From positions 1 to 56,663 of IMG/VR virus record IMGVR_UViG_3300036792_000179: DNA of 56,663 nt; one strand, 5' to 3'. This stretch comes from a virus (Duplodnaviria > Caudoviricetes). Made by a program: the position numbers and the translations under genes. The notes beneath the pieces were generated by a model. The model saw only the letters and a list, made by a program, of their open reading frames with translations, was not told where the DNA came from and did not search any database. Of the stretch, positions 1-56,663 are shown piece after piece. Each line of letters starts with the position of its first letter. Position 1 is the first letter of the stretch.

Positions 1-138
1 TGGAAGATGCTTGGCAACGGCCCCGATCAGACAGCCCCCGGAGCCGCTGCGCAGGGCTGCGGCGACTGTGTCTGGGCCTCGGCCGATCACGAGACGATGC
101 TCGCTCTGACCGACGCAGGGCAGTCTCCAGCCGACGTT
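1..138. repeat. Terminal direct repeat, left copy (circular assembly overlap)
   Basis: 1-138 is identical to 56526-56663 except position 12 (T vs G; CTT/CTG, both Leu). Confidence 0.95.
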
Positions 139-696
139 GCGGCGCTGTTCGACGGCTCGACTGCAGTGGCCGACTACGCCGAGTTCACGGGCTATGACCC
201 GCAGAACGGCGAAGGCGACAACGGCACGGAAATCCGCGAAGCGCTCAAGCAGCGAGCGAGCACTGGCATCCGCGACCTGAAGGGCAACCGGCACAAGGTC
301 GGTCTCTACGTCTCGGTCGATCCGCAGAACACGGCGGAGCTTCTAGCGGCCACCTACTGGTTTGAGGCCGTCACGCTCGGCGTGACCGTCACCCAGGCCA
401 ACGAGGAGGCGTTCTCCAAGGCCGAAGGGAGCGGCGCGACCGCCGTCTGGACGCACTCGCGCTCAGAGGAATTGGGCGGGCACTGCATCCCGATCGTGGG
501 CCGGCCGGACGAAGAGCACTTCGCCGCTCTGACCTGGGCGCGACGCATCTTTCTGACGCCGAGCTTTATCGCCGATCAGGTTCAGGAGGCGTGGGCCTAC
601 CTCTCGCCTGAGCGGATCTCGAAGGTCACGGGCAAGAGCTATGAGGGTGCCTCGGAGACTGTGCTCGAGGAATACCTCTCGCTGGTCAAGGGCTAG
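7..696 (+). CDS. Papain-like (C1-type) cysteine peptidase, 3' part; full ORF starts at 56397 and spans the junction (about 274 aa)
   Basis: GDCVWA (catalytic Cys) and GGHCI (catalytic His), later LTW; ATG 56397 is in frame across the overlap. Confidence 0.65.
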   Translation: MLGNGPDQTAPGAAAQGCGDCVWASADHETMLALTDAGQSPADVAALFDGSTAVADYAEFTGYDPQNGEGDNGTEIREALKQRASTGIRDLKGNRHKVGLYVSVDPQNTAELLAATYWFEAVTLGVTVTQANEEAFSKAEGSGATAVWTHSRSEELGGHCIPIVGRPDEEHFAALTWARRIFLTPSFIADQVQEAWAYLSPERISKVTGKSYEGASETVLEEYLSLVKG

Positions 697-782
697 CCGC
701 TTCACGGAGCGAAGGCGTCCGGAAGGGCGCTGTCCAAGGCCGGGCAGCGCCCGAGCCGACCCAAAGAGGAGGTACCGCTTGT

Positions 783-1193
783 ATCTGGGCACTAGCCACC
801 ACACTCGCTGTCCTGTCGTTTGGGACGGTGCATACGCAGGAGATGACATCGGACGCTGCTCCGGCGGCGAAATCATCTAGTCATCGCTGCATCCCCTGTG
901 ATCGAGCGTGGGCTCGACATCACAGACCGAAGTTCCGGATGACGGCGTTCGAGGTCTGTGATGCCAACATGGAGAGTGGAGCGCCAGAAGATCCCTACGA
1001 CCCTTCGCACATCGACTGGCGGATGGAATCGGGCGGCTATGAAGGTGCGTTCTCCTGGCTGCCTTCGACGTGGCAACGTCAGCGGTTTCCGGGGTATCCG
1101 TCGAGAGCGGTTGACGCTAGCCCTGAACAGCAGACGCTTGTGTTTCGCCGCTACAAAAACGTTGGCGAATGGCCGACGATGGCTCGTTGCTAG
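783..1193 (+). CDS. Secreted Rpf/lytic transglycosylase-like protein (probable ATC start; GTG 828 is the alternative)
   Basis: C-x4-ESG, GGYEGAFSWLPSTW, ASPEQQ and WPTMARC match the Rpf pattern; hydrophobic IWALATTLAVLSFG lies upstream in frame; RBS GAGGAGG at 766-772. Confidence 0.75.
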   Translation: MWALATTLAVLSFGTVHTQEMTSDAAPAAKSSSHRCIPCDRAWARHHRPKFRMTAFEVCDANMESGAPEDPYDPSHIDWRMESGGYEGAFSWLPSTWQRQRFPGYPSRAVDASPEQQTLVFRRYKNVGEWPTMARC

Positions 1194-1206
1194 TCGAAGT
1201 TCACAA

Positions 1207-1280
1207 GCGCTCGTAGCTCAACTGGATAGAGCACCGGCCTTCTAAGCCGGGGGTTGCTGGTTCGAGTCCAGCCGAACGCT
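1207..1280 (+). tRNA. tRNA-Arg(UCU)
   Basis: Cloverleaf: acceptor GCGCTCG/CGAACGC (one C-A mismatch), D-stem GCTC/GAGC, anticodon arm CCGGC-CTTCTAA-GCCGG, T-arm GCTGG-TTCGAGT-CCAGC; no encoded CCA. Confidence 0.92.
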
Positions 1281-1433
1281 CTCAGATCGTCAACGCAGCG
1301 GAGACGTCCTGCAAAAGAACCCGAGCGCGGCAGCAGCATGTCGCGTGGACTGCGCCGATCTGAATATGGCTGTCCGTGGCCGAGAAGTGCACGGACTGGC
1401 GCCCTCCTGACCTTCCACGGTTGGGGCCGACAC

Positions 1434-1474
1434 GAGCCGCATCTACCTTCGGGTGGGTGCGGCTTTCGTCGTTT
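1434..1474 (+). terminator. Intrinsic terminator ending the late/lysis transcript
   Basis: 14-bp stem GAGCCGCATCTACC-TTCG-GGTGGGTGCGGCTT followed by a T-rich tail. Confidence 0.75.
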
Positions 1475-1584
1475 AAGGGCCATTCCCTCGCACCCTTCCA
1501 CATGCTCAGTTGGCCGGAACGACCGACCGGACTGCGGTCCTACGGACGCCACGGAAACCGACTGAGCGACATGAGGTCAAGCGC

Positions 1585-1613
1585 TTTACAACCTCGCACT
1601 TTGGGAGTAGTTT
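1585..1613 (+). promoter_or_regulatory. SigA-type promoter pointing toward the repressor 3' end
   Basis: TTTACA-17 nt-TAGTTT. Confidence 0.5.
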
Positions 1614-1673
1614 GCTCCGTTGGCTGCTCGACCAGTTGGGCCGAGGGCCAGAGGAAGGAGACTCCCAGGGGAA

Positions 1674-2006
1674 ATGACCGGGGTGGATGACCGGAAGGCG
1701 TGGGGATCACCGAGGCGTACCACGGATGCTGACAGGTGGGACGCTCAGACCCAGTACGACCTGGGCGTCATGATCCTTGGCTACCTCTCTCGTCATCGCG
1801 CTCCGGCGGATTCTGTGTACGCCGTCGACGTGGCTGACTGGGGTCGGCGTCTTCTAGACGCCGGCGAAGAGGACCTTGGGGCTGTAGCGCAACGTCATGT
1901 CCGAGAAGCGCCCCAAGTGACCGCAACACGTCCTCGAGAGAGCCAAGCCGATCCTCGATTCGATCGAGCTGGTCTCGGAGATCGGGCGCGCTCAACGCGC
2001 CCATGA
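1674..2006 (+). CDS. Hypothetical protein overlapping the repressor 3' end in antisense
   Basis: Upstream promoter and purine-rich leader (GAGGAAGGAG); plausible N-terminal half. Confidence 0.4.
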   Translation: MTGVDDRKAWGSPRRTTDADRWDAQTQYDLGVMILGYLSRHRAPADSVYAVDVADWGRRLLDAGEEDLGAVAQRHVREAPQVTATRPRESQADPRFDRAGLGDRARSTRP

Positions 2007-2250
2007 GGTCCGGCGACGGCTTGTCCGCGCTCGGCTGGTGGTACAGATCGGCCACGGTGCAGTGGAGCGCCTTTGCGATGTGCTCGAGCGTGTCGTCGCT
2101 GGGACGATGCGCTCCCCGCTCCCACTTCGATACCTGAGTGCCGTTCGACTTGCCGGGCAGTTGTTCGGCAAGAGCATCCTGAGTTAGACCCGCCGCCTCG
2201 CGGTACTCGCGTATGCGCGCGCCCAAGCGCACCACGTGCTCCGCAGCCAT
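1768..2250 (-). CDS. CI-like immunity repressor (XRE HTH)
   Basis: RIREYREAAGLTQDALAEQL...QVSKWERGAHRPS...IAKALHCTVADL; divergent from the Cro-like gene. Confidence 0.9.
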   Translation of the reverse strand: MAAEHVVRLGARIREYREAAGLTQDALAEQLPGKSNGTQVSKWERGAHRPSDDTLEHIAKALHCTVADLYHQPSADKPSPDLMGALSAPDLRDQLDRIEDRLGSLEDVLRSLGALLGHDVALQPQGPLRRRLEDADPSQPRRRRTQNPPERDDERGSQGS

Positions 2251-2307
2251 GAGAGCGAATCTACGGCGTGCCAGTGCGCTTGTCGTGGCAAAGTTTCTAG
2301 ATAGGGG

Positions 2308-2356
2308 TTGACTAGTCGCCATTTAGCCACTATAGTCGGCGGCAGATGACTAGTCA
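2308..2356 (+). promoter_or_regulatory. Early promoter with palindromic operators
   Basis: TTGACT-17 nt-TATAGT (2308-2336); near-leaderless ATG at 2346; GACTAGTC palindrome over the -35 box (2310-2317) and TGACTAGTCA over the start codon (2347-2356). Confidence 0.8.
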
Positions 2357-2585
2357 AACGAATAGCCACCTCGCAGCTACCGTGGCTCGGAACATCCGCA
2401 CAGCGCGCGATTCGGCTGCGCTGACGCAGCGCGCTCTGGCCGAGCAGGTCGGAGTGGACTCCATGGTCATCAGCAAGTGGGAGCGAGCTAACCACAGGCC
2501 AAGTCACGAGAACATGATCCGTCTCGCTGAGGCTCTGGACCGATCTGTCGCATGGTTCTACACCGAGCATCGGGCGGCGGCGTGA
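2346..2585 (+). CDS. Cro-like XRE HTH regulator
   Basis: NIRTARDSAALTQRALAEQVGVDSMVISKWERANHRPS. Confidence 0.9.
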   Translation: MTSQTNSHLAATVARNIRTARDSAALTQRALAEQVGVDSMVISKWERANHRPSHENMIRLAEALDRSVAWFYTEHRAAA

Positions 2586-2923
2586 TTTTGTCTACCGCTG
2601 ATCTCAAGCGCTTTGAGAGCTACGTGCTGCGTCGCGGCGAGGATGAATGTTGGCCTTGGACCGGATGCTCGTATCCGGACGGATACGGCGCGTTCTGGCT
2701 TGTTGATCAGAACAAGCGTGCGCATCGAGTCGCCGCAACGTGGTGTTCACGCCCCGGCTGCTTTGAGCACTTCCACCCGCGCGACGGTGAAGCACGAGGG
2801 TCGCTACCCGATGGTTGGGGACTCGTTCGAGACGACGGCGAAAAGATCCGCGCTGTCGCGGCTGGGGAGCGCTCACCTCGGCTGCTGCCCGTTTGCTCGG
2901 AGCACGCGGAGCACGCAAAGTGA
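2582..2923 (+). CDS. Chimeric protein: HNH-endonuclease N-terminus without the HNH core
   Basis: ECWPWTG...GYGAF...RAHRVA, then an unrelated Cys/His-containing segment. Confidence 0.55.
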   Translation: MILSTADLKRFESYVLRRGEDECWPWTGCSYPDGYGAFWLVDQNKRAHRVAATWCSRPGCFEHFHPRDGEARGSLPDGWGLVRDDGEKIRAVAAGERSPRLLPVCSEHAEHAK

Positions 2924-3153
2924 GCCTTCCCGTCTACGCAGCCCTGATCGGAATCCCGGTCTGGATCTTGGCCCTGCTTTTCGCCATCGGCTGTGCCGCG
3001 AAGGACGGCGACGAGCAGGAGACGAGCGCGGCTGACGCGCGACGCCGCGTTCGTGAGCGAGCCCGTCGACTTGAAGGTCCTCGCCGTGACTGTCACACCC
3101 TCCGCCGGCACGGTGGTCGAGTTGGGGTTCTGGCTAGGAGGGGGCATCGATGA
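2920..3153 (+). CDS. Small membrane protein
   Basis: N-terminal hydrophobic stretch; GTGA/ATGA coupling on both sides. Confidence 0.55.
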   Translation: MSLPVYAALIGIPVWILALLFAIGCAAKDGDEQETSAADARRRVRERARRLEGPRRDCHTLRRHGGRVGVLARRGHR

Positions 3154-3425
3154 GGACGTGGACACTCGTCCAGGACGAGACTTACTCGCCGCCCCTGATC
3201 TGCGCAGTCGTTCGCCCCTCCCTGTTGCTCGGCCCTCGGCTAGGCCACGAAAGCAAGAAGGGCCACCCGACGGAGGTCATCGAGCTAGAGCCGGTGCTGG
3301 ACTTGCTGATGGAGGCCGCCATCTCCGCGTGTACATGTTCCGAGTGCAAAAAGCACGAGGCCACGATTGACGATCTTCTGCAATCCCATGGCCGTCTCGC
3401 CAGGGCCGGAAGGCTGGAGTCGTGA
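3150..3425 (+). CDS. Hypothetical protein
   Basis: Coupled ORF in the early operon; CxCxxC motif. Confidence 0.55.
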   Translation: MRTWTLVQDETYSPPLICAVVRPSLLLGPRLGHESKKGHPTEVIELEPVLDLLMEAAISACTCSECKKHEATIDDLLQSHGRLARAGRLES

Positions 3426-3625
3426 GCGCCCCCTTCAACAATGCCCAGGCCCTCGCCGACGGCTGGGGAGACGCCCCACTCACATGCACTGAATGCGGAG
3501 CCACGATCTGGACCGACACCGAACGGTTCCAGAGAACCGCTCACGGTCCGCGATGCAGTGACTGCTCGTTTGTCGAAGAGGTCGACCCGCGAATCGTTGC
3601 GATGTACCAGGAGCTCGCGGCGTGA
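3422..3625 (+). CDS. Small zinc-ribbon protein
   Basis: CTEC...CSDC; coupled. Confidence 0.6.
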   Translation: MSAPFNNAQALADGWGDAPLTCTECGATIWTDTERFQRTAHGPRCSDCSFVEEVDPRIVAMYQELAA

Positions 3626-3822
3626 AGTTCCGCAAGCTCACCAAGCTCTTGAGTGAGGCCGACGTCGCTTCAGCTCAGCACCCTCGCACCGGCCGACTGC
3701 TGCTCATGGCCGGAGCCGTCGGCCTCTCACCTGACTACTCACGTACAAGAAGCGCGGGCACCGTTGTAGCGGCCCCGCGCGTGATCAGAACCGCAGGAGG
3801 TTCCGATGCCAGAGAACGGTAA
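3622..3822 (+). CDS. Short ORF overlying a highly structured RNA region
   Basis: GTGA coupling; nested stems at 3647-3803. Confidence 0.4.
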   Translation: MKFRKLTKLLSEADVASAQHPRTGRLLLMAGAVGLSPDYSRTRSAGTVVAAPRVIRTAGGSDARER

Positions 3823-4045
3823 CAACGCAGTCGGCGTGCGCCCGTCGAAAGCCGAAGTCGACGCGGTCGAGCGCATCCTCGCCGAGGCGTGCGACGGGAC
3901 TGCCCCTGACGGCTACTGGCGGCACACGGCTGAAGACGCGTTGGAAGCTGCCAAGGCTGCTCAGCAGGCTGAGGTCGACACGTTCGTCTCGATCGTCGGA
4001 CCGGCGTTTGATCGGGCGCTTGAGGGACGGACGGTGGTCGCGTGA
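3806..4045 (+). CDS. Hypothetical protein
   Basis: RBS AGGAGG; coupled to the next gene. Confidence 0.6.
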   Translation: MPENGNNAVGVRPSKAEVDAVERILAEACDGTAPDGYWRHTAEDALEAAKAAQQAEVDTFVSIVGPAFDRALEGRTVVA

Positions 4046-5040
4046 GCGCCGTTGACGAGACAGTGGAGGCTACGGCCGTTGAGGTTGAGCCGCCACGCCA
4101 AGACATCGTCCGGCGCACGGAGCCGAGCCTGAGCGTCACGCCTCAGATCGGTGCAGCCGACCTCGTTGAGCGGCTGGACATGATCGAGCAGGCGATGCAC
4201 AGGGCCATGAAGCGCGATGTGGACTACGGCGTTGTGCCCGGCACCGACAAGCCCACGCTGTTCAAGCCGGGCGCAGAGAAGCTCGGCGTGCTTTTTCAGC
4301 TCGACGTGCAGATCGATAATGCCAAGACGTGGGGCGACGGCGATCACCTGACAGTCGTCTCACGTGCGACGGCGTTCCATGCACCCACGGGTGCGCGGCT
4401 TGGCTACGGCGAGGGGCTCTGTACGACGCGCGAGAAGAAGTACGCCAAACGCAAGCAGGAGCGCGTCTGTCCCGAGTGCGGAGAAGCCGCAGTGATCAAG
4501 GGCAAGGAGGAGTACGGCGGCGGCTGGCTCTGCTGGGCCAAGAAGGGTGGCTGCAACGCGAAGTGGGCAGACGGAGCTGACGAGATCGAGCGCCAACCGC
4601 AAGGCGAAGTCGACAACCCCGACTTGCCCGACGTGTGGAACACGGTCATCAAGATGGCCGAGAAGCGCGCCCGGGTGGACTGCATCCTCGCAGTGACCGG
4701 GGCGTCGGCGCTGTTCACACAGGACATGGACGATCAGGTAGAGCGCGCTCCACAGACAACTACAGCGTCGGGCAGCAGCTCACGCGTGAGTGCCGCGAAG
4801 CCACAGAAAACCGAACGTGTCGCCACTGCCAAGCAGCGCGGTCTCATCAACGTCAAGGCCTCGGAGGCGGGGCTCACGCAGAACGACTTGGCGAACGTAG
4901 TCAAACTCGCCACTGGCGGCGAGCCCCACGACTTCGAGTCCGAGGAGGCTGCGGCGACGTGGCTCAAGCGCAACCTCGATCGCCTGCCTGAGCGTCTTGT
5001 GGATGCCGTGCTCAACGGAATCACTGAGGCGGCGTCGTGA
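4042..5040 (+). CDS. Phage recombination / ssDNA-annealing-like protein with zinc ribbon
   Basis: DYGVVPGTDKPTLFKPGAEKL and NTVIKMAEKRA motifs; CPECG...C...C; adjacent to the exonuclease. Confidence 0.65.
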   Translation: MSAVDETVEATAVEVEPPRQDIVRRTEPSLSVTPQIGAADLVERLDMIEQAMHRAMKRDVDYGVVPGTDKPTLFKPGAEKLGVLFQLDVQIDNAKTWGDGDHLTVVSRATAFHAPTGARLGYGEGLCTTREKKYAKRKQERVCPECGEAAVIKGKEEYGGGWLCWAKKGGCNAKWADGADEIERQPQGEVDNPDLPDVWNTVIKMAEKRARVDCILAVTGASALFTQDMDDQVERAPQTTTASGSSSRVSAAKPQKTERVATAKQRGLINVKASEAGLTQNDLANVVKLATGGEPHDFESEEAAATWLKRNLDRLPERLVDAVLNGITEAAS

Positions 5041-5846
5041 CCGTCGCCGACCTGGAGATCCCGACTCGGCTTCCCGTCGATCACTTCTCGGCTTCGAGCA
5101 TCGGCACGTACCTGAAGTGCCCTGAGAGCTGGCGACGCAAGTACATTGAGCGGGAATACGACCGGCCTAGCGGTGCGATGGTTCTGGGCTCGTCTGTTGG
5201 TGCAGCCGAGAATCACGCCGACCAGCTCGTCATCGACGGTGAGGAGCGGCCCAGCACGGACGACGTGCTCGACCTTTTTACCGACGAGTTCGACGACCGC
5301 ACCGAGCGTGAGGAGGTCGCTTGGGCCGGCGAAACGCCGGGCGAAGCGAAGGACACCGGAATCGCCGCAGTGAAGGCCTATGAGCGCCTAGTCGTCCCGA
5401 CTATCAAGCCCGTATCGGTCGAGCGCGAATTCTGGCTGAACTTCGACGGCGTTGAGTGGGGCTTCCAGGGCTTCTTTGATCTCGAGCAAGAGGACGACAC
5501 GCTTGCCGACCGCAAGGTGATTGGCAAGAAGCTCGGGCAGGCCGACGCCGACGGTGACATTCAGCCGACGTCCTACTTCCTCGCTCGCCGCTCCGAGGGC
5601 AACCCAGCGAAGCGTTTCGACTTCCACACGATGGTCAAGACGAAGCAGCCTTACGCGGAAGTCGTGAAGACCGAGCGCACTGACGCTCAGCTCGATCACT
5701 TCGTCGACCGGCTCTACAGGATCTCGGCCGAGATCCTGTGGCGACTCGAAACGGATAACTGGGCAGGCGCTGCACCGCGCTCGTGGTGGTGCACACAGAA
5801 GTACTGCGGTTTCTGGGGCTCGTGTCCGATGGGTGGGGCGCGATGA
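5037..5846 (+). CDS. Cas4/RecB-like PD-(D/E)XK exonuclease
   Basis: HFSASS..TYLKCP, VEREF, GFFDL, ADRK, and a C-terminal C-x4-C-x5-C (four-Cys Fe-S staple). Confidence 0.85.
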   Translation: MTVADLEIPTRLPVDHFSASSIGTYLKCPESWRRKYIEREYDRPSGAMVLGSSVGAAENHADQLVIDGEERPSTDDVLDLFTDEFDDRTEREEVAWAGETPGEAKDTGIAAVKAYERLVVPTIKPVSVEREFWLNFDGVEWGFQGFFDLEQEDDTLADRKVIGKKLGQADADGDIQPTSYFLARRSEGNPAKRFDFHTMVKTKQPYAEVVKTERTDAQLDHFVDRLYRISAEILWRLETDNWAGAAPRSWWCTQKYCGFWGSCPMGGAR

Positions 5847-6175
5847 CTCTCTCAAATCCCGCCGCCGTGCAAGAGCGTCTCGAAGCGATCGAGGCCGACC
5901 TGGCCATTGCCCAGAACGAGTTGGAGGACGTGGCGATGGAGCACTTCACCGCGAAGCGCAACAAGGAGAAGGCCCGTGCCACTCGTTTCATCGAGGCCAA
6001 CGACGGTGAACGCTCGGTAGCGGAACGGACTGCGATAGCCGAGCGCGACACAGCGCTTGACGGAGTCGAGGCTGAGGCTCGCTACGAAGCGTTGCGCTCG
6101 AAGGTGCGCGTACTTGACACCAGGGCTGCGATTGGGATGTCGATCCTGAGAGCGCAATCGAGGGCTGGCGCATGA
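5843..6175 (+). CDS. Coiled-coil hypothetical protein
   Basis: Coupled ORF with heptad-like helical pattern. Confidence 0.65.
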   Translation: MTLSNPAAVQERLEAIEADLAIAQNELEDVAMEHFTAKRNKEKARATRFIEANDGERSVAERTAIAERDTALDGVEAEARYEALRSKVRVLDTRAAIGMSILRAQSRAGA

Positions 6176-6705
6176 GCCTCAATCCCCAAGCACGCCACGG
6201 AGCCGAGTCGCTGTCTCATCAGGCGAAGAAAGGGGTGCTCCCAGTTGAGCGCTCGGCGAAGCGCGAGAAGTCACCGTCTCGCCTTCGCCGAGCAACCGAG
6301 CTGAAGCGCGGCGCCGGGCCCAAACGGTCTGCGCTCAGGTCTCGGAGCAAATCGATCAGCCCGGCAACCGCCGAGCAGAAAGCGAAGGTCGACGGCCGCG
6401 CCTGCATCGCAGCAGACCTTGGCCCGTGCCTGGGCGACGTCGATCCCGCCCATTTGATTGACCGTTCCCTGGCCCCGTCGATGGGTGATGACGTACGAGC
6501 AGTCGTGCCCCTCTGCCGCCGCCACCACAACGAGTACGACGAACACAAGCTCGACCTGTCGACAGTGCTCGAGCCTCGGTTGCGCGAAGAGGCCGCGTGG
6601 GCTGTTGAAGCGCTCGGTCTCTTCGGCGCCCTTCGGCGCATCACCGGCAAGCACTGGCAGCCCGTTGGCGCTGACCTCCCTCAACCACAAGGAGACCCGT
6701 CGTGA
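6172..6705 (+). CDS. Ref-like HNH-fold nuclease
   Basis: C...C...DPAHL...VPLCRRHH, with a basic N-terminus. Confidence 0.65.
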
Positions 6706-7448
6706 TCCAGATCAAGCGTTGGACGGATGGAAAAGTGTTGTACACGGCCGAGGGCGCAGCCGATGTAAAGGCGGCCCTCGAAGAGGCAGTGAAGGCGAAA
6801 GCCGACCTGCGCTACGCCGACCTGGGCTACGCCGACCTGCGCTACGCCGACCTGCGCTACGCCGACCTGCGCTACGCCGACCTGCGCTACGCCGACCTGC
6901 GCTACGCCGACCTGCGCTACGCCGACCTGCGCTACGCCGACCTGCGCTACGCCGACCTGCGCTCCGCCGACCTGCGCTACGCCAACCTGGGCTACGCCGA
7001 CCTGGGCTACGCCGACCTGCGCTCCGCCGACCTGCGCTCCGCCGACCTGCGCTACGCCGACCTGGACTACAGCCACCCACTTTGGGCCTTCTGGACGGAC
7101 TTCGTCGCAGTCCTCGACCGGGTACCAGCCGAGGCCGCCGGTCTGCGGGCGGCGATTGCAGAGGGCAACATAGACGGCTCCGTCTACGAGGGCGCGTGCG
7201 CGTGTCTCGTGGGCACGATCGCAAACGTTCGGCACGTCTCGTTCGACGAACTCGACATAGGCACTGACGCCTCGCGCCCGGCAGAGCAGTGGTTCATGCC
7301 GATTCGCAAAGGCGATGTTCCGATCGATGATCCAAAGCAGGCAAAGAGCGAGGGTGTCTTCCGAGCGAGCGTTGCGTTGCAGTGGCTCGACGAATGGGTT
7401 GAGCTGCGCAAGGGCGTTGCACAAGCGCTGGTGGCCGGGACGGCCTGA
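6702..7448 (+). CDS. Pentapeptide-repeat protein
   Basis: 18 A(D/N)Lx(Y/S) repeats; C-terminal [16 protein letters not shown] domain. Confidence 0.92.
6801..7070 (+). repeat. 15-bp tandem repeat, 18 units (GCCGACCTGCGCTAC)
   Basis: Directly visible; encodes the pentapeptides. Confidence 0.97.
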
Positions 7449-7717
7449 TGCACTACCCGCGCCCCTTGAGCATCCACCGCGCCGACGTCCAACGGCTCCT
7501 CATCCGAGCGGGCTGGACGCGACACGCCGACGGCAGCCTCTCCAGAGCAGGAGTCGTCTGGCGCAACGTCGGCAACCGGCGCGACAGCATCCTGCGCTTG
7601 TTCGAGGGCCACCCAGACTTCGTCGTCGAGTTCTCACCTGAAATCCCAGCCTCGGTTATCGCAGCTGCCTGTATTGCGGCTGCTGAGTTCTATGGGCGAC
7701 GGGCGGTGGCGGCGTAA
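7448..7717 (+). CDS. Hypothetical protein
   Basis: TGATG coupling. Confidence 0.6.
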   Translation: MHYPRPLSIHRADVQRLLIRAGWTRHADGSLSRAGVVWRNVGNRRDSILRLFEGHPDFVVEFSPEIPASVIAAACIAAAEFYGRRAVAA

Positions 7718-8208
7718 TGGCCTACGAGACCACGACAGTTCCCGTAGAGCGCTCACAGGGCGAGATCCGCAAGTTGCTGATCAAAGCTCAGATCGGTCAG
7801 CTCGCGTTTGGTGAGGACCGCGACGAGACAGGTCAGCGCTGGGCCGCTGTGACCTTCCGCCACACCGTCTACGCCGTCCGCATCCGCGTCCCACTGAAGG
7901 TCGTCGACGAGCGTGCGGTAGGCGCGAAGTACGTGCGCGCTCGCAGCAAGTCGCGCGACGAAGTGCGAGACCTTCTCTACGAGCAGCAGGAACGTCGGAT
8001 CTGGCGCGTGATGGCCTGGAACCTCAAGGCGCGGATGGTTGCCGTCGAGGAGGAGATAGAGACCTTCGAGCAGGCCTTCTTGCCGCACCTGCTCAACCCT
8101 GACACGGGCCGCACGATCTACGAGCAGCTTGCCGAGGACGGCCGCGTTGAGCTTCCTGCGCCGCTGCTCGCGCTTCCCGCCCCTGAAGACGCCGAGGTCA
8201 TCCGATGA
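7717..8208 (+). CDS. Conserved phage protein
   Basis: TTVPVERSQGEI...WR..AWNLKARMVAVE..IETFEQAFLPHL motif pattern. Confidence 0.7.
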   Translation: MAYETTTVPVERSQGEIRKLLIKAQIGQLAFGEDRDETGQRWAAVTFRHTVYAVRIRVPLKVVDERAVGAKYVRARSKSRDEVRDLLYEQQERRIWRVMAWNLKARMVAVEEEIETFEQAFLPHLLNPDTGRTIYEQLAEDGRVELPAPLLALPAPEDAEVIR

Positions 8209-8471
8209 TGCCTCCCGTACAGAGCCGAGCTGAACTTGTCCCCGGCCAGCGCGTGATTCGCGCGAGCGCTCGAATACGGTCTGCGGACGTACTCGGCACA
8301 GTGCTCGAGCAGAGCGATGGACTAGTGCGCATCGGCTTCGAGGACAAGACGGATCGATGGGTGGCACCGTCGCTCTTTCGCCCACTCGGCGAGCTCCGCG
8401 CCGAGGCCGATGAGGGCGTCCTCGCCGAGTGGATGTCCGATGTCTGCGATCACCCAGAGGCGGTCGCCTGA
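8205..8471 (+). CDS. Small SH3-like beta protein
   Basis: PGQRV...GTVL...VRIGF...WV pattern. Confidence 0.5.
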   Translation: MMPPVQSRAELVPGQRVIRASARIRSADVLGTVLEQSDGLVRIGFEDKTDRWVAPSLFRPLGELRAEADEGVLAEWMSDVCDHPEAVA

Positions 8472-8902
8472 TGCCCCGCCCAGCCCCCAACCGCCCTCTC
8501 ACCCAGCGTGACCACGCACTGATCAAAGCCCTACGAGAGGCAGTAGAGGAGGGCGTGCCGGTGGCTGAAGCTGCGGTGATCGCCGACACGCGATTCCTAC
8601 GCCGAGTCTTCAGCCGCATACGCGAACACGGCTTCGTGATCGGTGAACAGCACGAGCGCTACTTCATCGTCATCGACCCTGAGCGAACCGTCAGTAACTC
8701 GCCGGAGCAGCTCGCCAAGCCGTCCTCCCCCGACGGTCGAGCGGCGGACCTGTCACCGGCCTCGGCCGGGGTTCCGCGTAAGGCTCGGGTGCTCCCAGGC
8801 GACGCAGGGCTCATAACCCGAGCGTCTGCTGACGGTTCGCTGAGTGCCGAGGGCAGGCTTTTCGAGCTGCCGGCGAGGAAGCACTTCGAGGAGGCGGCGT
8901 AG
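8471..8902 (+). CDS. Putative HTH protein carrying an in-frame structured-RNA insert
   Basis: N-terminal RPLTQRD..LIKAL; codons at 8682-8841 form nested stems. Confidence 0.6.
   Translation: MPRPAPNRPLTQRDHALIKALREAVEEGVPVAEAAVIADTRFLRRVFSRIREHGFVIGEQHERYFIVIDPERTVSNSPEQLAKPSSPDGRAADLSPASAGVPRKARVLPGDAGLITRASADGSLSAEGRLFELPARKHFEEAA
8682..8841 (+). ncRNA. tRNA-fMet-derived expanded structured RNA (candidate)
   Basis: 15-bp closing stem; GGAGCAGCTCG...GTAAGGCTCG D-arm halves; GGG-CTCATAA-CCC anticodon arm; GACGGTTCG T-arm half. Confidence 0.55.
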
Positions 8903-9169
8903 ATGCCCTCCCGCAAGCCCCTCACGAAGCGCCAGCGCGAAGCTCTGCGTCTGATCTTCGTCTGCGAAAGCAGCGGCGACGGGTGGGCTATCGTCAGCAC
9001 GGACGCGACAGCGAAGATCGACGGCCAGGCGTGGATTCACTGGCGCACAGTTCTCGCGGTTCATCGGCGCGGCCTTGTCGAAGACGAGTACAACCTGTCG
9101 CCGGAAGAGTGGGACGAAGACGCGCGGGTCCGGCTGACGAGCGCTGGCAGGGAGGCTCTGGGTGCCTAA
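8903..9169 (+). CDS. Winged-helix-like small protein
   Basis: KPLTKRQREALRLI...RRGLV...RLTSAGREAL. Confidence 0.65.
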   Translation: MPSRKPLTKRQREALRLIFVCESSGDGWAIVSTDATAKIDGQAWIHWRTVLAVHRRGLVEDEYNLSPEEWDEDARVRLTSAGREALGA

Positions 9170-9326
9170 CCCCAAGCCCCTCACCCCAAAACGTGACATC
9201 ACAGCGCCCCTAGCTCAGATGCCAAGGCGCGCCGATAGGAGCGGTCTGGACCCAGGTGGCTCCGCACAAGAGCACCCGTCTTTCAAGCGGGAGGACCCGG
9301 CAGTGGCAAGCCGGGGGGCGCTGTGA
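9162..9326 (+). CDS. 54-aa ORF spanning the tRNA-like element
   Basis: RBS GGAGG at 9151, GTG start, MPNPKPLTP...; TGA overlaps the next GTG. Confidence 0.45.
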   Translation: MPNPKPLTPKRDITAPLAQMPRRADRSGLDPGGSAQEHPSFKREDPAVASRGAL

Positions 9327-9351
9327 TGTCACGAACCAAGCCCCTCACCCC
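9172..9351. repeat. 16-bp direct repeats flanking the tRNA-like element
   Basis: CCAAGCCCCTCACCCC at 9172-9187 and 9336-9351. Confidence 0.9.
9192..9333 (+). ncRNA. tRNA-Glu(UUC)-like RNA with 53-nt D-loop and acceptor stem extended to 19 bp
   Basis: Acceptor GCGCCCC/GGGGCGC; D-stem GCTC/GAGC; anticodon arm CCCGT-CTTTCAA-GCGGG; variable loop AGGAC; T-arm CCGGC-AGTGGCAA-GCCGG; flanks CGTGACATCACA/TGTGATGTCACG. Confidence 0.75.
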
Positions 9352-9598
9352 CGAGATGGTGCGCGACTGGATCGCAACGCGGCTGTTTGATCTGAGCGCC
9401 CGTCTGTTCGCCGCTGCTGAGAGCCTGCGCACCAAGGGACCGACGTGTGCCGACTGCGAGCTTGGGGAGATCGTGGACGGCCGTTGCGCGGTCTGCGATG
9501 AGCGCAACGCTCGGGACCGCGAAATGGGCCGAGCGGAAGAAGCTGCCGCGCACAAGGCGTGGGCCGAGGCAGAGCAGGAGTTCGCGCATGGCTTCTAA
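9323..9598 (+). CDS. Small zinc-finger protein
   Basis: KPLTPEMVR N-terminus; CADC...CAVC. Confidence 0.65.
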   Translation: MMSRTKPLTPEMVRDWIATRLFDLSARLFAAAESLRTKGPTCADCELGEIVDGRCAVCDERNARDREMGRAEEAAAHKAWAEAEQEFAHGF

Positions 9599-9824
9599 GC
9601 CCTTGACACCAGAGATGGTGCGCATCCTGCGGGCTGCGCGGGATGGGCGGCTGGGATTCGACGCTCAGCGTCGACGGTGGTACATAGACGACGAACTTGG
9701 GCCATTCCCCGCCGAGCTAAGTGCCTTGGTCCCACGCTTCGTTGTAGTCTTTGACGGAGGCCCAGCTTTGTCCGCATACGGCCGCGAAGCCCTCCAAGAC
9801 ATCGAAGCGCAGGAGGGGTCGTGA
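9588..9824 (+). CDS. Winged-helix-like small protein
   Basis: MASKPLTPEMVRILRAA...LSAYGREAL; RBS AGGAG. Confidence 0.65.
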   Translation: MASKPLTPEMVRILRAARDGRLGFDAQRRRWYIDDELGPFPAELSALVPRFVVVFDGGPALSAYGREALQDIEAQEGS

Positions 9825-10180
9825 TGCGCTGGATCGTCGTGCGCCACCTTCCGCAAGACGGCACCCTCCAGACCGACTGCGCGATAGTCACCGCTGACGA
9901 GGCCGCCAGAGCTGCAGAGGAGGGCGCTAGAGCGCTGATCGCGGAAGCCCCGCTCGAGGTCGGAGACTCACTCGACGAAGTAGTTGCGGTGATCGCAGTC
10001 GACGAGCGGCGAGCTCCCGAGTGGTTCCGATTCGACCTCAACGCCGAACGGTGCGAGCTGCAGTGCTGCGGTGGTGCACCGACGGACGACGGCCATAGTG
10101 GCTACTGCGAACTTCACGAGGACGGCAAGACGCCGTCCTCCACAGACATGGATGTCGAGGAGCGAGAGACGATGGCGTAG
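9821..10180 (+). CDS. Hypothetical protein
   Basis: RBS GGAGG; coupled. Confidence 0.6.
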   Translation: MMRWIVVRHLPQDGTLQTDCAIVTADEAARAAEEGARALIAEAPLEVGDSLDEVVAVIAVDERRAPEWFRFDLNAERCELQCCGGAPTDDGHSGYCELHEDGKTPSSTDMDVEERETMA

Positions 10181-10501
10181 ATGCCGTGGGTCAGGCTCGA
10201 CGACAGCTTCTACTCGCACCCGAAGGTGGTCAGCGCGGGCGCCGAGGCAGTCGGTCTCTACGTGATGGCGCTCACCTACGCCTCGCACCATTTGACCGAC
10301 GGTCACGTGCCGGCGGCATGGGTCCGCGAGAAGGTGGGCGCGAAGACGCGCAAGCTCACAGCTGCACTCGTCGAGCACAGCTTGTGGTCGGAGAACGGCA
10401 CCGGCTGGGTCATTCACGACTACCTCGAGTACAACCCCTCACGCGAGAGCATCGAGGACAAACGGCGCAAGGACGCTGCACGGAAGTCGGGTGGATCGTG
10501 A
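10181..10501 (+). CDS. Replication initiator / replisome organizer N-terminal wHTH domain
   Basis: MPWVRLDDSFYSHPKV...AVGLY...TDGHVP...LW...GWVIHDYLEYNPSR. Confidence 0.8.
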   Translation: MPWVRLDDSFYSHPKVVSAGAEAVGLYVMALTYASHHLTDGHVPAAWVREKVGAKTRKLTAALVEHSLWSENGTGWVIHDYLEYNPSRESIEDKRRKDAARKSGGS

Positions 10502-10688
10502 CGGGACTCCGCACGGATTCCAAACGGAGCAAACGTGGATGCCTCGCGTACGCGTACGAGCGCCTACGCGCGCACGCATCGCGCGGTCCCGAGCCCATAC
10601 CCGGAATACAGCTCTCCACGTCCCTTCACTGCGCTTGCCTAGCTCTAGATCTCCCACCTGTTGTCGCGCGAGCGGTGGGAACCGAATC

Positions 10689-11096
10689 ATGAGCGCCCTG
10701 GAGTTCAACTTCCGTCGGCAGCCTGAACGCGAGCAGTGGTCAGGCCGATGGGTGCGAGGGATCGAGCTTGAGGATCAGCGCATCAGTGAGCGAGCCGCGA
10801 AGCAACGCAAGAACAACAAGCAAGCGAGTCGACGTGCGATCGAGATCCATCGTCATCCGTCAGGCCGCTTGCTCGCCGCTTGGACGCCGGTCCAAGCTGC
10901 ACTCCGCGCGGAGCTGGACGAGTCCGTATTCAACATGTGGATTGCCCACCTCCATCCCCACTCGCTCGTCGGGGGCGTGTGGACGCTCGCGGCTCCCCGC
11001 ATTGCCGCAAGCTGGATCGAGGACCGCTTTGGCCGCGTCGTTGAGGCGTGCGCCGGGCGACCGTGCGTCTACGTCATCTGCGGTGGTGCGGCGTGA
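10689..11096 (+). CDS. DnaA N-terminal-domain-like replication protein (helicase recruitment)
   Basis: WTPVQAALRAELDESVFNMWIAHLHP...LAAP...WIEDRFG. Confidence 0.7.
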   Translation: MSALEFNFRRQPEREQWSGRWVRGIELEDQRISERAAKQRKNNKQASRRAIEIHRHPSGRLLAAWTPVQAALRAELDESVFNMWIAHLHPHSLVGGVWTLAAPRIAASWIEDRFGRVVEACAGRPCVYVICGGAA

Positions 11097-11470
11097 GCCA
11101 CATGATCTACCGCCCGGAGGTGATCGATCGCGCCAAGAAGCTCGCGGCGAGCGGATGGAATCCGTCGGAGATTCAGCGACTGCTCGAGCGGGAGCTCGGC
11201 GAGCGCCCAACCCGCGACACGATCAAGTGCTGGATAGATCCTGAGTTCGCCAAGCGCAGGTTCGCTCGCAAGGCTGCGTCGATGCGCCGGGCCTACCGCC
11301 CGCGTCCGCGACGGATTTCGCCAGATCTTCAGACCGAGCGCATGCTCGCACTGCGTGAGCGCGGGCTCAGCTTTGGCGCGATAGCGATCGTCAGCGAGGT
11401 GCTCTGGGACGCGCCGATTGCTGCTGAGCGGGTGCGCTATCGACTGCAGCGCCGGAAGGCGGCTGGGTGA
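11093..11470 (+). CDS. HTH DNA-binding protein
   Basis: Two HTH-like segments (SGWNPSEIQRLL; RGLSFGAIA). Confidence 0.65.
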   Translation: MSHMIYRPEVIDRAKKLAASGWNPSEIQRLLERELGERPTRDTIKCWIDPEFAKRRFARKAASMRRAYRPRPRRISPDLQTERMLALRERGLSFGAIAIVSEVLWDAPIAAERVRYRLQRRKAAG

Positions 11471-12582
11471 TGACTGCCACCGCAACGCGGCCCCCTCGCC
11501 GTCGGACTGCCAGTCGCCTGCCGGCCTCTGCCCGCCCGGATGTTGGAGGATGGCAGTCGATGAAGTTCTCGCAGGCGATCGAGCTGTACGTCAAGGACAT
11601 GCGGCGCTACGGCCGGATCAACTCCGATCGCACGGAGGACAGCTATCGCCACCGGCTCTACAAGCACGGCGAGGACATCGGCAATCGTGACCCGCGAACG
11701 GTCGGTCGCAACGACATCAAGCGCACGCTCTCGCGCTGGGAGGCAGCCAACACTCAACGCAACGCCCACGCGATCCTGATCAGCTTCTACGACTGGTCGA
11801 TGGAGGAGGGCCTGCGAAAAGATAACCCGGCTCGGCAGGTGCGCAAGGCGAAGAAGCGCGAGACCTCGGTATACCGACTGACCAAGAGCGAGGTCGTTTC
11901 CCTGATCGACGCATGCCAAACCCAGCGCGAGCGGCGCGTGATCGTGCTCGGCGTCTGCGAGGGCGTGCGCAACCAAGAGATGCGTGGCCTTCGCGGCGAG
12001 CACTTCCAGCGACCTGGCTTCGTCTGGGTCAGTCCCGATATCGGGAAGGGCAAACGCGAACGCTGGCTCCCGGTCATTCCCGAGGCGCAGGAGGTTGTCG
12101 ATGAGATCTGCGCGGAGGTCGACCTCGACGACTTCATCTTGCCGGCACGGCGCCCGAGCAACCCGCCGTGGAATACGCGGTGGAAGGAGTACCCAGCCAA
12201 GCCCTCGAGCCCACAGTCGATCTGGCGACTCGTCGGCGATGTGGCTGCTCGGGCGGGCATCGCCGCGCACATCCACCCGCACCTTCTGCGCCATGCCTAC
12301 GGCGATCACGTCGCCAAGTACGCCGGTCTTCGTGCCGCCCAGGCACTCCTCGGCCACGCATCCGTCGACACCACAGCATCGACCTACGTCGACAAGCCGG
12401 GGCTCGACGAGCTCTCAGTCAGCGTCCACGGCTTCTCCTACCGTGGAGCTATGGACGGCTACCCCCGCGCAGAACACCCCGCAATCCCGCAATCCGACCC
12501 GACTGGACTCCAACCGGTGGATGCGTCCAAAGACGCTGTAGAGCCGAATCCAGACGGGAAGGTGGAGGGGGAGGGCAGCTAA
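11467..12582 (+). CDS. int: Tyrosine integrase/recombinase (ATG 11560 is an alternative start)
   Basis: Catalytic set GVRNQE, GKGKRER, HPHLLRH, LLGHASVDTT...Y. Confidence 0.93.
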   Translation: MMTATATRPPRRRTASRLPASARPDVGGWQSMKFSQAIELYVKDMRRYGRINSDRTEDSYRHRLYKHGEDIGNRDPRTVGRNDIKRTLSRWEAANTQRNAHAILISFYDWSMEEGLRKDNPARQVRKAKKRETSVYRLTKSEVVSLIDACQTQRERRVIVLGVCEGVRNQEMRGLRGEHFQRPGFVWVSPDIGKGKRERWLPVIPEAQEVVDEICAEVDLDDFILPARRPSNPPWNTRWKEYPAKPSSPQSIWRLVGDVAARAGIAAHIHPHLLRHAYGDHVAKYAGLRAAQALLGHASVDTTASTYVDKPGLDELSVSVHGFSYRGAMDGYPRAEHPAIPQSDPTGLQPVDASKDAVEPNPDGKVEGEGS

Positions 12583-13017
12583 ATGCCCTACAAGGACCCC
12601 GCAAAGAAGCGCAAAGCGCAGCGTGAGTGGATCGCGCGCAGACGTGCCGAATGGCTTGAGGGTAAGTCCTGTGTGGACTGCGGCTCAACGGAGAACCTTG
12701 AGCTGGATCACGTCGACCCAGCCGAGAAGATCCACCACGCGATCTGGTCGTGGTCGAAGGTCCGGCGCGACGCTGAGATCGCCAAGTGCGTTCCTCGCTG
12801 CGCCGAGTGCCATCACGAGCGCCACGCGTCCGAACGTCGCAGCCACGGACATGGTGGCTACACGCGTGGCTGCCGCTGCGAGGTCTGCAAGGCGGCGAAG
12901 AGGCGAGGACGCGAATCGAACGCGCGTAAACGGCTTTGCAGGCCGCTGCCTAACCACTCGGCCACCTCGCCAGAGCAGGCATCCTACTCTCAGCTCGAAC
13001 TCGGCGAGGCCGCCTGA
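12583..13017 (+). CDS. HNH endonuclease; C-terminus is the antisense reading of tRNA-Cys
   Basis: MPYKDP...CVDCGSTENLELDH...KCVPRCAECH...CRCEVC. Confidence 0.8.
   Translation: MPYKDPAKKRKAQREWIARRRAEWLEGKSCVDCGSTENLELDHVDPAEKIHHAIWSWSKVRRDAEIAKCVPRCAECHHERHASERRSHGHGGYTRGCRCEVCKAAKRRGRESNARKRLCRPLPNHSATSPEQASYSQLELGEAA
12901..12971 (-). tRNA. tRNA-Cys(GCA)
   Basis: Reverse complement GGCGAGG TG GCC GAGTGGTTA GGC A GCGGC CTGCAAA GCCGT TTAC GCGCG TTCGATT CGCGT CCTCGCC T; U73 discriminator; -10 TAGGAT at 12986-12981. Confidence 0.9.
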
Positions 13018-13184
13018 TGCGCTCGCTACTCATGGCACGGACCCAGGACGATGAGTCCGAGGGCGTCGTCGTCAACACCGACAATCCGCGTGTCGTCGTG
13101 CTCGAACTGCATGACGGCAAGACGCTGGCGCTCGACCCTGTCGAGTTGCGGTCCTCAATCGAGTCGAAGCGGGTCGCGGCATGA
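13017..13184 (+). CDS. Small hypothetical protein (55 aa)
   Basis: TGATG and ATGA coupling; MRSLLMARTQDD... Confidence 0.6.
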   Translation: MRSLLMARTQDDESEGVVVNTDNPRVVVLELHDGKTLALDPVELRSSIESKRVAA

Positions 13185-13453
13185 TCGGCGTCCGACTCCA
13201 AGGGGGACCGTTCGACGGCGACCGTCAACAGATGGCCGATCTGCTTACGGGCGACCTGCCAGCGACGCTCTGGGTAGCGCGCCGCGCCGATGATCCCGAG
13301 TTCGTCGAATGGTTCGCCGACCCGGTTGACGGCGCCGAGGTCTACGGCCGCGATGAAGAAGACGAGCACGGCTGGCTCATCTACCTCTACACCGACGAAG
13401 ACGCCGAGCGCCACCTGAAGGTCGTTGAGGCTGTCTCGGGAGCCGGCCAATGA
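13181..13453 (+). CDS. Hypothetical protein
   Basis: LQGGPFDG motif; coupled. Confidence 0.65.
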   Translation: MIGVRLQGGPFDGDRQQMADLLTGDLPATLWVARRADDPEFVEWFADPVDGAEVYGRDEEDEHGWLIYLYTDEDAERHLKVVEAVSGAGQ

Positions 13454-13710
13454 GTGCCGACCAGCTCGAGCTCCCGATCGACGTCGAATTGCGACCGACG
13501 CCTGCGATGCGCAGCGGCAAGAGCCGGGTCGACCAATGCTCGTGGTGTGGAACGCTGGTCTGTGTCGATACTGCGCGCGCCGCGCTAGGCGCTTGTCCGG
13601 TATGTGGCTGCGAGAAGTGGTGGAAGCAGGACCGCGCTCCATTCGATCGCTCGCACTGGTCCGGGCCGTTCTACCACTGCCCGCCTGACGGCGAGAAGGC
13701 ACGAGCGTGA
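13450..13710 (+). CDS. Zinc-ribbon protein
   Basis: CSWCG...CPVCG. Confidence 0.6.
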   Translation: MSADQLELPIDVELRPTPAMRSGKSRVDQCSWCGTLVCVDTARAALGACPVCGCEKWWKQDRAPFDRSHWSGPFYHCPPDGEKARA

Positions 13711-14045
13711 CCCAGCTCGCCCCCCAGTCCGAGGCGCAGTTCCAGAAGGCTGTGATCGGCTTCGCCCGACTGAACAACTGGCGCGTAGCCCACTTCCACG
13801 ACAGCCGCCGTCAGGTAGGCGACAGGCTCGTAGGCGACAAGGACGCAGCTGGCTTTCCTGACCTCGTGCTTGCACGCAAAGGGCGTGTGATCTTCGCTGA
13901 GCTGAAGACGCAGATCGGCAAGCTCAAACGAGAGCAATGCGAGTGGCTGGCGGAGCTGGGCATTGGCGGCCACCTCGCCCCGCACTGCATGACCTTCCTC
14001 TGGCGCCCCAGTGACTGGGATGAGATTGCGGCGGTGCTGCGGTGA
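13707..14045 (+). CDS. VRR-NUC domain nuclease (Holliday junction resolvase-like)
   Basis: SEAQFQ...GFPDLVL...FAELK...Q.EWL...WRPSDW. Confidence 0.88.
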   Translation: MTQLAPQSEAQFQKAVIGFARLNNWRVAHFHDSRRQVGDRLVGDKDAAGFPDLVLARKGRVIFAELKTQIGKLKREQCEWLAELGIGGHLAPHCMTFLWRPSDWDEIAAVLR

Positions 14046-14440
14046 GCGTGATGAACCCGTACCTGCTGATGGAAGAGGCAGACCGCATGGCCAGGGCAGC
14101 CGCCGCACGTTCCTCAAAGGCGCAGGCGATGCTCAAGAACCTCTCGCAGCCGATGAGCCGCAAGGGGCGTGACCAGCTCCTAAGCGCGCTCAAAAGCAAC
14201 CTGCAGGCGCTTGACGCCGATTTGAACCCGGCATGGCTCGTCCAGCACCGCCAGAGCGAGGCGATCGCGCACCCGCGTGTTCACCAGGCCCGTAAAGACG
14301 CTCCCCCAGAGGGCCTTGTCTGCAAAAAGTGCGGCCGGGAGTGCGCTCCGGAGGCGTTCTTCTTCGATGACGGGCAGGGCACCTACGGATACACCGAGCG
14401 GTGTGCAGAGTGCCGCCCGGCGCGGAAGAGAAAGCGATGA
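14042..14440 (+). CDS. Zinc-finger protein
   Basis: CKKCG...CAEC; coupled. Confidence 0.55.
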   Translation: MSVMNPYLLMEEADRMARAAAARSSKAQAMLKNLSQPMSRKGRDQLLSALKSNLQALDADLNPAWLVQHRQSEAIAHPRVHQARKDAPPEGLVCKKCGRECAPEAFFFDDGQGTYGYTERCAECRPARKRKR

Positions 14441-14901
14441 CCGAGCGCCTCTGCGCCTGTCCCTGCAAACGCTCCCTGGAGGGGATGCGCAAGGACGCGC
14501 GCTGGTACTCCAGGGCCTGCGCCGTGCGCTGGAGCAGGGAAAACCCCGGCAGAAGTCTGAATGAGGCTCATAGTGCGAACAAAGCCCGAACACATACTGC
14601 CTCCGAACGTGGAGTGCAACTCTCGTACTACCGCGCGTTCAAATCGCTGACTGCGCACACCGATCTCGATGACTGTGCGATCGAGGCGCCACTAAGGGAT
14701 GCGCTGCCGCCGGCACAGCTCAGCCTGAGCACAGGTAGAAGCGAACCGATCAAAGGAGGCAGCTTGACGGTGCTCGGGAAAATCGCTCTCTGCGTCGGGG
14801 TGGTCGTGGTCTGCGTCCTGCTCATGCTCGGCCTCGACGTCGCCCTGACGCTCCTCGTCCACGGGGAAATGTGCATCTCCTCGGCTGGGAAATGTCCGTG
14901 A
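14437..14901 (+). CDS. Hypothetical protein (Cys-rich N-terminus, C-terminal TM helix)
   Basis: CACPC...YSRAC; hydrophobic tail. Confidence 0.5.
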   Translation: MTERLCACPCKRSLEGMRKDARWYSRACAVRWSRENPGRSLNEAHSANKARTHTASERGVQLSYYRAFKSLTAHTDLDDCAIEAPLRDALPPAQLSLSTGRSEPIKGGSLTVLGKIALCVGVVVVCVLLMLGLDVALTLLVHGEMCISSAGKCP

Positions 14902-14931
14902 CTCCACACGCGATCAGAAAGGCGGTGGCAC

Positions 14932-15408
14932 ATGGCTGAGACGACGGAGGGCTACGACTCGACGATCGACACGCAGGAGCACCAGTACGCGGTCCAGGCG
15001 CAGCTGCTCCGCGTCGTGGACGGCCTGAAGGAGCGAGCGCGGGTTCACGACAAGAGCAAGCTTGAGCCGCCGGAGAAGGAAGTGTTCGACCGTGTCACAC
15101 CTCAGCTGGCCGGCTTGACCTACGGCAGCGACGAGTACAAGGCGGCGCTCGCCGACATGGGGCCGGCACTGGATCACCATTACGCCCACAATTCGCACCA
15201 CCCAGAGCACTTCAGCGAGGGCATCACCGGAATGTCGCTGCTCGACCTGATCGAGATGCTGTGTGACTGGAAGGCTGCAGGCGAACGTCACGACGACGGT
15301 GGCGACATCAATCGGAGTTTGAGCCTAAACCGTGGCCGCTTCGGAATATCTCCGCAGCTCGGCGACATCTTGGCTAACACGATCCGAGAGCTGTGGCCTG
15401 ATGCCTGA
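14932..15408 (+). CDS. DUF5662-type HD-like phosphohydrolase
   Basis: HDKSKLE...HHYAHNSHHPEHF...DLIEMLCDWKAA. Confidence 0.8.
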   Translation: MAETTEGYDSTIDTQEHQYAVQAQLLRVVDGLKERARVHDKSKLEPPEKEVFDRVTPQLAGLTYGSDEYKAALADMGPALDHHYAHNSHHPEHFSEGITGMSLLDLIEMLCDWKAAGERHDDGGDINRSLSLNRGRFGISPQLGDILANTIRELWPDA

Positions 15409-15610
15409 CTCCAACACCCACCACACGCAGTGGCAACACGATCACTCTTCGCCAGCACGCGTTTGGCAGAAGGGCACATACGAGATCGTGTGGGATCCGG
15501 CGGGAGAGACACCCGGCGCACCGGGCGGCTACTACCTCTGGGACGCGCATACGAAAGTCGGGATCTTCCCGTCGCTAGATGAGGCAAAGCGAGTCGCTGA
15601 TGCCCGTTGA
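15401..15610 (+). CDS. Small hypothetical protein (MPDSNTH...)
   Basis: Coupled; 5' motif shared with the next gene. Confidence 0.6.
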   Translation: MPDSNTHHTQWQHDHSSPARVWQKGTYEIVWDPAGETPGAPGGYYLWDAHTKVGIFPSLDEAKRVADAR

Positions 15611-15791
15611 CTCCAACACCCACCAGACGGAGCGCCGATGTCGCATCGCGTTCACTTCGCGCGAGCGGCCGATTTGCACATGCCGCGTCTCACCTCGGCG
15701 GTGTCCCGCTCATGCCGGGCCGGTCTGCACATGCCTAACGAATCAACGCGGCCGCTGTCCGCGACACAACGCACGAGGAGGCGCAGCATGA
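15600..15791 (+). CDS. Small Cys-rich protein (MPVDSNTH...)
   Basis: Repeated CTC...CP.H units. Confidence 0.55.
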   Translation: MPVDSNTHQTERRCRIAFTSRERPICTCRVSPRRCPAHAGPVCTCLTNQRGRCPRHNARGGAA

Positions 15792-16003
15792 CCGAACGTG
15801 TTGGCGGATCGTCCGGCCACGATGAATCACCGCGTTTCGCAGGTGGGACTGTAGAGAGGGCGCTAGCCGAGCAGGGGCACCTACCCGACGCGGAGCAGGC
15901 CGAGCGCGAATACAAGGAGACGCGCCAGCGGGTGATCGAGGGCCGGGCGTCGAGGGCTGAGGCGCAGGGGTTCATCGAGTTTCTCGAGGAGGCGATCCCG
16001 TGA
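15788..16003 (+). CDS. Small hypothetical protein
   Basis: RBS GAGGAGG; coupled. Confidence 0.6.
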   Translation: MTERVGGSSGHDESPRFAGGTVERALAEQGHLPDAEQAEREYKETRQRVIEGRASRAEAQGFIEFLEEAIP

Positions 16004-16332
16004 GCGACCACCACACAGAGCGGCCCACGGCGTATCGGAAGAAGCCCGTTGAGATAGAGGCGATGCGCCTTGGCAGCGAGAACGCAGGAGCGGTGGTGCA
16101 GTGGATCAACGGCCACTACGTGGACGGCGACGTCGCGTCGATGCGAGGTGGTCCGGGCGGCGGTAGCAAAGGCGGCAGCGTTCTCATCAGGACGCTGGAG
16201 GGTGTGATGACTGCAGCCCCGGGCGACTGGGTGATCCGAGGTGTCCAGCACGAGTTCTACCCGTGCAAGGCAGAGATATTTGCTGCCACGTACGAAGCCG
16301 TCGGGCAACCCACGACTGAGGAGAGGCGATGA
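16000..16332 (+). CDS. Conserved phage protein
   Basis: YRKKPVEIEA...TLEGVM.A.PGDWVIRGV..EFYPCK..IF..TYE. Confidence 0.85.
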   Translation: MSDHHTERPTAYRKKPVEIEAMRLGSENAGAVVQWINGHYVDGDVASMRGGPGGGSKGGSVLIRTLEGVMTAAPGDWVIRGVQHEFYPCKAEIFAATYEAVGQPTTEERR

Positions 16333-16493
16333 GGCGAACGGTCTTCAAGGTGTTCTGGACTCATCCGACGCTCGATGGCGAACGCTGCGGCGCAGACAGC
16401 GACTGGTCCGATCGAGAGAGCGCAGATCACGCAGCTCAGGTCATTCGTGACGCAGGCGGGCGTGATGTCGTGGTCAAGAGGTGGGACCGATGA
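16329..16493 (+). CDS. Small hypothetical protein (54 aa)
   Basis: ATGA coupling at both ends; RBS. Confidence 0.55.
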   Translation: MRRTVFKVFWTHPTLDGERCGADSDWSDRESADHAAQVIRDAGGRDVVVKRWDR

Positions 16494-16666
16494 GTGAGCA
16501 TGACAGCACGGAGCGGAAGAAGAGAGAACGCTTCAAGTGCCCGAAGGGACGATGTGATCAGCAGCGGCCGTGCGCACATTTCTGTTGGTGGAACGCCTCG
16601 CCGCAGGCGGTCGCGCAGATGGCCGAGGTTCACCGCACTCGCCGTCCGGAGGCCCGTCATGTCTGA
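16490..16666 (+). CDS. Small Cys-rich protein (MSEHDSTER...)
   Basis: Coupled; shared 5' motif. Confidence 0.55.
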   Translation: MSEHDSTERKKRERFKCPKGRCDQQRPCAHFCWWNASPQAVAQMAEVHRTRRPEARHV

Positions 16667-16835
16667 CAGCACGAAGGGCCGAGCGCCCAAATATGCGTGG
16701 CGTCAGAACAAGGAACGGGAGGCCTCGCTGTTGCGGAAGGGGCCACGGCTAACGCCCGCAGAGCGGTTGGAACTGGAGTCGATCGAACGCTGGCTGAGGG
16801 ATCACGACGAACCTACACCGAGGAGCGCACGATGA
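16659..16835 (+). CDS. Small hypothetical protein (MSDSTKGR...)
   Basis: RBS GGAGG; shared 5' motif. Confidence 0.55.
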   Translation: MSDSTKGRAPKYAWRQNKEREASLLRKGPRLTPAERLELESIERWLRDHDEPTPRSAR

Positions 16836-17107
16836 CCGACAGCACGGAGCGCCAGCCGCTGACGGGAACACGCATCGCAGACGGTGCGATTCGCACCGAT
16901 CAAACTCCTGGCACCTACGGCCGGGTGCAGCGCGACGGTGACTGGATCTGGATGGCGCGTACCCCAAACGGGCTGCTCGCAGACCTAGTTGAGCACGAGG
17001 TAATCGAGCACGCGGATGGCACGATCACCGTAAAGAATTCGGTGTGGTCGAGGGCGACGAGCACTGGCATGGCTATCTCGAATGCGGCGTTTGGAGGTGG
17101 GCTGTGA
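16832..17107 (+). pseudogene. DUF6527-like gene with an apparent frameshift near 17044
   Basis: HEVIEHADGTITV in one frame; the expected WHGYLECGVWR lies in another frame. Confidence 0.55.
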
Positions 17108-17382
17108 GCCGCGACGCCTATTTCAAGCCGGGGCTGTGCGTGCACGGCCTCGCTGGCGGCTGCCCCGACTGCGTGCCGACGTTCGCCGACAGCAACGACC
17201 CGCTCCAAGGCGCTCCCACAGCGTGGGTGCGCGAGAAGCGCGAAGAGGGATGGGTCGTCGTGCACCGCCAAAACGCCGATGGCACGCTCGGCTGCGCAAC
17301 GTGGCACTTCACGCGCTGGGGCGCACGGCGCGCTGCGCGGCTGTTCGAGCGCACCGGCAAGACGCGAGGGTTCAAGCCGTGA
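17104..17382 (+). CDS. Hypothetical protein
   Basis: RBS GGAGG; GTGA coupling; CVHG...CPDC. Confidence 0.6.
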   Translation: MSRDAYFKPGLCVHGLAGGCPDCVPTFADSNDPLQGAPTAWVREKREEGWVVVHRQNADGTLGCATWHFTRWGARRAARLFERTGKTRGFKP

Positions 17383-17615
17383 CTGACCACGACAAGACAG
17401 CAGTAGAAGCGGCGGCAGCCGTTCTTCGCCAGCGTCTGAGCGAGATCGAGTGGGGCTCCAAGAGTGTCTTCCGTGCAGCTCAGGACGCCTACAACAAAGC
17501 CCTCGCTGAGGCGGAGGCGAATTGCTGCCCCGACTGCGGAAGCACAGAGCAAGTAATCGTCCACGACAGCGACTGCCCCCGTGTGCTCGCTCGGCGACTT
17601 CCGGGAGACGAATAG
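17379..17615 (+). CDS. Small zinc-finger protein
   Basis: CPDCG...HDSDCP. Confidence 0.6.
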   Translation: MTDHDKTAVEAAAAVLRQRLSEIEWGSKSVFRAAQDAYNKALAEAEANCCPDCGSTEQVIVHDSDCPRVLARRLPGDE

Positions 17616-18422
17616 ATGGCCGACCAACGACAGGTTCAACCCGAACAGGGTATGTGCCCGCACTGCTGCGAGCCGGGCATTGCGAATATTCCCTGCAACT
17701 GCGAAGGCGCAAGACGGGCGCGACAGGTTCAACCCGTCAACCCATCGGGGGAGCGGGAGCTAATCGACACTTTGCGTCAAGCGCTTGGATTCGCGCGCTC
17801 GGCGCTCAGGTCGGGTGAGTATCACGCGGCGGATCACCCGATGCTCGTGGACGCGCTTGAGCGCGCCAAGCAGTTTCTCGCCGCCCCCGAGCAAGCACGA
17901 GGCTCCAGCTCCCTAGCAGTCGAACGCGAGGTGCAGGCGTGGCTGGAATGGACGCCGCCAGAGGTCCCTGACAAGCGCGAGGTGCACAGACACGGCTTCG
18001 ATGCCGGAGTCGCTTTCGCCGCCCCCTCCACAGGAGCAGGGGAGGCCTTTGAAGACGCCGAGAGCGGTATTAAATGGAAGGTGCTTCAGTCCACAGGAGG
18101 GATGAGTCTTGATGAACTGACAGAGTTCATCACACAAGCGATCACGGCCCCAAATTCGCAATCACAAACCAAGCGCAAGTTTAGAAAGTACGCGCGCCGG
18201 GCTGCTTATGCATTGCGGGATGCGGGCCTGCTTCACGCACACGCAACAGGAGGGCCCGAGCGGGAGGCGCTGAGCGCTGCTGCGATCGAGCGCGCCTACG
18301 TTGAGGCGGGACGCCAGGGGCTAATCACATTTCCCGTTTCGGCCGAGTCTGAGCGCATTGACGCCAAGCGCGTTGAGGCCGTCGTTGCTGCCGCCCTCGC
18401 CTCTCAGGAGTCGAGCCAGTGA
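17616..18422 (+). CDS. Mosaic hypothetical protein
   Basis: Internal repeats RQVQP x2 and (S/A)TG(A/G) x3. Confidence 0.6.
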   Translation: MADQRQVQPEQGMCPHCCEPGIANIPCNCEGARRARQVQPVNPSGERELIDTLRQALGFARSALRSGEYHAADHPMLVDALERAKQFLAAPEQARGSSSLAVEREVQAWLEWTPPEVPDKREVHRHGFDAGVAFAAPSTGAGEAFEDAESGIKWKVLQSTGGMSLDELTEFITQAITAPNSQSQTKRKFRKYARRAAYALRDAGLLHAHATGGPEREALSAAAIERAYVEAGRQGLITFPVSAESERIDAKRVEAVVAAALASQESSQ

Positions 18423-18640
18423 GCGAACACATCAAGCGATCGCTCGGCGGCAGTCTGCTCCTCCTAGCAACAGCCTCAGCCGTGCTCGTTGTTCACCTGC
18501 TCTATTCGACCGAAGAGTTCTCCGAAGTAGGGATCGTGGTGATCCTGAGCTTCGCTGTGATGTTGACGCCGGTTTGGATCGTTGTCGGGGCTTGCGTTGC
18601 CCTTGCTGCTCAGCTCCTAATCGGATGGGGTAGCCAATGA
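18419..18640 (+). CDS. Two-TM membrane protein
   Basis: Two hydrophobic helices; coupled. Confidence 0.6.
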   Translation: MSEHIKRSLGGSLLLLATASAVLVVHLLYSTEEFSEVGIVVILSFAVMLTPVWIVVGACVALAAQLLIGWGSQ

Positions 18641-18915
18641 GATCAAGCTGCTGCCAAGCCGAGCTAAAGGTCTACTCCGCTGATGAGGGCACGTCGTCCT
18701 ACACATGCTGGGAATGCGGGAAGCCTTGCGATGCTGCGCCGGGACGTGATACCGAACTTCACCGTCTGTACGTAGCTCTAGAGGATTGCCACAAGTGGCT
18801 CACACGGGCTATACCGAATGTCACAGATCCCAAGCGTAAGAAACTGTTCAATACGGCAGCGAAACGAGCGGCAGTGGTTCTGGCGTCCAACTCTCCTACG
18901 GGAGATGAGCAGTGA
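18637..18915 (+). CDS. Hypothetical protein
   Basis: SSCC.A...YTCWECGKPC. Confidence 0.6.
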   Translation: MRSSCCQAELKVYSADEGTSSYTCWECGKPCDAAPGRDTELHRLYVALEDCHKWLTRAIPNVTDPKRKKLFNTAAKRAAVVLASNSPTGDEQ

Positions 18916-19379
18916 GCGATCTAGCTGCAGCCCTCCAGATAGCCATTCGCGTACACGCGGCGCAGACTGACAAGGCGGGTGCGCCATACCTTTGGCACAT
19001 CGCTCGAGTCGTCGAAGCGGTGAGCGATGAGGCCAAGGTCGTAGCGGCGCTTCACGACGCCGTAGAGGACGCTCAGGACCGGGACGCCGCTTGGACCTGG
19101 ATCACTACGGCAGACCTGTCTTCCCGCGAGAACGACGCCCTGGATCTGCTGACACGCGTGAAGGGCGAGACGTACCGGGAGTACATCAGCGACCTCATCA
19201 CGAATCCGCTCGCCCGCGAGGTCAAGCTAGCCGACCTCCGCGACAACCTCGGGCGCATCCCGCCCGAGCCGCTGTTTGCCGACGACTTTGCGTGCGTTCA
19301 ATGGGGCGACAAGTGGGCCTCCCTCAAAGCCCGCTACGAGAAGGCAGTCGAAGTCCTCGAGGGAGGTGATGCCAGATGA
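18912..19379 (+). CDS. Mesh1/SpoT-like HD hydrolase (small alarmone hydrolase-like)
   Basis: HAAQTDKAGAPYLWH..RV...AALHDAVED...VKLADLRDN. Confidence 0.85.
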   Translation: MSDLAAALQIAIRVHAAQTDKAGAPYLWHIARVVEAVSDEAKVVAALHDAVEDAQDRDAAWTWITTADLSSRENDALDLLTRVKGETYREYISDLITNPLAREVKLADLRDNLGRIPPEPLFADDFACVQWGDKWASLKARYEKAVEVLEGGDAR

Positions 19380-19882
19380 GCGAAGCTAACGGCGAGGCGC
19401 TGATCCTGCTGATGAATCGACGAGGGCTACCTGCTGCTTACGCAAAGGTCGACGAGGCTGACCTGTCGATGCTGCGTCTTTATCGTTGGTGGCGCGATGG
19501 GCGTTACGTTGCCGGCAAGCGGCTTGATGGCACCGGGAACGTTGTCAGGATGCACCGTCTGCTATTGGGGCTAACCGAGACTCGCCAACAGGCAGATCAC
19601 ATCAACCGCGATCCGCTAGACAATCGGCGGCAAAACTTGCGCGAGGTTGACCAGGCGCAGAACAACCAAAACTGCGGTTTTGATCGCCGCAATAAATCTG
19701 GCTATCGCGGTGTCCATTGGTCGTCAAGCAAGCAACGATGGATCGCGACCTGTCGGCTAGAAGGCCAGAAATACACGTTGGGCCAGTTCACGGACCCGGC
19801 CGAGGCAGGCCGAGTCGCTGCTGCATTTCGCGCCCGACGCATGCCCTATTCGGAGGACGCATTGCAAACAGCATCCACGTAA
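19376..19882 (+). CDS. HNH-AP2 homing endonuclease
   Basis: MHRLL...DHINRDPLDNRRQNLR...N..N...SGYRGV...W.A...LG.F...EA. Confidence 0.9.
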   Translation: MSEANGEALILLMNRRGLPAAYAKVDEADLSMLRLYRWWRDGRYVAGKRLDGTGNVVRMHRLLLGLTETRQQADHINRDPLDNRRQNLREVDQAQNNQNCGFDRRNKSGYRGVHWSSSKQRWIATCRLEGQKYTLGQFTDPAEAGRVAAAFRARRMPYSEDALQTAST

Positions 19883-19989
19883 CGCGGAGAGCCGCCCCCT
19901 CTGCCCGAGTAGACGGCTCCCCGCCTCCAACGAACTAGCCCTCGTAGGCGTCGTGTCCAACTTACAACCAGTGGAGGACGCGACCACCG

Positions 19990-20577
19990 ATGATCCACGA
20001 GATGAACCAACTGCTAGCTGAAATGCAACTTCTACCGCACGGGACCATCACCAACTACTCACCGACCGGAACCGCCGGTGCTGCAGACTCAAAGCTACCC
20101 ACGGGCGAGTCACGTCCACCGCACCTCTATTGGGCAAGACGCTGGGAGCTCGCAGTCGCACGAGACGAAGAGACCGAGCAGCGAGAGGGAGCGAAGGTCA
20201 CGAAGGCTCGCACGACAGTCCTCGAAGCCGCCCGAGCGGAACTGGAAGCATGGCGTCACCGCCCAGCAGACGCAAAGAGCTTCGCAGAGCCCGAGCAGAG
20301 CGAAGACGCCCGCATGATCTCAGAGGGCAAAGGCTGGCCTGTAGGGGACGTAGCGCAGAAGTTCCGCTGTACGCCTACCCGAGTGCGTCGGGTGCGGTTG
20401 AAGGCCGGCGTCTCTGTGACGAACGGGAAGGGCGCAACGCTTGCGACGGTAGACACCACCAACCAGCGAGAACACGCGCGAGAACTAGCCGAGAACGGCG
20501 CTACTGAGCGTCAGATCGAGTTCATCACGAAACTGCCGAAGACGACGGTGCGCCGGGTGCTTGGCCGCGCTGCATAA
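19990..20577 (+). CDS. Double-HTH protein, candidate late transcription activator
   Basis: Two HTH-like segments in the C-terminal half; lies just before the late promoter. Confidence 0.55.
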   Translation: MIHEMNQLLAEMQLLPHGTITNYSPTGTAGAADSKLPTGESRPPHLYWARRWELAVARDEETEQREGAKVTKARTTVLEAARAELEAWRHRPADAKSFAEPEQSEDARMISEGKGWPVGDVAQKFRCTPTRVRRVRLKAGVSVTNGKGATLATVDTTNQREHARELAENGATERQIEFITKLPKTTVRRVLGRAA

Positions 20578-20591
20578 GCTGAAAGGACGAC

Positions 20592-21023
20592 ATGAGGGAA
20601 TACGCCGTAATGGGAGATGTGGACGCTCGCGCTGTCGAGCAGCTTGCGCGCTGCGCCGAGGCAGGAGACGCATTCGGAGCAGCAATTTGCGCTGATGGGC
20701 ATGTTGGCTACAGCCAGCCAATCGGTGGCGTCGTTGCTTACCGCGACAAGATCAGCCCATCGGGAGTCGGCTATGACATCGGCTGCGGCAACAAGGCGGT
20801 GAAGACGGACATCTGGTGCGGCACGATGCACCAGACCGAGATCGCCAAGATCATGGACGAGATCGTTCGGCGCATCAGCTTCGGGATGGGGCGCAACAAT
20901 GACGAGCCGCTAGATCACCCCGTGCTCGACGACATTGCCGATGCGGCGTTCGTTCCTCAGCGCAAGCTCGCCCAACTCGCAGCCAACAGCCGCTTGACAT
21001 TCCGCCGCAGGCTTGTGGTATAA
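20592..21023 (+). pseudogene. rtcB: RtcB RNA ligase N-terminal fragment (truncated)
   Basis: ADGHVGYSQPIGGVVAY...VGYDIGCGN; ends just before the expected QLGTxGxGNH motif. Confidence 0.88.
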
Positions 21024-21024
21024 A
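20994..21024 (+). promoter_or_regulatory. Probable late promoter
   Basis: TTGACA-19 nt-TATAAA with extended TG; followed by a leader hairpin and an RBS. Confidence 0.7.
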
Positions 21025-21070
21025 GCGGACCAAGCGCGCCTATTGCGCTGCCCGCAGGAGGTTCCCCGGA

Positions 21071-21286
21071 ATGCAGCTAACTGACCGCATTCGCACACTG
21101 GCCTCCGAGTTCGGCGACGTAGACGCAGTGAGCCTGGACAGCGTTGAGCTACAGGACGCAATTGCGGTCGAGCGTGACGATGGCGTGTTCGTCGTGACGC
21201 CCTGCTGCGCTATGGACGTGAAGGCGACAGTGCGGATGAAGCCTGATCCGTCACAGATCGTTGTGAGCTTCGCAAAGGTCGTGTAG
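21071..21286 (+). CDS. Small hypothetical protein
   Basis: RBS AGGAGG. Confidence 0.6.
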   Translation: MQLTDRIRTLASEFGDVDAVSLDSVELQDAIAVERDDGVFVVTPCCAMDVKATVRMKPDPSQIVVSFAKVV

Positions 21287-21307
21287 GGCAATGGAGGAGG
21301 TTCCAGT

Positions 21308-21538
21308 TTGCAACCGAATCTCCACGCAGCCTGTCGCTGCAAACGCTGTGAAGCAGGCGAAGCACACAAGCAGCTCTCAACCTCAGAGCTGAAGATGCTT
21401 GAAATCCTCGCCAAGCGTTACCCAAGTCCCAAGCCAGGACGCAGGCTGGCGCTCTACGACGAGCCGCAAGCCAAGAAGTCCGTCAAACGCTCTCAGGTTA
21501 GACAGCCTTGGGAGCCGGTGCGGAGGATTGCGGCGTGA
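21308..21538 (+). CDS. Small hypothetical protein
   Basis: RBS GGAGGAGG; TTG start; coupled. Confidence 0.5.
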   Translation: MQPNLHAACRCKRCEAGEAHKQLSTSELKMLEILAKRYPSPKPGRRLALYDEPQAKKSVKRSQVRQPWEPVRRIAA

Positions 21539-21753
21539 GTGACCTCGCCGAGGTTCAGTCTCGTGCCCAATGGCTCTACTCAACGTTGAGTGCGTTTGCG
21601 TGGGACGGCTTGTCGTGGGATCAGGCACCTAACGACATTCGGCAGCTCTGGCGAGAACTGGCTCAAGAAGAACTTGACGCTGGCGCCACCGATGAAGCGC
21701 ACGTTTTTGTCATAGACACCGCAAGCTCTAGCCGACAAAGCGGCGCAAACTGA
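21535..21753 (+). CDS. Small hypothetical protein
   Basis: GTGA coupling; RBS GGAGG. Confidence 0.55.
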   Translation: MSDLAEVQSRAQWLYSTLSAFAWDGLSWDQAPNDIRQLWRELAQEELDAGATDEAHVFVIDTASSSRQSGAN

Positions 21754-21855
21754 GGAGGGGACGTGTTCTGGAAGCTGCTGCATCTCGCACTCAGATTGTC
21801 GGTCGGAGCAGTTCTGTGGATAGCGCTTCACGCTCTGGGCGTGTGAGCTACGGAC

Positions 21856-22137
21856 ATGATCCCAGCCACCATCCGTCGCAGAACAGCAGCCCGTCTCAGA
21901 CGTATAGCCGAGAGGCTGTATCCAAGACCCGAGGTCGCTCGCAACGCGACTGACACCGAGCGCTTCGCCGCACGACTGCAGGTCCTTCTGTATGAGGGCA
22001 AGCTTTCAACCAATGACGCACGGCGACTTGCTTGGCAGATAGCACCCGTCGACGCTGACTGGATCTGCGACCTGTTGGAGCGCTCACTTGCGGTTGAGTA
22101 TGAGCAAGCAGTCGCGGCACGGGCGGCGATGCAGTGA
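21856..22137 (+). CDS. Small protein resembling the portal C-terminal segment
   Basis: DTERFAARLQVLLYEGKLSTNDARR versus portal DTLQRAQASSFAVLGGFWTPNEARA. Confidence 0.55.
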   Translation: MIPATIRRRTAARLRRIAERLYPRPEVARNATDTERFAARLQVLLYEGKLSTNDARRLAWQIAPVDADWICDLLERSLAVEYEQAVAARAAMQ

Positions 22138-22808
22138 AGACGTGCCGTGTCTGTAAGCAGGACCGTGAGCTAGAAGGGTTTGCACGGGATAGCTCACGAC
22201 CAGATGGACTAGCAAACGTCTGTCGTACCTGTGACAACCAGCGATCTAAACGGCGTTACGAAGCGAAGGTTGGGCGACCAACCAACGGGAAACAGCGAGC
22301 GGAGTGGAAGCGGCAGCGAACATGCGTCTACTGCAGCGCACAGTACATGCCCCATCATGTACGACAGAGGTTCTGCTCGCAACGCTGCGAGGCGTCGCGC
22401 CGACAGATATGGCCTGACGAAGCCACTCGCAAGGCAAGACGTTGTGCGGCTGAGCGAACGGCAGGCGGACTATCTAGGTATCGACGTCAGCAACTGCTGC
22501 ACGGTTGGCAGCGAGCGGGAAGAGGTTGCATATTCTGCGATGGAGCCTGCGAGACGGTTGAGCACATTATTCCCGTCACGCGCGGCGGCACTAACTATGA
22601 GGGCAACCTAGCTCCGGCGTGTAGAGCCTGCAATGCGTCGAAGGGTGCGCTCTTGCTTATGGAGTGGCGTGTCTCTTCGCGACTGCGCCGACCAAGCGCA
22701 GCGGCTGGCGTGGGGGCCAAAACTTCGCAGCGTTTAGGTTACCGACCTGCGGGTTTTCGATTTCCCGCCGAGCCAGCTTTAAGCTCAGGCAACCCCAATG
22801 CCCGCTGA
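22134..22808 (+). CDS. HNH endonuclease
   Basis: CIFC...TVEHIIPVTRGG...NLAPACRACNASKG; N-terminal zinc fingers. Confidence 0.88.
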   Translation: MKTCRVCKQDRELEGFARDSSRPDGLANVCRTCDNQRSKRRYEAKVGRPTNGKQRAEWKRQRTCVYCSAQYMPHHVRQRFCSQRCEASRRQIWPDEATRKARRCAAERTAGGLSRYRRQQLLHGWQRAGRGCIFCDGACETVEHIIPVTRGGTNYEGNLAPACRACNASKGALLLMEWRVSSRLRRPSAAAGVGAKTSQRLGYRPAGFRFPAEPALSSGNPNAR

Positions 22809-23064
22809 CCCACGCGGCACGACCACAGAGCGCGGCTACGGGGCCTCTCATCTACGCGAGCGACGTAAGGTCGAGCGCGAAGTCAAGGCCGGGAACGCGT
22901 TCTGCTCGGAATGCGGAAGGTGGATCGCGCCGACTGCGAAGTGGCACCTGGCGCACGACCATCGCAACGGCGGATATGCCGGCGCAGCCCATGCGACCTG
23001 CAACATCCGTGAGCGCAACAAGCGTCATGCGCGCAAGCGTCGGCTTCGATCGAGGATGTGGTGA
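22798..23064 (+). CDS. Terminase-associated HNH-like endonuclease
   Basis: TTERGYG..H...CSECG...WHLAH...HATCN. Confidence 0.75.
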   Translation: MPADPRGTTTERGYGASHLRERRKVEREVKAGNAFCSECGRWIAPTAKWHLAHDHRNGGYAGAAHATCNIRERNKRHARKRRLRSRMW

Positions 23065-23073
23065 TTTAGGCGG

Positions 23074-23667
23074 ATGCTCGACAGCAACGGATTCGCCGAG
23101 CTGACCAAGCGTCAGCCATTCCTTTGGCATCTCATCTGGGAATCGGATGAGGCCAAGCGCGACTCGATCCTGAGCAACGGTCTCTGTCCTGGCGGCGAGT
23201 CTCGCTATGAAGGGCATTGGCGTTCGCGACCAGGCCATGTCTACATGGGCTCCGCACGAGCGGTTGAAACCAATGGCCGTCAGAGTCTCAAACACGACGC
23301 GCCAAAGCCGTGGGATCTCCTACGCATCGATGTCTCCCAGCTTGAGCCGCGATTGATTGATCCCGACGAGGACCACTTTATGACGCAGGAGTTGAAATCC
23401 GGCGTCAATGAGATCGCCGGTAAGCATGTCTGCCGCGTCTTCGGGTATCCGTTCGCGCCATCGGAGTGGATGGCGGAATGGGCGGCGTGGTTGAAAATTG
23501 GCCCGCTGCCGAGTCTCGGTGAATGGGCCGATCAGGTTGGCCTCGGTAAGCGCTCCGCCGAAACGCGCTACAGCGCGTCGCAGGGTTCCTTGAGCTACGC
23601 CGGGGTTGTGCCACCGTCCGCGTTGCAGCTGGTCGAGACAACGGTCCCGGTCTGTGGCTCCGCGTAA
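23074..23667 (+). CDS. ADP-ribosyltransferase-fold (Tpt1/KptA-like) protein
   Basis: LWH...SILSNGL...VYM...LLRID...YAGVVPPSAL pattern. Confidence 0.55.
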   Translation: MLDSNGFAELTKRQPFLWHLIWESDEAKRDSILSNGLCPGGESRYEGHWRSRPGHVYMGSARAVETNGRQSLKHDAPKPWDLLRIDVSQLEPRLIDPDEDHFMTQELKSGVNEIAGKHVCRVFGYPFAPSEWMAEWAAWLKIGPLPSLGEWADQVGLGKRSAETRYSASQGSLSYAGVVPPSALQLVETTVPVCGSA

Positions 23668-23962
23668 TTCCGACCGCGGCCCGGTCGCCGCGGCGGTTGC
23701 CAAGGATCTCGCCGAGATTCGCAAACACGACGCGGACCTAGCCGACGGCGCACTTGCCGCCTCTGCCCTCGCACTCGCTTGCGAGATCGACGGCAGCGAC
23801 AACTCCGCCACGTCCAAGAGCATGTGCGCCCGCGAGCTACGCGACACGATGGACCGTCTGTGGCAGTTGATGCCCGAGGAGGAGAATGCCGACGGCATCA
23901 ACGATCTCGAGAAGCAGCGAGAACGGAGACGAGCTAAGCGGGCAGCAGCAGCCTCGAGTTAG
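23654..23962 (+). CDS. Terminase small subunit
   Basis: ALALACEID...ARELRDTM; directly upstream of TerL. Confidence 0.75.
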   Translation: MAPRNSDRGPVAAAVAKDLAEIRKHDADLADGALAASALALACEIDGSDNSATSKSMCARELRDTMDRLWQLMPEEENADGINDLEKQRERRRAKRAAAASS

Positions 23963-25457
23963 CTGGGTTCCCCCATCTGTCGCCTCGACCGGCGAGGAAG
24001 CCATCGAGCTGGCCCGGATGACAGGCCTTGAACTCGACCCCTGGCAAGAGCTTGTTCTCGCCGGATCGCTTGGCGAAAAAGCGGACGGCAAATGGGCGGC
24101 ACGCGAGGTTGGCTGCGTAGTCCCGCGTCAGAATGGCAAGAACTCAATTCTTGAGGCCCGCGAGCTCGCAGGTCTGTTCCTCCTCGGTGAGCGGCTGATA
24201 ATCCACTCGGCCCACCAGTTCGATACCTCAGTCGAGCAGTTCCGCAGGCTGCTCTTCTTGGTCGAAGAGGACTCGCAGTTCAAGAAGCGCGTGGCGAAAA
24301 TCTCCCGAGCGCACGGCGCGGAGGGGATCACGCTCAAGAACGGCCAGCGGATCACCTTCCGCACCCGGACGCGTGGTGGTGGACGCGGATTCTCCTGCGA
24401 CTGCTTGGTGCTCGACGAGGCGATGATCCTGCCCGAGTCTGCGCACGGCGCTTTGATGCCGACGCTCTCCGCTCGGCCCAACCCGCAGATTTGGTACACG
24501 GGCTCAGCCGTCGACCAGGAGATCCACGAAGACGGCATCGTGTTTGCTCGTGTTCGTGAGCGCGGAACCGCAGGGAACGACCCCGGCTTGGCCTACTTCG
24601 AGTGGTCAGTCGAGGGCGATAGCCCCGAGGAAGTCGGCAAGGAACGTGCGACCGACCCAGAGGCGTGGGCTGAAGCGAACCCCGGCTTGGGCATTCGGAT
24701 CTCAGCCGAGCACGTCGCGCTCGAGCAACGCTCGATGGACCCACGCACCTTCGCCGTCGAGCGTCTTGGAGTCGGCGACTGGCCGCAGACCGATGGCTTC
24801 GCCAAGAAGAAGATCCACCCGGAGGCCTGGGCGGGACTGACCGACTCAGACTCACGTCCCAAAGACCCAGTCTGCTTCTGCCTGGATGTCTCGCCCGACA
24901 GGGCTTGGGCGAGCATCGGTGTCGCCGGCAGACGCTCGGATGGTCTGGCGCACCTGGAGACAATCGACCGTGGAAGCCTGCGTGGTACGGGCTGGGTCGT
25001 TGAGCGTTGCGTCGAGCTGACCAAAAAGCACCGCAACGTAGGACTGGCCCTCGCCGCGAACGGTCCTGTCGCCTCGCTGCTCCCTGATTTGCAGAAGGCC
25101 GGTCTGACGCTTCAGACCGAGCCCGGCCGAGGAACGATCATCCTCGTCAACTCAGCAGAGGAAGCTCAAGCCTGCGGAGGCCTCTACGACGCGGTCGATC
25201 AGTCACTGCTTAGGCACCTGGGCACACCAGACCTACAAGCTGCCATCGCCGGAGCGGTAGCAAGACCACTCGGCGACCGCTGGGCGTGGAACCGCAAGGA
25301 CTCAACGATCGACATCTCACCTTTGGTTGCGGTCACGCTGGCTTTGTGGGGACTTCAGACGTTCGCCAAGCCCGGCAAAGCACAGGTCGTAGACCTAAAC
25401 GAGTTGGTCAATGAAATGCGAGAGGACGGAGAGGATCTGTCTGATCCCTTCGCGTGA
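23886..25457 (+). CDS. terL: Terminase large subunit (exact start uncertain)
   Basis: LDPWQ, VPRQNGKN (Walker A), LVLDEA (Walker B), ANPGLG, LDVSPDR, DISPLVA. Confidence 0.96.
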   Translation: MPTASTISRSSENGDELSGQQQPRVSWVPPSVASTGEEAIELARMTGLELDPWQELVLAGSLGEKADGKWAAREVGCVVPRQNGKNSILEARELAGLFLLGERLIIHSAHQFDTSVEQFRRLLFLVEEDSQFKKRVAKISRAHGAEGITLKNGQRITFRTRTRGGGRGFSCDCLVLDEAMILPESAHGALMPTLSARPNPQIWYTGSAVDQEIHEDGIVFARVRERGTAGNDPGLAYFEWSVEGDSPEEVGKERATDPEAWAEANPGLGIRISAEHVALEQRSMDPRTFAVERLGVGDWPQTDGFAKKKIHPEAWAGLTDSDSRPKDPVCFCLDVSPDRAWASIGVAGRRSDGLAHLETIDRGSLRGTGWVVERCVELTKKHRNVGLALAANGPVASLLPDLQKAGLTLQTEPGRGTIILVNSAEEAQACGGLYDAVDQSLLRHLGTPDLQAAIAGAVARPLGDRWAWNRKDSTIDISPLVAVTLALWGLQTFAKPGKAQVVDLNELVNEMREDGEDLSDPFA

Positions 25458-25468
25458 GGAGGAGCGAC

Positions 25469-25621
25469 ATGAAAACGATCATTCGACGGCTCAGGAAGCA
25501 TTTCCAGCAGCAGTACTTTGACGCCGACGCTACGCCCAAGGGCGTCCTCGTCACAGACGGGACTTTGTCACCGGCTGAATGGGCAGACATAAAGCGACAG
25601 TGGCTGGCGAGGTATCGGTGA
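25469..25621 (+). CDS. 50-aa portal-fragment-like microprotein
   Basis: RBS GAGGAGGAG; YFDADATPKGVLVTDGTLSPAEWADIKRQWLA versus portal YFRNSANPQGVIEVPGELDPTEAKKMARSWLA. Confidence 0.7.
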   Translation: MKTIIRRLRKHFQQQYFDADATPKGVLVTDGTLSPAEWADIKRQWLARYR

Positions 25622-25788
25622 GTACTTTGCCATCTGGCCGAGAGTATGAGCAGAAGGCGCTGGCCGCAGTAGAAGAGGGAACGATCAACTGCGAACAGTG
25701 GGCGCGTGACTTCGTCCTCAGCGAAGCGCGCGGCGCCATTCAACGCGCTTCTGATCGCGCATTCTTTACGACGCTCGCTCGCAAGTGA
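25618..25788 (+). CDS. Small hypothetical protein
   Basis: GTGA coupling at both ends. Confidence 0.5.
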   Translation: MSTLPSGREYEQKALAAVEEGTINCEQWARDFVLSEARGAIQRASDRAFFTTLARK

Positions 25789-26006
25789 GCACCACCCTAG
25801 AGCTAGTCGGCTTCACCGCGATCACAGCGGCTGCCTACGAATGGTCCGGCCGACCGCTCGCTTTCTTCGTTAGCGGCTGTCTACTTTGGTTCATTGCTCA
25901 GGGCACGGAGGGCATAAAGCCTGTGAAGGACACGCGAGCGGCTGCGTTGCGCCTGTTCGCTCGACGGAAGGCCAAACGCGCGGCAAGGGCCTCCGCAAAG
26001 CAATAG
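25785..26006 (+). CDS. Small membrane protein upstream of portal
   Basis: Two hydrophobic segments; typical position. Confidence 0.7.
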   Translation: MSTTLELVGFTAITAAAYEWSGRPLAFFVSGCLLWFIAQGTEGIKPVKDTRAAALRLFARRKAKRAARASAKQ

Positions 26007-26018
26007 CGGAGGTGCTGC

Positions 26019-27302
26019 ATGTCTTTGACGCGACGGGCGCTCGCAGGGCTTGAGAGCCGATCGGCCGGCGAATGGGGAAACTCCGTTCCGCCGACCAACG
26101 CGGAAGCTGGCGGCTTCGCTTCGGCTGCGGGTATCCCCGTCAGTCAGGAATCGGCGCTCCAGATTGCGGCGGTCTATGGTTGCGTCGGGCTGCTGTCGAG
26201 TTCGGTGGCCACACTGCCGTTGCGCTTGATGGACAACAAGGTCATCAAGAACGCGAACGAGCTGTCCGACTCACCGCTCATCACCGAACCGTACTCGGAG
26301 ATCAGCCTCCTCGATTGGGTGGTGCAGTTCGTCGCCTCACTTGCGTTGAGGGGCGAGTATTTCGGCCAGATCATCAGTCGCGACAAGAAGCTCTTTGCGA
26401 CGCAGATCAAGCCAATCCCCGCTGACAACGCCTCAGTCAGACGCACGACTGGCGGGACGCTCGAATACAAGTTCTTCAACAAGACGGTCCCGATCAAAGA
26501 TGTCTTCCACGTCAGGATGCTGTCCCTCCCGGGGATGCTCAGGGGAGTCAACCCGATCGAGTACCTGCGGCTCACGCTTGGACTCTCGCTAGCGCAAACC
26601 GGCTACGGCGCAAGCTACTTCCGTAACTCCGCCAACCCGCAAGGCGTCATCGAAGTTCCCGGCGAACTGGACCCCACCGAGGCCAAGAAGATGGCCCGCT
26701 CATGGTTGGCGGCTCATCAAGGAATCAACCAGGCCAACCTACCGGCGGTTCTGACCGACGGCTCCAAATTCAATCCCATCACGATCACGCCAGAGGACTC
26801 GCAGTTCCTTGAGAGCCGGGGCTTCTCGGCCGGTGAGATTAGCGGCATGATCTATCGCGTCCCGCCGCACATGATCGGGTTGGTTGACCGCTCAACGTCT
26901 TGGGGCACGGGCGTTGAGCAGCAGGAGATGGGTTACACCCGCAACACTTTGCAGGACTACATCGGTCGCTTGCAGTCATCGCTAACCGCGCTGCATCCTC
27001 CCGGGCAGTACGTGAACTTGGACCTCACCCAGCGGCTTCGTGGCGACACACTCCAGCGGGCCCAGGCTTCTTCGTTTGCCGTGCTTGGCGGGTTCTGGAC
27101 GCCGAATGAGGCACGTGCTCACTTCGACATGCCCTCGCGTCCCGACGGCGACGAACTCAACTCGCCGATCAATACCGAGCTACTGCGTGCCGCACTGGCG
27201 CAGGCCGAACAGCTCGAAAAGGAAGCCAAGCTGCCGGCCCAATCTCCCGCGTCGTCCAACGGCCAAGGCGACCCGGACCTCATCGCCGCACCTGCCCACT
27301 AA
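26019..27302 (+). CDS. HK97-family portal protein
   Basis: ALQIAAVYGCV.LLS.SVATLPL, LRGEYF, YFRNSANPQG, PEDSQFLESR, VPPHMIG, TPNEAR. Confidence 0.96.
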   Translation: MSLTRRALAGLESRSAGEWGNSVPPTNAEAGGFASAAGIPVSQESALQIAAVYGCVGLLSSSVATLPLRLMDNKVIKNANELSDSPLITEPYSEISLLDWVVQFVASLALRGEYFGQIISRDKKLFATQIKPIPADNASVRRTTGGTLEYKFFNKTVPIKDVFHVRMLSLPGMLRGVNPIEYLRLTLGLSLAQTGYGASYFRNSANPQGVIEVPGELDPTEAKKMARSWLAAHQGINQANLPAVLTDGSKFNPITITPEDSQFLESRGFSAGEISGMIYRVPPHMIGLVDRSTSWGTGVEQQEMGYTRNTLQDYIGRLQSSLTALHPPGQYVNLDLTQRLRGDTLQRAQASSFAVLGGFWTPNEARAHFDMPSRPDGDELNSPINTELLRAALAQAEQLEKEAKLPAQSPASSNGQGDPDLIAAPAH

Positions 27303-27314
27303 AGGAGGCAGCGT

Positions 27315-28619
27315 ATGCCCGCAGTTGACCAGATGGGGCGCGTGCCCAGCTCAGAGTGCTCGATCCGTAGAGAGATAGGAGAACTCGCTCGCGGGGACGG
27401 TAGCCATGACAAGGCCCGCAGGGATCTAATCGTCAGGGCCGTCGAGTCCAAACAGCCCGGCATGATTCCCGACAATTGGGCTCATGATGGCTCTCTGAGG
27501 GAGACGACGGGCGCCTGGTCGAGCGAGGAGGAACGCAGCACCTACAAAGACCTCCGCCAAGCGCTCGAATCGGCTATCAGCGACAAGCTCAACGACGGCG
27601 CCAGCGACGAGGACTACTGCTACGTCTGGGTCGCGGACTTCACCGATGAGTGGGTCGTCTACGAATACAAGGGCGACCTGTTTCAGTGCGACTACAGCGA
27701 AGCCGAGGACACGATCGTGCTCGCGGATCCGGTCAAAGTCCGCACTGTCACGAACTACGTCGAGACGAACGCTAAGAAGACGCGTACGGCAGCTTGGTCA
27801 GCGCGCGAAAGCCGGAAGGCCAAAGCGGAGCTGAGGGAGAAGACCTACGAGCGTCGCCATTGCACGCCGGGTCTTCAGGTGCGCGAAGCCCAGGACGGGA
27901 ACCTACTTGCGATCGGCTGTGCTAGCACGACCGAACACGCCTACGAGGTGTTGGACTGGAGTGAGACAATCGTGCGTGGGGCGTTCAAGCGCACCCTGGC
28001 GGCAAATCCCGACGTGGTCTATCTGGCGAACCACGAAGGCATGACGCTGGCCCGTACGACGACGGAAAGCCTCGACCTCGAAGAGGACATGCGCGGGCTC
28101 CAGTATCAGGCTCGCCTGCAATCACACGATCCCGACGTTCTGGCCCTTCGCCCCAAGCTCGAACGCGGCGACATGAACGAAAGCTCCTTCGCCTTCCGTG
28201 TGAATGAGCAGGAATGGGACGCCGACTACCGCAACCGCAGCATCCTCGAGGTCAACCTGCACAAGGGCGATGTCTCGGTAGTCAACTTCGGTGCAAACGA
28301 CACGACCTCAGCCGGGATGCGTGCCCTGCGAGGAGTCGGATTCGAGCACTTGTCCGGGGCGCTTCAGGAGCTTCGCGCGGGCAAAGCGCTTTCAGGCAGC
28401 AACGAACAGACGCTTGCCCGTGTGCTGGAGCTCGTCGCCGAAGCGGATGAATCGGTGGATGAGGCACAGCCACTTCTCGCACAGGTGCTCGGAGTCGCTA
28501 ATCCCGAGGATGAGGATGAGGACAGCACGCCCACCCGGAGCGCCGCAATGCTCACGGACGCAGCACTGGAACTGGACGCCGATGAACTGATGCTCGAACA
28601 GCTGCGCGGTGCACGATGA
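27315..28619 (+). CDS. HK97-type prohead protease with N-terminal extension
   Basis: ETIVRGAFKRTL...YLANHEG...LART...SSFAFRV...DVSVVNFGAN. Confidence 0.92.
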   Translation: MPAVDQMGRVPSSECSIRREIGELARGDGSHDKARRDLIVRAVESKQPGMIPDNWAHDGSLRETTGAWSSEEERSTYKDLRQALESAISDKLNDGASDEDYCYVWVADFTDEWVVYEYKGDLFQCDYSEAEDTIVLADPVKVRTVTNYVETNAKKTRTAAWSARESRKAKAELREKTYERRHCTPGLQVREAQDGNLLAIGCASTTEHAYEVLDWSETIVRGAFKRTLAANPDVVYLANHEGMTLARTTTESLDLEEDMRGLQYQARLQSHDPDVLALRPKLERGDMNESSFAFRVNEQEWDADYRNRSILEVNLHKGDVSVVNFGANDTTSAGMRALRGVGFEHLSGALQELRAGKALSGSNEQTLARVLELVAEADESVDEAQPLLAQVLGVANPEDEDEDSTPTRSAAMLTDAALELDADELMLEQLRGAR

Positions 28620-29884
28620 CCCCGACCATCGAGGCGCGCATTGACGAGCAGATGCCGGAGCAGCGCATAGCAGCGCTTGAGACCGAGCTGCGAGAAGTCC
28701 GCACCGGCCGGGTAGAGATCGTCCGCGAGCCACTGGTCTACGAACGCCATGACGGTCACAAGCCAAAGGGGGAGCGCCACTCCTACTTCGCCGACCGTGC
28801 GATGGCCGAGATCAACGGTGACGAGCGTGCAATGCAAAGGCTCCAGCGCCACGCCGCGCAGATGGACGTGGAGCTACCGCGACTACAGCGCAAGCAGGCT
28901 CCGCCGGACGTTGAAATGCGTGTCAACCCTAACCGGGTCGATGGCCAGGGCGGTTATTTCGCACCGCCGCTGTGGGCAAACGAATACTTCGCCACCGCGC
29001 CGAGGCCCAAGCGCGTACTCGCGCACATGATCCCGAACTTCGATCTGCCGCCGGGGGTTGCCGAAGTCAAGCTCCCACGCATCATCTCGGGCAACCGGGC
29101 CGATGACAAAGTCGACGGCGTCCCGAACGCCGGCAAAGACTTCACGGATGGTGTCGTGGAAGCGCCCGCGATGACCGTCGCGGGACAGTCAGATGTCTCA
29201 CTCCAGGACCTGGAGCAGTCGCCACACTCGGCAGCCCTGGACTTCGTGCTCCTCAAGGATCTGTTGGAGTCCTACGACTTCCATGTCGAGGAAAACCTGT
29301 TCGTCGGAGAATCTGTCGGCAAACAGGAATTCGTCGGGATGCTCGACCTCTCGACAGGTGCTGGTGGTGTGAGCAAGGTCGAATACACCTCCGGCTCACC
29401 CACTGCTGTGGCGATGTACCTTGCGCTCGGCAAGGTCACCGCTCAACTCGGCGACGCCCGCAAAATCCAGCCGCAGGTCGTTCTCATGCGCACCGCCCGC
29501 TGGTCGTGGATCGGATCGGGTGAGGACAAAGAAGAACTGCCGCTGGCCGTGCCGGCGCACACTCCGCCCCCAGCAATCCCTTACCTCTTCGACGACAACG
29601 TGCCGACGCCGGTCTCGGCATACCTCGGCTGGCCGATCTACCTCTCGGACGCGATCCCGGCGAAACTCGGCGCTGGAGAAAACCAGGACGCGATCGTGGC
29701 TTGTCGGCCCTCGGACTCGATGTTGTTCGAGTCTCCGAAGCGCACGAGCGTCAAAAAGGAGGTGCTGAGTGGGACCCTCCAAGCGCGGATTGAGCTTCAC
29801 GCCTACGCGGCTGCTCTCTTTCGTTACCCGACGGGGATAGCGACGCTGACCGGCACCGGCCTGATCGTCCAGGAAGGCTATTAG
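28616..29884 (+). CDS. HK97-fold major capsid protein paralog 1
   Basis: RVNPNRVDGQGGYFAPPLW, VAGQSDVSLQ, EVLSGTLQARI. Confidence 0.88.
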   Translation: MTPTIEARIDEQMPEQRIAALETELREVRTGRVEIVREPLVYERHDGHKPKGERHSYFADRAMAEINGDERAMQRLQRHAAQMDVELPRLQRKQAPPDVEMRVNPNRVDGQGGYFAPPLWANEYFATAPRPKRVLAHMIPNFDLPPGVAEVKLPRIISGNRADDKVDGVPNAGKDFTDGVVEAPAMTVAGQSDVSLQDLEQSPHSAALDFVLLKDLLESYDFHVEENLFVGESVGKQEFVGMLDLSTGAGGVSKVEYTSGSPTAVAMYLALGKVTAQLGDARKIQPQVVLMRTARWSWIGSGEDKEELPLAVPAHTPPPAIPYLFDDNVPTPVSAYLGWPIYLSDAIPAKLGAGENQDAIVACRPSDSMLFESPKRTSVKKEVLSGTLQARIELHAYAAALFRYPTGIATLTGTGLIVQEGY

Positions 29885-29886
29885 CG

Positions 29887-30183
29887 ATGGCTGATTCCTC
29901 AAACCGCACCGACGACCAGGCCACGAGCAGCCCCGGCGGAGTCGAAGTCAACAAAGCGAGCATCGAAGTCCTGCCCGATAACCCGGAACGGCTCGGCTCC
30001 TACTGGAGCACTTCTTCGACAGCGACCTTCTCACTCGGACTTGGCGAGGCTGCGGTCGTAGGGCAGGGCATAGTCGTCAGTGCGACGTGTCCATGGAACG
30101 GCCTTATCGGCACGGTCGTCTGGAGCGGTTCGGTGTTCGCAATCGCCTCGGAAAAAGCCGAGCTTGCAGTCGTAGAGCTTTAG
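29887..30183 (+). CDS. Hypothetical protein between the capsid paralogs
   Basis: ORF in the structural operon. Confidence 0.6.
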   Translation: MADSSNRTDDQATSSPGGVEVNKASIEVLPDNPERLGSYWSTSSTATFSLGLGEAAVVGQGIVVSATCPWNGLIGTVVWSGSVFAIASEKAELAVVEL

Positions 30184-30194
30184 CGCAGCACCCC

Positions 30195-30272
30195 ACGTTG
30201 GACCCCGTCCTTAGACGTTGGACCCCCTCCTGAACGGAGCGGGCACCGCCTCTCTGTGGCCGGGCACCGCCT
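30195..30272 (+). repeat. Two pairs of direct repeats in the capsid leader
   Basis: ACGTTGGACCCC(G/C)TCCT x2 (30195, 30215); CGGGCACCGCCT x2 (30240, 30261). Confidence 0.85.
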
Positions 30273-30310
30273 GGAGCAATCAGTAACCCACTCCCTAAAA
30301 GGAGGCTCCC

Positions 30311-32011
30311 ATGGCGGAGACCGCAACCATAGAGACTGAGACGGAGGAGCGCTCGATCCTTGAGCAGCTTCAGGAGCGGCGCTCGACGCTGCTCAAAGAG
30401 ATGGCGGATGCCATCGAGGCACGCAAGAAGGAGCGCTCGGAGTTCGAGGGTCGCGCCGCTGAGGCGATCACCGACGAGGACCGCTCCAGTTACGAGACCG
30501 CTGGTGCCGCATACGTAGCGCAGCGCGACCAGCGCAAGGCGGAGATCGCCGAGCTCGATCAGCGCATCGACGAGGAGGAGTTGCTGGAACGTCGCAAAAA
30601 CGACGCCCAGAAGGCCTCCATCGCCGATGTGCGCGTTGAAATCACCCACGAGGAGAAAACCTACGAGCGCGGCAACGGCCGCTCCTACTACCGCGACATG
30701 GCGGTCACGCATCTCCCCGGTGCTCGGGCGGAGCTGGGTGGCGAATCTGAGGCGCTTGAGCGTCTACAGAAACACGCGGCGGAGGTTCGTGTTGAGCTGC
30801 CGAAGATCGAGCAGCGCTACGAAGAGCGTCACGCGATGGGGGAGGTGGACCGGGCCGAGCGCTCGATTCGTCGCGAGCTATCGGGGCCACTCGGCATCCA
30901 CGCGCGAGGCATCGAAGGAAACCCCTTCACCTCCTCGCCGGTTGAAAAACGAGTCAACCCCAACCGCCTCGACGGTCAGGGTGGGTTCTTCGTTCCGCCG
31001 CTGTGGCTGCCCGAGTTCATCAAGGCCCTTCGCGCGGGTCGTCCGACGGCAGACCTCTGCCGCCAGATGCCGCTTCCGCAGGGCACGGACTCGATCAACA
31101 TGCCGAAGATCAAGACGCCGACGGAAGTCGCGGCACAGACGGCGGACTCTGCACCAGTTGCCGAACGAGACTGGACGGACGAAGCGGTCACCTCGAACGT
31201 CAAGACGCTGGCAGGCCAGTCCGACGTCGCGATTCAGCTCTTGGAGCAGTCGCCATACCACCTCGACGAGGTCATCACCGAAGACCTGATCGCTGACCTG
31301 AACCGCAAGGTCGACCGGGAAGTGATCGCGGCCCCGGGGACGAACACGGCAGCGCTGAATGCCGGCCTGATCCAGGGCCTCTATCCGGCCAAAAACTGGA
31401 ACGCCAACACGGTGAACTGGGAAGAAGCGGCTCCGGACGCCAAGGCGTTCAACATGGCGATGGGCGCGGGAATCGCCCAGATCGCCGCGTCGCGTTTCAG
31501 CGTGCAGAACGTGCACGTCGTCACGCACCCACGTCGCTGGTACTGGATGTCCACACAGTTGGATGGCCTGGAAGGCAAGGCTGGACGTCCGATCGTCAAC
31601 GCCGAGGGCTTCGGTCCGTTCAACCTCTCGGCTCTGGTCGATGGCGGGGAAGAGCCCGCCGAGGGTCTTGTCGGGCAGCTACCTTATGGCCCGCACGGCG
31701 TCTACGTGGATGCGAACATCCCGACGAAAGACACAGCCGGCGTTCCCGGTGCAGGCACGGCGGATGTTGCGATCATCGGCAAGTTCGACGACGCATGGCT
31801 GTTCGAGGGCGCGCTGAGGACTCGGGCGCTCTCGGAGGTGCTTTCGGGAACCCTGGAGATTCGCTTCCAGGCCTTCGAGTACTACGCCTTCCTGGTCCGC
31901 TACGGGCAGTCGCTGGCGATCGTCTCGGGCACGGGCTTCGCGCCCCCGGTCGGTACGGGCATCGGCACGTCGATCAAATACACCTCCTCGGTGTACGCGC
32001 CGGAAGTCTAA
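30311..32011 (+). CDS. HK97-fold major capsid protein paralog 2 (with coiled-coil delta domain)
   Basis: Strong RBS; RVNPNRLDGQGGFFVPPLW, LAGQSDVAIQ, EVLSGTLEIRF. Confidence 0.93.
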   Translation: MAETATIETETEERSILEQLQERRSTLLKEMADAIEARKKERSEFEGRAAEAITDEDRSSYETAGAAYVAQRDQRKAEIAELDQRIDEEELLERRKNDAQKASIADVRVEITHEEKTYERGNGRSYYRDMAVTHLPGARAELGGESEALERLQKHAAEVRVELPKIEQRYEERHAMGEVDRAERSIRRELSGPLGIHARGIEGNPFTSSPVEKRVNPNRLDGQGGFFVPPLWLPEFIKALRAGRPTADLCRQMPLPQGTDSINMPKIKTPTEVAAQTADSAPVAERDWTDEAVTSNVKTLAGQSDVAIQLLEQSPYHLDEVITEDLIADLNRKVDREVIAAPGTNTAALNAGLIQGLYPAKNWNANTVNWEEAAPDAKAFNMAMGAGIAQIAASRFSVQNVHVVTHPRRWYWMSTQLDGLEGKAGRPIVNAEGFGPFNLSALVDGGEEPAEGLVGQLPYGPHGVYVDANIPTKDTAGVPGAGTADVAIIGKFDDAWLFEGALRTRALSEVLSGTLEIRFQAFEYYAFLVRYGQSLAIVSGTGFAPPVGTGIGTSIKYTSSVYAPEV

Positions 32012-32019
32012 GCGGCAAC

Positions 32020-32050
32020 GGCGGGGGGCTTCGGCCCTCCGCCTCCGTTC
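32020..32050 (+). terminator. Hairpin / partial terminator after the capsid gene
   Basis: GGCGGGGGGC-TTCG-GCCCTCCGCC with a weak U tract. Confidence 0.6.
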
Positions 32051-32153
32051 TCAGACCAAACCTCTCTGTAAGCCACATCAACGACGGCGGGAGCGCACGG
32101 CATCGAGTCCGTGTGGTGATCCCCCAAATCCTTCGCTCTGAAAGGGGCACAGA

Positions 32154-32777
32154 ATGACTGATCTCATGGGCGGTCGTTGGCCGCAATACAACCCTCTCGA
32201 CAAGATGTTCGGGTCGCTCTCCAGTGCGTCACAGGGGAACATCCCGGCCCGCAGCAATGCCTATTGGTTCGGCACGAGCACGCTTGTCGACCAAGCGACC
32301 GCTGCGACCAAAAAAGGCCTGTTCGTCGCGGTGCCCGTCGAATACGGCGACATCATCTCTCGCGTCTCGGTCCTGGTAGGAGCAACAGAAGGAGAAACGG
32401 GCGTCAAGTCCTTCGTAGCCCTCTACAGCGGCCCGCTGAAAGCCAAAGCGGAAGGCTTGCTGCTCGGTCAGAGCAAAGTCAAAGAAGTGGCGATCAAAAA
32501 ATCCAAACCGCTGACGGAATCGCTGGAATCGAGCGTGATGATCACGCCGACCAACGCGCCCTTCGGTTACGTCTACGCGGGTCTGATCGTGGAAGCCACG
32601 ACGATCAACACGGAGCTCGGCGTCGCAGTTCCGACGGCCGCCCAGTACGAATGGTTCCCCGGCGCCCCGGAAGCCTTCTCGGTTACGGGCACGCAGAAAG
32701 AAGCGGGCGTGGCGTCGGCGACGCTGAAAGTGGAAGGCGAAGCAAACGCCAAATGTCCGCTGGTCTTCCTGACCTAA
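32154..32777 (+). CDS. Virion structural protein (head decoration candidate)
   Basis: Position after the MCP; beta-rich. Confidence 0.6.
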   Translation: MTDLMGGRWPQYNPLDKMFGSLSSASQGNIPARSNAYWFGTSTLVDQATAATKKGLFVAVPVEYGDIISRVSVLVGATEGETGVKSFVALYSGPLKAKAEGLLLGQSKVKEVAIKKSKPLTESLESSVMITPTNAPFGYVYAGLIVEATTINTELGVAVPTAAQYEWFPGAPEAFSVTGTQKEAGVASATLKVEGEANAKCPLVFLT

Positions 32778-33028
32778 TGAACCACGCACGCGCAGAGATG
32801 TTCCGCGACGCTCGCACAAAGGCCGGGCGTCGCGGAGACCGCAACATGGTCCGGGCGATGGACGTCGAGCTATCCAGGATGGGCGCGCTCGAGACCCCAG
32901 AGGGGCCTGACACGCTGGAGCGCGCCGTACCGGAGTCGCCCAAGCGCGGCCGTAAGCCCAAGCCCCGCTGTGAGCACGGACAGATCGCGGAACGCTGCGT
33001 TGAGTGCAACCCTGAGCTGGCCGTGTGA
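32777..33028 (+). CDS. Small hypothetical protein
   Basis: TAATG coupling; CEHG...CVEC. Confidence 0.6.
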   Translation: MNHARAEMFRDARTKAGRRGDRNMVRAMDVELSRMGALETPEGPDTLERAVPESPKRGRKPKPRCEHGQIAERCVECNPELAV

Positions 33029-33273
33029 TGGATCTTCCCACGGGAGGACTCAGCATTCATCCGCTGCCTGAGGGCACTTCAGAGATTGGCGGAGCCCGGG
33101 TTAAGGTGCTGAAAGCGACATCGTCTGAGGCGCTGTCTGAGCTGATCGTGACCAAGGCGTGCGAGGTCCACGCCGATCAGGCCTACGTGACGGCCTTTCG
33201 TCAATACAGGCAACCTAATCCCCTCTACGGCGAGTTCTATTGCTATGCCGCCTTCTGCCGGAGGCCAGACTGA
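33025..33273 (+). CDS. Small hypothetical protein
   Basis: Coupled. Confidence 0.5.
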   Translation: MMDLPTGGLSIHPLPEGTSEIGGARVKVLKATSSEALSELIVTKACEVHADQAYVTAFRQYRQPNPLYGEFYCYAAFCRRPD

Positions 33274-33629
33274 TGCCGGGCAGCTTCACGATCACCGGTC
33301 TCTCAGCTACGGAGCCGGCCGGGGAACGACAGTTCGGACCACTCTCGATCCAAGGCTCAGCGGTCATCGGCGAGACGATTGAGGCTCCGCTGAAATCCGG
33401 CGACAACACGTTCTCTGTGCCTGAACAGGCAACGGCCTGTCTGATCATCCCTCCGCTGAACGGGTCGGCGGAACTAAAGCTTCGCACGAGCAAAAATCTG
33501 CTCGACGAAGGCGTGCCACTCTCGCAGGCCAACCCGACCGTCTACTCCTTCCCGGCCGCTCCGCTCACGTCGCTGGTGATCCATGCCAGCGTCGTGACGA
33601 GCGGTCCAATCACCATCGCGTTCATCTGA
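33273..33629 (+). CDS. Virion structural protein
   Basis: TGATG coupling; beta-rich. Confidence 0.6.
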   Translation: MPGSFTITGLSATEPAGERQFGPLSIQGSAVIGETIEAPLKSGDNTFSVPEQATACLIIPPLNGSAELKLRTSKNLLDEGVPLSQANPTVYSFPAAPLTSLVIHASVVTSGPITIAFI

Positions 33630-33648
33630 TCGCCTAAGGAGTCTGTCT

Positions 33649-34083
33649 ATGAGCCTCGGTGCTGGAATAGTGATCCAGGAACGAACCTTCAAGGCGTCGC
33701 TTAAGGGCGAAGCCTTTACGCTTCCGGCCAAACTGTTCGTCGCCATCGCCGAAGGCGAACCGACGCACGCCACTACAGGCACGGAACTCGAAGGTCTTGA
33801 GGTGCAGTACACGACGTACGCTCGTGCGGAAGTGCCCTTGGCTGAATGGGAATTCACGCCCGGCACAGGCACCGTCAAAGCCAAAGCCGTCAACAAAGCG
33901 GCGGTCAAATTTGCCACTCCTTCGGCGGTAGGCGCCCGAAAAGTCGCCAAGTTCTTCGCAATCTGCGACGCTGTCACAGCAGGGAATCAGTTCTACACGG
34001 GCAAACTCGAAACCGAACAGACGATCAACGTCGGCGGAACGGTCGAAGTCGCCGCGAAAGCCCTAGAAGTGACCTGGGAATAG
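33649..34083 (+). CDS. Fiber/decoration-type structural protein
   Basis: LFVA...YAR...N...VKF...FAICDAVTAGN..Y.G.L pattern. Confidence 0.7.
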   Translation: MSLGAGIVIQERTFKASLKGEAFTLPAKLFVAIAEGEPTHATTGTELEGLEVQYTTYARAEVPLAEWEFTPGTGTVKAKAVNKAAVKFATPSAVGARKVAKFFAICDAVTAGNQFYTGKLETEQTINVGGTVEVAAKALEVTWE

Positions 34084-34086
34084 CCG

Positions 34087-34935
34087 ATGACCCTGCTGAT
34101 GGGGGTCGAAAGCGGGCCGAGCAAAGCGGAAACGGTAGTCAAGGAAAAGGCTGCAGCCTGTCGTCTGGAATGTCTCGCGACAGGGGTACTGCAGGAAATC
34201 CACATCACCGGCAGTGCCGTGGAATGGACAGGCGTCACCGGAGCCTGGGTCGGTATTTTCGCCGACAGCGCGGGTGTTCCAGGTGCCGTTCTGGGGCAGG
34301 TCAAATTCACCGGGCAGCCGCCCACCGGGACGCCTTTCGCGGTATCGGGACTGTCCGTCCCCGTGACGAAAGCGAGCTTCTATCACCTTGGGTTCGTAAC
34401 ACTGGGGGGAACAGCGCAGTTCTTGACCACCACGGCTGGTTCGTCGACTGTTCGAAAGAGCACGAGCAGCACGCTGAAAGAACTCGCAGAAACGGCCTGG
34501 AACGCACCAAGCGGCAATGGCCCCATGCTGATCTGGGGAACTGGTGTTGAAGGAATACCGACGGTGCTCGCTGGCGCAGCGCACATGACGATGAGCGCGG
34601 CTGCCGTTGCCAGATCGGCGACGATCGTCGCGGGGGCGAGCTCATCTGTGTCAACGAGCGGCGGGGCACTCATGGCCGGAGCGAGGCCGCAAGGCCGGAG
34701 CGCGATGCACATGGATGCATCGAGTGCTTTTCGAGCTGCAGCAATGGCGCGAGGCGGGACATCGATGCGCATGCGGGCCAGCGCTGCGCTACGAGCGCTA
34801 CGAGCGCCGATCTACTCACGTGGGGTCACAAAGCCCAGGCCTGCGCACCGCATACTCGCTCTGACTCCTGCGAAAGGGCTCTACCCGCACAAAGGCCTCT
34901 ATCCGAAGGGTGATGTGACCATTGAGCCCGATTAA
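34087..34935 (+). CDS. Virion structural protein
   Basis: GIFADSAGVPGAVLGQ beta-sandwich motif, then an Ala-rich stalk. Confidence 0.6.
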   Translation: MTLLMGVESGPSKAETVVKEKAAACRLECLATGVLQEIHITGSAVEWTGVTGAWVGIFADSAGVPGAVLGQVKFTGQPPTGTPFAVSGLSVPVTKASFYHLGFVTLGGTAQFLTTTAGSSTVRKSTSSTLKELAETAWNAPSGNGPMLIWGTGVEGIPTVLAGAAHMTMSAAAVARSATIVAGASSSVSTSGGALMAGARPQGRSAMHMDASSAFRAAAMARGGTSMRMRASAALRALRAPIYSRGVTKPRPAHRILALTPAKGLYPHKGLYPKGDVTIEPD

Positions 34936-36385
34936 CCCCTTCGGCTGGAACGAAAACGCACCGCCTGATATCGATGCAGCCAACCTCGAGCTAGACCGCC
35001 AGGAGATCGCCGCCTACGGCGAAGAACAGGCGGTCCTGAAGTCCGAACCCGGGCGCTTTCAGGAGATCATCGGCGCCGCTCCGCTGACGAGTCGAGGGGT
35101 GTTCACGCCGGTCAGAACGCCCATCCTCCCGACTGCTGTCACGCTGCTGCCGAAACCAGAAAACTCGAACCTCGCAACGGGCCTGAACTGGAAACTGGAA
35201 AACCACTTCGCGTCTGGTTCCTCGCTGGCCGATTCGAGCGACTGGGGGCTCAACGCAGCGACCTGCATCAAGCTCGAAACCGAAGGCGGCGGTCTGCTGG
35301 CAAGCGTTCAGCGCACGCGCGAAACGGAAGTCAATCTCAAAGGCAAGCACCTTCGGCTCTGGCTCAAGCTGGACCCCAACTGCGTTGGCACGTTGAAGGA
35401 ACTCAGCTTCCGGGTCGGCGGCGGTGCGGCAGCGTTCGAAAACGTCTTCAAATCGCAGATCTGGGTCAATCCCGCCAGTTCTACGCAGGCGCGCCTGGAA
35501 GAAGAACTAGGCCAGATCGCCTGCTGCGGTGAATGGTTCCCGTGGACCGTGAACCCCTGTGGTCTGCCGGGCAGGGAAGGCACGCCGAACTGGGAATCGA
35601 TCCGCGACTTCCAGCTGCGCGTAGAAGACAACGGCACGGGTCCGTCGACGGTGCGCTTCGGGGGCATCGAGACCGTCGAAAACGACATGCGCTTCCCCAA
35701 CGGGGTCGTCTCCTTCACGATGGACGACGACTACCTCTCCCAGCGCACGATCCAGGCCGCGATCCTCGCCAAATACGGCTACAAGGCCAGCGTCTACATC
35801 ACAGGCGACTCGATCGGCGAATCGGGCCACCTGACCCGCGAAGAAGTCGAACGCCTCGTGCAGGTCTACGGCTGGGACCTCCATGTCCACTGCATGCTCA
35901 AAGCGAACAACTCGACCGAACCGAGCATCGGGATGACCGGCCTGACGACTCAGCAGCTGATCGAAGACTGGGACCGGATCAAGGGCCTCGTCCACGAAAT
36001 GGGCGGCAATCCGAACCACATCGCGATCCCCTCAGGCAAGGTTTCGGCGTCACTTCTAGCCCTAGCGCGACAGAAGTTCTCCGTGATGCGCCGCACGACT
36101 CCCTATGGCGCGGAGACCGTTCCCCCAGCCGACCCCTATCGAATCCGCAAGGTGGGGATGGTGGTCTCAAGCGCAGCTGGTCCTGACACAACTCCCGGCA
36201 CGATGGAGTGGATCGTCAAGCAGGCATCGGAAACCGGCGGCTGGGTCAATTTCCTCTTCCACGACGTAGCGCCGGTAGCTAAAGAACCGAACACCATCGA
36301 AGAAAAAAAGTTCAAAGAAGTCATCGAATACATCAACGCCAAAGGCGTGCCGGTGCGCAAGGTCTCGGAAGTTCTGGGGGTCTGA
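34922..36385 (+). CDS. Virion-associated polysaccharide deacetylase (NodB/CE4) protein
   Basis: VSFTMDDDY, GWDLHVH, IAIPSG, FLFHDV; N-terminal carbohydrate-binding-like domain. Confidence 0.8.
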   Translation: MSPINPFGWNENAPPDIDAANLELDRQEIAAYGEEQAVLKSEPGRFQEIIGAAPLTSRGVFTPVRTPILPTAVTLLPKPENSNLATGLNWKLENHFASGSSLADSSDWGLNAATCIKLETEGGGLLASVQRTRETEVNLKGKHLRLWLKLDPNCVGTLKELSFRVGGGAAAFENVFKSQIWVNPASSTQARLEEELGQIACCGEWFPWTVNPCGLPGREGTPNWESIRDFQLRVEDNGTGPSTVRFGGIETVENDMRFPNGVVSFTMDDDYLSQRTIQAAILAKYGYKASVYITGDSIGESGHLTREEVERLVQVYGWDLHVHCMLKANNSTEPSIGMTGLTTQQLIEDWDRIKGLVHEMGGNPNHIAIPSGKVSASLLALARQKFSVMRRTTPYGAETVPPADPYRIRKVGMVVSSAAGPDTTPGTMEWIVKQASETGGWVNFLFHDVAPVAKEPNTIEEKKFKEVIEYINAKGVPVRKVSEVLGV

Positions 36386-37348
36386 ATGCCGGCCGACTGG
36401 ATCATCTCTCAGGGCGACACCGAGCCGTTGTTCTTCGATGAACTGAGTTACGAAACCGGTGCGAAGGTCGACCTGACCGGCGCTGCGGTCGAGTTTGTTA
36501 TGCGAGCCCTGACGGCCAATCAGCCCGTAGCGTTGACCGGGACCGTCAGCGTCGTGTCGACCACGGAAGGCAAGGTGGCATTTTCGCCCAGCACGACGGA
36601 CTCGGCGACGGTGGGCAACTATATGGCCCAGTGGGTAGTGACATTCTCCGGCGGGGAAAGGATGACCTTCCCAACCGAAGGCTACCTATGGGTACAGGTG
36701 CAAGCGAATCTGACCAGCGAAGGGGGCGCTCAGCTTGTGGGCCTGCCCGAGCTCAAGGATTACCTGAACATCCCGGCTGACAACCGCACGCACGACACGA
36801 AGCTGATCGGCTATATCGAAACGGTCGCAGCCTTGATCGAATCGGCCATCGGTCCTGTGCTACCCCGCAAGTTCGACGAACTCTACGACGGCGGCAACAA
36901 CATCATCACCCTGCTGCATACCCCAAGCGCGGGATACGGCACAAGCCCCTTCATCGACATCCTCGGCGTCGACGAGTTCAGAGGTCCGATCGACTACTCA
37001 CTGAATGCCGTTCAGAACCCCGTCTTCGGCTCGATCTACTCCTACGAACTGAATCCGCAGTTGGGGGAGATCACTCGCAGGACTGCAGGTGGCGGGGTGG
37101 TCGGGTTCTTCCCTGGTCGGAACACCGTTCATGTGGTCTACGAATGCGGTCAACGCGTCGTGCCGCACAACGTGGCGATGGCGGCTAAGGAGACAATCCG
37201 CGAGGCCTACCAGACCACACAGGCAGTAGGGCGAGGGTCACTGAGTGTGGCCGATGAGCAGGAAACGCAGATGTCACTGGCCCAGGCCTTCACGGTTCAT
37301 GGAAGCCGTCTGCTACAGCCGCAGCGCCGGCACCCGTCCCTGGCGTAA
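36386..37348 (+). CDS. BppU-like N-domain fused to head-tail adaptor
   Basis: ISQGDT...VDLTGA...TFPTEGY; then LVGLPELKDYLNI...YDGG...VVYECG. Confidence 0.75.
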   Translation: MPADWIISQGDTEPLFFDELSYETGAKVDLTGAAVEFVMRALTANQPVALTGTVSVVSTTEGKVAFSPSTTDSATVGNYMAQWVVTFSGGERMTFPTEGYLWVQVQANLTSEGGAQLVGLPELKDYLNIPADNRTHDTKLIGYIETVAALIESAIGPVLPRKFDELYDGGNNIITLLHTPSAGYGTSPFIDILGVDEFRGPIDYSLNAVQNPVFGSIYSYELNPQLGEITRRTAGGGVVGFFPGRNTVHVVYECGQRVVPHNVAMAAKETIREAYQTTQAVGRGSLSVADEQETQMSLAQAFTVHGSRLLQPQRRHPSLA

Positions 37349-37351
37349 GTC

Positions 37352-37804
37352 ATGCAGCTGCTCATCTCAGGAGAAGGCAAGAAGGCCCAGAACCGCATCA
37401 AGAAACTTGAGAAGCAGATCGGCGGCTCGACAAAGTTGATGGCCGAGGTCGGCGCACTGATAATCGCCCGCAACAAGGCTACGTTCGGCAAAGGCGTTCA
37501 ACTCCAGCCTGAGACCGTGGAATACAAGGAGAAGTACGGCCAGTCCACGGAGCCGCTGGTCGAAACGGGCCGAACGAAGGACGAACTGACCACCGAGCGC
37601 GGCATCAAACGACTGCGCCCCGACGAACTCGTCTTCGGCTCCGATTCGAAGGTCGAAAGGGGCGGCGACGAGATCCCGCTCTCGAAGGCATACCTGCTCC
37701 AGCACGGTTCCAAGCACCAGAAGCCACGCAGGGTTCTGAAGGTCACGCCCGTAACTCGGCGCAAGATCGGCGAGACGATTCTGAAAGGCGTGACCAAGGA
37801 CTGA
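37352..37804 (+). CDS. Neck / virion morphogenesis protein
   Basis: PLVETGR...LVFGS...AYLLQHGS...PRR. Confidence 0.7.
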   Translation: MQLLISGEGKKAQNRIKKLEKQIGGSTKLMAEVGALIIARNKATFGKGVQLQPETVEYKEKYGQSTEPLVETGRTKDELTTERGIKRLRPDELVFGSDSKVERGGDEIPLSKAYLLQHGSKHQKPRRVLKVTPVTRRKIGETILKGVTKD

Positions 37805-37813
37805 GGAGGCCCC

Positions 37814-38500
37814 ATGCCGGAAAGTCTCTTCGGCCCGATCATCGCCACGCAGAACGTCGAGAACGCGGTGATTGCGACCTACCGCGTCTGGATCAACGAA
37901 TACTTGGCGGAGGTCGAGCGCCAGTCGGGCCTCAGACGGAAGACACTTCCTCGCCCGCCCGCGCCAGAGTCGATTCACGGAGGAGTTGACTTCGAGAGTT
38001 GGTTCCAAGACACCACGCCGCAGGTAATGGTCGTGGTAGAGCCAAACGACGCGCTGGAGTACGGCGAGTCCTCCGGCTACGTCCAGGGCTATGACGTGCG
38101 CGTCGGGTGCCTATGGGTCGGCTCGGGCTCTGAACTCGCGCAGCGCCCGGAGGATGAAGCTAGAGCGGTCGTCTCCTACTACGGAGCGGCACTGATGCTC
38201 CTGGTGCAGACCGGACCGCTTTCCACCCTTGCTGAGTCGCTGCCGTTCGAGCGCTTGAGGATGACCCAAGCCCCGCAGACCTCACTGCCAGATCCCGACC
38301 GCCGGCAGATCGCGCAGTCAGTCGTGACCTTCGAGCTGTGGGTGGCGGAAGTCATCAAGGAGTCGGCAGGCCCCGTTCAGCCGAACCCCAAGGAATCCCC
38401 GCAGTACGGCGGAGAACCAGAAGCGCCGTACGGAGAAGAGCCCGTTGTCTCCAAGGAGACGATCGAGATCACCGCAGTGCCGCTTGAAGACCAACCCTAG
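37814..38500 (+). CDS. Tail terminator / completion protein
   Basis: Position before the sheath gene; RBS GAGGAGG. Confidence 0.6.
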   Translation: MPESLFGPIIATQNVENAVIATYRVWINEYLAEVERQSGLRRKTLPRPPAPESIHGGVDFESWFQDTTPQVMVVVEPNDALEYGESSGYVQGYDVRVGCLWVGSGSELAQRPEDEARAVVSYYGAALMLLVQTGPLSTLAESLPFERLRMTQAPQTSLPDPDRRQIAQSVVTFELWVAEVIKESAGPVQPNPKESPQYGGEPEAPYGEEPVVSKETIEITAVPLEDQP

Positions 38501-38508
38501 GAGAACCT

Positions 38509-39999
38509 ATGTCGCCATTGGGCGTAAACGTCACTAGTTCGGAGACGCCACAAAGTGCGGGGGTCTCTACCACAACAGGGCAGATGTTCCTCGTTGCACC
38601 CGCCATCTACGGTCCCGAAACTCCCACGCTGGTCCGGAGCCTGAACGAAGCGGTAACGCTCTACGGACCGCGTGAAGGCGAATCGGTGAAGATCTACGAC
38701 TACCTCAATGCGTTCTTCGCGCTGGGTGGATCGCGTGCCTACGTCAACCGCGTGGCCGGAGAAGGCTCAGCCGCAGCAGCGCTGCTTGAACTGGAAGCGG
38801 GCGCGACCGCGAAAACGCTCGTCGTCACGGCGAAGTACAAGGGCACATACGGCAACGGCTTGAAAGTCGAAGTCGTCGAAAACGAAGCGAAAACGAAAAC
38901 AAAGCTCATCATCCAGAACCCGGCCGGCGAAGTGCTCGAATCCTCCGGCGAATACGCCGAAGCAAAAGAACTAGCGGCGTGGGGCGAAGAAGCCGCGCAC
39001 CAGACTTACGTGCTCGTCACCCAAGGATCTGGCTACTCGACCGGGAAAACGGGCCTCGTCAAAAAAATCGCCGCAACGAAACTCGCGTCAGGTGTGAACC
39101 CGACGGTCGGCGAAAAAACGTTCATCAAATCGATCGAAGGCTTCGCCAAGGGACTCGGCCCGGGACAGCTCTGTGCAGCTACCACGGTGCTCGCCTCATC
39201 CAGCCCCGAAGAAAAAGTTCATACGGCGATGGGCGAACACGCGAGCAAAAACAACCGCTTCGCCCTGCTCGACCTCAAACGCGCCGAAGAAGCAGGTTCG
39301 ACGGTCGCTCAGCTCAAAACGGAACTCGGCACGCCGGCAGTCGGCATCGCGGGCTACATGGCGACGTTCTCAAGCGCTGTCACTGCGGCTGGTCTGACAC
39401 TCGGCACCACGCGGACGATCCCGGCTTCGCCGATTGTGGCAGGGCTCTGCGCTCAGGTCTCCAACACTCCGCAGATCAACCAGGCACCGGCAGGACGTAG
39501 GTGGTCGCTGGCTCCGTTCGTGACGGGCCTGACCAACACCTACTCTGAAGAAAACATGGCGACGCTGGCCGAAGGCGGAATCAACCCCGTAGCGGAACGG
39601 CAGGGGATCTTCTGCCTCTTCGATTTCGTCACCGCCCTGTTGAGGACAAAAGATGCGATCTTCTGCCAGGCCTCGGCCTCGCGGGAGCGGATGCTGCTCG
39701 TCGCCTCCTCTGAACAGATCGGTGAACGCTATCTGTTCGCCACGCTCGACGGGCGGCATCAGAAGCGCGCCAAGTTCCAGGGTGAGCTGCAGGGCCTCAT
39801 CAAACAGGAGTGGGAAGCGGGATCGCTCTACGGCGAAGAAGCGCCAGAAGCGGGGATCGTCGAAGTCGGCGAACCGATCAACACGCTCGCCACTGAACAG
39901 AACGGCGAACTCAACGCCGAGCTGATCGTGCGGCTCAGTCCCTTCGCTGAATACGTGAAGATCGCGATTGTGTTCACGCCCATCACAGAAAACGTCTGA
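38509..39999 (+). CDS. Contractile tail sheath protein
   Basis: AFFALGGSRAYVNRV, AKYKGTYGNGLKV, NRFALLD, PASPIVAGL, QAPAG, SPFAEYVKI. Confidence 0.92.
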   Translation: MSPLGVNVTSSETPQSAGVSTTTGQMFLVAPAIYGPETPTLVRSLNEAVTLYGPREGESVKIYDYLNAFFALGGSRAYVNRVAGEGSAAAALLELEAGATAKTLVVTAKYKGTYGNGLKVEVVENEAKTKTKLIIQNPAGEVLESSGEYAEAKELAAWGEEAAHQTYVLVTQGSGYSTGKTGLVKKIAATKLASGVNPTVGEKTFIKSIEGFAKGLGPGQLCAATTVLASSSPEEKVHTAMGEHASKNNRFALLDLKRAEEAGSTVAQLKTELGTPAVGIAGYMATFSSAVTAAGLTLGTTRTIPASPIVAGLCAQVSNTPQINQAPAGRRWSLAPFVTGLTNTYSEENMATLAEGGINPVAERQGIFCLFDFVTALLRTKDAIFCQASASRERMLLVASSEQIGERYLFATLDGRHQKRAKFQGELQGLIKQEWEAGSLYGEEAPEAGIVEVGEPINTLATEQNGELNAELIVRLSPFAEYVKIAIVFTPITENV

Positions 40000-40008
40000 G
40001 GAGAACCA

Positions 40009-40431
40009 ATGGCCACCTTTTATCGCTCAGACCAAGCATCGATTGGCGTGACAATCGCTGGGATCACCATCGACAACGAATCCTGGGACATGCTCGAAGA
40101 CGGAGACAACGAAGTCGACACGCTCAAAGTCTTCCCGGGCGGCATGGCCGATGGCGTAGACCTCGGGGGTATTCCAAAACCTGGAGATCTAACGGTCGGT
40201 CGGCTTTGGTCGAGTGTCCTGATCCCGAAGTACAAGGAAGTCTACAACTCCGCCGGACAGGTGGCCGTGACAGTCACCTACTCCGTGCTGGAACGCAACA
40301 AGACAACGATGGGCGTTGTCTTCACCCAAAACGGTGTGCTTGGCACGGTCAAAAAGACGAACTACAAAGCGGGCACCGCAGAAGAGGCGTTCGTGACTAT
40401 CAAAGTTGGACTTAACGCCCAGATCAACTGA
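40009..40431 (+). CDS. Tail tube protein
   Basis: Follows the sheath; PGGM...LGG...LTVGR. Confidence 0.8.
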   Translation: MATFYRSDQASIGVTIAGITIDNESWDMLEDGDNEVDTLKVFPGGMADGVDLGGIPKPGDLTVGRLWSSVLIPKYKEVYNSAGQVAVTVTYSVLERNKTTMGVVFTQNGVLGTVKKTNYKAGTAEEAFVTIKVGLNAQIN

Positions 40432-40442
40432 GGAGGCAGTAC

Positions 40443-40934
40443 ATGGAGGCGTCAGTTTCTGACGTGAGGGGGAGTTCCCTACAGCAGCGTGTCCAGGCAG
40501 CGCGTAAGCAGCGCCACAAGCAATCAGTGGTGTATGTGCCTCTGCCGGGCTACGAAGGAATGCTGATCGGTCGCTACAAGACGACCGACTGGCAGACCCG
40601 CGTTGACATCAACATGGCGCTCGAAGGACAGGAAGGGCGCAAGTCCGAGCTGATGTGGAGGCTCGCCAGCGACCACCTGATTGCCGCCTGTGAGGGTATG
40701 GAAGCCAAGGACGGCGAGGAGTCCCTTGACCTCGGCCTGACTTACGGCATCGAGCTCGGCAACTGGCTCGGCCTCGATATGACTGACATCGCCACCCCGC
40801 AAGAGGCGATCTCGCTGATCATCGAGGACGGCGAGGAGTTGATCGAGCACTTCGGTGCCGTGCGCCAGGCTCAGGCCGGCGAGAGCACGAAGATCGACGA
40901 AAGCCTCGCGGGGGAATCGCAAGCGGCCAGTTGA
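40443..40934 (+). CDS. Tail assembly chaperone (G)
   Basis: Between tube and tape measure; slippery GGGGGAA at 40910-40916. Confidence 0.8.
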   Translation: MEASVSDVRGSSLQQRVQAARKQRHKQSVVYVPLPGYEGMLIGRYKTTDWQTRVDINMALEGQEGRKSELMWRLASDHLIAACEGMEAKDGEESLDLGLTYGIELGNWLGLDMTDIATPQEAISLIIEDGEELIEHFGAVRQAQAGESTKIDESLAGESQAAS

Positions 40935-41089
40935 GCACCGAAACGGTGGCACTGGCCGCTTTTTGCGTTGAACTAGGCATGACTACTCAAGCTGATCGCC
41001 TGTTTGAAGATTCAGACCCGACGTATCGCATCTGGGTGGCGGGTCTAACTAGACGAGTGCAGGAGGCTCATCGCGCAGGGGGGCGTTGA
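40910..41089 (+). other. -1 programmed frameshift extension of the tail chaperone (G-T)
   Basis: The -1 frame is open from GGGGGAA to TGA 41089 (GIASGQLSTETVALAAFCVELGM...). Confidence 0.7.
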
Positions 41090-41577
41090 TTCATCCGCTG
41101 CTCGGCCGTCGTGGCCCATCGGCAGTTGCCGGGCTCATAGTTCCCGTTTACATCAATCCTGTCGAGCGTCGTGCCAGGAGAGCGCGTGCCCATGTCAGCG
41201 AGGAACTCCTCGAAGCTGTTACGCCAGCGGTCGCAGACCTTGATGCCACGGCCGCCGTAGTTGTGAAACCCCTTGTAAGTCTGTTGGTAACAACGTGCCC
41301 GCATGTTTAGCCAGCTACTCATCGTAGGGGTGGGTCGCCCGGGCGCACTCCACCGATCAGGCTTGCGCTCTGGGCGCGGTGTCCCCAGTTCCCGTTTGAG
41401 ACAGCCGCAGCTCTTCGTGTTGCCAGTTTTCAAGTGATTCGCTTCCACGGACTTGACGGTCCCACAATCGCAGCGACATTGCACTATCCGGCCCCCGTGC
41501 GCAGCACGACGGTCCGGGAAATCGATGATCGTCATGCGACCAAACCGCTGCCCGATAGTGAGGGGTGAGTGAGGCAC
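41068..41577 (-). CDS. HNH-type homing endonuclease inserted antisense in the tail operon
   Basis: GQRFGR...CRCDCG...KSCGC...YGGRGIKVCDRW...TLDRIDVNGNYEPGNCRWAT; leaderless -10 TAAGCT at 41589-41584. Confidence 0.9.
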   Translation of the reverse strand: MPHSPLTIGQRFGRMTIIDFPDRRAAHGGRIVQCRCDCGTVKSVEANHLKTGNTKSCGCLKRELGTPRPERKPDRWSAPGRPTPTMSSWLNMRARCYQQTYKGFHNYGGRGIKVCDRWRNSFEEFLADMGTRSPGTTLDRIDVNGNYEPGNCRWATTAEQRMNQRPPAR

Positions 41578-41633
41578 GGGCGTAGCTTATCGCGATCTAG
41601 CTGATGGGGATTGATGCGCAGGAAAGGTGAGCG

Positions 41634-43367
41634 ATGTCTACGACAGAGGAGGCAATCCGCGTCAAGCTGCTCGACGCGAAGAAGGCTGAAACCGAACTCC
41701 GCAAAGTTCGGAAGGAGCTTGAAGACACGACGGGGACGACCAGCGGTCACACGAAGGCCTCCGAGCACCAGTCCAAAGCCGTCGACAAAGTCCATCACTC
41801 CTTCAGCAAGTTCCGGACGGCATTCAACTACGGCGGCGGCTTGCTCGGCCTTGGCGCGGTTGGCTACGGGCTCAAGGATCTGGTGCAGGGCGGTATCCGC
41901 GCCAATGAACAGCAAGAGCTTCTACAGGCAGCCCTACGTGCTACGGGACGCACGGGTGAACAGCATCTGGGGAAGGTCAACAGGGCGATCGAGGAGTCGG
42001 GCGCTCACGGCGGCTTCGGGGTCGTAGAAGAGACCCAGGGCGTCGCTCAGCTCGTCCGCGTCACGGGCAGCTATGAAAAGGCGCTGAAGCTCAACAACTC
42101 AGCGGTACAGCTCGCCCGGGGCACGCACCTCGACTACGCGACCTCGCTGAAAATGGTCGCCCAGATCCAGACGGGCAACACCGGCCGGCTGCAGAAGTAC
42201 CTCGGGATCATCCAGCCTGTCACGAGTCACGTCGATGCCCTGAAGAAGTCGACCAAAGCCGGAAACGAAGCGGTCAAAGAACAGATCCAGCTCTACAAGC
42301 TGGCCCACCCGGGCGTGACGATCCTCGGATCGGCGATGAAAGAAGTCAACAAGCAGGCCCTCGAACACGCGAAACTGCTCGACAAAGAAGCGACCGCTCA
42401 GAAGGCCCAGGAAGCGATTGCCAAGAAGTACGGCACAACGGTCACGACGTACAACAAAACGGCTGCCGGGGCGATCTCCAACGCCAACAACGCCTTCAAA
42501 GCCGCTACCGAGGAACTGGGCCAGAAACTCCTCCCGGCTGTGACCGATGTAGCCAAAGGCTTTGGTTCGCTCGTGACCGAAATCGCTCACGGCGAAGGGA
42601 TCTGGAAAACCGTCGGGCACGATCTGAGCGATGTCGCCGAAGACGCCAAGGATGTCTGGCAGTTCTTCGAAAAAAACAAGTGGGCGCTGAAAGGCCTTGA
42701 GACGGTTCTAGTCGCAGGCGGAACTCTCGCTGCCTTCGAGAAGCTGTCGAAAATCAGCCAGACCTTCCGTGGGCTCTCCATCGTGAAAGCGTTCGCTGGT
42801 CTCGGGCCGACGCTCGCGGCGGAGGATGGTGCGGTAACGCTCGCCGGCACGACGATGGGTGGACTCTGGGCCGGAGCATTTACCGTGGCGGCAGGAGCGG
42901 AGATTGGTCTCTGGCTGAGCAAAGAGCTTCCCAACGGTCTCTTCGGCAGCCCAGAACCGAGCAGCAAACATGCCGAGGGCACGCTAGCCGGTCAAGGGAA
43001 GGGCACGTACCTACGTAGGAACAGCGACGGCACTTACGAGGTCGCGCCTAAGCATGGCTTTGAACACACCCGCGCTGGTGGAAAAGCGGCGAGTGGCCCG
43101 CTCACACCAGCGGAAGCCGCGACTGTCTCACGGTTTCTCGAACATCCACATAGCGAGTCCGGTCTGACGAGTCGGGAGATTGCCCTCATCGAAAAGGCGT
43201 TCGAAAGGGCAGGGAAGCAGCCAGTGAACCTCTACCTCGACGGAAAACTGCTTGCTCACACCGTTGGTGATCACGCGATTAGGCAGGAACCCATCGCGCG
43301 CAAGTTCGCAGAAGCGACGACTAAGCATGTCCAGAGCAAGAACGCTCGCGGCAGCGGCGGACGATGA
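41634..43367 (+). CDS. Tape measure protein
   Basis: Ala/Gly/Lys-rich and helical; EELGQKLLP; ends with VNLYLDGK. Confidence 0.88.
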   Translation: MSTTEEAIRVKLLDAKKAETELRKVRKELEDTTGTTSGHTKASEHQSKAVDKVHHSFSKFRTAFNYGGGLLGLGAVGYGLKDLVQGGIRANEQQELLQAALRATGRTGEQHLGKVNRAIEESGAHGGFGVVEETQGVAQLVRVTGSYEKALKLNNSAVQLARGTHLDYATSLKMVAQIQTGNTGRLQKYLGIIQPVTSHVDALKKSTKAGNEAVKEQIQLYKLAHPGVTILGSAMKEVNKQALEHAKLLDKEATAQKAQEAIAKKYGTTVTTYNKTAAGAISNANNAFKAATEELGQKLLPAVTDVAKGFGSLVTEIAHGEGIWKTVGHDLSDVAEDAKDVWQFFEKNKWALKGLETVLVAGGTLAAFEKLSKISQTFRGLSIVKAFAGLGPTLAAEDGAVTLAGTTMGGLWAGAFTVAAGAEIGLWLSKELPNGLFGSPEPSSKHAEGTLAGQGKGTYLRRNSDGTYEVAPKHGFEHTRAGGKAASGPLTPAEAATVSRFLEHPHSESGLTSREIALIEKAFERAGKQPVNLYLDGKLLAHTVGDHAIRQEPIARKFAEATTKHVQSKNARGSGGR

Positions 43368-44248
43368 GCAAGCCACCGACAGTCATCCGCTCATGGGCGC
43401 AGGGATCTCCCGCCGAACGCGCGTTTCGCAAGCAGAATCAAGCCAAAGCTGCAGCCGCAATCAGGGAAGCGCCCCTTCCACCACGCATCGCCACGACGTC
43501 CCAGGAAGTCGGCTTCACAGGAATAAAAGGCGCAACGGTCAAGCGCTTCTCGGCACTCGCCGGAGAAGGCAACGCCACGATCACGGGCGGCTGGGCCAAG
43601 ATTGCCGAAGTGCCTCGCTTCCAGCGAGTAGCGATCACAGTGCCGGAAGGCTACCCGCCGCTACAGATCACGATCCCGATTCTCTTCGATGCGGTCGTCA
43701 AGACCAAAAACCGCGAATCGGTCGAGGCGGAAATCCTGATCCTCGAATGGATGGCCGGACGTCCTGCGACGAGTGCGGAAATCAAAGGTGAACCGCCGCT
43801 GGTCGAAGTTTATTCGGTGAATGCGAACGGGGCACAGACCAACCTCGTGCCGAAGCCCTTGCAAACCGTGCCGGGGCGCAATCAGTCCTGGTACATCACG
43901 AACCTTGCCTTCGGCGAGAGCGTGCCGAACGAACTCATCCGCAGCTCCGGTGGGGATCGCATCCGACAAGCGGTGACAGTGACTCTCACCGAAGTCGTCA
44001 GCGCTCCGAGCCTCATCCAGCGCCGCCGCGAAGAACGCGAAGCGGTCAAGGGCAAGTTCCAGACCTTCCGCACCACGCAGGCGATCGACTCAATCAAGAA
44101 GGTCGCCAGTGCGGGCTATGGCAAACCGGGGATCTGGAAAGCGATATTGGCTGCCAACCGCAAGCTCGGCAGCAATCCGGAACGAGAACTCAAACCGGGC
44201 ACGAAGGTCAAGGTGCCCGAGGACGCGCTACTTCAGGTGGCTAAATGA
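43364..44248 (+). CDS. Tail tube initiator with LysM-like domain
   Basis: DSIKKVA...YG....WKAILAAN...L.PG.KVKVP. Confidence 0.75.
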   Translation: MSKPPTVIRSWAQGSPAERAFRKQNQAKAAAAIREAPLPPRIATTSQEVGFTGIKGATVKRFSALAGEGNATITGGWAKIAEVPRFQRVAITVPEGYPPLQITIPILFDAVVKTKNRESVEAEILILEWMAGRPATSAEIKGEPPLVEVYSVNANGAQTNLVPKPLQTVPGRNQSWYITNLAFGESVPNELIRSSGGDRIRQAVTVTLTEVVSAPSLIQRRREEREAVKGKFQTFRTTQAIDSIKKVASAGYGKPGIWKAILAANRKLGSNPERELKPGTKVKVPEDALLQVAK

Positions 44249-46341
44249 GCGAAGCTCTGGGTCAAGTCGCCAACGCGCAGGCGCTGTCGAAGTTCCTCGC
44301 CAAGAAGATCTCCGAAGGGTCGGCGAAGGGAACGGTCTCCGAAGAAGAACTGGCAAGCCGGATCAGCGAGATCGAACTCCAAACGCAGATCTCGGGCGCG
44401 AGCTTCATCAAAGTCCAGATCATCGATCCAGAATGGACGCTACAGACCTCCGGCTTCGTCGATGTGAACGACGAAGGGTTCCTGAACGATGTCGAGGTCG
44501 AATTCCCTGAAGGAAGTGGCTGGCTCTGGACGTTCTGCGCGGTAGAAGGATCGACTGAAGTCGGTAGCCCCAACTTCACGATGACCTTCGAGGACAAGAT
44601 CATCGCTGACCTACGGCAGTACTGGGGTCCAAAGCAGGTTCCACCAAAGACTCAGACGCGCGCTCAGTTCATCCGCGCGCTCATCAACGAAGTCGGTCAG
44701 CACGGTGAACCGAAGATCAAGTTCGTCTGTCCCTCCCTGAACGTCAAGCAGCCCGTCGAAAAGAAGCAAGAAAACGGCGTCGTTCAGTCCAAAACGGCGG
44801 CTCACGAACAGCAGGAAGAAGAAAAGCAGAACAAGACTCGCGGCGTGGGCGCGGGTGCGGCGATCACGATCAAGGGCGCAAAGCCGAGCGCGACGCAACT
44901 GGCCCTGATCAACGAAGTGATGGGTATCGCCAATGGCCTGAACGCCGGCCCCCTTGCCACCGAAGCACTGATCGAGGCTTGCATCGCCGAGAACGATTTC
45001 ACGAACAACCCGGGTGGTGGAGGCGGCTCGAGCGGCCTACTGCAACTGATCCCCTCAACGGCAGCGAGCTTGGGGATAAGCCAGCTCGATGTGAAGGGCT
45101 GCGTTGAAGCTTTCCTACAGAAGGGCTTCGGTGGCAACGGCGGAGCAATCGCCTACGCCAAAGCGCACCCGGGTGCACCGGCCTACGAAGTGGCCCAAGC
45201 TGTACAGGCCTCAGGTGCCGGCGAAGCCTCAAAAGGAGCCTCCAACTACGGCGTTACAGCCGCTGAGGCCAAAGCCATCATCCAAGCGGCCGGAGGGGTC
45301 ACACTCGGCAATGTCGGGGCGAGCAGTGCTGGTGGGGGCGAATCGGACGTCGGCCAGCTACAGCGCGGGACAGAAGACAACCCCGACGAGGACTCCTACG
45401 AATGCATCACCCGCCTTGCGCAGCAGGTCAACTGGTTCGCATTCACCAACGGGCAGAACTTCTTCTATGAGGACGGCAAAGACCTAGCGCGCCAGAAGCC
45501 GACGCTGTATCTGGACATTCCGCGCAACCACATCATCGATGGACACACTGGTAAGAGCGAATACGGAGCACTTCTATCGCCCTCGACCTACACCTTCGAC
45601 AACACCAGCTTCGAATACCGCAAGACGCACAAGCTGAAAACTAAAGTCCTTCGTCGCTCTAAGGCGATCAAGCCTTCGACGCCGTCGGAGGTGCGACTCA
45701 GCATCGTCTGTGACATCGATACCTACCGTGCAGGCGATGTCGTTGTGATTCAGAACTCCGGTCCACCAAACGGCCGCTGGATCGTCTCCGACGTTACGCG
45801 CAACTGCCTCAAAGACACGTTCTCGACGTTGATCCTCGAGCCGCCCGTCGAACCGCTCCCTGAGCCGAAAGCAACCAACAGCGGAACGGTCTCGGCCGGC
45901 GAAGCATCGGGTAGCGCCAACGCTGTCGTCGCGGCTGCAAAGAAAGCGTTGGCGGAAAAGTCCAAGTATCGCTACGTCTACGGTGGCGGACGTGGCGCTG
46001 GTGCCTCACTCTTCGAGGCTCCTCCTCGGGAAATGGACTGCTCGTCCTTTACCGAGCTCTGCTTCAAAGAGGCCGGTGCACCCGATCCCTCCGGAGTCAA
46101 CTACAGCCCCATAGGAACGACCGAAACGCTCATTGCTGGATGCACGAAGGTCTCTACGCCCGCGCCGGGTGATCTCTGCTTCTTCGGCGAAGGGTCGGGC
46201 TCAGCGATCAGGACCACTCACGTCACGATCTACGTTGGCGGAGGAAAGGCGATCTCAATGGGCCAAGAAGGCGATCCGGAGGAAGGCCCGGCGCAGACGA
46301 CTGGACCGGCCGGATTCCTCGGCTACTACAGGCCGAACTGA
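44245..46341 (+). CDS. Baseplate hub with lysozyme-like and NlpC/P60 domains
   Basis: AENDF...SSGLLQ...AQAVQAS; YVYGG...DCSSF...PGDLCFF...HVTIYVGGG. Confidence 0.88.
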   Translation: MSEALGQVANAQALSKFLAKKISEGSAKGTVSEEELASRISEIELQTQISGASFIKVQIIDPEWTLQTSGFVDVNDEGFLNDVEVEFPEGSGWLWTFCAVEGSTEVGSPNFTMTFEDKIIADLRQYWGPKQVPPKTQTRAQFIRALINEVGQHGEPKIKFVCPSLNVKQPVEKKQENGVVQSKTAAHEQQEEEKQNKTRGVGAGAAITIKGAKPSATQLALINEVMGIANGLNAGPLATEALIEACIAENDFTNNPGGGGGSSGLLQLIPSTAASLGISQLDVKGCVEAFLQKGFGGNGGAIAYAKAHPGAPAYEVAQAVQASGAGEASKGASNYGVTAAEAKAIIQAAGGVTLGNVGASSAGGGESDVGQLQRGTEDNPDEDSYECITRLAQQVNWFAFTNGQNFFYEDGKDLARQKPTLYLDIPRNHIIDGHTGKSEYGALLSPSTYTFDNTSFEYRKTHKLKTKVLRRSKAIKPSTPSEVRLSIVCDIDTYRAGDVVVIQNSGPPNGRWIVSDVTRNCLKDTFSTLILEPPVEPLPEPKATNSGTVSAGEASGSANAVVAAAKKALAEKSKYRYVYGGGRGAGASLFEAPPREMDCSSFTELCFKEAGAPDPSGVNYSPIGTTETLIAGCTKVSTPAPGDLCFFGEGSGSAIRTTHVTIYVGGGKAISMGQEGDPEEGPAQTTGPAGFLGYYRPN

Positions 46342-47069
46342 TGGCAGGCAACGCCGTAACAGAGGTATTCCAGAGCAGGGGCAACCCCGTAGAACAGAGG
46401 CCCGTGCTGCGTGGGTATGTCTCAACGCTTCAGCCAGCCCCCACGGACTTTCCTGTGCCGGGCTCTGAGGAAAACCTGCTCTGGGTGATCACTCCCGAAT
46501 ACTCGACGGAGCGTCCGCTCGGCCCGTGCCAATGGAGTGCCGACCACGGAGCTTCATTGCCGGCGCCAGGCGCAGCCGTGGTCGTGGCCTTCGACGCTCA
46601 GGGCATCCCTACGGTGGTCTGGTGGGAAGGCTCGCAAACCGAACCCGCGCCGTCTGCGGAAAGCATCACCGAAGCGATGCTCGCCAAAGCGGTTCAGGAA
46701 AAGCTCAATGCGAGTGCTTGGAAAACCTTCACGCTCGGAACTAAGGTGGAAGCTGGTGGGCTACAGAGCCCCCGCTATCGCATAGAGGCCGGGGGCTCAG
46801 TCGTTCGCCTGCGCGGCTCGTTGATCGTCAAGTCGGCTCAGACGATAAAAGCGTCGGAAACTCTGTTCACGCTTCCCGAAGGCGCTCGGCCGCCGGGTCG
46901 CGTAATTACTCTTGCCGCCGCCGAAGGCAACCTAGGCATCACGGCCATCTGGCTAGAAGTGTCATCGGTAACTGGCGTCGCCATCCTAGCCGCCTATCTG
47001 ACGGGTACCGAAACGGGAGCCGGGAAAGCGGCGGCGATTCTCGACGGGGTTACATTCAACTTGACCTAA
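46341..47069 (+). CDS. Baseplate spike / fiber-like protein
   Basis: gpV-like N-terminus (GPCQW...P.PG..VVVAF); C-terminal VRLRG...LFTLPEGARP. Confidence 0.7.
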   Translation: MAGNAVTEVFQSRGNPVEQRPVLRGYVSTLQPAPTDFPVPGSEENLLWVITPEYSTERPLGPCQWSADHGASLPAPGAAVVVAFDAQGIPTVVWWEGSQTEPAPSAESITEAMLAKAVQEKLNASAWKTFTLGTKVEAGGLQSPRYRIEAGGSVVRLRGSLIVKSAQTIKASETLFTLPEGARPPGRVITLAAAEGNLGITAIWLEVSSVTGVAILAAYLTGTETGAGKAAAILDGVTFNLT

Positions 47070-47078
47070 AGGTGGAGT

Positions 47079-47393
47079 ATGAGCGAACAGCCGGTGCATT
47101 TCACGGGCGAATTCACGCTCACGCCCAACGGCGCTTTGACCGTAGAGCAGGATTCACCGGAAGACGTGGCCTCGTGCATCTTCCGCACTGCTGTCTGCGC
47201 CGAAGGCTTCCGGGAGGATCTGCCGGCCTTTGGAGTACCGGAACTGGCGTTTCAGACGATCCCGCTCGACTTGCCTTCCTACGAAGCCGCGCTGGAGTTC
47301 TGGGAGCCGAGAGCCACGCTGGAAACAGCAGAAGAAGCCGAAGCACTCAACCAGGCGCATAGACGCGTGAGGGTGGAAGTGGGCGCTGAATGA
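47079..47393 (+). CDS. gp25-like baseplate wedge protein
   Basis: EQDS..DV..C...GFR.DLP.FG...WEPRA. Confidence 0.8.
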   Translation: MSEQPVHFTGEFTLTPNGALTVEQDSPEDVASCIFRTAVCAEGFREDLPAFGVPELAFQTIPLDLPSYEAALEFWEPRATLETAEEAEALNQAHRRVRVEVGAE

Positions 47394-48814
47394 CGAGCTT
47401 TGTCAACGTCGAAATCACCGCGAACGAACAGGAACTCGCCGAAGTAGCCAAGGCGAAGCTGATCGAACTCGTCGAAGCCAGCGGAGTGGTTGGCTACGAA
47501 CTGGCCGAAGCCGACCTCGAGACGATCCTGATCGATGTCCTGGCGAGCATGGCGCTTACAGCGGCGCAGATCGCGGCCGTCGTCCCAGCAGCGATCTTCC
47601 GTCAGTTCGGCACGCAGCTGCTCAAACTGCCCTTCAACGAAGGCGCAGCAGCTACCGGGACGACCAAATGGACGATCGTCCCCGAAGCAGCGGTGCGCCA
47701 CATCTCCGCCGGCACCACGATCGAAGCAGGCGGCCTGGGCTACGAAGTCGAAGTGGAAACCGAAGTCCCCGCAAGCGCATCGTCAGTGTCATTGCAGGTC
47801 ATCGGCGTGGAAAAGGGGACCGAATACAACGGTGTCTCTGGCGTAGCGCAGCAGACCAACCCGCTCAACTACGTCACCGAAGTCCAGATCGTGGGCGAAA
47901 CCTCGGGCGGCGCGGGCGAAGAATCAGATGAAGAATACCTGAGCCGTTTGGCAGCCACGCTGACACTCCAGGCTCCGCGTCCGATCACCGCAGAAAACTA
48001 CGCCACGTTCGTCCTGGACGTGCCGAGGTCGGTCCTTCCGTCTGGGGTCGTCGTAGGCAGAGCCACCGCGATCGACGGGTACAACGGTGCGACGAACGAA
48101 CCGGAAGCGAAAGTGACGAACGGCTCGGTGACGATGACCGAAGTCACGTCATTCACGGGCATCACGGCCGGGACCGAAATCGTCGGCTCAGGCGTACCAG
48201 TCGGCGCGACTGTCGTCTCATTCAACAGCGGCGCCAAAGAAATCACGATGAGCGCGAAAGCTACGAGCTCGCCCGCCAAAACGAAATACAAAATGGTCGG
48301 CAGCTATGAAAACCAGCGCTACGTGACTACGTTCGTCATCGACAAGAGCGGCAAAGCGCTCAGCAGCACGGCGATGAAAGACATCGAAGAATGGCTCAAA
48401 GGCTTCCGGGAGATCAACTTCAAAACGCCTGTGGCCGCTCCGACCGAAAACGAAGTCTTCGTCAAAGCCAAGATCCACATCCTTCCCGAATACACATCAG
48501 CTACGGTCAAAGCGAATGTCGAATCGGCGGTCAAAGAATTCCTGAACCCCGCCAAATGGGGCAACCCCACGGCAGCCACGACAGGGTCTAACCAGTGGCT
48601 CAACTACGTAAACGGCGTAAGGCTCTACGGGATCGTCCGCTACAACCAAGTGCTCGGCGTGATCGAGAACACCCCCGGAGTGGCCTATGTCTTCGCTGGT
48701 TCAGCCGGCCTGGCAATCGGCCTCACGTTCCCGGCCACTGAAACCAATGACATAGCGATGGTCGGACCGGCACCACTGCCATCTGTTGGCGGCATCACAG
48801 TGAACGTGGAATAG
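47390..48814 (+). CDS. Baseplate J-like protein
   Basis: ATGTTKWT...GTEYNG...GG..EESDEEYLSRL...PRPIT..NY. Confidence 0.88.
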   Translation: MTSFVNVEITANEQELAEVAKAKLIELVEASGVVGYELAEADLETILIDVLASMALTAAQIAAVVPAAIFRQFGTQLLKLPFNEGAAATGTTKWTIVPEAAVRHISAGTTIEAGGLGYEVEVETEVPASASSVSLQVIGVEKGTEYNGVSGVAQQTNPLNYVTEVQIVGETSGGAGEESDEEYLSRLAATLTLQAPRPITAENYATFVLDVPRSVLPSGVVVGRATAIDGYNGATNEPEAKVTNGSVTMTEVTSFTGITAGTEIVGSGVPVGATVVSFNSGAKEITMSAKATSSPAKTKYKMVGSYENQRYVTTFVIDKSGKALSSTAMKDIEEWLKGFREINFKTPVAAPTENEVFVKAKIHILPEYTSATVKANVESAVKEFLNPAKWGNPTAATTGSNQWLNYVNGVRLYGIVRYNQVLGVIENTPGVAYVFAGSAGLAIGLTFPATETNDIAMVGPAPLPSVGGITVNVE

Positions 48815-48823
48815 GAGAGCCCG

Positions 48824-49177
48824 ATGGCGTGGATCAAACTGTCCTGGGTCGAAAAGGTCACTCGCGCGACCGAACCGACGATGAACAACATCGAACTCGG
48901 CATCGAAGAAGCGAAAACAGCAGCCGCCGCCGCCCAAAGTTCCGGCACAGAAGCACTGGGCAAAGTAGTCATCGAACGCGGTGAAGTAACGCTCTCGGGC
49001 ACACCCGGCAAAGCCGAAGTCACAGCGGCTAAAGCCACGGCGAGCAGCATCATCATCGTCAGCCCCCTGAGCGGTACGGCGATAGCCGTAGGCGTAACAG
49101 AACGCAAAGCGGGCTCGTTCAAGATCGAAGCCACTGGAGTGAGCACCGACAAAGTCGCCTGGGCGATCGTCGGATGA
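48824..49177 (+). CDS. Short tail fiber/structural protein
   Basis: MNNIELGI motif; position. Confidence 0.65.
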   Translation: MAWIKLSWVEKVTRATEPTMNNIELGIEEAKTAAAAAQSSGTEALGKVVIERGEVTLSGTPGKAEVTAAKATASSIIIVSPLSGTAIAVGVTERKAGSFKIEATGVSTDKVAWAIVG

Positions 49178-49818
49178 CGAGCATCCCGGAGACGATCCCG
49201 TTCACCATCGGCGTCTCGCCACCGTCGCTCCTCGGCCAGCGCTACGTCTCCAAGCTGACGCCCTGGCTCACGCCGGATCTCGAGCTGTACGCCGAAGCGG
49301 TCGGCGAGGCCTTTCAGCAGGTGCTCGAACTGGCCGAAGAAGAAGGCGAGCCGGGAACGCCTGGGTGGGTGCCGAGCTGGGGCAAGCTTCTGAATCCGGC
49401 GACTTGCCCCGAACAGTACCTGTTCTTCCCCGCGCAGCTCGCAGGCGTGGAACTTCCCAAAGAAGCCTCAGCGGCTGAAAAGCGGGAAATCATCCTCAAG
49501 GAGTCGGGCCTTGAACGCGGGACGCTGAAATCGATCGAAGCGGCCTGCGAACGGGTGCTGGGCCCTGGTGTGCCGTTCACGATAGAGGAGCGCACTGAAG
49601 CCAACGGGACCGAAGGCGCGTATCACTTCAATGTCGTTATTCCTACGGGCAAAGGCTCGACCGCGCTTAGAGAAGCCGTAGAAAACCAGAAGCCCGGAGG
49701 AGTGATGTTTTCGATACTTGAAGTCACCGGCGCTTGGATCAACGTGGCCGGTGGCAAGAAATGGTCCGAAGCGACCCCCGGCGAGAAATTCAGCGAAGCC
49801 AAAGAAGGAGCCCCGTGA
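49174..49818 (+). CDS. P2 gpI-like baseplate protein
   Basis: LLNPATCP...AQLAGV...RGTL.SI...QKPGG. Confidence 0.8.
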   Translation: MTSIPETIPFTIGVSPPSLLGQRYVSKLTPWLTPDLELYAEAVGEAFQQVLELAEEEGEPGTPGWVPSWGKLLNPATCPEQYLFFPAQLAGVELPKEASAAEKREIILKESGLERGTLKSIEAACERVLGPGVPFTIEERTEANGTEGAYHFNVVIPTGKGSTALREAVENQKPGGVMFSILEVTGAWINVAGGKKWSEATPGEKFSEAKEGAP

Positions 49819-49970
49819 GCAAAAGCGCCGAGGAGCTGCGCGCACTCTGGCGACTAAGCGAGGAAGGCCGCTCCTACGAGGAGTTCCCCGATGGTGCTAC
49901 GTGGGCCGATCTAGAGGACGCCAAGCAGCTGTACGAAAGGGAGCACGGCGATGCCGGGCGAAACGACTAA
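49815..49970 (+). CDS. Small hypothetical protein
   Basis: GTGA coupling; RBS AAGGAG. Confidence 0.5.
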   Translation: MSKSAEELRALWRLSEEGRSYEEFPDGATWADLEDAKQLYEREHGDAGRND

Positions 49971-50652
49971 CTACAAATTCAAGTACGCCATCGCGGTCGA
50001 TGAAATCAAAGCCTTCCCGGCCGAAGTCAGCCAACCGGGGGCCGAAAAGGTCGACGCGATCATCAAAGAACGTACCCTAACGATCAAAACCTATGCCGGG
50101 GCCGGCACCTTGAAAACCGGCGAACTGGCAATTCAGGAAAAATCGAATGAAACGTTCACGCTGCCGTCGGCGTCAACGGCCAACCAACTCATTGGAGTCT
50201 TTGCGGGTGCCTCCGCCACGGGCGTCAAAGTCACGACGAGCGGTGGCGTGAACATTGCCGGTGACTTCTTCGCCGGCCCGACTCTCACGCTGGCGAACAA
50301 TCAGCATGTGCTGTTGCTCAGTACCGGGGTCGGCTGGATCATCCTCGCCGGGGAACCAAAGCGTGAACAGACGTATGGCACGTTCCTGGCACTTACAGCC
50401 GCGAAAGAAGAAGAAGTAAGCGCATCGCGGCCAGCACTCGTAATCATTGGTGCGGAAAAGATTACGAGTGCTGGCGAACTACACGTCGAAGCCCAGGTTG
50501 GCGGCCAGACGCCTGGGATTATCAAAGTGGCAAAAGCGGAAGTCGGCGACTTTTATTCGATAGGCGGGTTTCGTGTTCCGGCCGGGCTCAAGTATAAGGC
50601 CACTAGTTCCGGCGGCGCATCCGCCCTGTTCCGGCAGATTCTCCTGGAATAG
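49951..50652 (+). CDS. Tail fiber / receptor-binding protein
   Basis: TTNYKFKY N-terminus; TFTLPSAS...GW.I pattern. Confidence 0.65.
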   Translation: MPGETTNYKFKYAIAVDEIKAFPAEVSQPGAEKVDAIIKERTLTIKTYAGAGTLKTGELAIQEKSNETFTLPSASTANQLIGVFAGASATGVKVTTSGGVNIAGDFFAGPTLTLANNQHVLLLSTGVGWIILAGEPKREQTYGTFLALTAAKEEEVSASRPALVIIGAEKITSAGELHVEAQVGGQTPGIIKVAKAEVGDFYSIGGFRVPAGLKYKATSSGGASALFRQILLE

Positions 50653-50653
50653 C

Positions 50654-51199
50654 TCAGTGAAAGGCAAGTGCGATACGACCATTGGGCATGCGTAGACGAT
50701 AAGGTACGCAAATAGTGGGTACTTCACCTACTAGTTCCCAATCCATCACAGACGAGCCCGAGGTGTGGAGCTCCGGGATGCCCAAGAGATTCCCGAACTC
50801 GTGTAGGAACATAGTGCAGAGCGACCAAAACGCCTGGTCGTCAGTGGTCCAATCGGGCCACGCGCGGCGATTGAGGACGATCGCGCATTCGGTAAAACTA
50901 GTGGCTGGCGATTCCTTGCTGTTACGCCCTGAGGGCGAGTTCCACGTTGACCAACCTTCAGGTTCTATGCCGCCGAGGGCAGCTTCGAATTCAGGCGTTG
51001 GGAGTTCAGATCTGACTTCTACGTGGCCGCCGCAGGGGTATTGGTGCCAGAAGATGCTCGCCCGTTTGACTGCCAACGTGATCGGATTATCGGCCGCGTA
51101 AGAAGCATGTGCATCAGGCGGAACGAGCGCGGCGAGCAGAGCAAGAGAGAGGGCTACCTTGAGCGCCCAGACATTAGGTGAGGGCACCGTGAGAGTCAA
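50654..51199 (-). CDS. Secreted matrixin-like zincin with altered motif (HEFGN)
   Basis: Signal peptide (AHA); HEFGNLLGIPELH...SVM Met-turn. Confidence 0.6.
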   Translation of the reverse strand: MTLTVPSPNVWALKVALSLALLAALVPPDAHASYAADNPITLAVKRASIFWHQYPCGGHVEVRSELPTPEFEAALGGIEPEGWSTWNSPSGRNSKESPATSFTECAIVLNRRAWPDWTTDDQAFWSLCTMFLHEFGNLLGIPELHTSGSSVMDWELVGEVPTICVPYRLRMPNGRIALAFH

Positions 51200-51708
51200 A
51201 TGCGCGGAGCGGGATGCACATCCGCGCGGCCCCAGACTCGATCAACGCCACGATCCCATTCTTCCCGTGCAGGCCCGTACTGTGCAGTGAAGCGCGCAAG
51301 CGTCGCAGGGTTGGGATTGCCGGTGTAGGTCACAAGCGATCCCATCGCGTTCTTGAGTTCGTTCGCGGAATGCCAGATTTCTGTCTCAGCTTCTTCGAGG
51401 TGCGAGTCGCCTTTGCTATCGGCAAACGAGTTGCGCACCTGATCTAGCTGATCGTGCGCTTCTTGAGCCAGCTTTGCTAGTTCGTCGACCGTTTCCGTGG
51501 TTTCTTCTTTCTCGACAAGGCCAACGTCGGTGAGCACCGCTTGCACATTGGCCTGGACAAGCTTCGCCGCTTCGCCGTGTTCGTGAACATATTCGGCCGC
51601 CGCGCTGCTTGGCCCAGTCGAGTCAGCCGAGCTGCTGCTAGACGAGCTCGAGGAGGCACAGCCGCCAAGCACCAGCGCCATCCCTAGCGCGATGATTGCG
51701 TTTCGCAT
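51196..51708 (-). CDS. Lipoprotein (moron; superinfection exclusion candidate)
   Basis: MRNAIIALGMALVLGGC lipobox plus Ser linker; leaderless -10 TACGGT at 51721-51716. Confidence 0.8.
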   Translation of the reverse strand: MRNAIIALGMALVLGGCASSSSSSSSSADSTGPSSAAAEYVHEHGEAAKLVQANVQAVLTDVGLVEKEETTETVDELAKLAQEAHDQLDQVRNSFADSKGDSHLEEAETEIWHSANELKNAMGSLVTYTGNPNPATLARFTAQYGPAREEWDRGVDRVWGRADVHPAPRI

Positions 51709-51870
51709 GCCGAGCACCGTACACGATACCAACCCTCCGAACAACTCCAGCGTCCCCCCAGCGGCCCGCTACAGACCGCTGGGGGAACTAACCCACGAGG
51801 AGTCCAACCTCCCCAATGAGCTTCCTCAAACGCTACAGAATCAGCCTCAATTCCACCAGCCGGGATTTCC

Positions 51871-52203
51871 GTGGCTGGCGTTGAGGACCGCGTAGCGCGC
51901 CTTGAGCGCGACTACGCACGCCTGGATCAACGCGACGTGAACGCCTCCCAGCAGCTGCAAAGCCTCACGCCCCTGCCGACCCAGATGGTGCGGCTGGAGT
52001 CGGGGCTCGAAGCCCTGCGCGACGGGCTGAAGGCGGTCAAGGAGGACATCGACGAGCTGCGCGACGGGATCAGCGACAGGACCAAAGAACAATCAGAAGA
52101 GCGACGGTCCTTGAAGCTCGCCCTGATCGGCTTGACCGGCGTCATCGGAGCGGCCTTGATCGGCGGCGTCTTCCTCCTACTGGCTGGGAGCGGTGTCTCG
52201 TGA
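51871..52203 (+). CDS. Coiled-coil membrane protein (lysis module)
   Basis: Coiled coil plus C-terminal TM helix. Confidence 0.7.
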   Translation: MAGVEDRVARLERDYARLDQRDVNASQQLQSLTPLPTQMVRLESGLEALRDGLKAVKEDIDELRDGISDRTKEQSEERRSLKLALIGLTGVIGAALIGGVFLLLAGSGVS

Positions 52204-52532
52204 CGCACATAGAGCGAAAGCTGGGTCTGACCCTTCTTACCGGCGTCATCGTTGCGATAGCTCTGACGCTGGCGATCAGCGGCACAGTCCTCGGAGTCCT
52301 GGCCCTGACCCACGTCACCAAAGACGAGCACAAAACCTGCATCGTGCAGAACCGGGGCCTGAAAGCCCAAGCCCACCTGACGGGGATCATGAGCGACATC
52401 GCCACGCTGCTCGAAACTCCGACGAACGCCCCGATCCCGCCGCGCATCCGCCATCCGCTGGAGGACTTGAAAGCCCAGCTCCCCGCCTACACCACCCTGG
52501 AGCACAAGCAGCCGAAGGGGAGGCACTGCTGA
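52200..52532 (+). CDS. Membrane protein (lysis module)
   Basis: N-terminal TM helix; paired Cys. Confidence 0.65.
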   Translation: MTHIERKLGLTLLTGVIVAIALTLAISGTVLGVLALTHVTKDEHKTCIVQNRGLKAQAHLTGIMSDIATLLETPTNAPIPPRIRHPLEDLKAQLPAYTTLEHKQPKGRHC

Positions 52533-52546
52533 GGGAAAGGTGAGCC

Positions 52547-52750
52547 ATGAACAAGCTCAGGATCGGGATCGCCATTGCCATCACCGTCGTCTGGGCCGTC
52601 GGCTACATCCTGAGCTACGTCAAACCGCACCTCTACCGCCCTCCCGACGCCCTGACGCCACTGCTCGGAGCCGTGGTCGCATACCTGGCCGCCAGAGAGA
52701 CGCGCGACGTTTGGCGCAACGGAAAGGACAAACGGCAAAATGGCTTCTGA
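52547..52750 (+). CDS. Holin-like two-TM protein
   Basis: Two TM helices; basic C-terminal tail. Confidence 0.65.
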   Translation: MNKLRIGIAIAITVVWAVGYILSYVKPHLYRPPDALTPLLGAVVAYLAARETRDVWRNGKDKRQNGF

Positions 52751-53192
52751 ATCGCACTCGATGAGCGTGGCGAAGCTCGCCACCGTCCTGGCCGTTCTAG
52801 CGCTCTTGGTCGCAGCTGCGGCGGTCACGGTGACGATCGTGCTCAACCACCGCGAAAACGTCAACGGCCAGCGGATCACCGAAGGCGAGGTTCGTCTCTG
52901 TGAACGCTTGAATGTCGTACGCCACCAGAGCAACCTTGGTCACTGGGTGCAGTGGCTCACCTTGGAGCAGAGCGTGACGCGCTCACGAAAGCTCGCCGAC
53001 GCCGAGCCTAGTTCACGAGCGATCAGGCTCAAGGGTGCTGAGGAATCAGAAGCGCTCGCGGTGAAGCTCACCTGGACGCAATTGACCGACTGCACTCAGG
53101 CGGTGGGGAACCCGAAGGGCTATCACGCTCCTGCGCCTCAGCCGTTCAGCTCAGGGGATCGTGTGCAGCCGCCTGATGACTCCGCTCACTGA
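52740..53192 (+). CDS. Membrane protein (lysis module)
   Basis: N-terminal TM helix; CERLN..R...DC. Confidence 0.65.
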   Translation: MASESHSMSVAKLATVLAVLALLVAAAAVTVTIVLNHRENVNGQRITEGEVRLCERLNVVRHQSNLGHWVQWLTLEQSVTRSRKLADAEPSSRAIRLKGAEESEALAVKLTWTQLTDCTQAVGNPKGYHAPAPQPFSSGDRVQPPDDSAH

Positions 53193-53395
53193 GACCCGTG
53201 TTGCCGTTCGTTCTCCGTCGGCATTCCAAGATCAACCCAAGGTGTCCCGTCGAATGAGAGTGACTGCCCGCGCTCGTTGATTGCGCACTCAGGCGCTCGA
53301 TGGTGCTCGCCGCACGAGCGACACCACGGGTAGTCGGCTTCGAAATGCCAGCAGTCGACATCTCCGCATAGACATGTCTGTACCTCAACGCTCAC
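53186..53395 (-). CDS. Small Cys/His-rich protein
   Basis: CLCG...C.H...CRSC.EHH; RBS GAGGAG upstream. Confidence 0.55.
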   Translation of the reverse strand: MSVEVQTCLCGDVDCWHFEADYPWCRSCGEHHRAPECAINERGQSLSFDGTPWVDLGMPTENERQHGSQ

Positions 53396-53417
53396 AGCTC
53401 TGAATCCTACTCCTCAA

Positions 53418-53621
53418 TCAGGAGGACTCCAGCCGCTCTAGACGAGCAAGCAGGGCGCGTCCACGCGGATTCAGCCGGAAGAAGCGCGACCGCTCGATGC
53501 GCCGCAGGACCGACGCGAACCGGAACGTACTTGCGACCGCTACGCCGAGCTCTCGGAGAGCCGCTTCGAGATCCCGCAGCTGTCCGGCGAACGTCCGCGC
53601 GTAGCGCTCGTCGTCGTTCAT
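53418..53621 (-). CDS. Small hypothetical protein
   Basis: Probably leaderless (TAGGAT -10 upstream). Confidence 0.5.
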   Translation of the reverse strand: MNDDERYARTFAGQLRDLEAALRELGVAVASTFRFASVLRRIERSRFFRLNPRGRALLARLERLESS

Positions 53622-53655
53622 CCCGTTGATCCTAACCCCTCACGAGGAGGACTCA

Positions 53656-54639
53656 ATGCCCCGCAACACTCGAGCAGCGTTTGCTGCCTTGATCTTCGCC
53701 GCTCTGATTGCGGCCCTATTCGTGACTGGCCGCGGCTCCTCTCCTCCTCCCTCGCCGGGGGGGCAGCCAGTCACGGCCCCCTTCGTCTGCCACACGAAAG
53801 TCCCGGCCCAGGCAGGCGAATGCATCGAGCAGGAAGAGAAGGCCAAGGGCTTCGAGCTGATCGCGCCGCTGACCTCGAGCGCTCCGTCGCAGGGAGTGGA
53901 CATCAGCAACTGGCAGGGCATCCCGGATCTCCGAGCAAGCGGAGTCAAGTTCGTATTGATCCAGACCAACGACGGGACGTTTCACAACCCGTTCCTCAGC
54001 GCTCAGGTAGCAGCTGCTCGACGAGCTGGAATCCCCTTCGGCTTCTACACCTTCGTCGAGGCCTTCTCGGGCTCCGAGCAGGCGTCGATCGCCCTGAGTC
54101 TCGGGCAGCGCTACGCGCCTCAGCTCGGCTACTGGGCCGACGTCGAGAAGACGGGAGCGTACGAACACGCCTGCGCGTATGTGAGTCGGATCAAACAGGC
54201 GGGACTGAAGATCGCGGGCGTCTACTCATCACCCGGTCTCTACTTCGCTGGGCGCTGCGCCGGGTACATCTGGCCGGCGGAGTGGGGCTCGGGGCGTGCC
54301 TATCCACTGAACGGCTATCCGTCGAGCGCGATCAAGGTCCGGCAGTGGTGCGGGACTTGCAGCTTGGCCGGTTTCAGCGGTCAGGTCGATCGAGACGAAT
54401 CGCTCGGGCTGCTCTCGCTCATCACTCCGCCGAAGCCCAAACGGACGCTCGACGAGGCCTATCACCTTCGGCGTGTCCTGCGGGCTGATCTGACACGTCA
54501 CCACTGCCGCCAACCGCCTTGGCACGTAGCAGTCGGACTGAGCGGCAAGCCCAATGGTCACTACGAGCACAGCTGCCACGTGTGGCTGGCTGAGGGCGCG
54601 GCTGTGAACAAAGACATCCGAGCGAAAGGCGGCAAGTGA
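53656..54639 (+). CDS. GH25 muramidase endolysin with signal peptide
   Basis: GVDISNWQG, GIPFGFY, WADVE, RQW...VDRD; N-terminal hydrophobic segment; RBS GAGGAGG. Confidence 0.9.
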   Translation: MPRNTRAAFAALIFAALIAALFVTGRGSSPPPSPGGQPVTAPFVCHTKVPAQAGECIEQEEKAKGFELIAPLTSSAPSQGVDISNWQGIPDLRASGVKFVLIQTNDGTFHNPFLSAQVAAARRAGIPFGFYTFVEAFSGSEQASIALSLGQRYAPQLGYWADVEKTGAYEHACAYVSRIKQAGLKIAGVYSSPGLYFAGRCAGYIWPAEWGSGRAYPLNGYPSSAIKVRQWCGTCSLAGFSGQVDRDESLGLLSLITPPKPKRTLDEAYHLRRVLRADLTRHHCRQPPWHVAVGLSGKPNGHYEHSCHVWLAEGAAVNKDIRAKGGK

Positions 54640-54830
54640 TGAAGTTTGTTCTCTATGTCTACAAGTACGCCAAATACGTTGGCGGCGAACTTGAGTGCCA
54701 CGCCTATGGCCCGGCCGACGGCGAGCTGTTTGCGGATGAGCAGACTGCGCAGAATGCCGGCGTCGCCGTGGCGCAGAACGACGGTGCCGAGTTCATGGTT
54801 CTCCCCGTCGAAGGGCTGCCGACGATCTGA
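54636..54830 (+). CDS. Small hypothetical protein
   Basis: Coupled on both sides. Confidence 0.55.
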   Translation: MMKFVLYVYKYAKYVGGELECHAYGPADGELFADEQTAQNAGVAVAQNDGAEFMVLPVEGLPTI

Positions 54831-55942
54831 TGACTGTCACCCCGACAAACCTCAAGATCACCCCCGGAGTCGAAAAGCTCTCGCTCGCCTGGTCCGCCTC
54901 ATCGACCGAAGGTCTCGGCGGCTGGGTGATCCACTACAGGCCGAAGGGCGTCACTGCTTGGACGACGGACGAGCTCGCGGCGGAAGCCCGCAGCTTCTCC
55001 ATCACCGGCTTGCAGGCAGAGAGCTACGAAGTCCAGGTACGCGCTCTCGTTGCCGGTGGGCTCGCTCAGGGCGTCGCTACGCCGGAAGCGAAGCCTGCGC
55101 CTCCGGTCGAACCACCGCAGTCGGCCCTCGTCATCGGAGTTGACACCGGAGGATGGGGCGGAAGTCTTCTAGCCGAACTCTCAGCTGCCGGGATCAAGCG
55201 AGTGCGCACGAGCGTCCTCTCCGCAGCCCACCACGACGAACTGGCCAAAGCCGGGCTCACTGCAGCAGCGGTGACGGTCGGCGCCTACGGCTCGCTCGCT
55301 GGCCGCAATCCGCAGACCTACGCACAGGAATGGGTCGCCGCTGCGAAGGTCTACGCGACGCCTGGCTCAGAGGATGAAACGCGCTGTGAAGTGATCAACG
55401 AGCCCGAGCTCTCCTCGGACCCAACCGACTTCGCCGCCTACGTGGCGATCCTCAAGGCGGTCTACGAAGCCCGCAACGCCGCGTTCCCGGGCAAGCGTCC
55501 GAAGATCCTCGCGTCCTGGGCGCCGACGTACGGATTCGGCAAGGGCTGGGCTGCGCTTGGAGGTCTGCAGTACGTCGATGAGGTCGTCGTCCACGCCTAC
55601 GGCGGCAACGCTCATCAGCACAAAGGCCTCGAAGGCGGCCGGGAACTGATCGAACAGGCGTACAACGAATCGAAAAAGCCCGTGGCCGTGACCGAGGTCG
55701 GCTGGCCTACCGGACGCAGTGTCGGGATCACGACTCCAACGGGCGACTCCGAACAGTGGACTGAACTGCAGCAGGCCGAAGCGATCAAGCGCTTTGCCGC
55801 CTGGTGTCACTCAAAGCCCTACGTGAGCGTGTTCATCTACTTCAACGCTGTCGACTACGGCACGAACGACCTCTACGGGATCGAGCGTGCCGACCGGACG
55901 CACAAGCTTGGGTTCAAGGCCCTGGCTGAAGTCGCCGCCTGA
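54830..55942 (+). CDS. FN3 domain plus clan GH-A glycoside hydrolase
   Basis: LAW...Y...ITGL....YEVQVRA (FN3); INEP acid/base, VHAY, VTEVGWPT nucleophile. Confidence 0.85.
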   Translation: MTVTPTNLKITPGVEKLSLAWSASSTEGLGGWVIHYRPKGVTAWTTDELAAEARSFSITGLQAESYEVQVRALVAGGLAQGVATPEAKPAPPVEPPQSALVIGVDTGGWGGSLLAELSAAGIKRVRTSVLSAAHHDELAKAGLTAAAVTVGAYGSLAGRNPQTYAQEWVAAAKVYATPGSEDETRCEVINEPELSSDPTDFAAYVAILKAVYEARNAAFPGKRPKILASWAPTYGFGKGWAALGGLQYVDEVVVHAYGGNAHQHKGLEGGRELIEQAYNESKKPVAVTEVGWPTGRSVGITTPTGDSEQWTELQQAEAIKRFAAWCHSKPYVSVFIYFNAVDYGTNDLYGIERADRTHKLGFKALAEVAA

Positions 55943-56025
55943 CGTCCGCGCTCCGTCACCACCCAAACATACCCAGCGATGGACGGCTCACCGCTGAGCA
56001 AATCAATCAATAGGAGGAGACGCAA

Positions 56026-56400
56026 GTGAAGCTCTGGACCCCTGCAAAGATCAAGGCGGATCTCGTATTCGTCGCATCGCTCATCGCCGTGTTTGGCTTC
56101 AAGCTGCCGGACTCGATCTCAGTCGCGCTCATCGCCTCGGCCGGGCTCATCGCCGCCGGTCTGAACCTCGGCGACGCATTGCTCGAGAAATACGCTCCGC
56201 AGTTCCTCCCAAGCGTGCTCGGCGAGGTCAAGACGCTGGAGTCCGACGTTGAGAAAGGCCTGCCGTTGATCCTCCCGGTGCTTGAGCAGTTGCCTGGCAA
56301 GATCGGTGAAGAGGTCAAGCAGGCGATCGAAGCGATCGAAAAGGGACCAGTCGCGCAAGTCACGAAGGCGCCTGAAACGAAAACGGAAACGAACTCATGA
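56026..56400 (+). CDS. Holin-like membrane protein
   Basis: Two TM helices; strong RBS AGGAGG. Confidence 0.65.
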   Translation: MKLWTPAKIKADLVFVASLIAVFGFKLPDSISVALIASAGLIAAGLNLGDALLEKYAPQFLPSVLGEVKTLESDVEKGLPLILPVLEQLPGKIGEEVKQAIEAIEKGPVAQVTKAPETKTETNS

Positions 56401-56663
56401 GCGCTCGCAACTTCGGTCTCAAGCCCAAGACGCAGGACGGCCGCGACTTCCTCCTGAGCGCTCAGACGCTGCCGCCGGTTCCGAAGAAGGTATTCGGCCA
56501 CGGCAACACGTTCGCGGGAGACGCGTGGAAGATGCTGGGCAACGGCCCCGATCAGACAGCCCCCGGAGCCGCTGCGCAGGGCTGCGGCGACTGTGTCTGG
56601 GCCTCGGCCGATCACGAGACGATGCTCGCTCTGACCGACGCAGGGCAGTCTCCAGCCGACGTT
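56397..56663 (+). CDS. Cysteine peptidase, 5' part (continues at 7..696)
   Basis: MSARNFGLKPKTQDGRDF...WKMLGNG; ATGA coupling. Confidence 0.75.
   Translation, partial: MSARNFGLKPKTQDGRDFLLSAQTLPPVPKKVFGHGNTFAGDAWKMLGNGPDQTAPGAAAQGCGDCVWASADHETMLALTDAGQSPADV
56526..56663. repeat. Terminal direct repeat, right copy
   Basis: Matches 1-138. Confidence 0.95.

Follow-up and report, generated by a model that had tools for sequence, protein, structure and literature searches.

Base pairing in a cassette carried in frame inside a small phage gene is under selection, and the peptides that the cassette encodes (VERT, GLITRAS and GSLSA) are by-products of that pairing. The cassette is a discrete linker unit, translated in frame, that is present or absent as a whole among close homologues and occurs in at least three protein contexts. 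By sequence, the tip of its conserved hairpin (P3) and the flank 3' of that tip copy the anticodon arm and variable loop of an initiator-type tRNA-Met(CAU). The best explanation, to which I give about an even chance, is that the translated cassette contains an RNA, acting on the sense strand, that mimics the anticodon arm of tRNA-Met.

A structured cassette inside the coding frame

The window analysed here spans all 56,663 bases of its IMG/VR virus record and has an estimated completeness of 96% and a G+C content of 62%. Its large terminase (23886-25457) is closest to those of phages of Rhodococcus, Mycobacterium and Gordonia, and this resemblance, at about 45% identity, places the phage with the actinophages. 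Among the sequencing runs that contain the stretch, one DNA run, from a soil metagenome, and no RNA runs are listed. The ORF that hosts the cassette (8471..8902, + strand) encodes P0001, a protein of 143 amino acids laid out as an N-terminal winged-helix-like domain, a disordered linker that holds the cassette, and a C-terminal tail (...LFELP..HFEEAA); a search of solved structures with this protein returned only noise. The start of the ORF overlaps the preceding gene (ATGA), and the next ATG follows directly after its end. That the cassette is translated follows from the LF...AA tail, which lies downstream of it and is conserved in the same frame.

The cassette lies in an early or lysogeny module. 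This module includes a CI-like repressor (1768-2322, - strand), a PD-(D/E)XK (PDDEXK) nuclease (5037-5846), a DnaA_N-domain protein (10491-11096), a tyrosine integrase (11467-12582) and, in the early region, a pentapeptide-repeat protein (6702-7448, E 1e-35), a type of protein that can mimic DNA. Five consecutive small ORFs, at 8471, 8903, 9162, 9323 and 9595, have a similar K/R-P-L-T N-terminus, and their starts carry short DNA repeats of families D2 and D5; to judge by these shared features, the five look like a run of small paralogous winged-helix-type genes.

All the strings listed in the sequence-only reading, from which this work started, lie at their positions when checked against the window sequence. 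The closing stem, P1, has a core of 15 pairs (14 Watson-Crick and one U.G) between AGCGAACCGTCAGTA (8682-8696) and TGCTGACGGTTCGCT (8827-8841), and it reaches outward to 8675/8848, about 20 pairs in all, past a conserved G.G mismatch at 8681/8842. On the + strand, its 5' arm (8675..8696) is read as the codons D-P-E-R-T-V-S-N and its 3' arm (8827..8848), which includes the block GACGGTTCG (8831-8839), as S-A-D-G-S-L-S-A. The 5' arm codons GAG CGA ACC GTC (E-R-T-V) are the reverse complement of GAC GGT TCG CTC (D-G-S-L), and this complement fits the 3' arm except for the G.G mismatch at CTG.

Between the arms of P1 lie, on the same strand, a variable arm, P2 (8697..8800), and the conserved hairpin P3 (8801..8826). 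P2 contains the D-arm-like GGAGCAGCTCG (8704-8714), the codons of a conserved R-K-A, CGTAAGGCTC (8777-8786), and the block GTAAGGCTCG (8778-8787); it varies in length and sequence, with 104 nt in the window, fewer in two other phage contigs, L005 and L006, and none in a third contig, L003. P3 reads GACGC-A-GGG[CTCATAA]CCC-GA-GCGTC, with GGG-CTCATAA-CCC at 8807-8819 and GCGTC at 8822-8826. It stacks directly on the 3' arm of P1 and encodes D-A-G-L-I-T-R-A-S.

Only four inverted repeats (seed 11, arms no more than 300 nt apart) are found in the whole 56,663-base window, and two of these are the P1 arms and a perfect 19-bp pair 350 bases downstream. The 160-nt segment folds to -87.4 kcal/mol against -69.3 +/- 4.4 for shuffled sequences (z -4.09), with none of 200 shuffles as good. 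A 13-bp arm match taken alone is unremarkable, given that AGCGAACCGTCAG has three hits at up to two mismatches where 2.7 are expected. The inverted repeat is more than chance, and the decisive point is that other phages keep its pairing through changes that compensate each other. The earlier claim of a structured element hidden in frame in a protein gene is borne out. The cassette is single-copy in the window genome, and it can be read through in one of the three sense frames only, the others having stops.

Pairing and peptide among the relatives

A profile search of 1.84 billion representative proteins returned 87 relatives of P0001 at E <= 0.001. The family layout is an N-terminal winged-helix domain, a variable linker and a C-terminal tail, LF..P...H/Y.EEAA, and 5 of the 30 members scanned match HTH_39. 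In a subset of relatives the linker holds VERT..., often RKAP, and then GDAGLITRASADGSLSA, a motif that is invariant in three proteins otherwise about 40% identical. Nearly all C-termini of P0001-P0088 take the form LF(E/D).P...(H/Y)...(E/D)AA, so that the family C-terminus may be a short linear motif with an Ala-Ala end; such an end is reminiscent of protease tags. A search of a 5.8-billion-protein set with the region added nothing.

At the DNA level, a degenerate, frame-blind pattern of P3 and the 3' arm matched L005 and L006 in IMG/VR, metagenome contigs of these same two sizes, and no site in 596 Gb of bacterial and archaeal genomes. To both L005 (81% over 70 nt) and L006 (92% over 51 nt), the cassette is the only local blastn match of the window. 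Among cultured phages and plasmids, neither blastn nor tblastn found a relative with the region or with P0001, P0008 and P0007 as queries; searches of viral and genome contigs with P0001 or alignment A1 found nothing, and a contig search with alignment A2 found three loci, with the hairpin in L003 only. Two scans with arm patterns gave 19 loci, which on inspection were mostly chance and of which only L005 was real, and six loci, of which only L031 was real, this being the L003 contig. In all IMG/VR scans, only four contigs carry the stem.

Across the four DNA examples on which the DNA-level evidence for the stem rests (the window, L005, L006 and L003), 74 of the 79 cells of P1 are paired and five pairs (seven cells) have changed on both sides; slid controls are 29-48% paired, and 2 of 500 shuffles score as high. 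When P1 and P3 are taken together over three DNA sequences, 80 of 83 cells are paired and four pairs have changed on both sides, against 31-42% in slid controls, and P3 alone is paired in 24 of 24 cells. RNAalifold recovered P1 and P3 unprompted and did not resolve P2. The L005 copy folds with z -3.92. The weak case is L006 (z -1.55, with 18 of 200 shuffles as good), in which P1 is interrupted by a G.G and a C.A that form a 2x2 internal loop.

Facing codons also vary together in the proteins, in tests that assume the best codon choice and whose statistics ignore kinship; pairing in the real DNA is slightly below the level predicted under that assumption. At the codon pair x1/y1, 19 of 22 proteins have pairable codons, with 11 amino-acid pair types (shuffle mean 10.3; none of 2000 shuffles reaches the observed value), and at x2/y2 all 22 do (equalled by a fraction of 0.004 of shuffles). 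The pair types seen at these two variable positions are V/D, I/D, A/S, G/A, S/A, A/G, D/V, S/T, G/T, S/R and G/P. In the inner stem of P3, DA...AS swaps with DP...GS, EP...GS and ET...VS, all of them exact complements, and this covariation (A/A, P/G, T/V) leaves the stem pairable in 18 of 19 proteins, a result that none of 2000 shuffles gave. The residue after G-L-I is T, S or P, all NCC, which keeps the CCC strand. In an anchored stem scan, 24 of 38 family proteins had an unbroken run of at least five pairable codon pairs, compared with 9% of shuffled tails; some of the positives are abbreviated, lacking the GLITR hairpin and with just 12-17 residues separating the arms. The stem-breaking synonymous changes that the sequence-only reading had named as evidence against itself were not what was found: stem changes are compensated, both in DNA and in codon pairs.

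This covariation also decides the standing of a purely peptide reading, in which the linker would hold a short linear motif and the inverted repeat would be coincidental. Such a reading accounts for DAGLITRASADGSLSA, which is invariant in three proteins only about 40% identical overall. It does not account for substitutions that are non-conservative yet complementary (V/D, A/S, G/A, D/V, P/G and T/V), for the alternation of T, S and P where only NCC is needed, or for the origin of GLITRGS, another form of the motif, in the translation of true tRNA-Met genes. Conserved rare codons also argue against it: in the 18 large ORFs, CGA makes up 9% of Arg, ATA 4% of Ile, GGT 17% of Gly, and TCT and AGT 6% each of Ser, and all of these are kept in the cassette. 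Largely refuted by the covariation, the peptide reading is scarcely credible. Because facing stem codons co-vary, the GLITRAS "peptide motif" is the translation of a selected fold.

Which strand folds is less sharply defined. The wobble pairs of P1 (six G.U cells vs one C.A cell) favour the sense strand, with 74 of 79 cells paired where the antisense strand would pair 69; this is a modest preference, and single-stranded DNA also tolerates G.T. The question bears on a DNA-level reading, in which the cassette would be a single-stranded hairpin used in replication priming or recombination, or an attB/attP-like target of an integrase that recognises the tRNA-Met anticodon arm. The cassette does sit in a recombination, replication and integration module (5037-5846, 10491-11096 and 11467-12582), and its antisense fold is nearly as stable as the sense fold (z -3.24 vs -4.09). 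The lambda origin, which lies inside gene O, in its linker-coding part, provides a parallel as a cis-acting nucleic-acid site within the flexible linker of a DNA-binding protein gene. Unlike that origin, the cassette has no iterons or AT-rich tract in or near it, and its covariation points to a folded single strand. The spacing of the arms, which ranges from about 45 to 144 nt, speaks against a dimeric double-stranded DNA site, the wobble pairs favour one strand, and a tRNA-Cys-like candidate site is already present beside the integrase. I regard a DNA-level role as very doubtful.

Likeness to initiator tRNA

The GGG-CTCATAA-CCC at the tip of P3 is identical to the anticodon stem-loop of initiator tRNA, and the corresponding block (8807..8821, + strand) consists of three G-C pairs, the loop CUCAUAA and then CCCGA. 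E. coli metZ shares GGGCTCATAACCCGA with the cassette, an exact match of 15 nt at metZ positions 30-44. A Streptomyces initiator tRNA shares two collinear exact blocks in tRNA order: GGAGCAGCTCG, an 11-mer at positions 9-19 of that tRNA, and GGGCTCATAACCC, of 13 nt; an 11-mer match arose in 0.1% of 2000 shuffles. In free-gap local alignment against initiator tRNA, the window cassette scores z 6.3 (Streptomyces; none of 300 shuffles as high), L005 4.4 and L006 3.9-4.7. Against the window's own tRNA-Arg and tRNA-Cys, the window cassette scores 1.2 and 0.1, and the three cassettes range from -0.8 to 1.2; the stem-only L003, at z about 0 against initiator tRNA, has no tRNA similarity. The likeness to initiator tRNA noticed at the outset is specific, at z of about 4-6 vs about 0-1 for other tRNAs; its basis is the anticodon arm and, in two of three DNA copies, a D-arm block. 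Both the window and L006 have the loop CTCATAA, whose counterpart in L005 is CTCATCA, and CTCAT is invariant in all three DNA copies.

P3 and its 3' flank are identical to phage tRNA-Met genes at 19 of 20 positions. The pattern GGGCTCATNNCCCGAGNGTC occurs at seven further IMG/VR loci, of which five lie in tRNA-Met genes called by ARAGORN, one is tRNA-like and uncalled, and one is a chance match in coding sequence; it is these tRNA-Met genes that give GLITRGS when translated in the matching frame. The anticodon arm and variable-loop region thus look, from this identity, to be derived from a tRNA-Met gene. Phage tRNA-Met(CAU) genes share GGGCTCATAACCCGAG.GTC with the cassette, and the window also has the collinear D-arm block, but the cassette differs from such genes in its large insertions and in having no acceptor stem, T arm or cloverleaf.

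The idea of a remodeled tRNA-fMet, with its parts in tRNA order, survives only in part. The anticodon arm stands, as does the collinear D-arm block in the window; there is no cloverleaf, and the D-arm block, shifted in L005 and missing from L006, is present in two of three DNA copies. The GGTTCG that had been taken for a T-arm remnant pairs with CGAACC in P1 and does not form a T-loop. The acceptor stem and the 3' strand of the T-stem are both absent from the cassette sequence. The Rfam tRNA family (RF00005) gave no match at E <= 10 on 2 kb or on 201 nt around the cassette, and the best hits to any Rfam 15 family, Y RNA-like, ribozymes and riboswitches included, were noise (E 1-9, far below cut-offs).

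ARAGORN called only two tRNAs in the window, tRNA-Arg (1207-1281) and tRNA-Cys (12900-12971), and none at the cassette. The complete tRNA-Cys(GCA) lies on the - strand inside a + strand ORF (12583-13017) whose C-terminus is ...LELGEAA, just downstream of the integrase (11467-12582), and its region is likely the attachment-site region.

The perfect 19-bp arms downstream (9192-9210 / 9315-9333; fold z -5.79) bound a second element. Its parts are an acceptor GCGCCCC/GGGGCGC with a 12-bp extension of the stem, TAGCTCAG, a D-loop insert of about 45 nt and an anticodon hairpin CCCGT-CTTTCAA-GCGGG, and in these parts the element (9192-9333) reads like tRNA-Glu(UUC). On either side of the element stands one copy of an exact 16-nt direct repeat, CCAAGCCCCTCACCCC (9172-9187 and 9336-9351). 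This repeat is a duplication of the 5' end of the following gene, which now has its start codon within the right arm, and from this arrangement the element looks like an insertion. Rfam and ARAGORN gave no match on 9192-9333, and in IMG/VR 16 hits to one arm were found, none with the second arm. The Met-like cassette and then the Glu-like element lie on the same strand (window 8682-9333), and two unrelated AT-rich phage contigs (L052 863-1228 and L055 8900-9260) have true genes for tRNA-Met and tRNA-Glu(ttc) in that order too, separated by about 220 nt. The shared order may be chance, or a tRNA gene pair may be the ancestor of both elements in the window.

Portability and possible role

Homologues without the cassette codons, which the sequence-only reading had proposed looking for, do exist: by the criteria applied here, 51 of 66 HTH_39-type relatives have no hairpin, six have the stem only and nine the full cassette. 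P0007 and P0051 are identical at 67 of 71 positions up to ...VSGP, and both then continue with ELSEAPAS and the tail, but 65 residues from EGDG-VERT to GSLSA-DG are present in P0007 only, so that P0051 equals P0007 minus the cassette. These two protein sequences alone also hint at a D-G on both sides of the cassette. On a tree of the 66 HTH_39-type N-domains, built quickly from few columns and with many forks unresolved, the nine full-cassette rows require 8 changes, against a shuffled mean of 8.6. In L005 the cassette forms the C-terminal tail of a PDDEXK_1 nuclease (E 6e-7); in P0001-type proteins the N-domain differs, and in P0030 the cassette is N-terminal. With a clean indel, scatter on the tree and an occurrence in a nuclease tail, the cassette behaves as a portable unit.

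What makes it portable could be selfishness. A palindromic insertion element of the RPE/MITE type, perhaps tRNA-derived, would survive in frame in tolerant linkers and tails at no benefit to the phage; close counterparts, the Rickettsia palindromic elements (RPE), reportedly lie in frame in genes. Both are palindromic units of 100-150 nt that add a peptide segment in frame to otherwise normal proteins; both are present in some homologues and absent from others, have terminal inverted repeats (in the cassette, the P1 arms) and can form an RNA hairpin. The clean difference between P0007 and P0051, the scatter on the tree, the three protein contexts, the one stop-free sense frame and the neighbouring tRNA-like hairpin element with its 16-nt direct repeat all fit such an element. 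Yet the cassette has a tRNA-Met-like core, occurs in phages, and is single-copy per genome, with no duplication or multi-copy spread seen; the stem is on four IMG/VR contigs only and has no hits in the 596 Gb of bacterial and archaeal genomes. No flanking direct repeat of the target-site duplication kind is visible at the window copy, and no transposase candidate was identified. Eleven compensated pair types and the many compensated stem changes point to long-term selection on pairing, not to recent copying. I consider the selfish reading possible but unlikely.

A more modest alternative is that the cassette is only an mRNA hairpin, such as an RNase III site, through which the early operon is processed, stabilised or controlled in its translation, and that its tRNA likeness is a relic of a phage tRNA-Met gene. 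Versions with the stem and without the tRNA-like part (the L003 DNA and the proteins P0009, P0033, P0060, P0079 and P0086) favour it, as do the length of P1, about two helical turns, and the G.G mismatch conserved in all four DNA copies. The RNase III processing hairpins of phage early transcripts (the T7 R sites and lambda sib) likewise occur in early polycistronic transcripts as helices of about 20 bp interrupted by an internal mismatch, but they are intergenic, whereas the cassette is in a coding region and its cleavage by RNase III is putative. Against the hairpin-only reading, P3 is the most conserved block at the nucleotide level and has its own covariation, and its loop keeps CTCAT in every one of the three DNA copies. 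This reading seems to me distinctly unlikely.

In the preferred reading, an RNA mimic of the tRNA-Met anticodon arm, the P1/P3 fold most likely functions as sense-strand RNA in the early transcript; a structured RNA domain there would fit the selected sense-strand pairing, the helix of two turns and the conserved tRNA-type loop. The long P1 helix would insulate the tRNA-like domain and, as a predicted helix of two turns, could let RNase III excise it. The freed domain would display an anticodon arm of the initiator type for recognition by a host factor, for which an anticodon nuclease or toxin, MetRS, and IF3/30S are candidates. The putative role as a decoy for VapC-type toxins, put forward in the initial reading, is compatible with the evidence. 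P1 may also have its own role in mRNA processing or stability, since stem-only relatives exist. It also tells against the mimic that ribosomes translating the ORF would unfold the structure, and that P1, as the stem-only copies show, can do without the tRNA-like part in whatever role it has.

Anticodon-arm mimics are known in mRNAs (the thrS operator) and as viral tRNA-like structures (plant-virus TLS). The cassette resembles them as a hairpin that copies the anticodon stem-loop of one tRNA inside messenger RNA; it differs in that theirs lie in untranslated regions and have known partners, whereas the cassette hairpin is enclosed by a long closing helix within coding sequence and has only candidate partners.

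Several other readings were tried and rejected. A kissing loop was set aside because the loop target TTATGAG has no other site in the window and occurs only as the loop's own complement. Frameshifting or bypass was dropped, with no slippery site seen and the cassette open in frame; an intrinsic terminator, with no U tract after the stem; and a retron msr/msd, with reverse transcriptase PF00078 absent from the whole record. A scan limited to the sigma-70 consensus found no promoter-like sites near the cassette, and there are no terminator-like sites (stem plus U tract) in 7400-10200.

A bolder version, improbable as it stands, is that actinophages carry a class of portable, hairpin-bounded, tRNA-derived cassettes, inserted in frame in tolerant parts of early genes, from which a stable initiator anticodon-arm decoy would be excised at the long closing helix and would blunt a host factor that attacks or reads the arm; the tRNA-Glu-like element at 9192-9333 would be a second member.

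The cassette shows clearly how a selected nucleic-acid fold can leave, in a disordered linker, a shadow that reads as a conserved "peptide motif": the amino acids on the two sides of the stem change together, and the codons stay complementary. A literature search found no description of such an element. Surveys of structured RNA that discard coding regions beforehand would miss elements of this kind; the account of one IMG/VR survey (PMC10690425) has predicted coding regions removed for DNA viruses. If the cassette is mobile, it would be a tRNA-derived insertion element living inside phage genes. If the copy of the anticodon arm has a function, the phage would have a new route to the host initiator-tRNA machinery or to tRNA-targeting defences.
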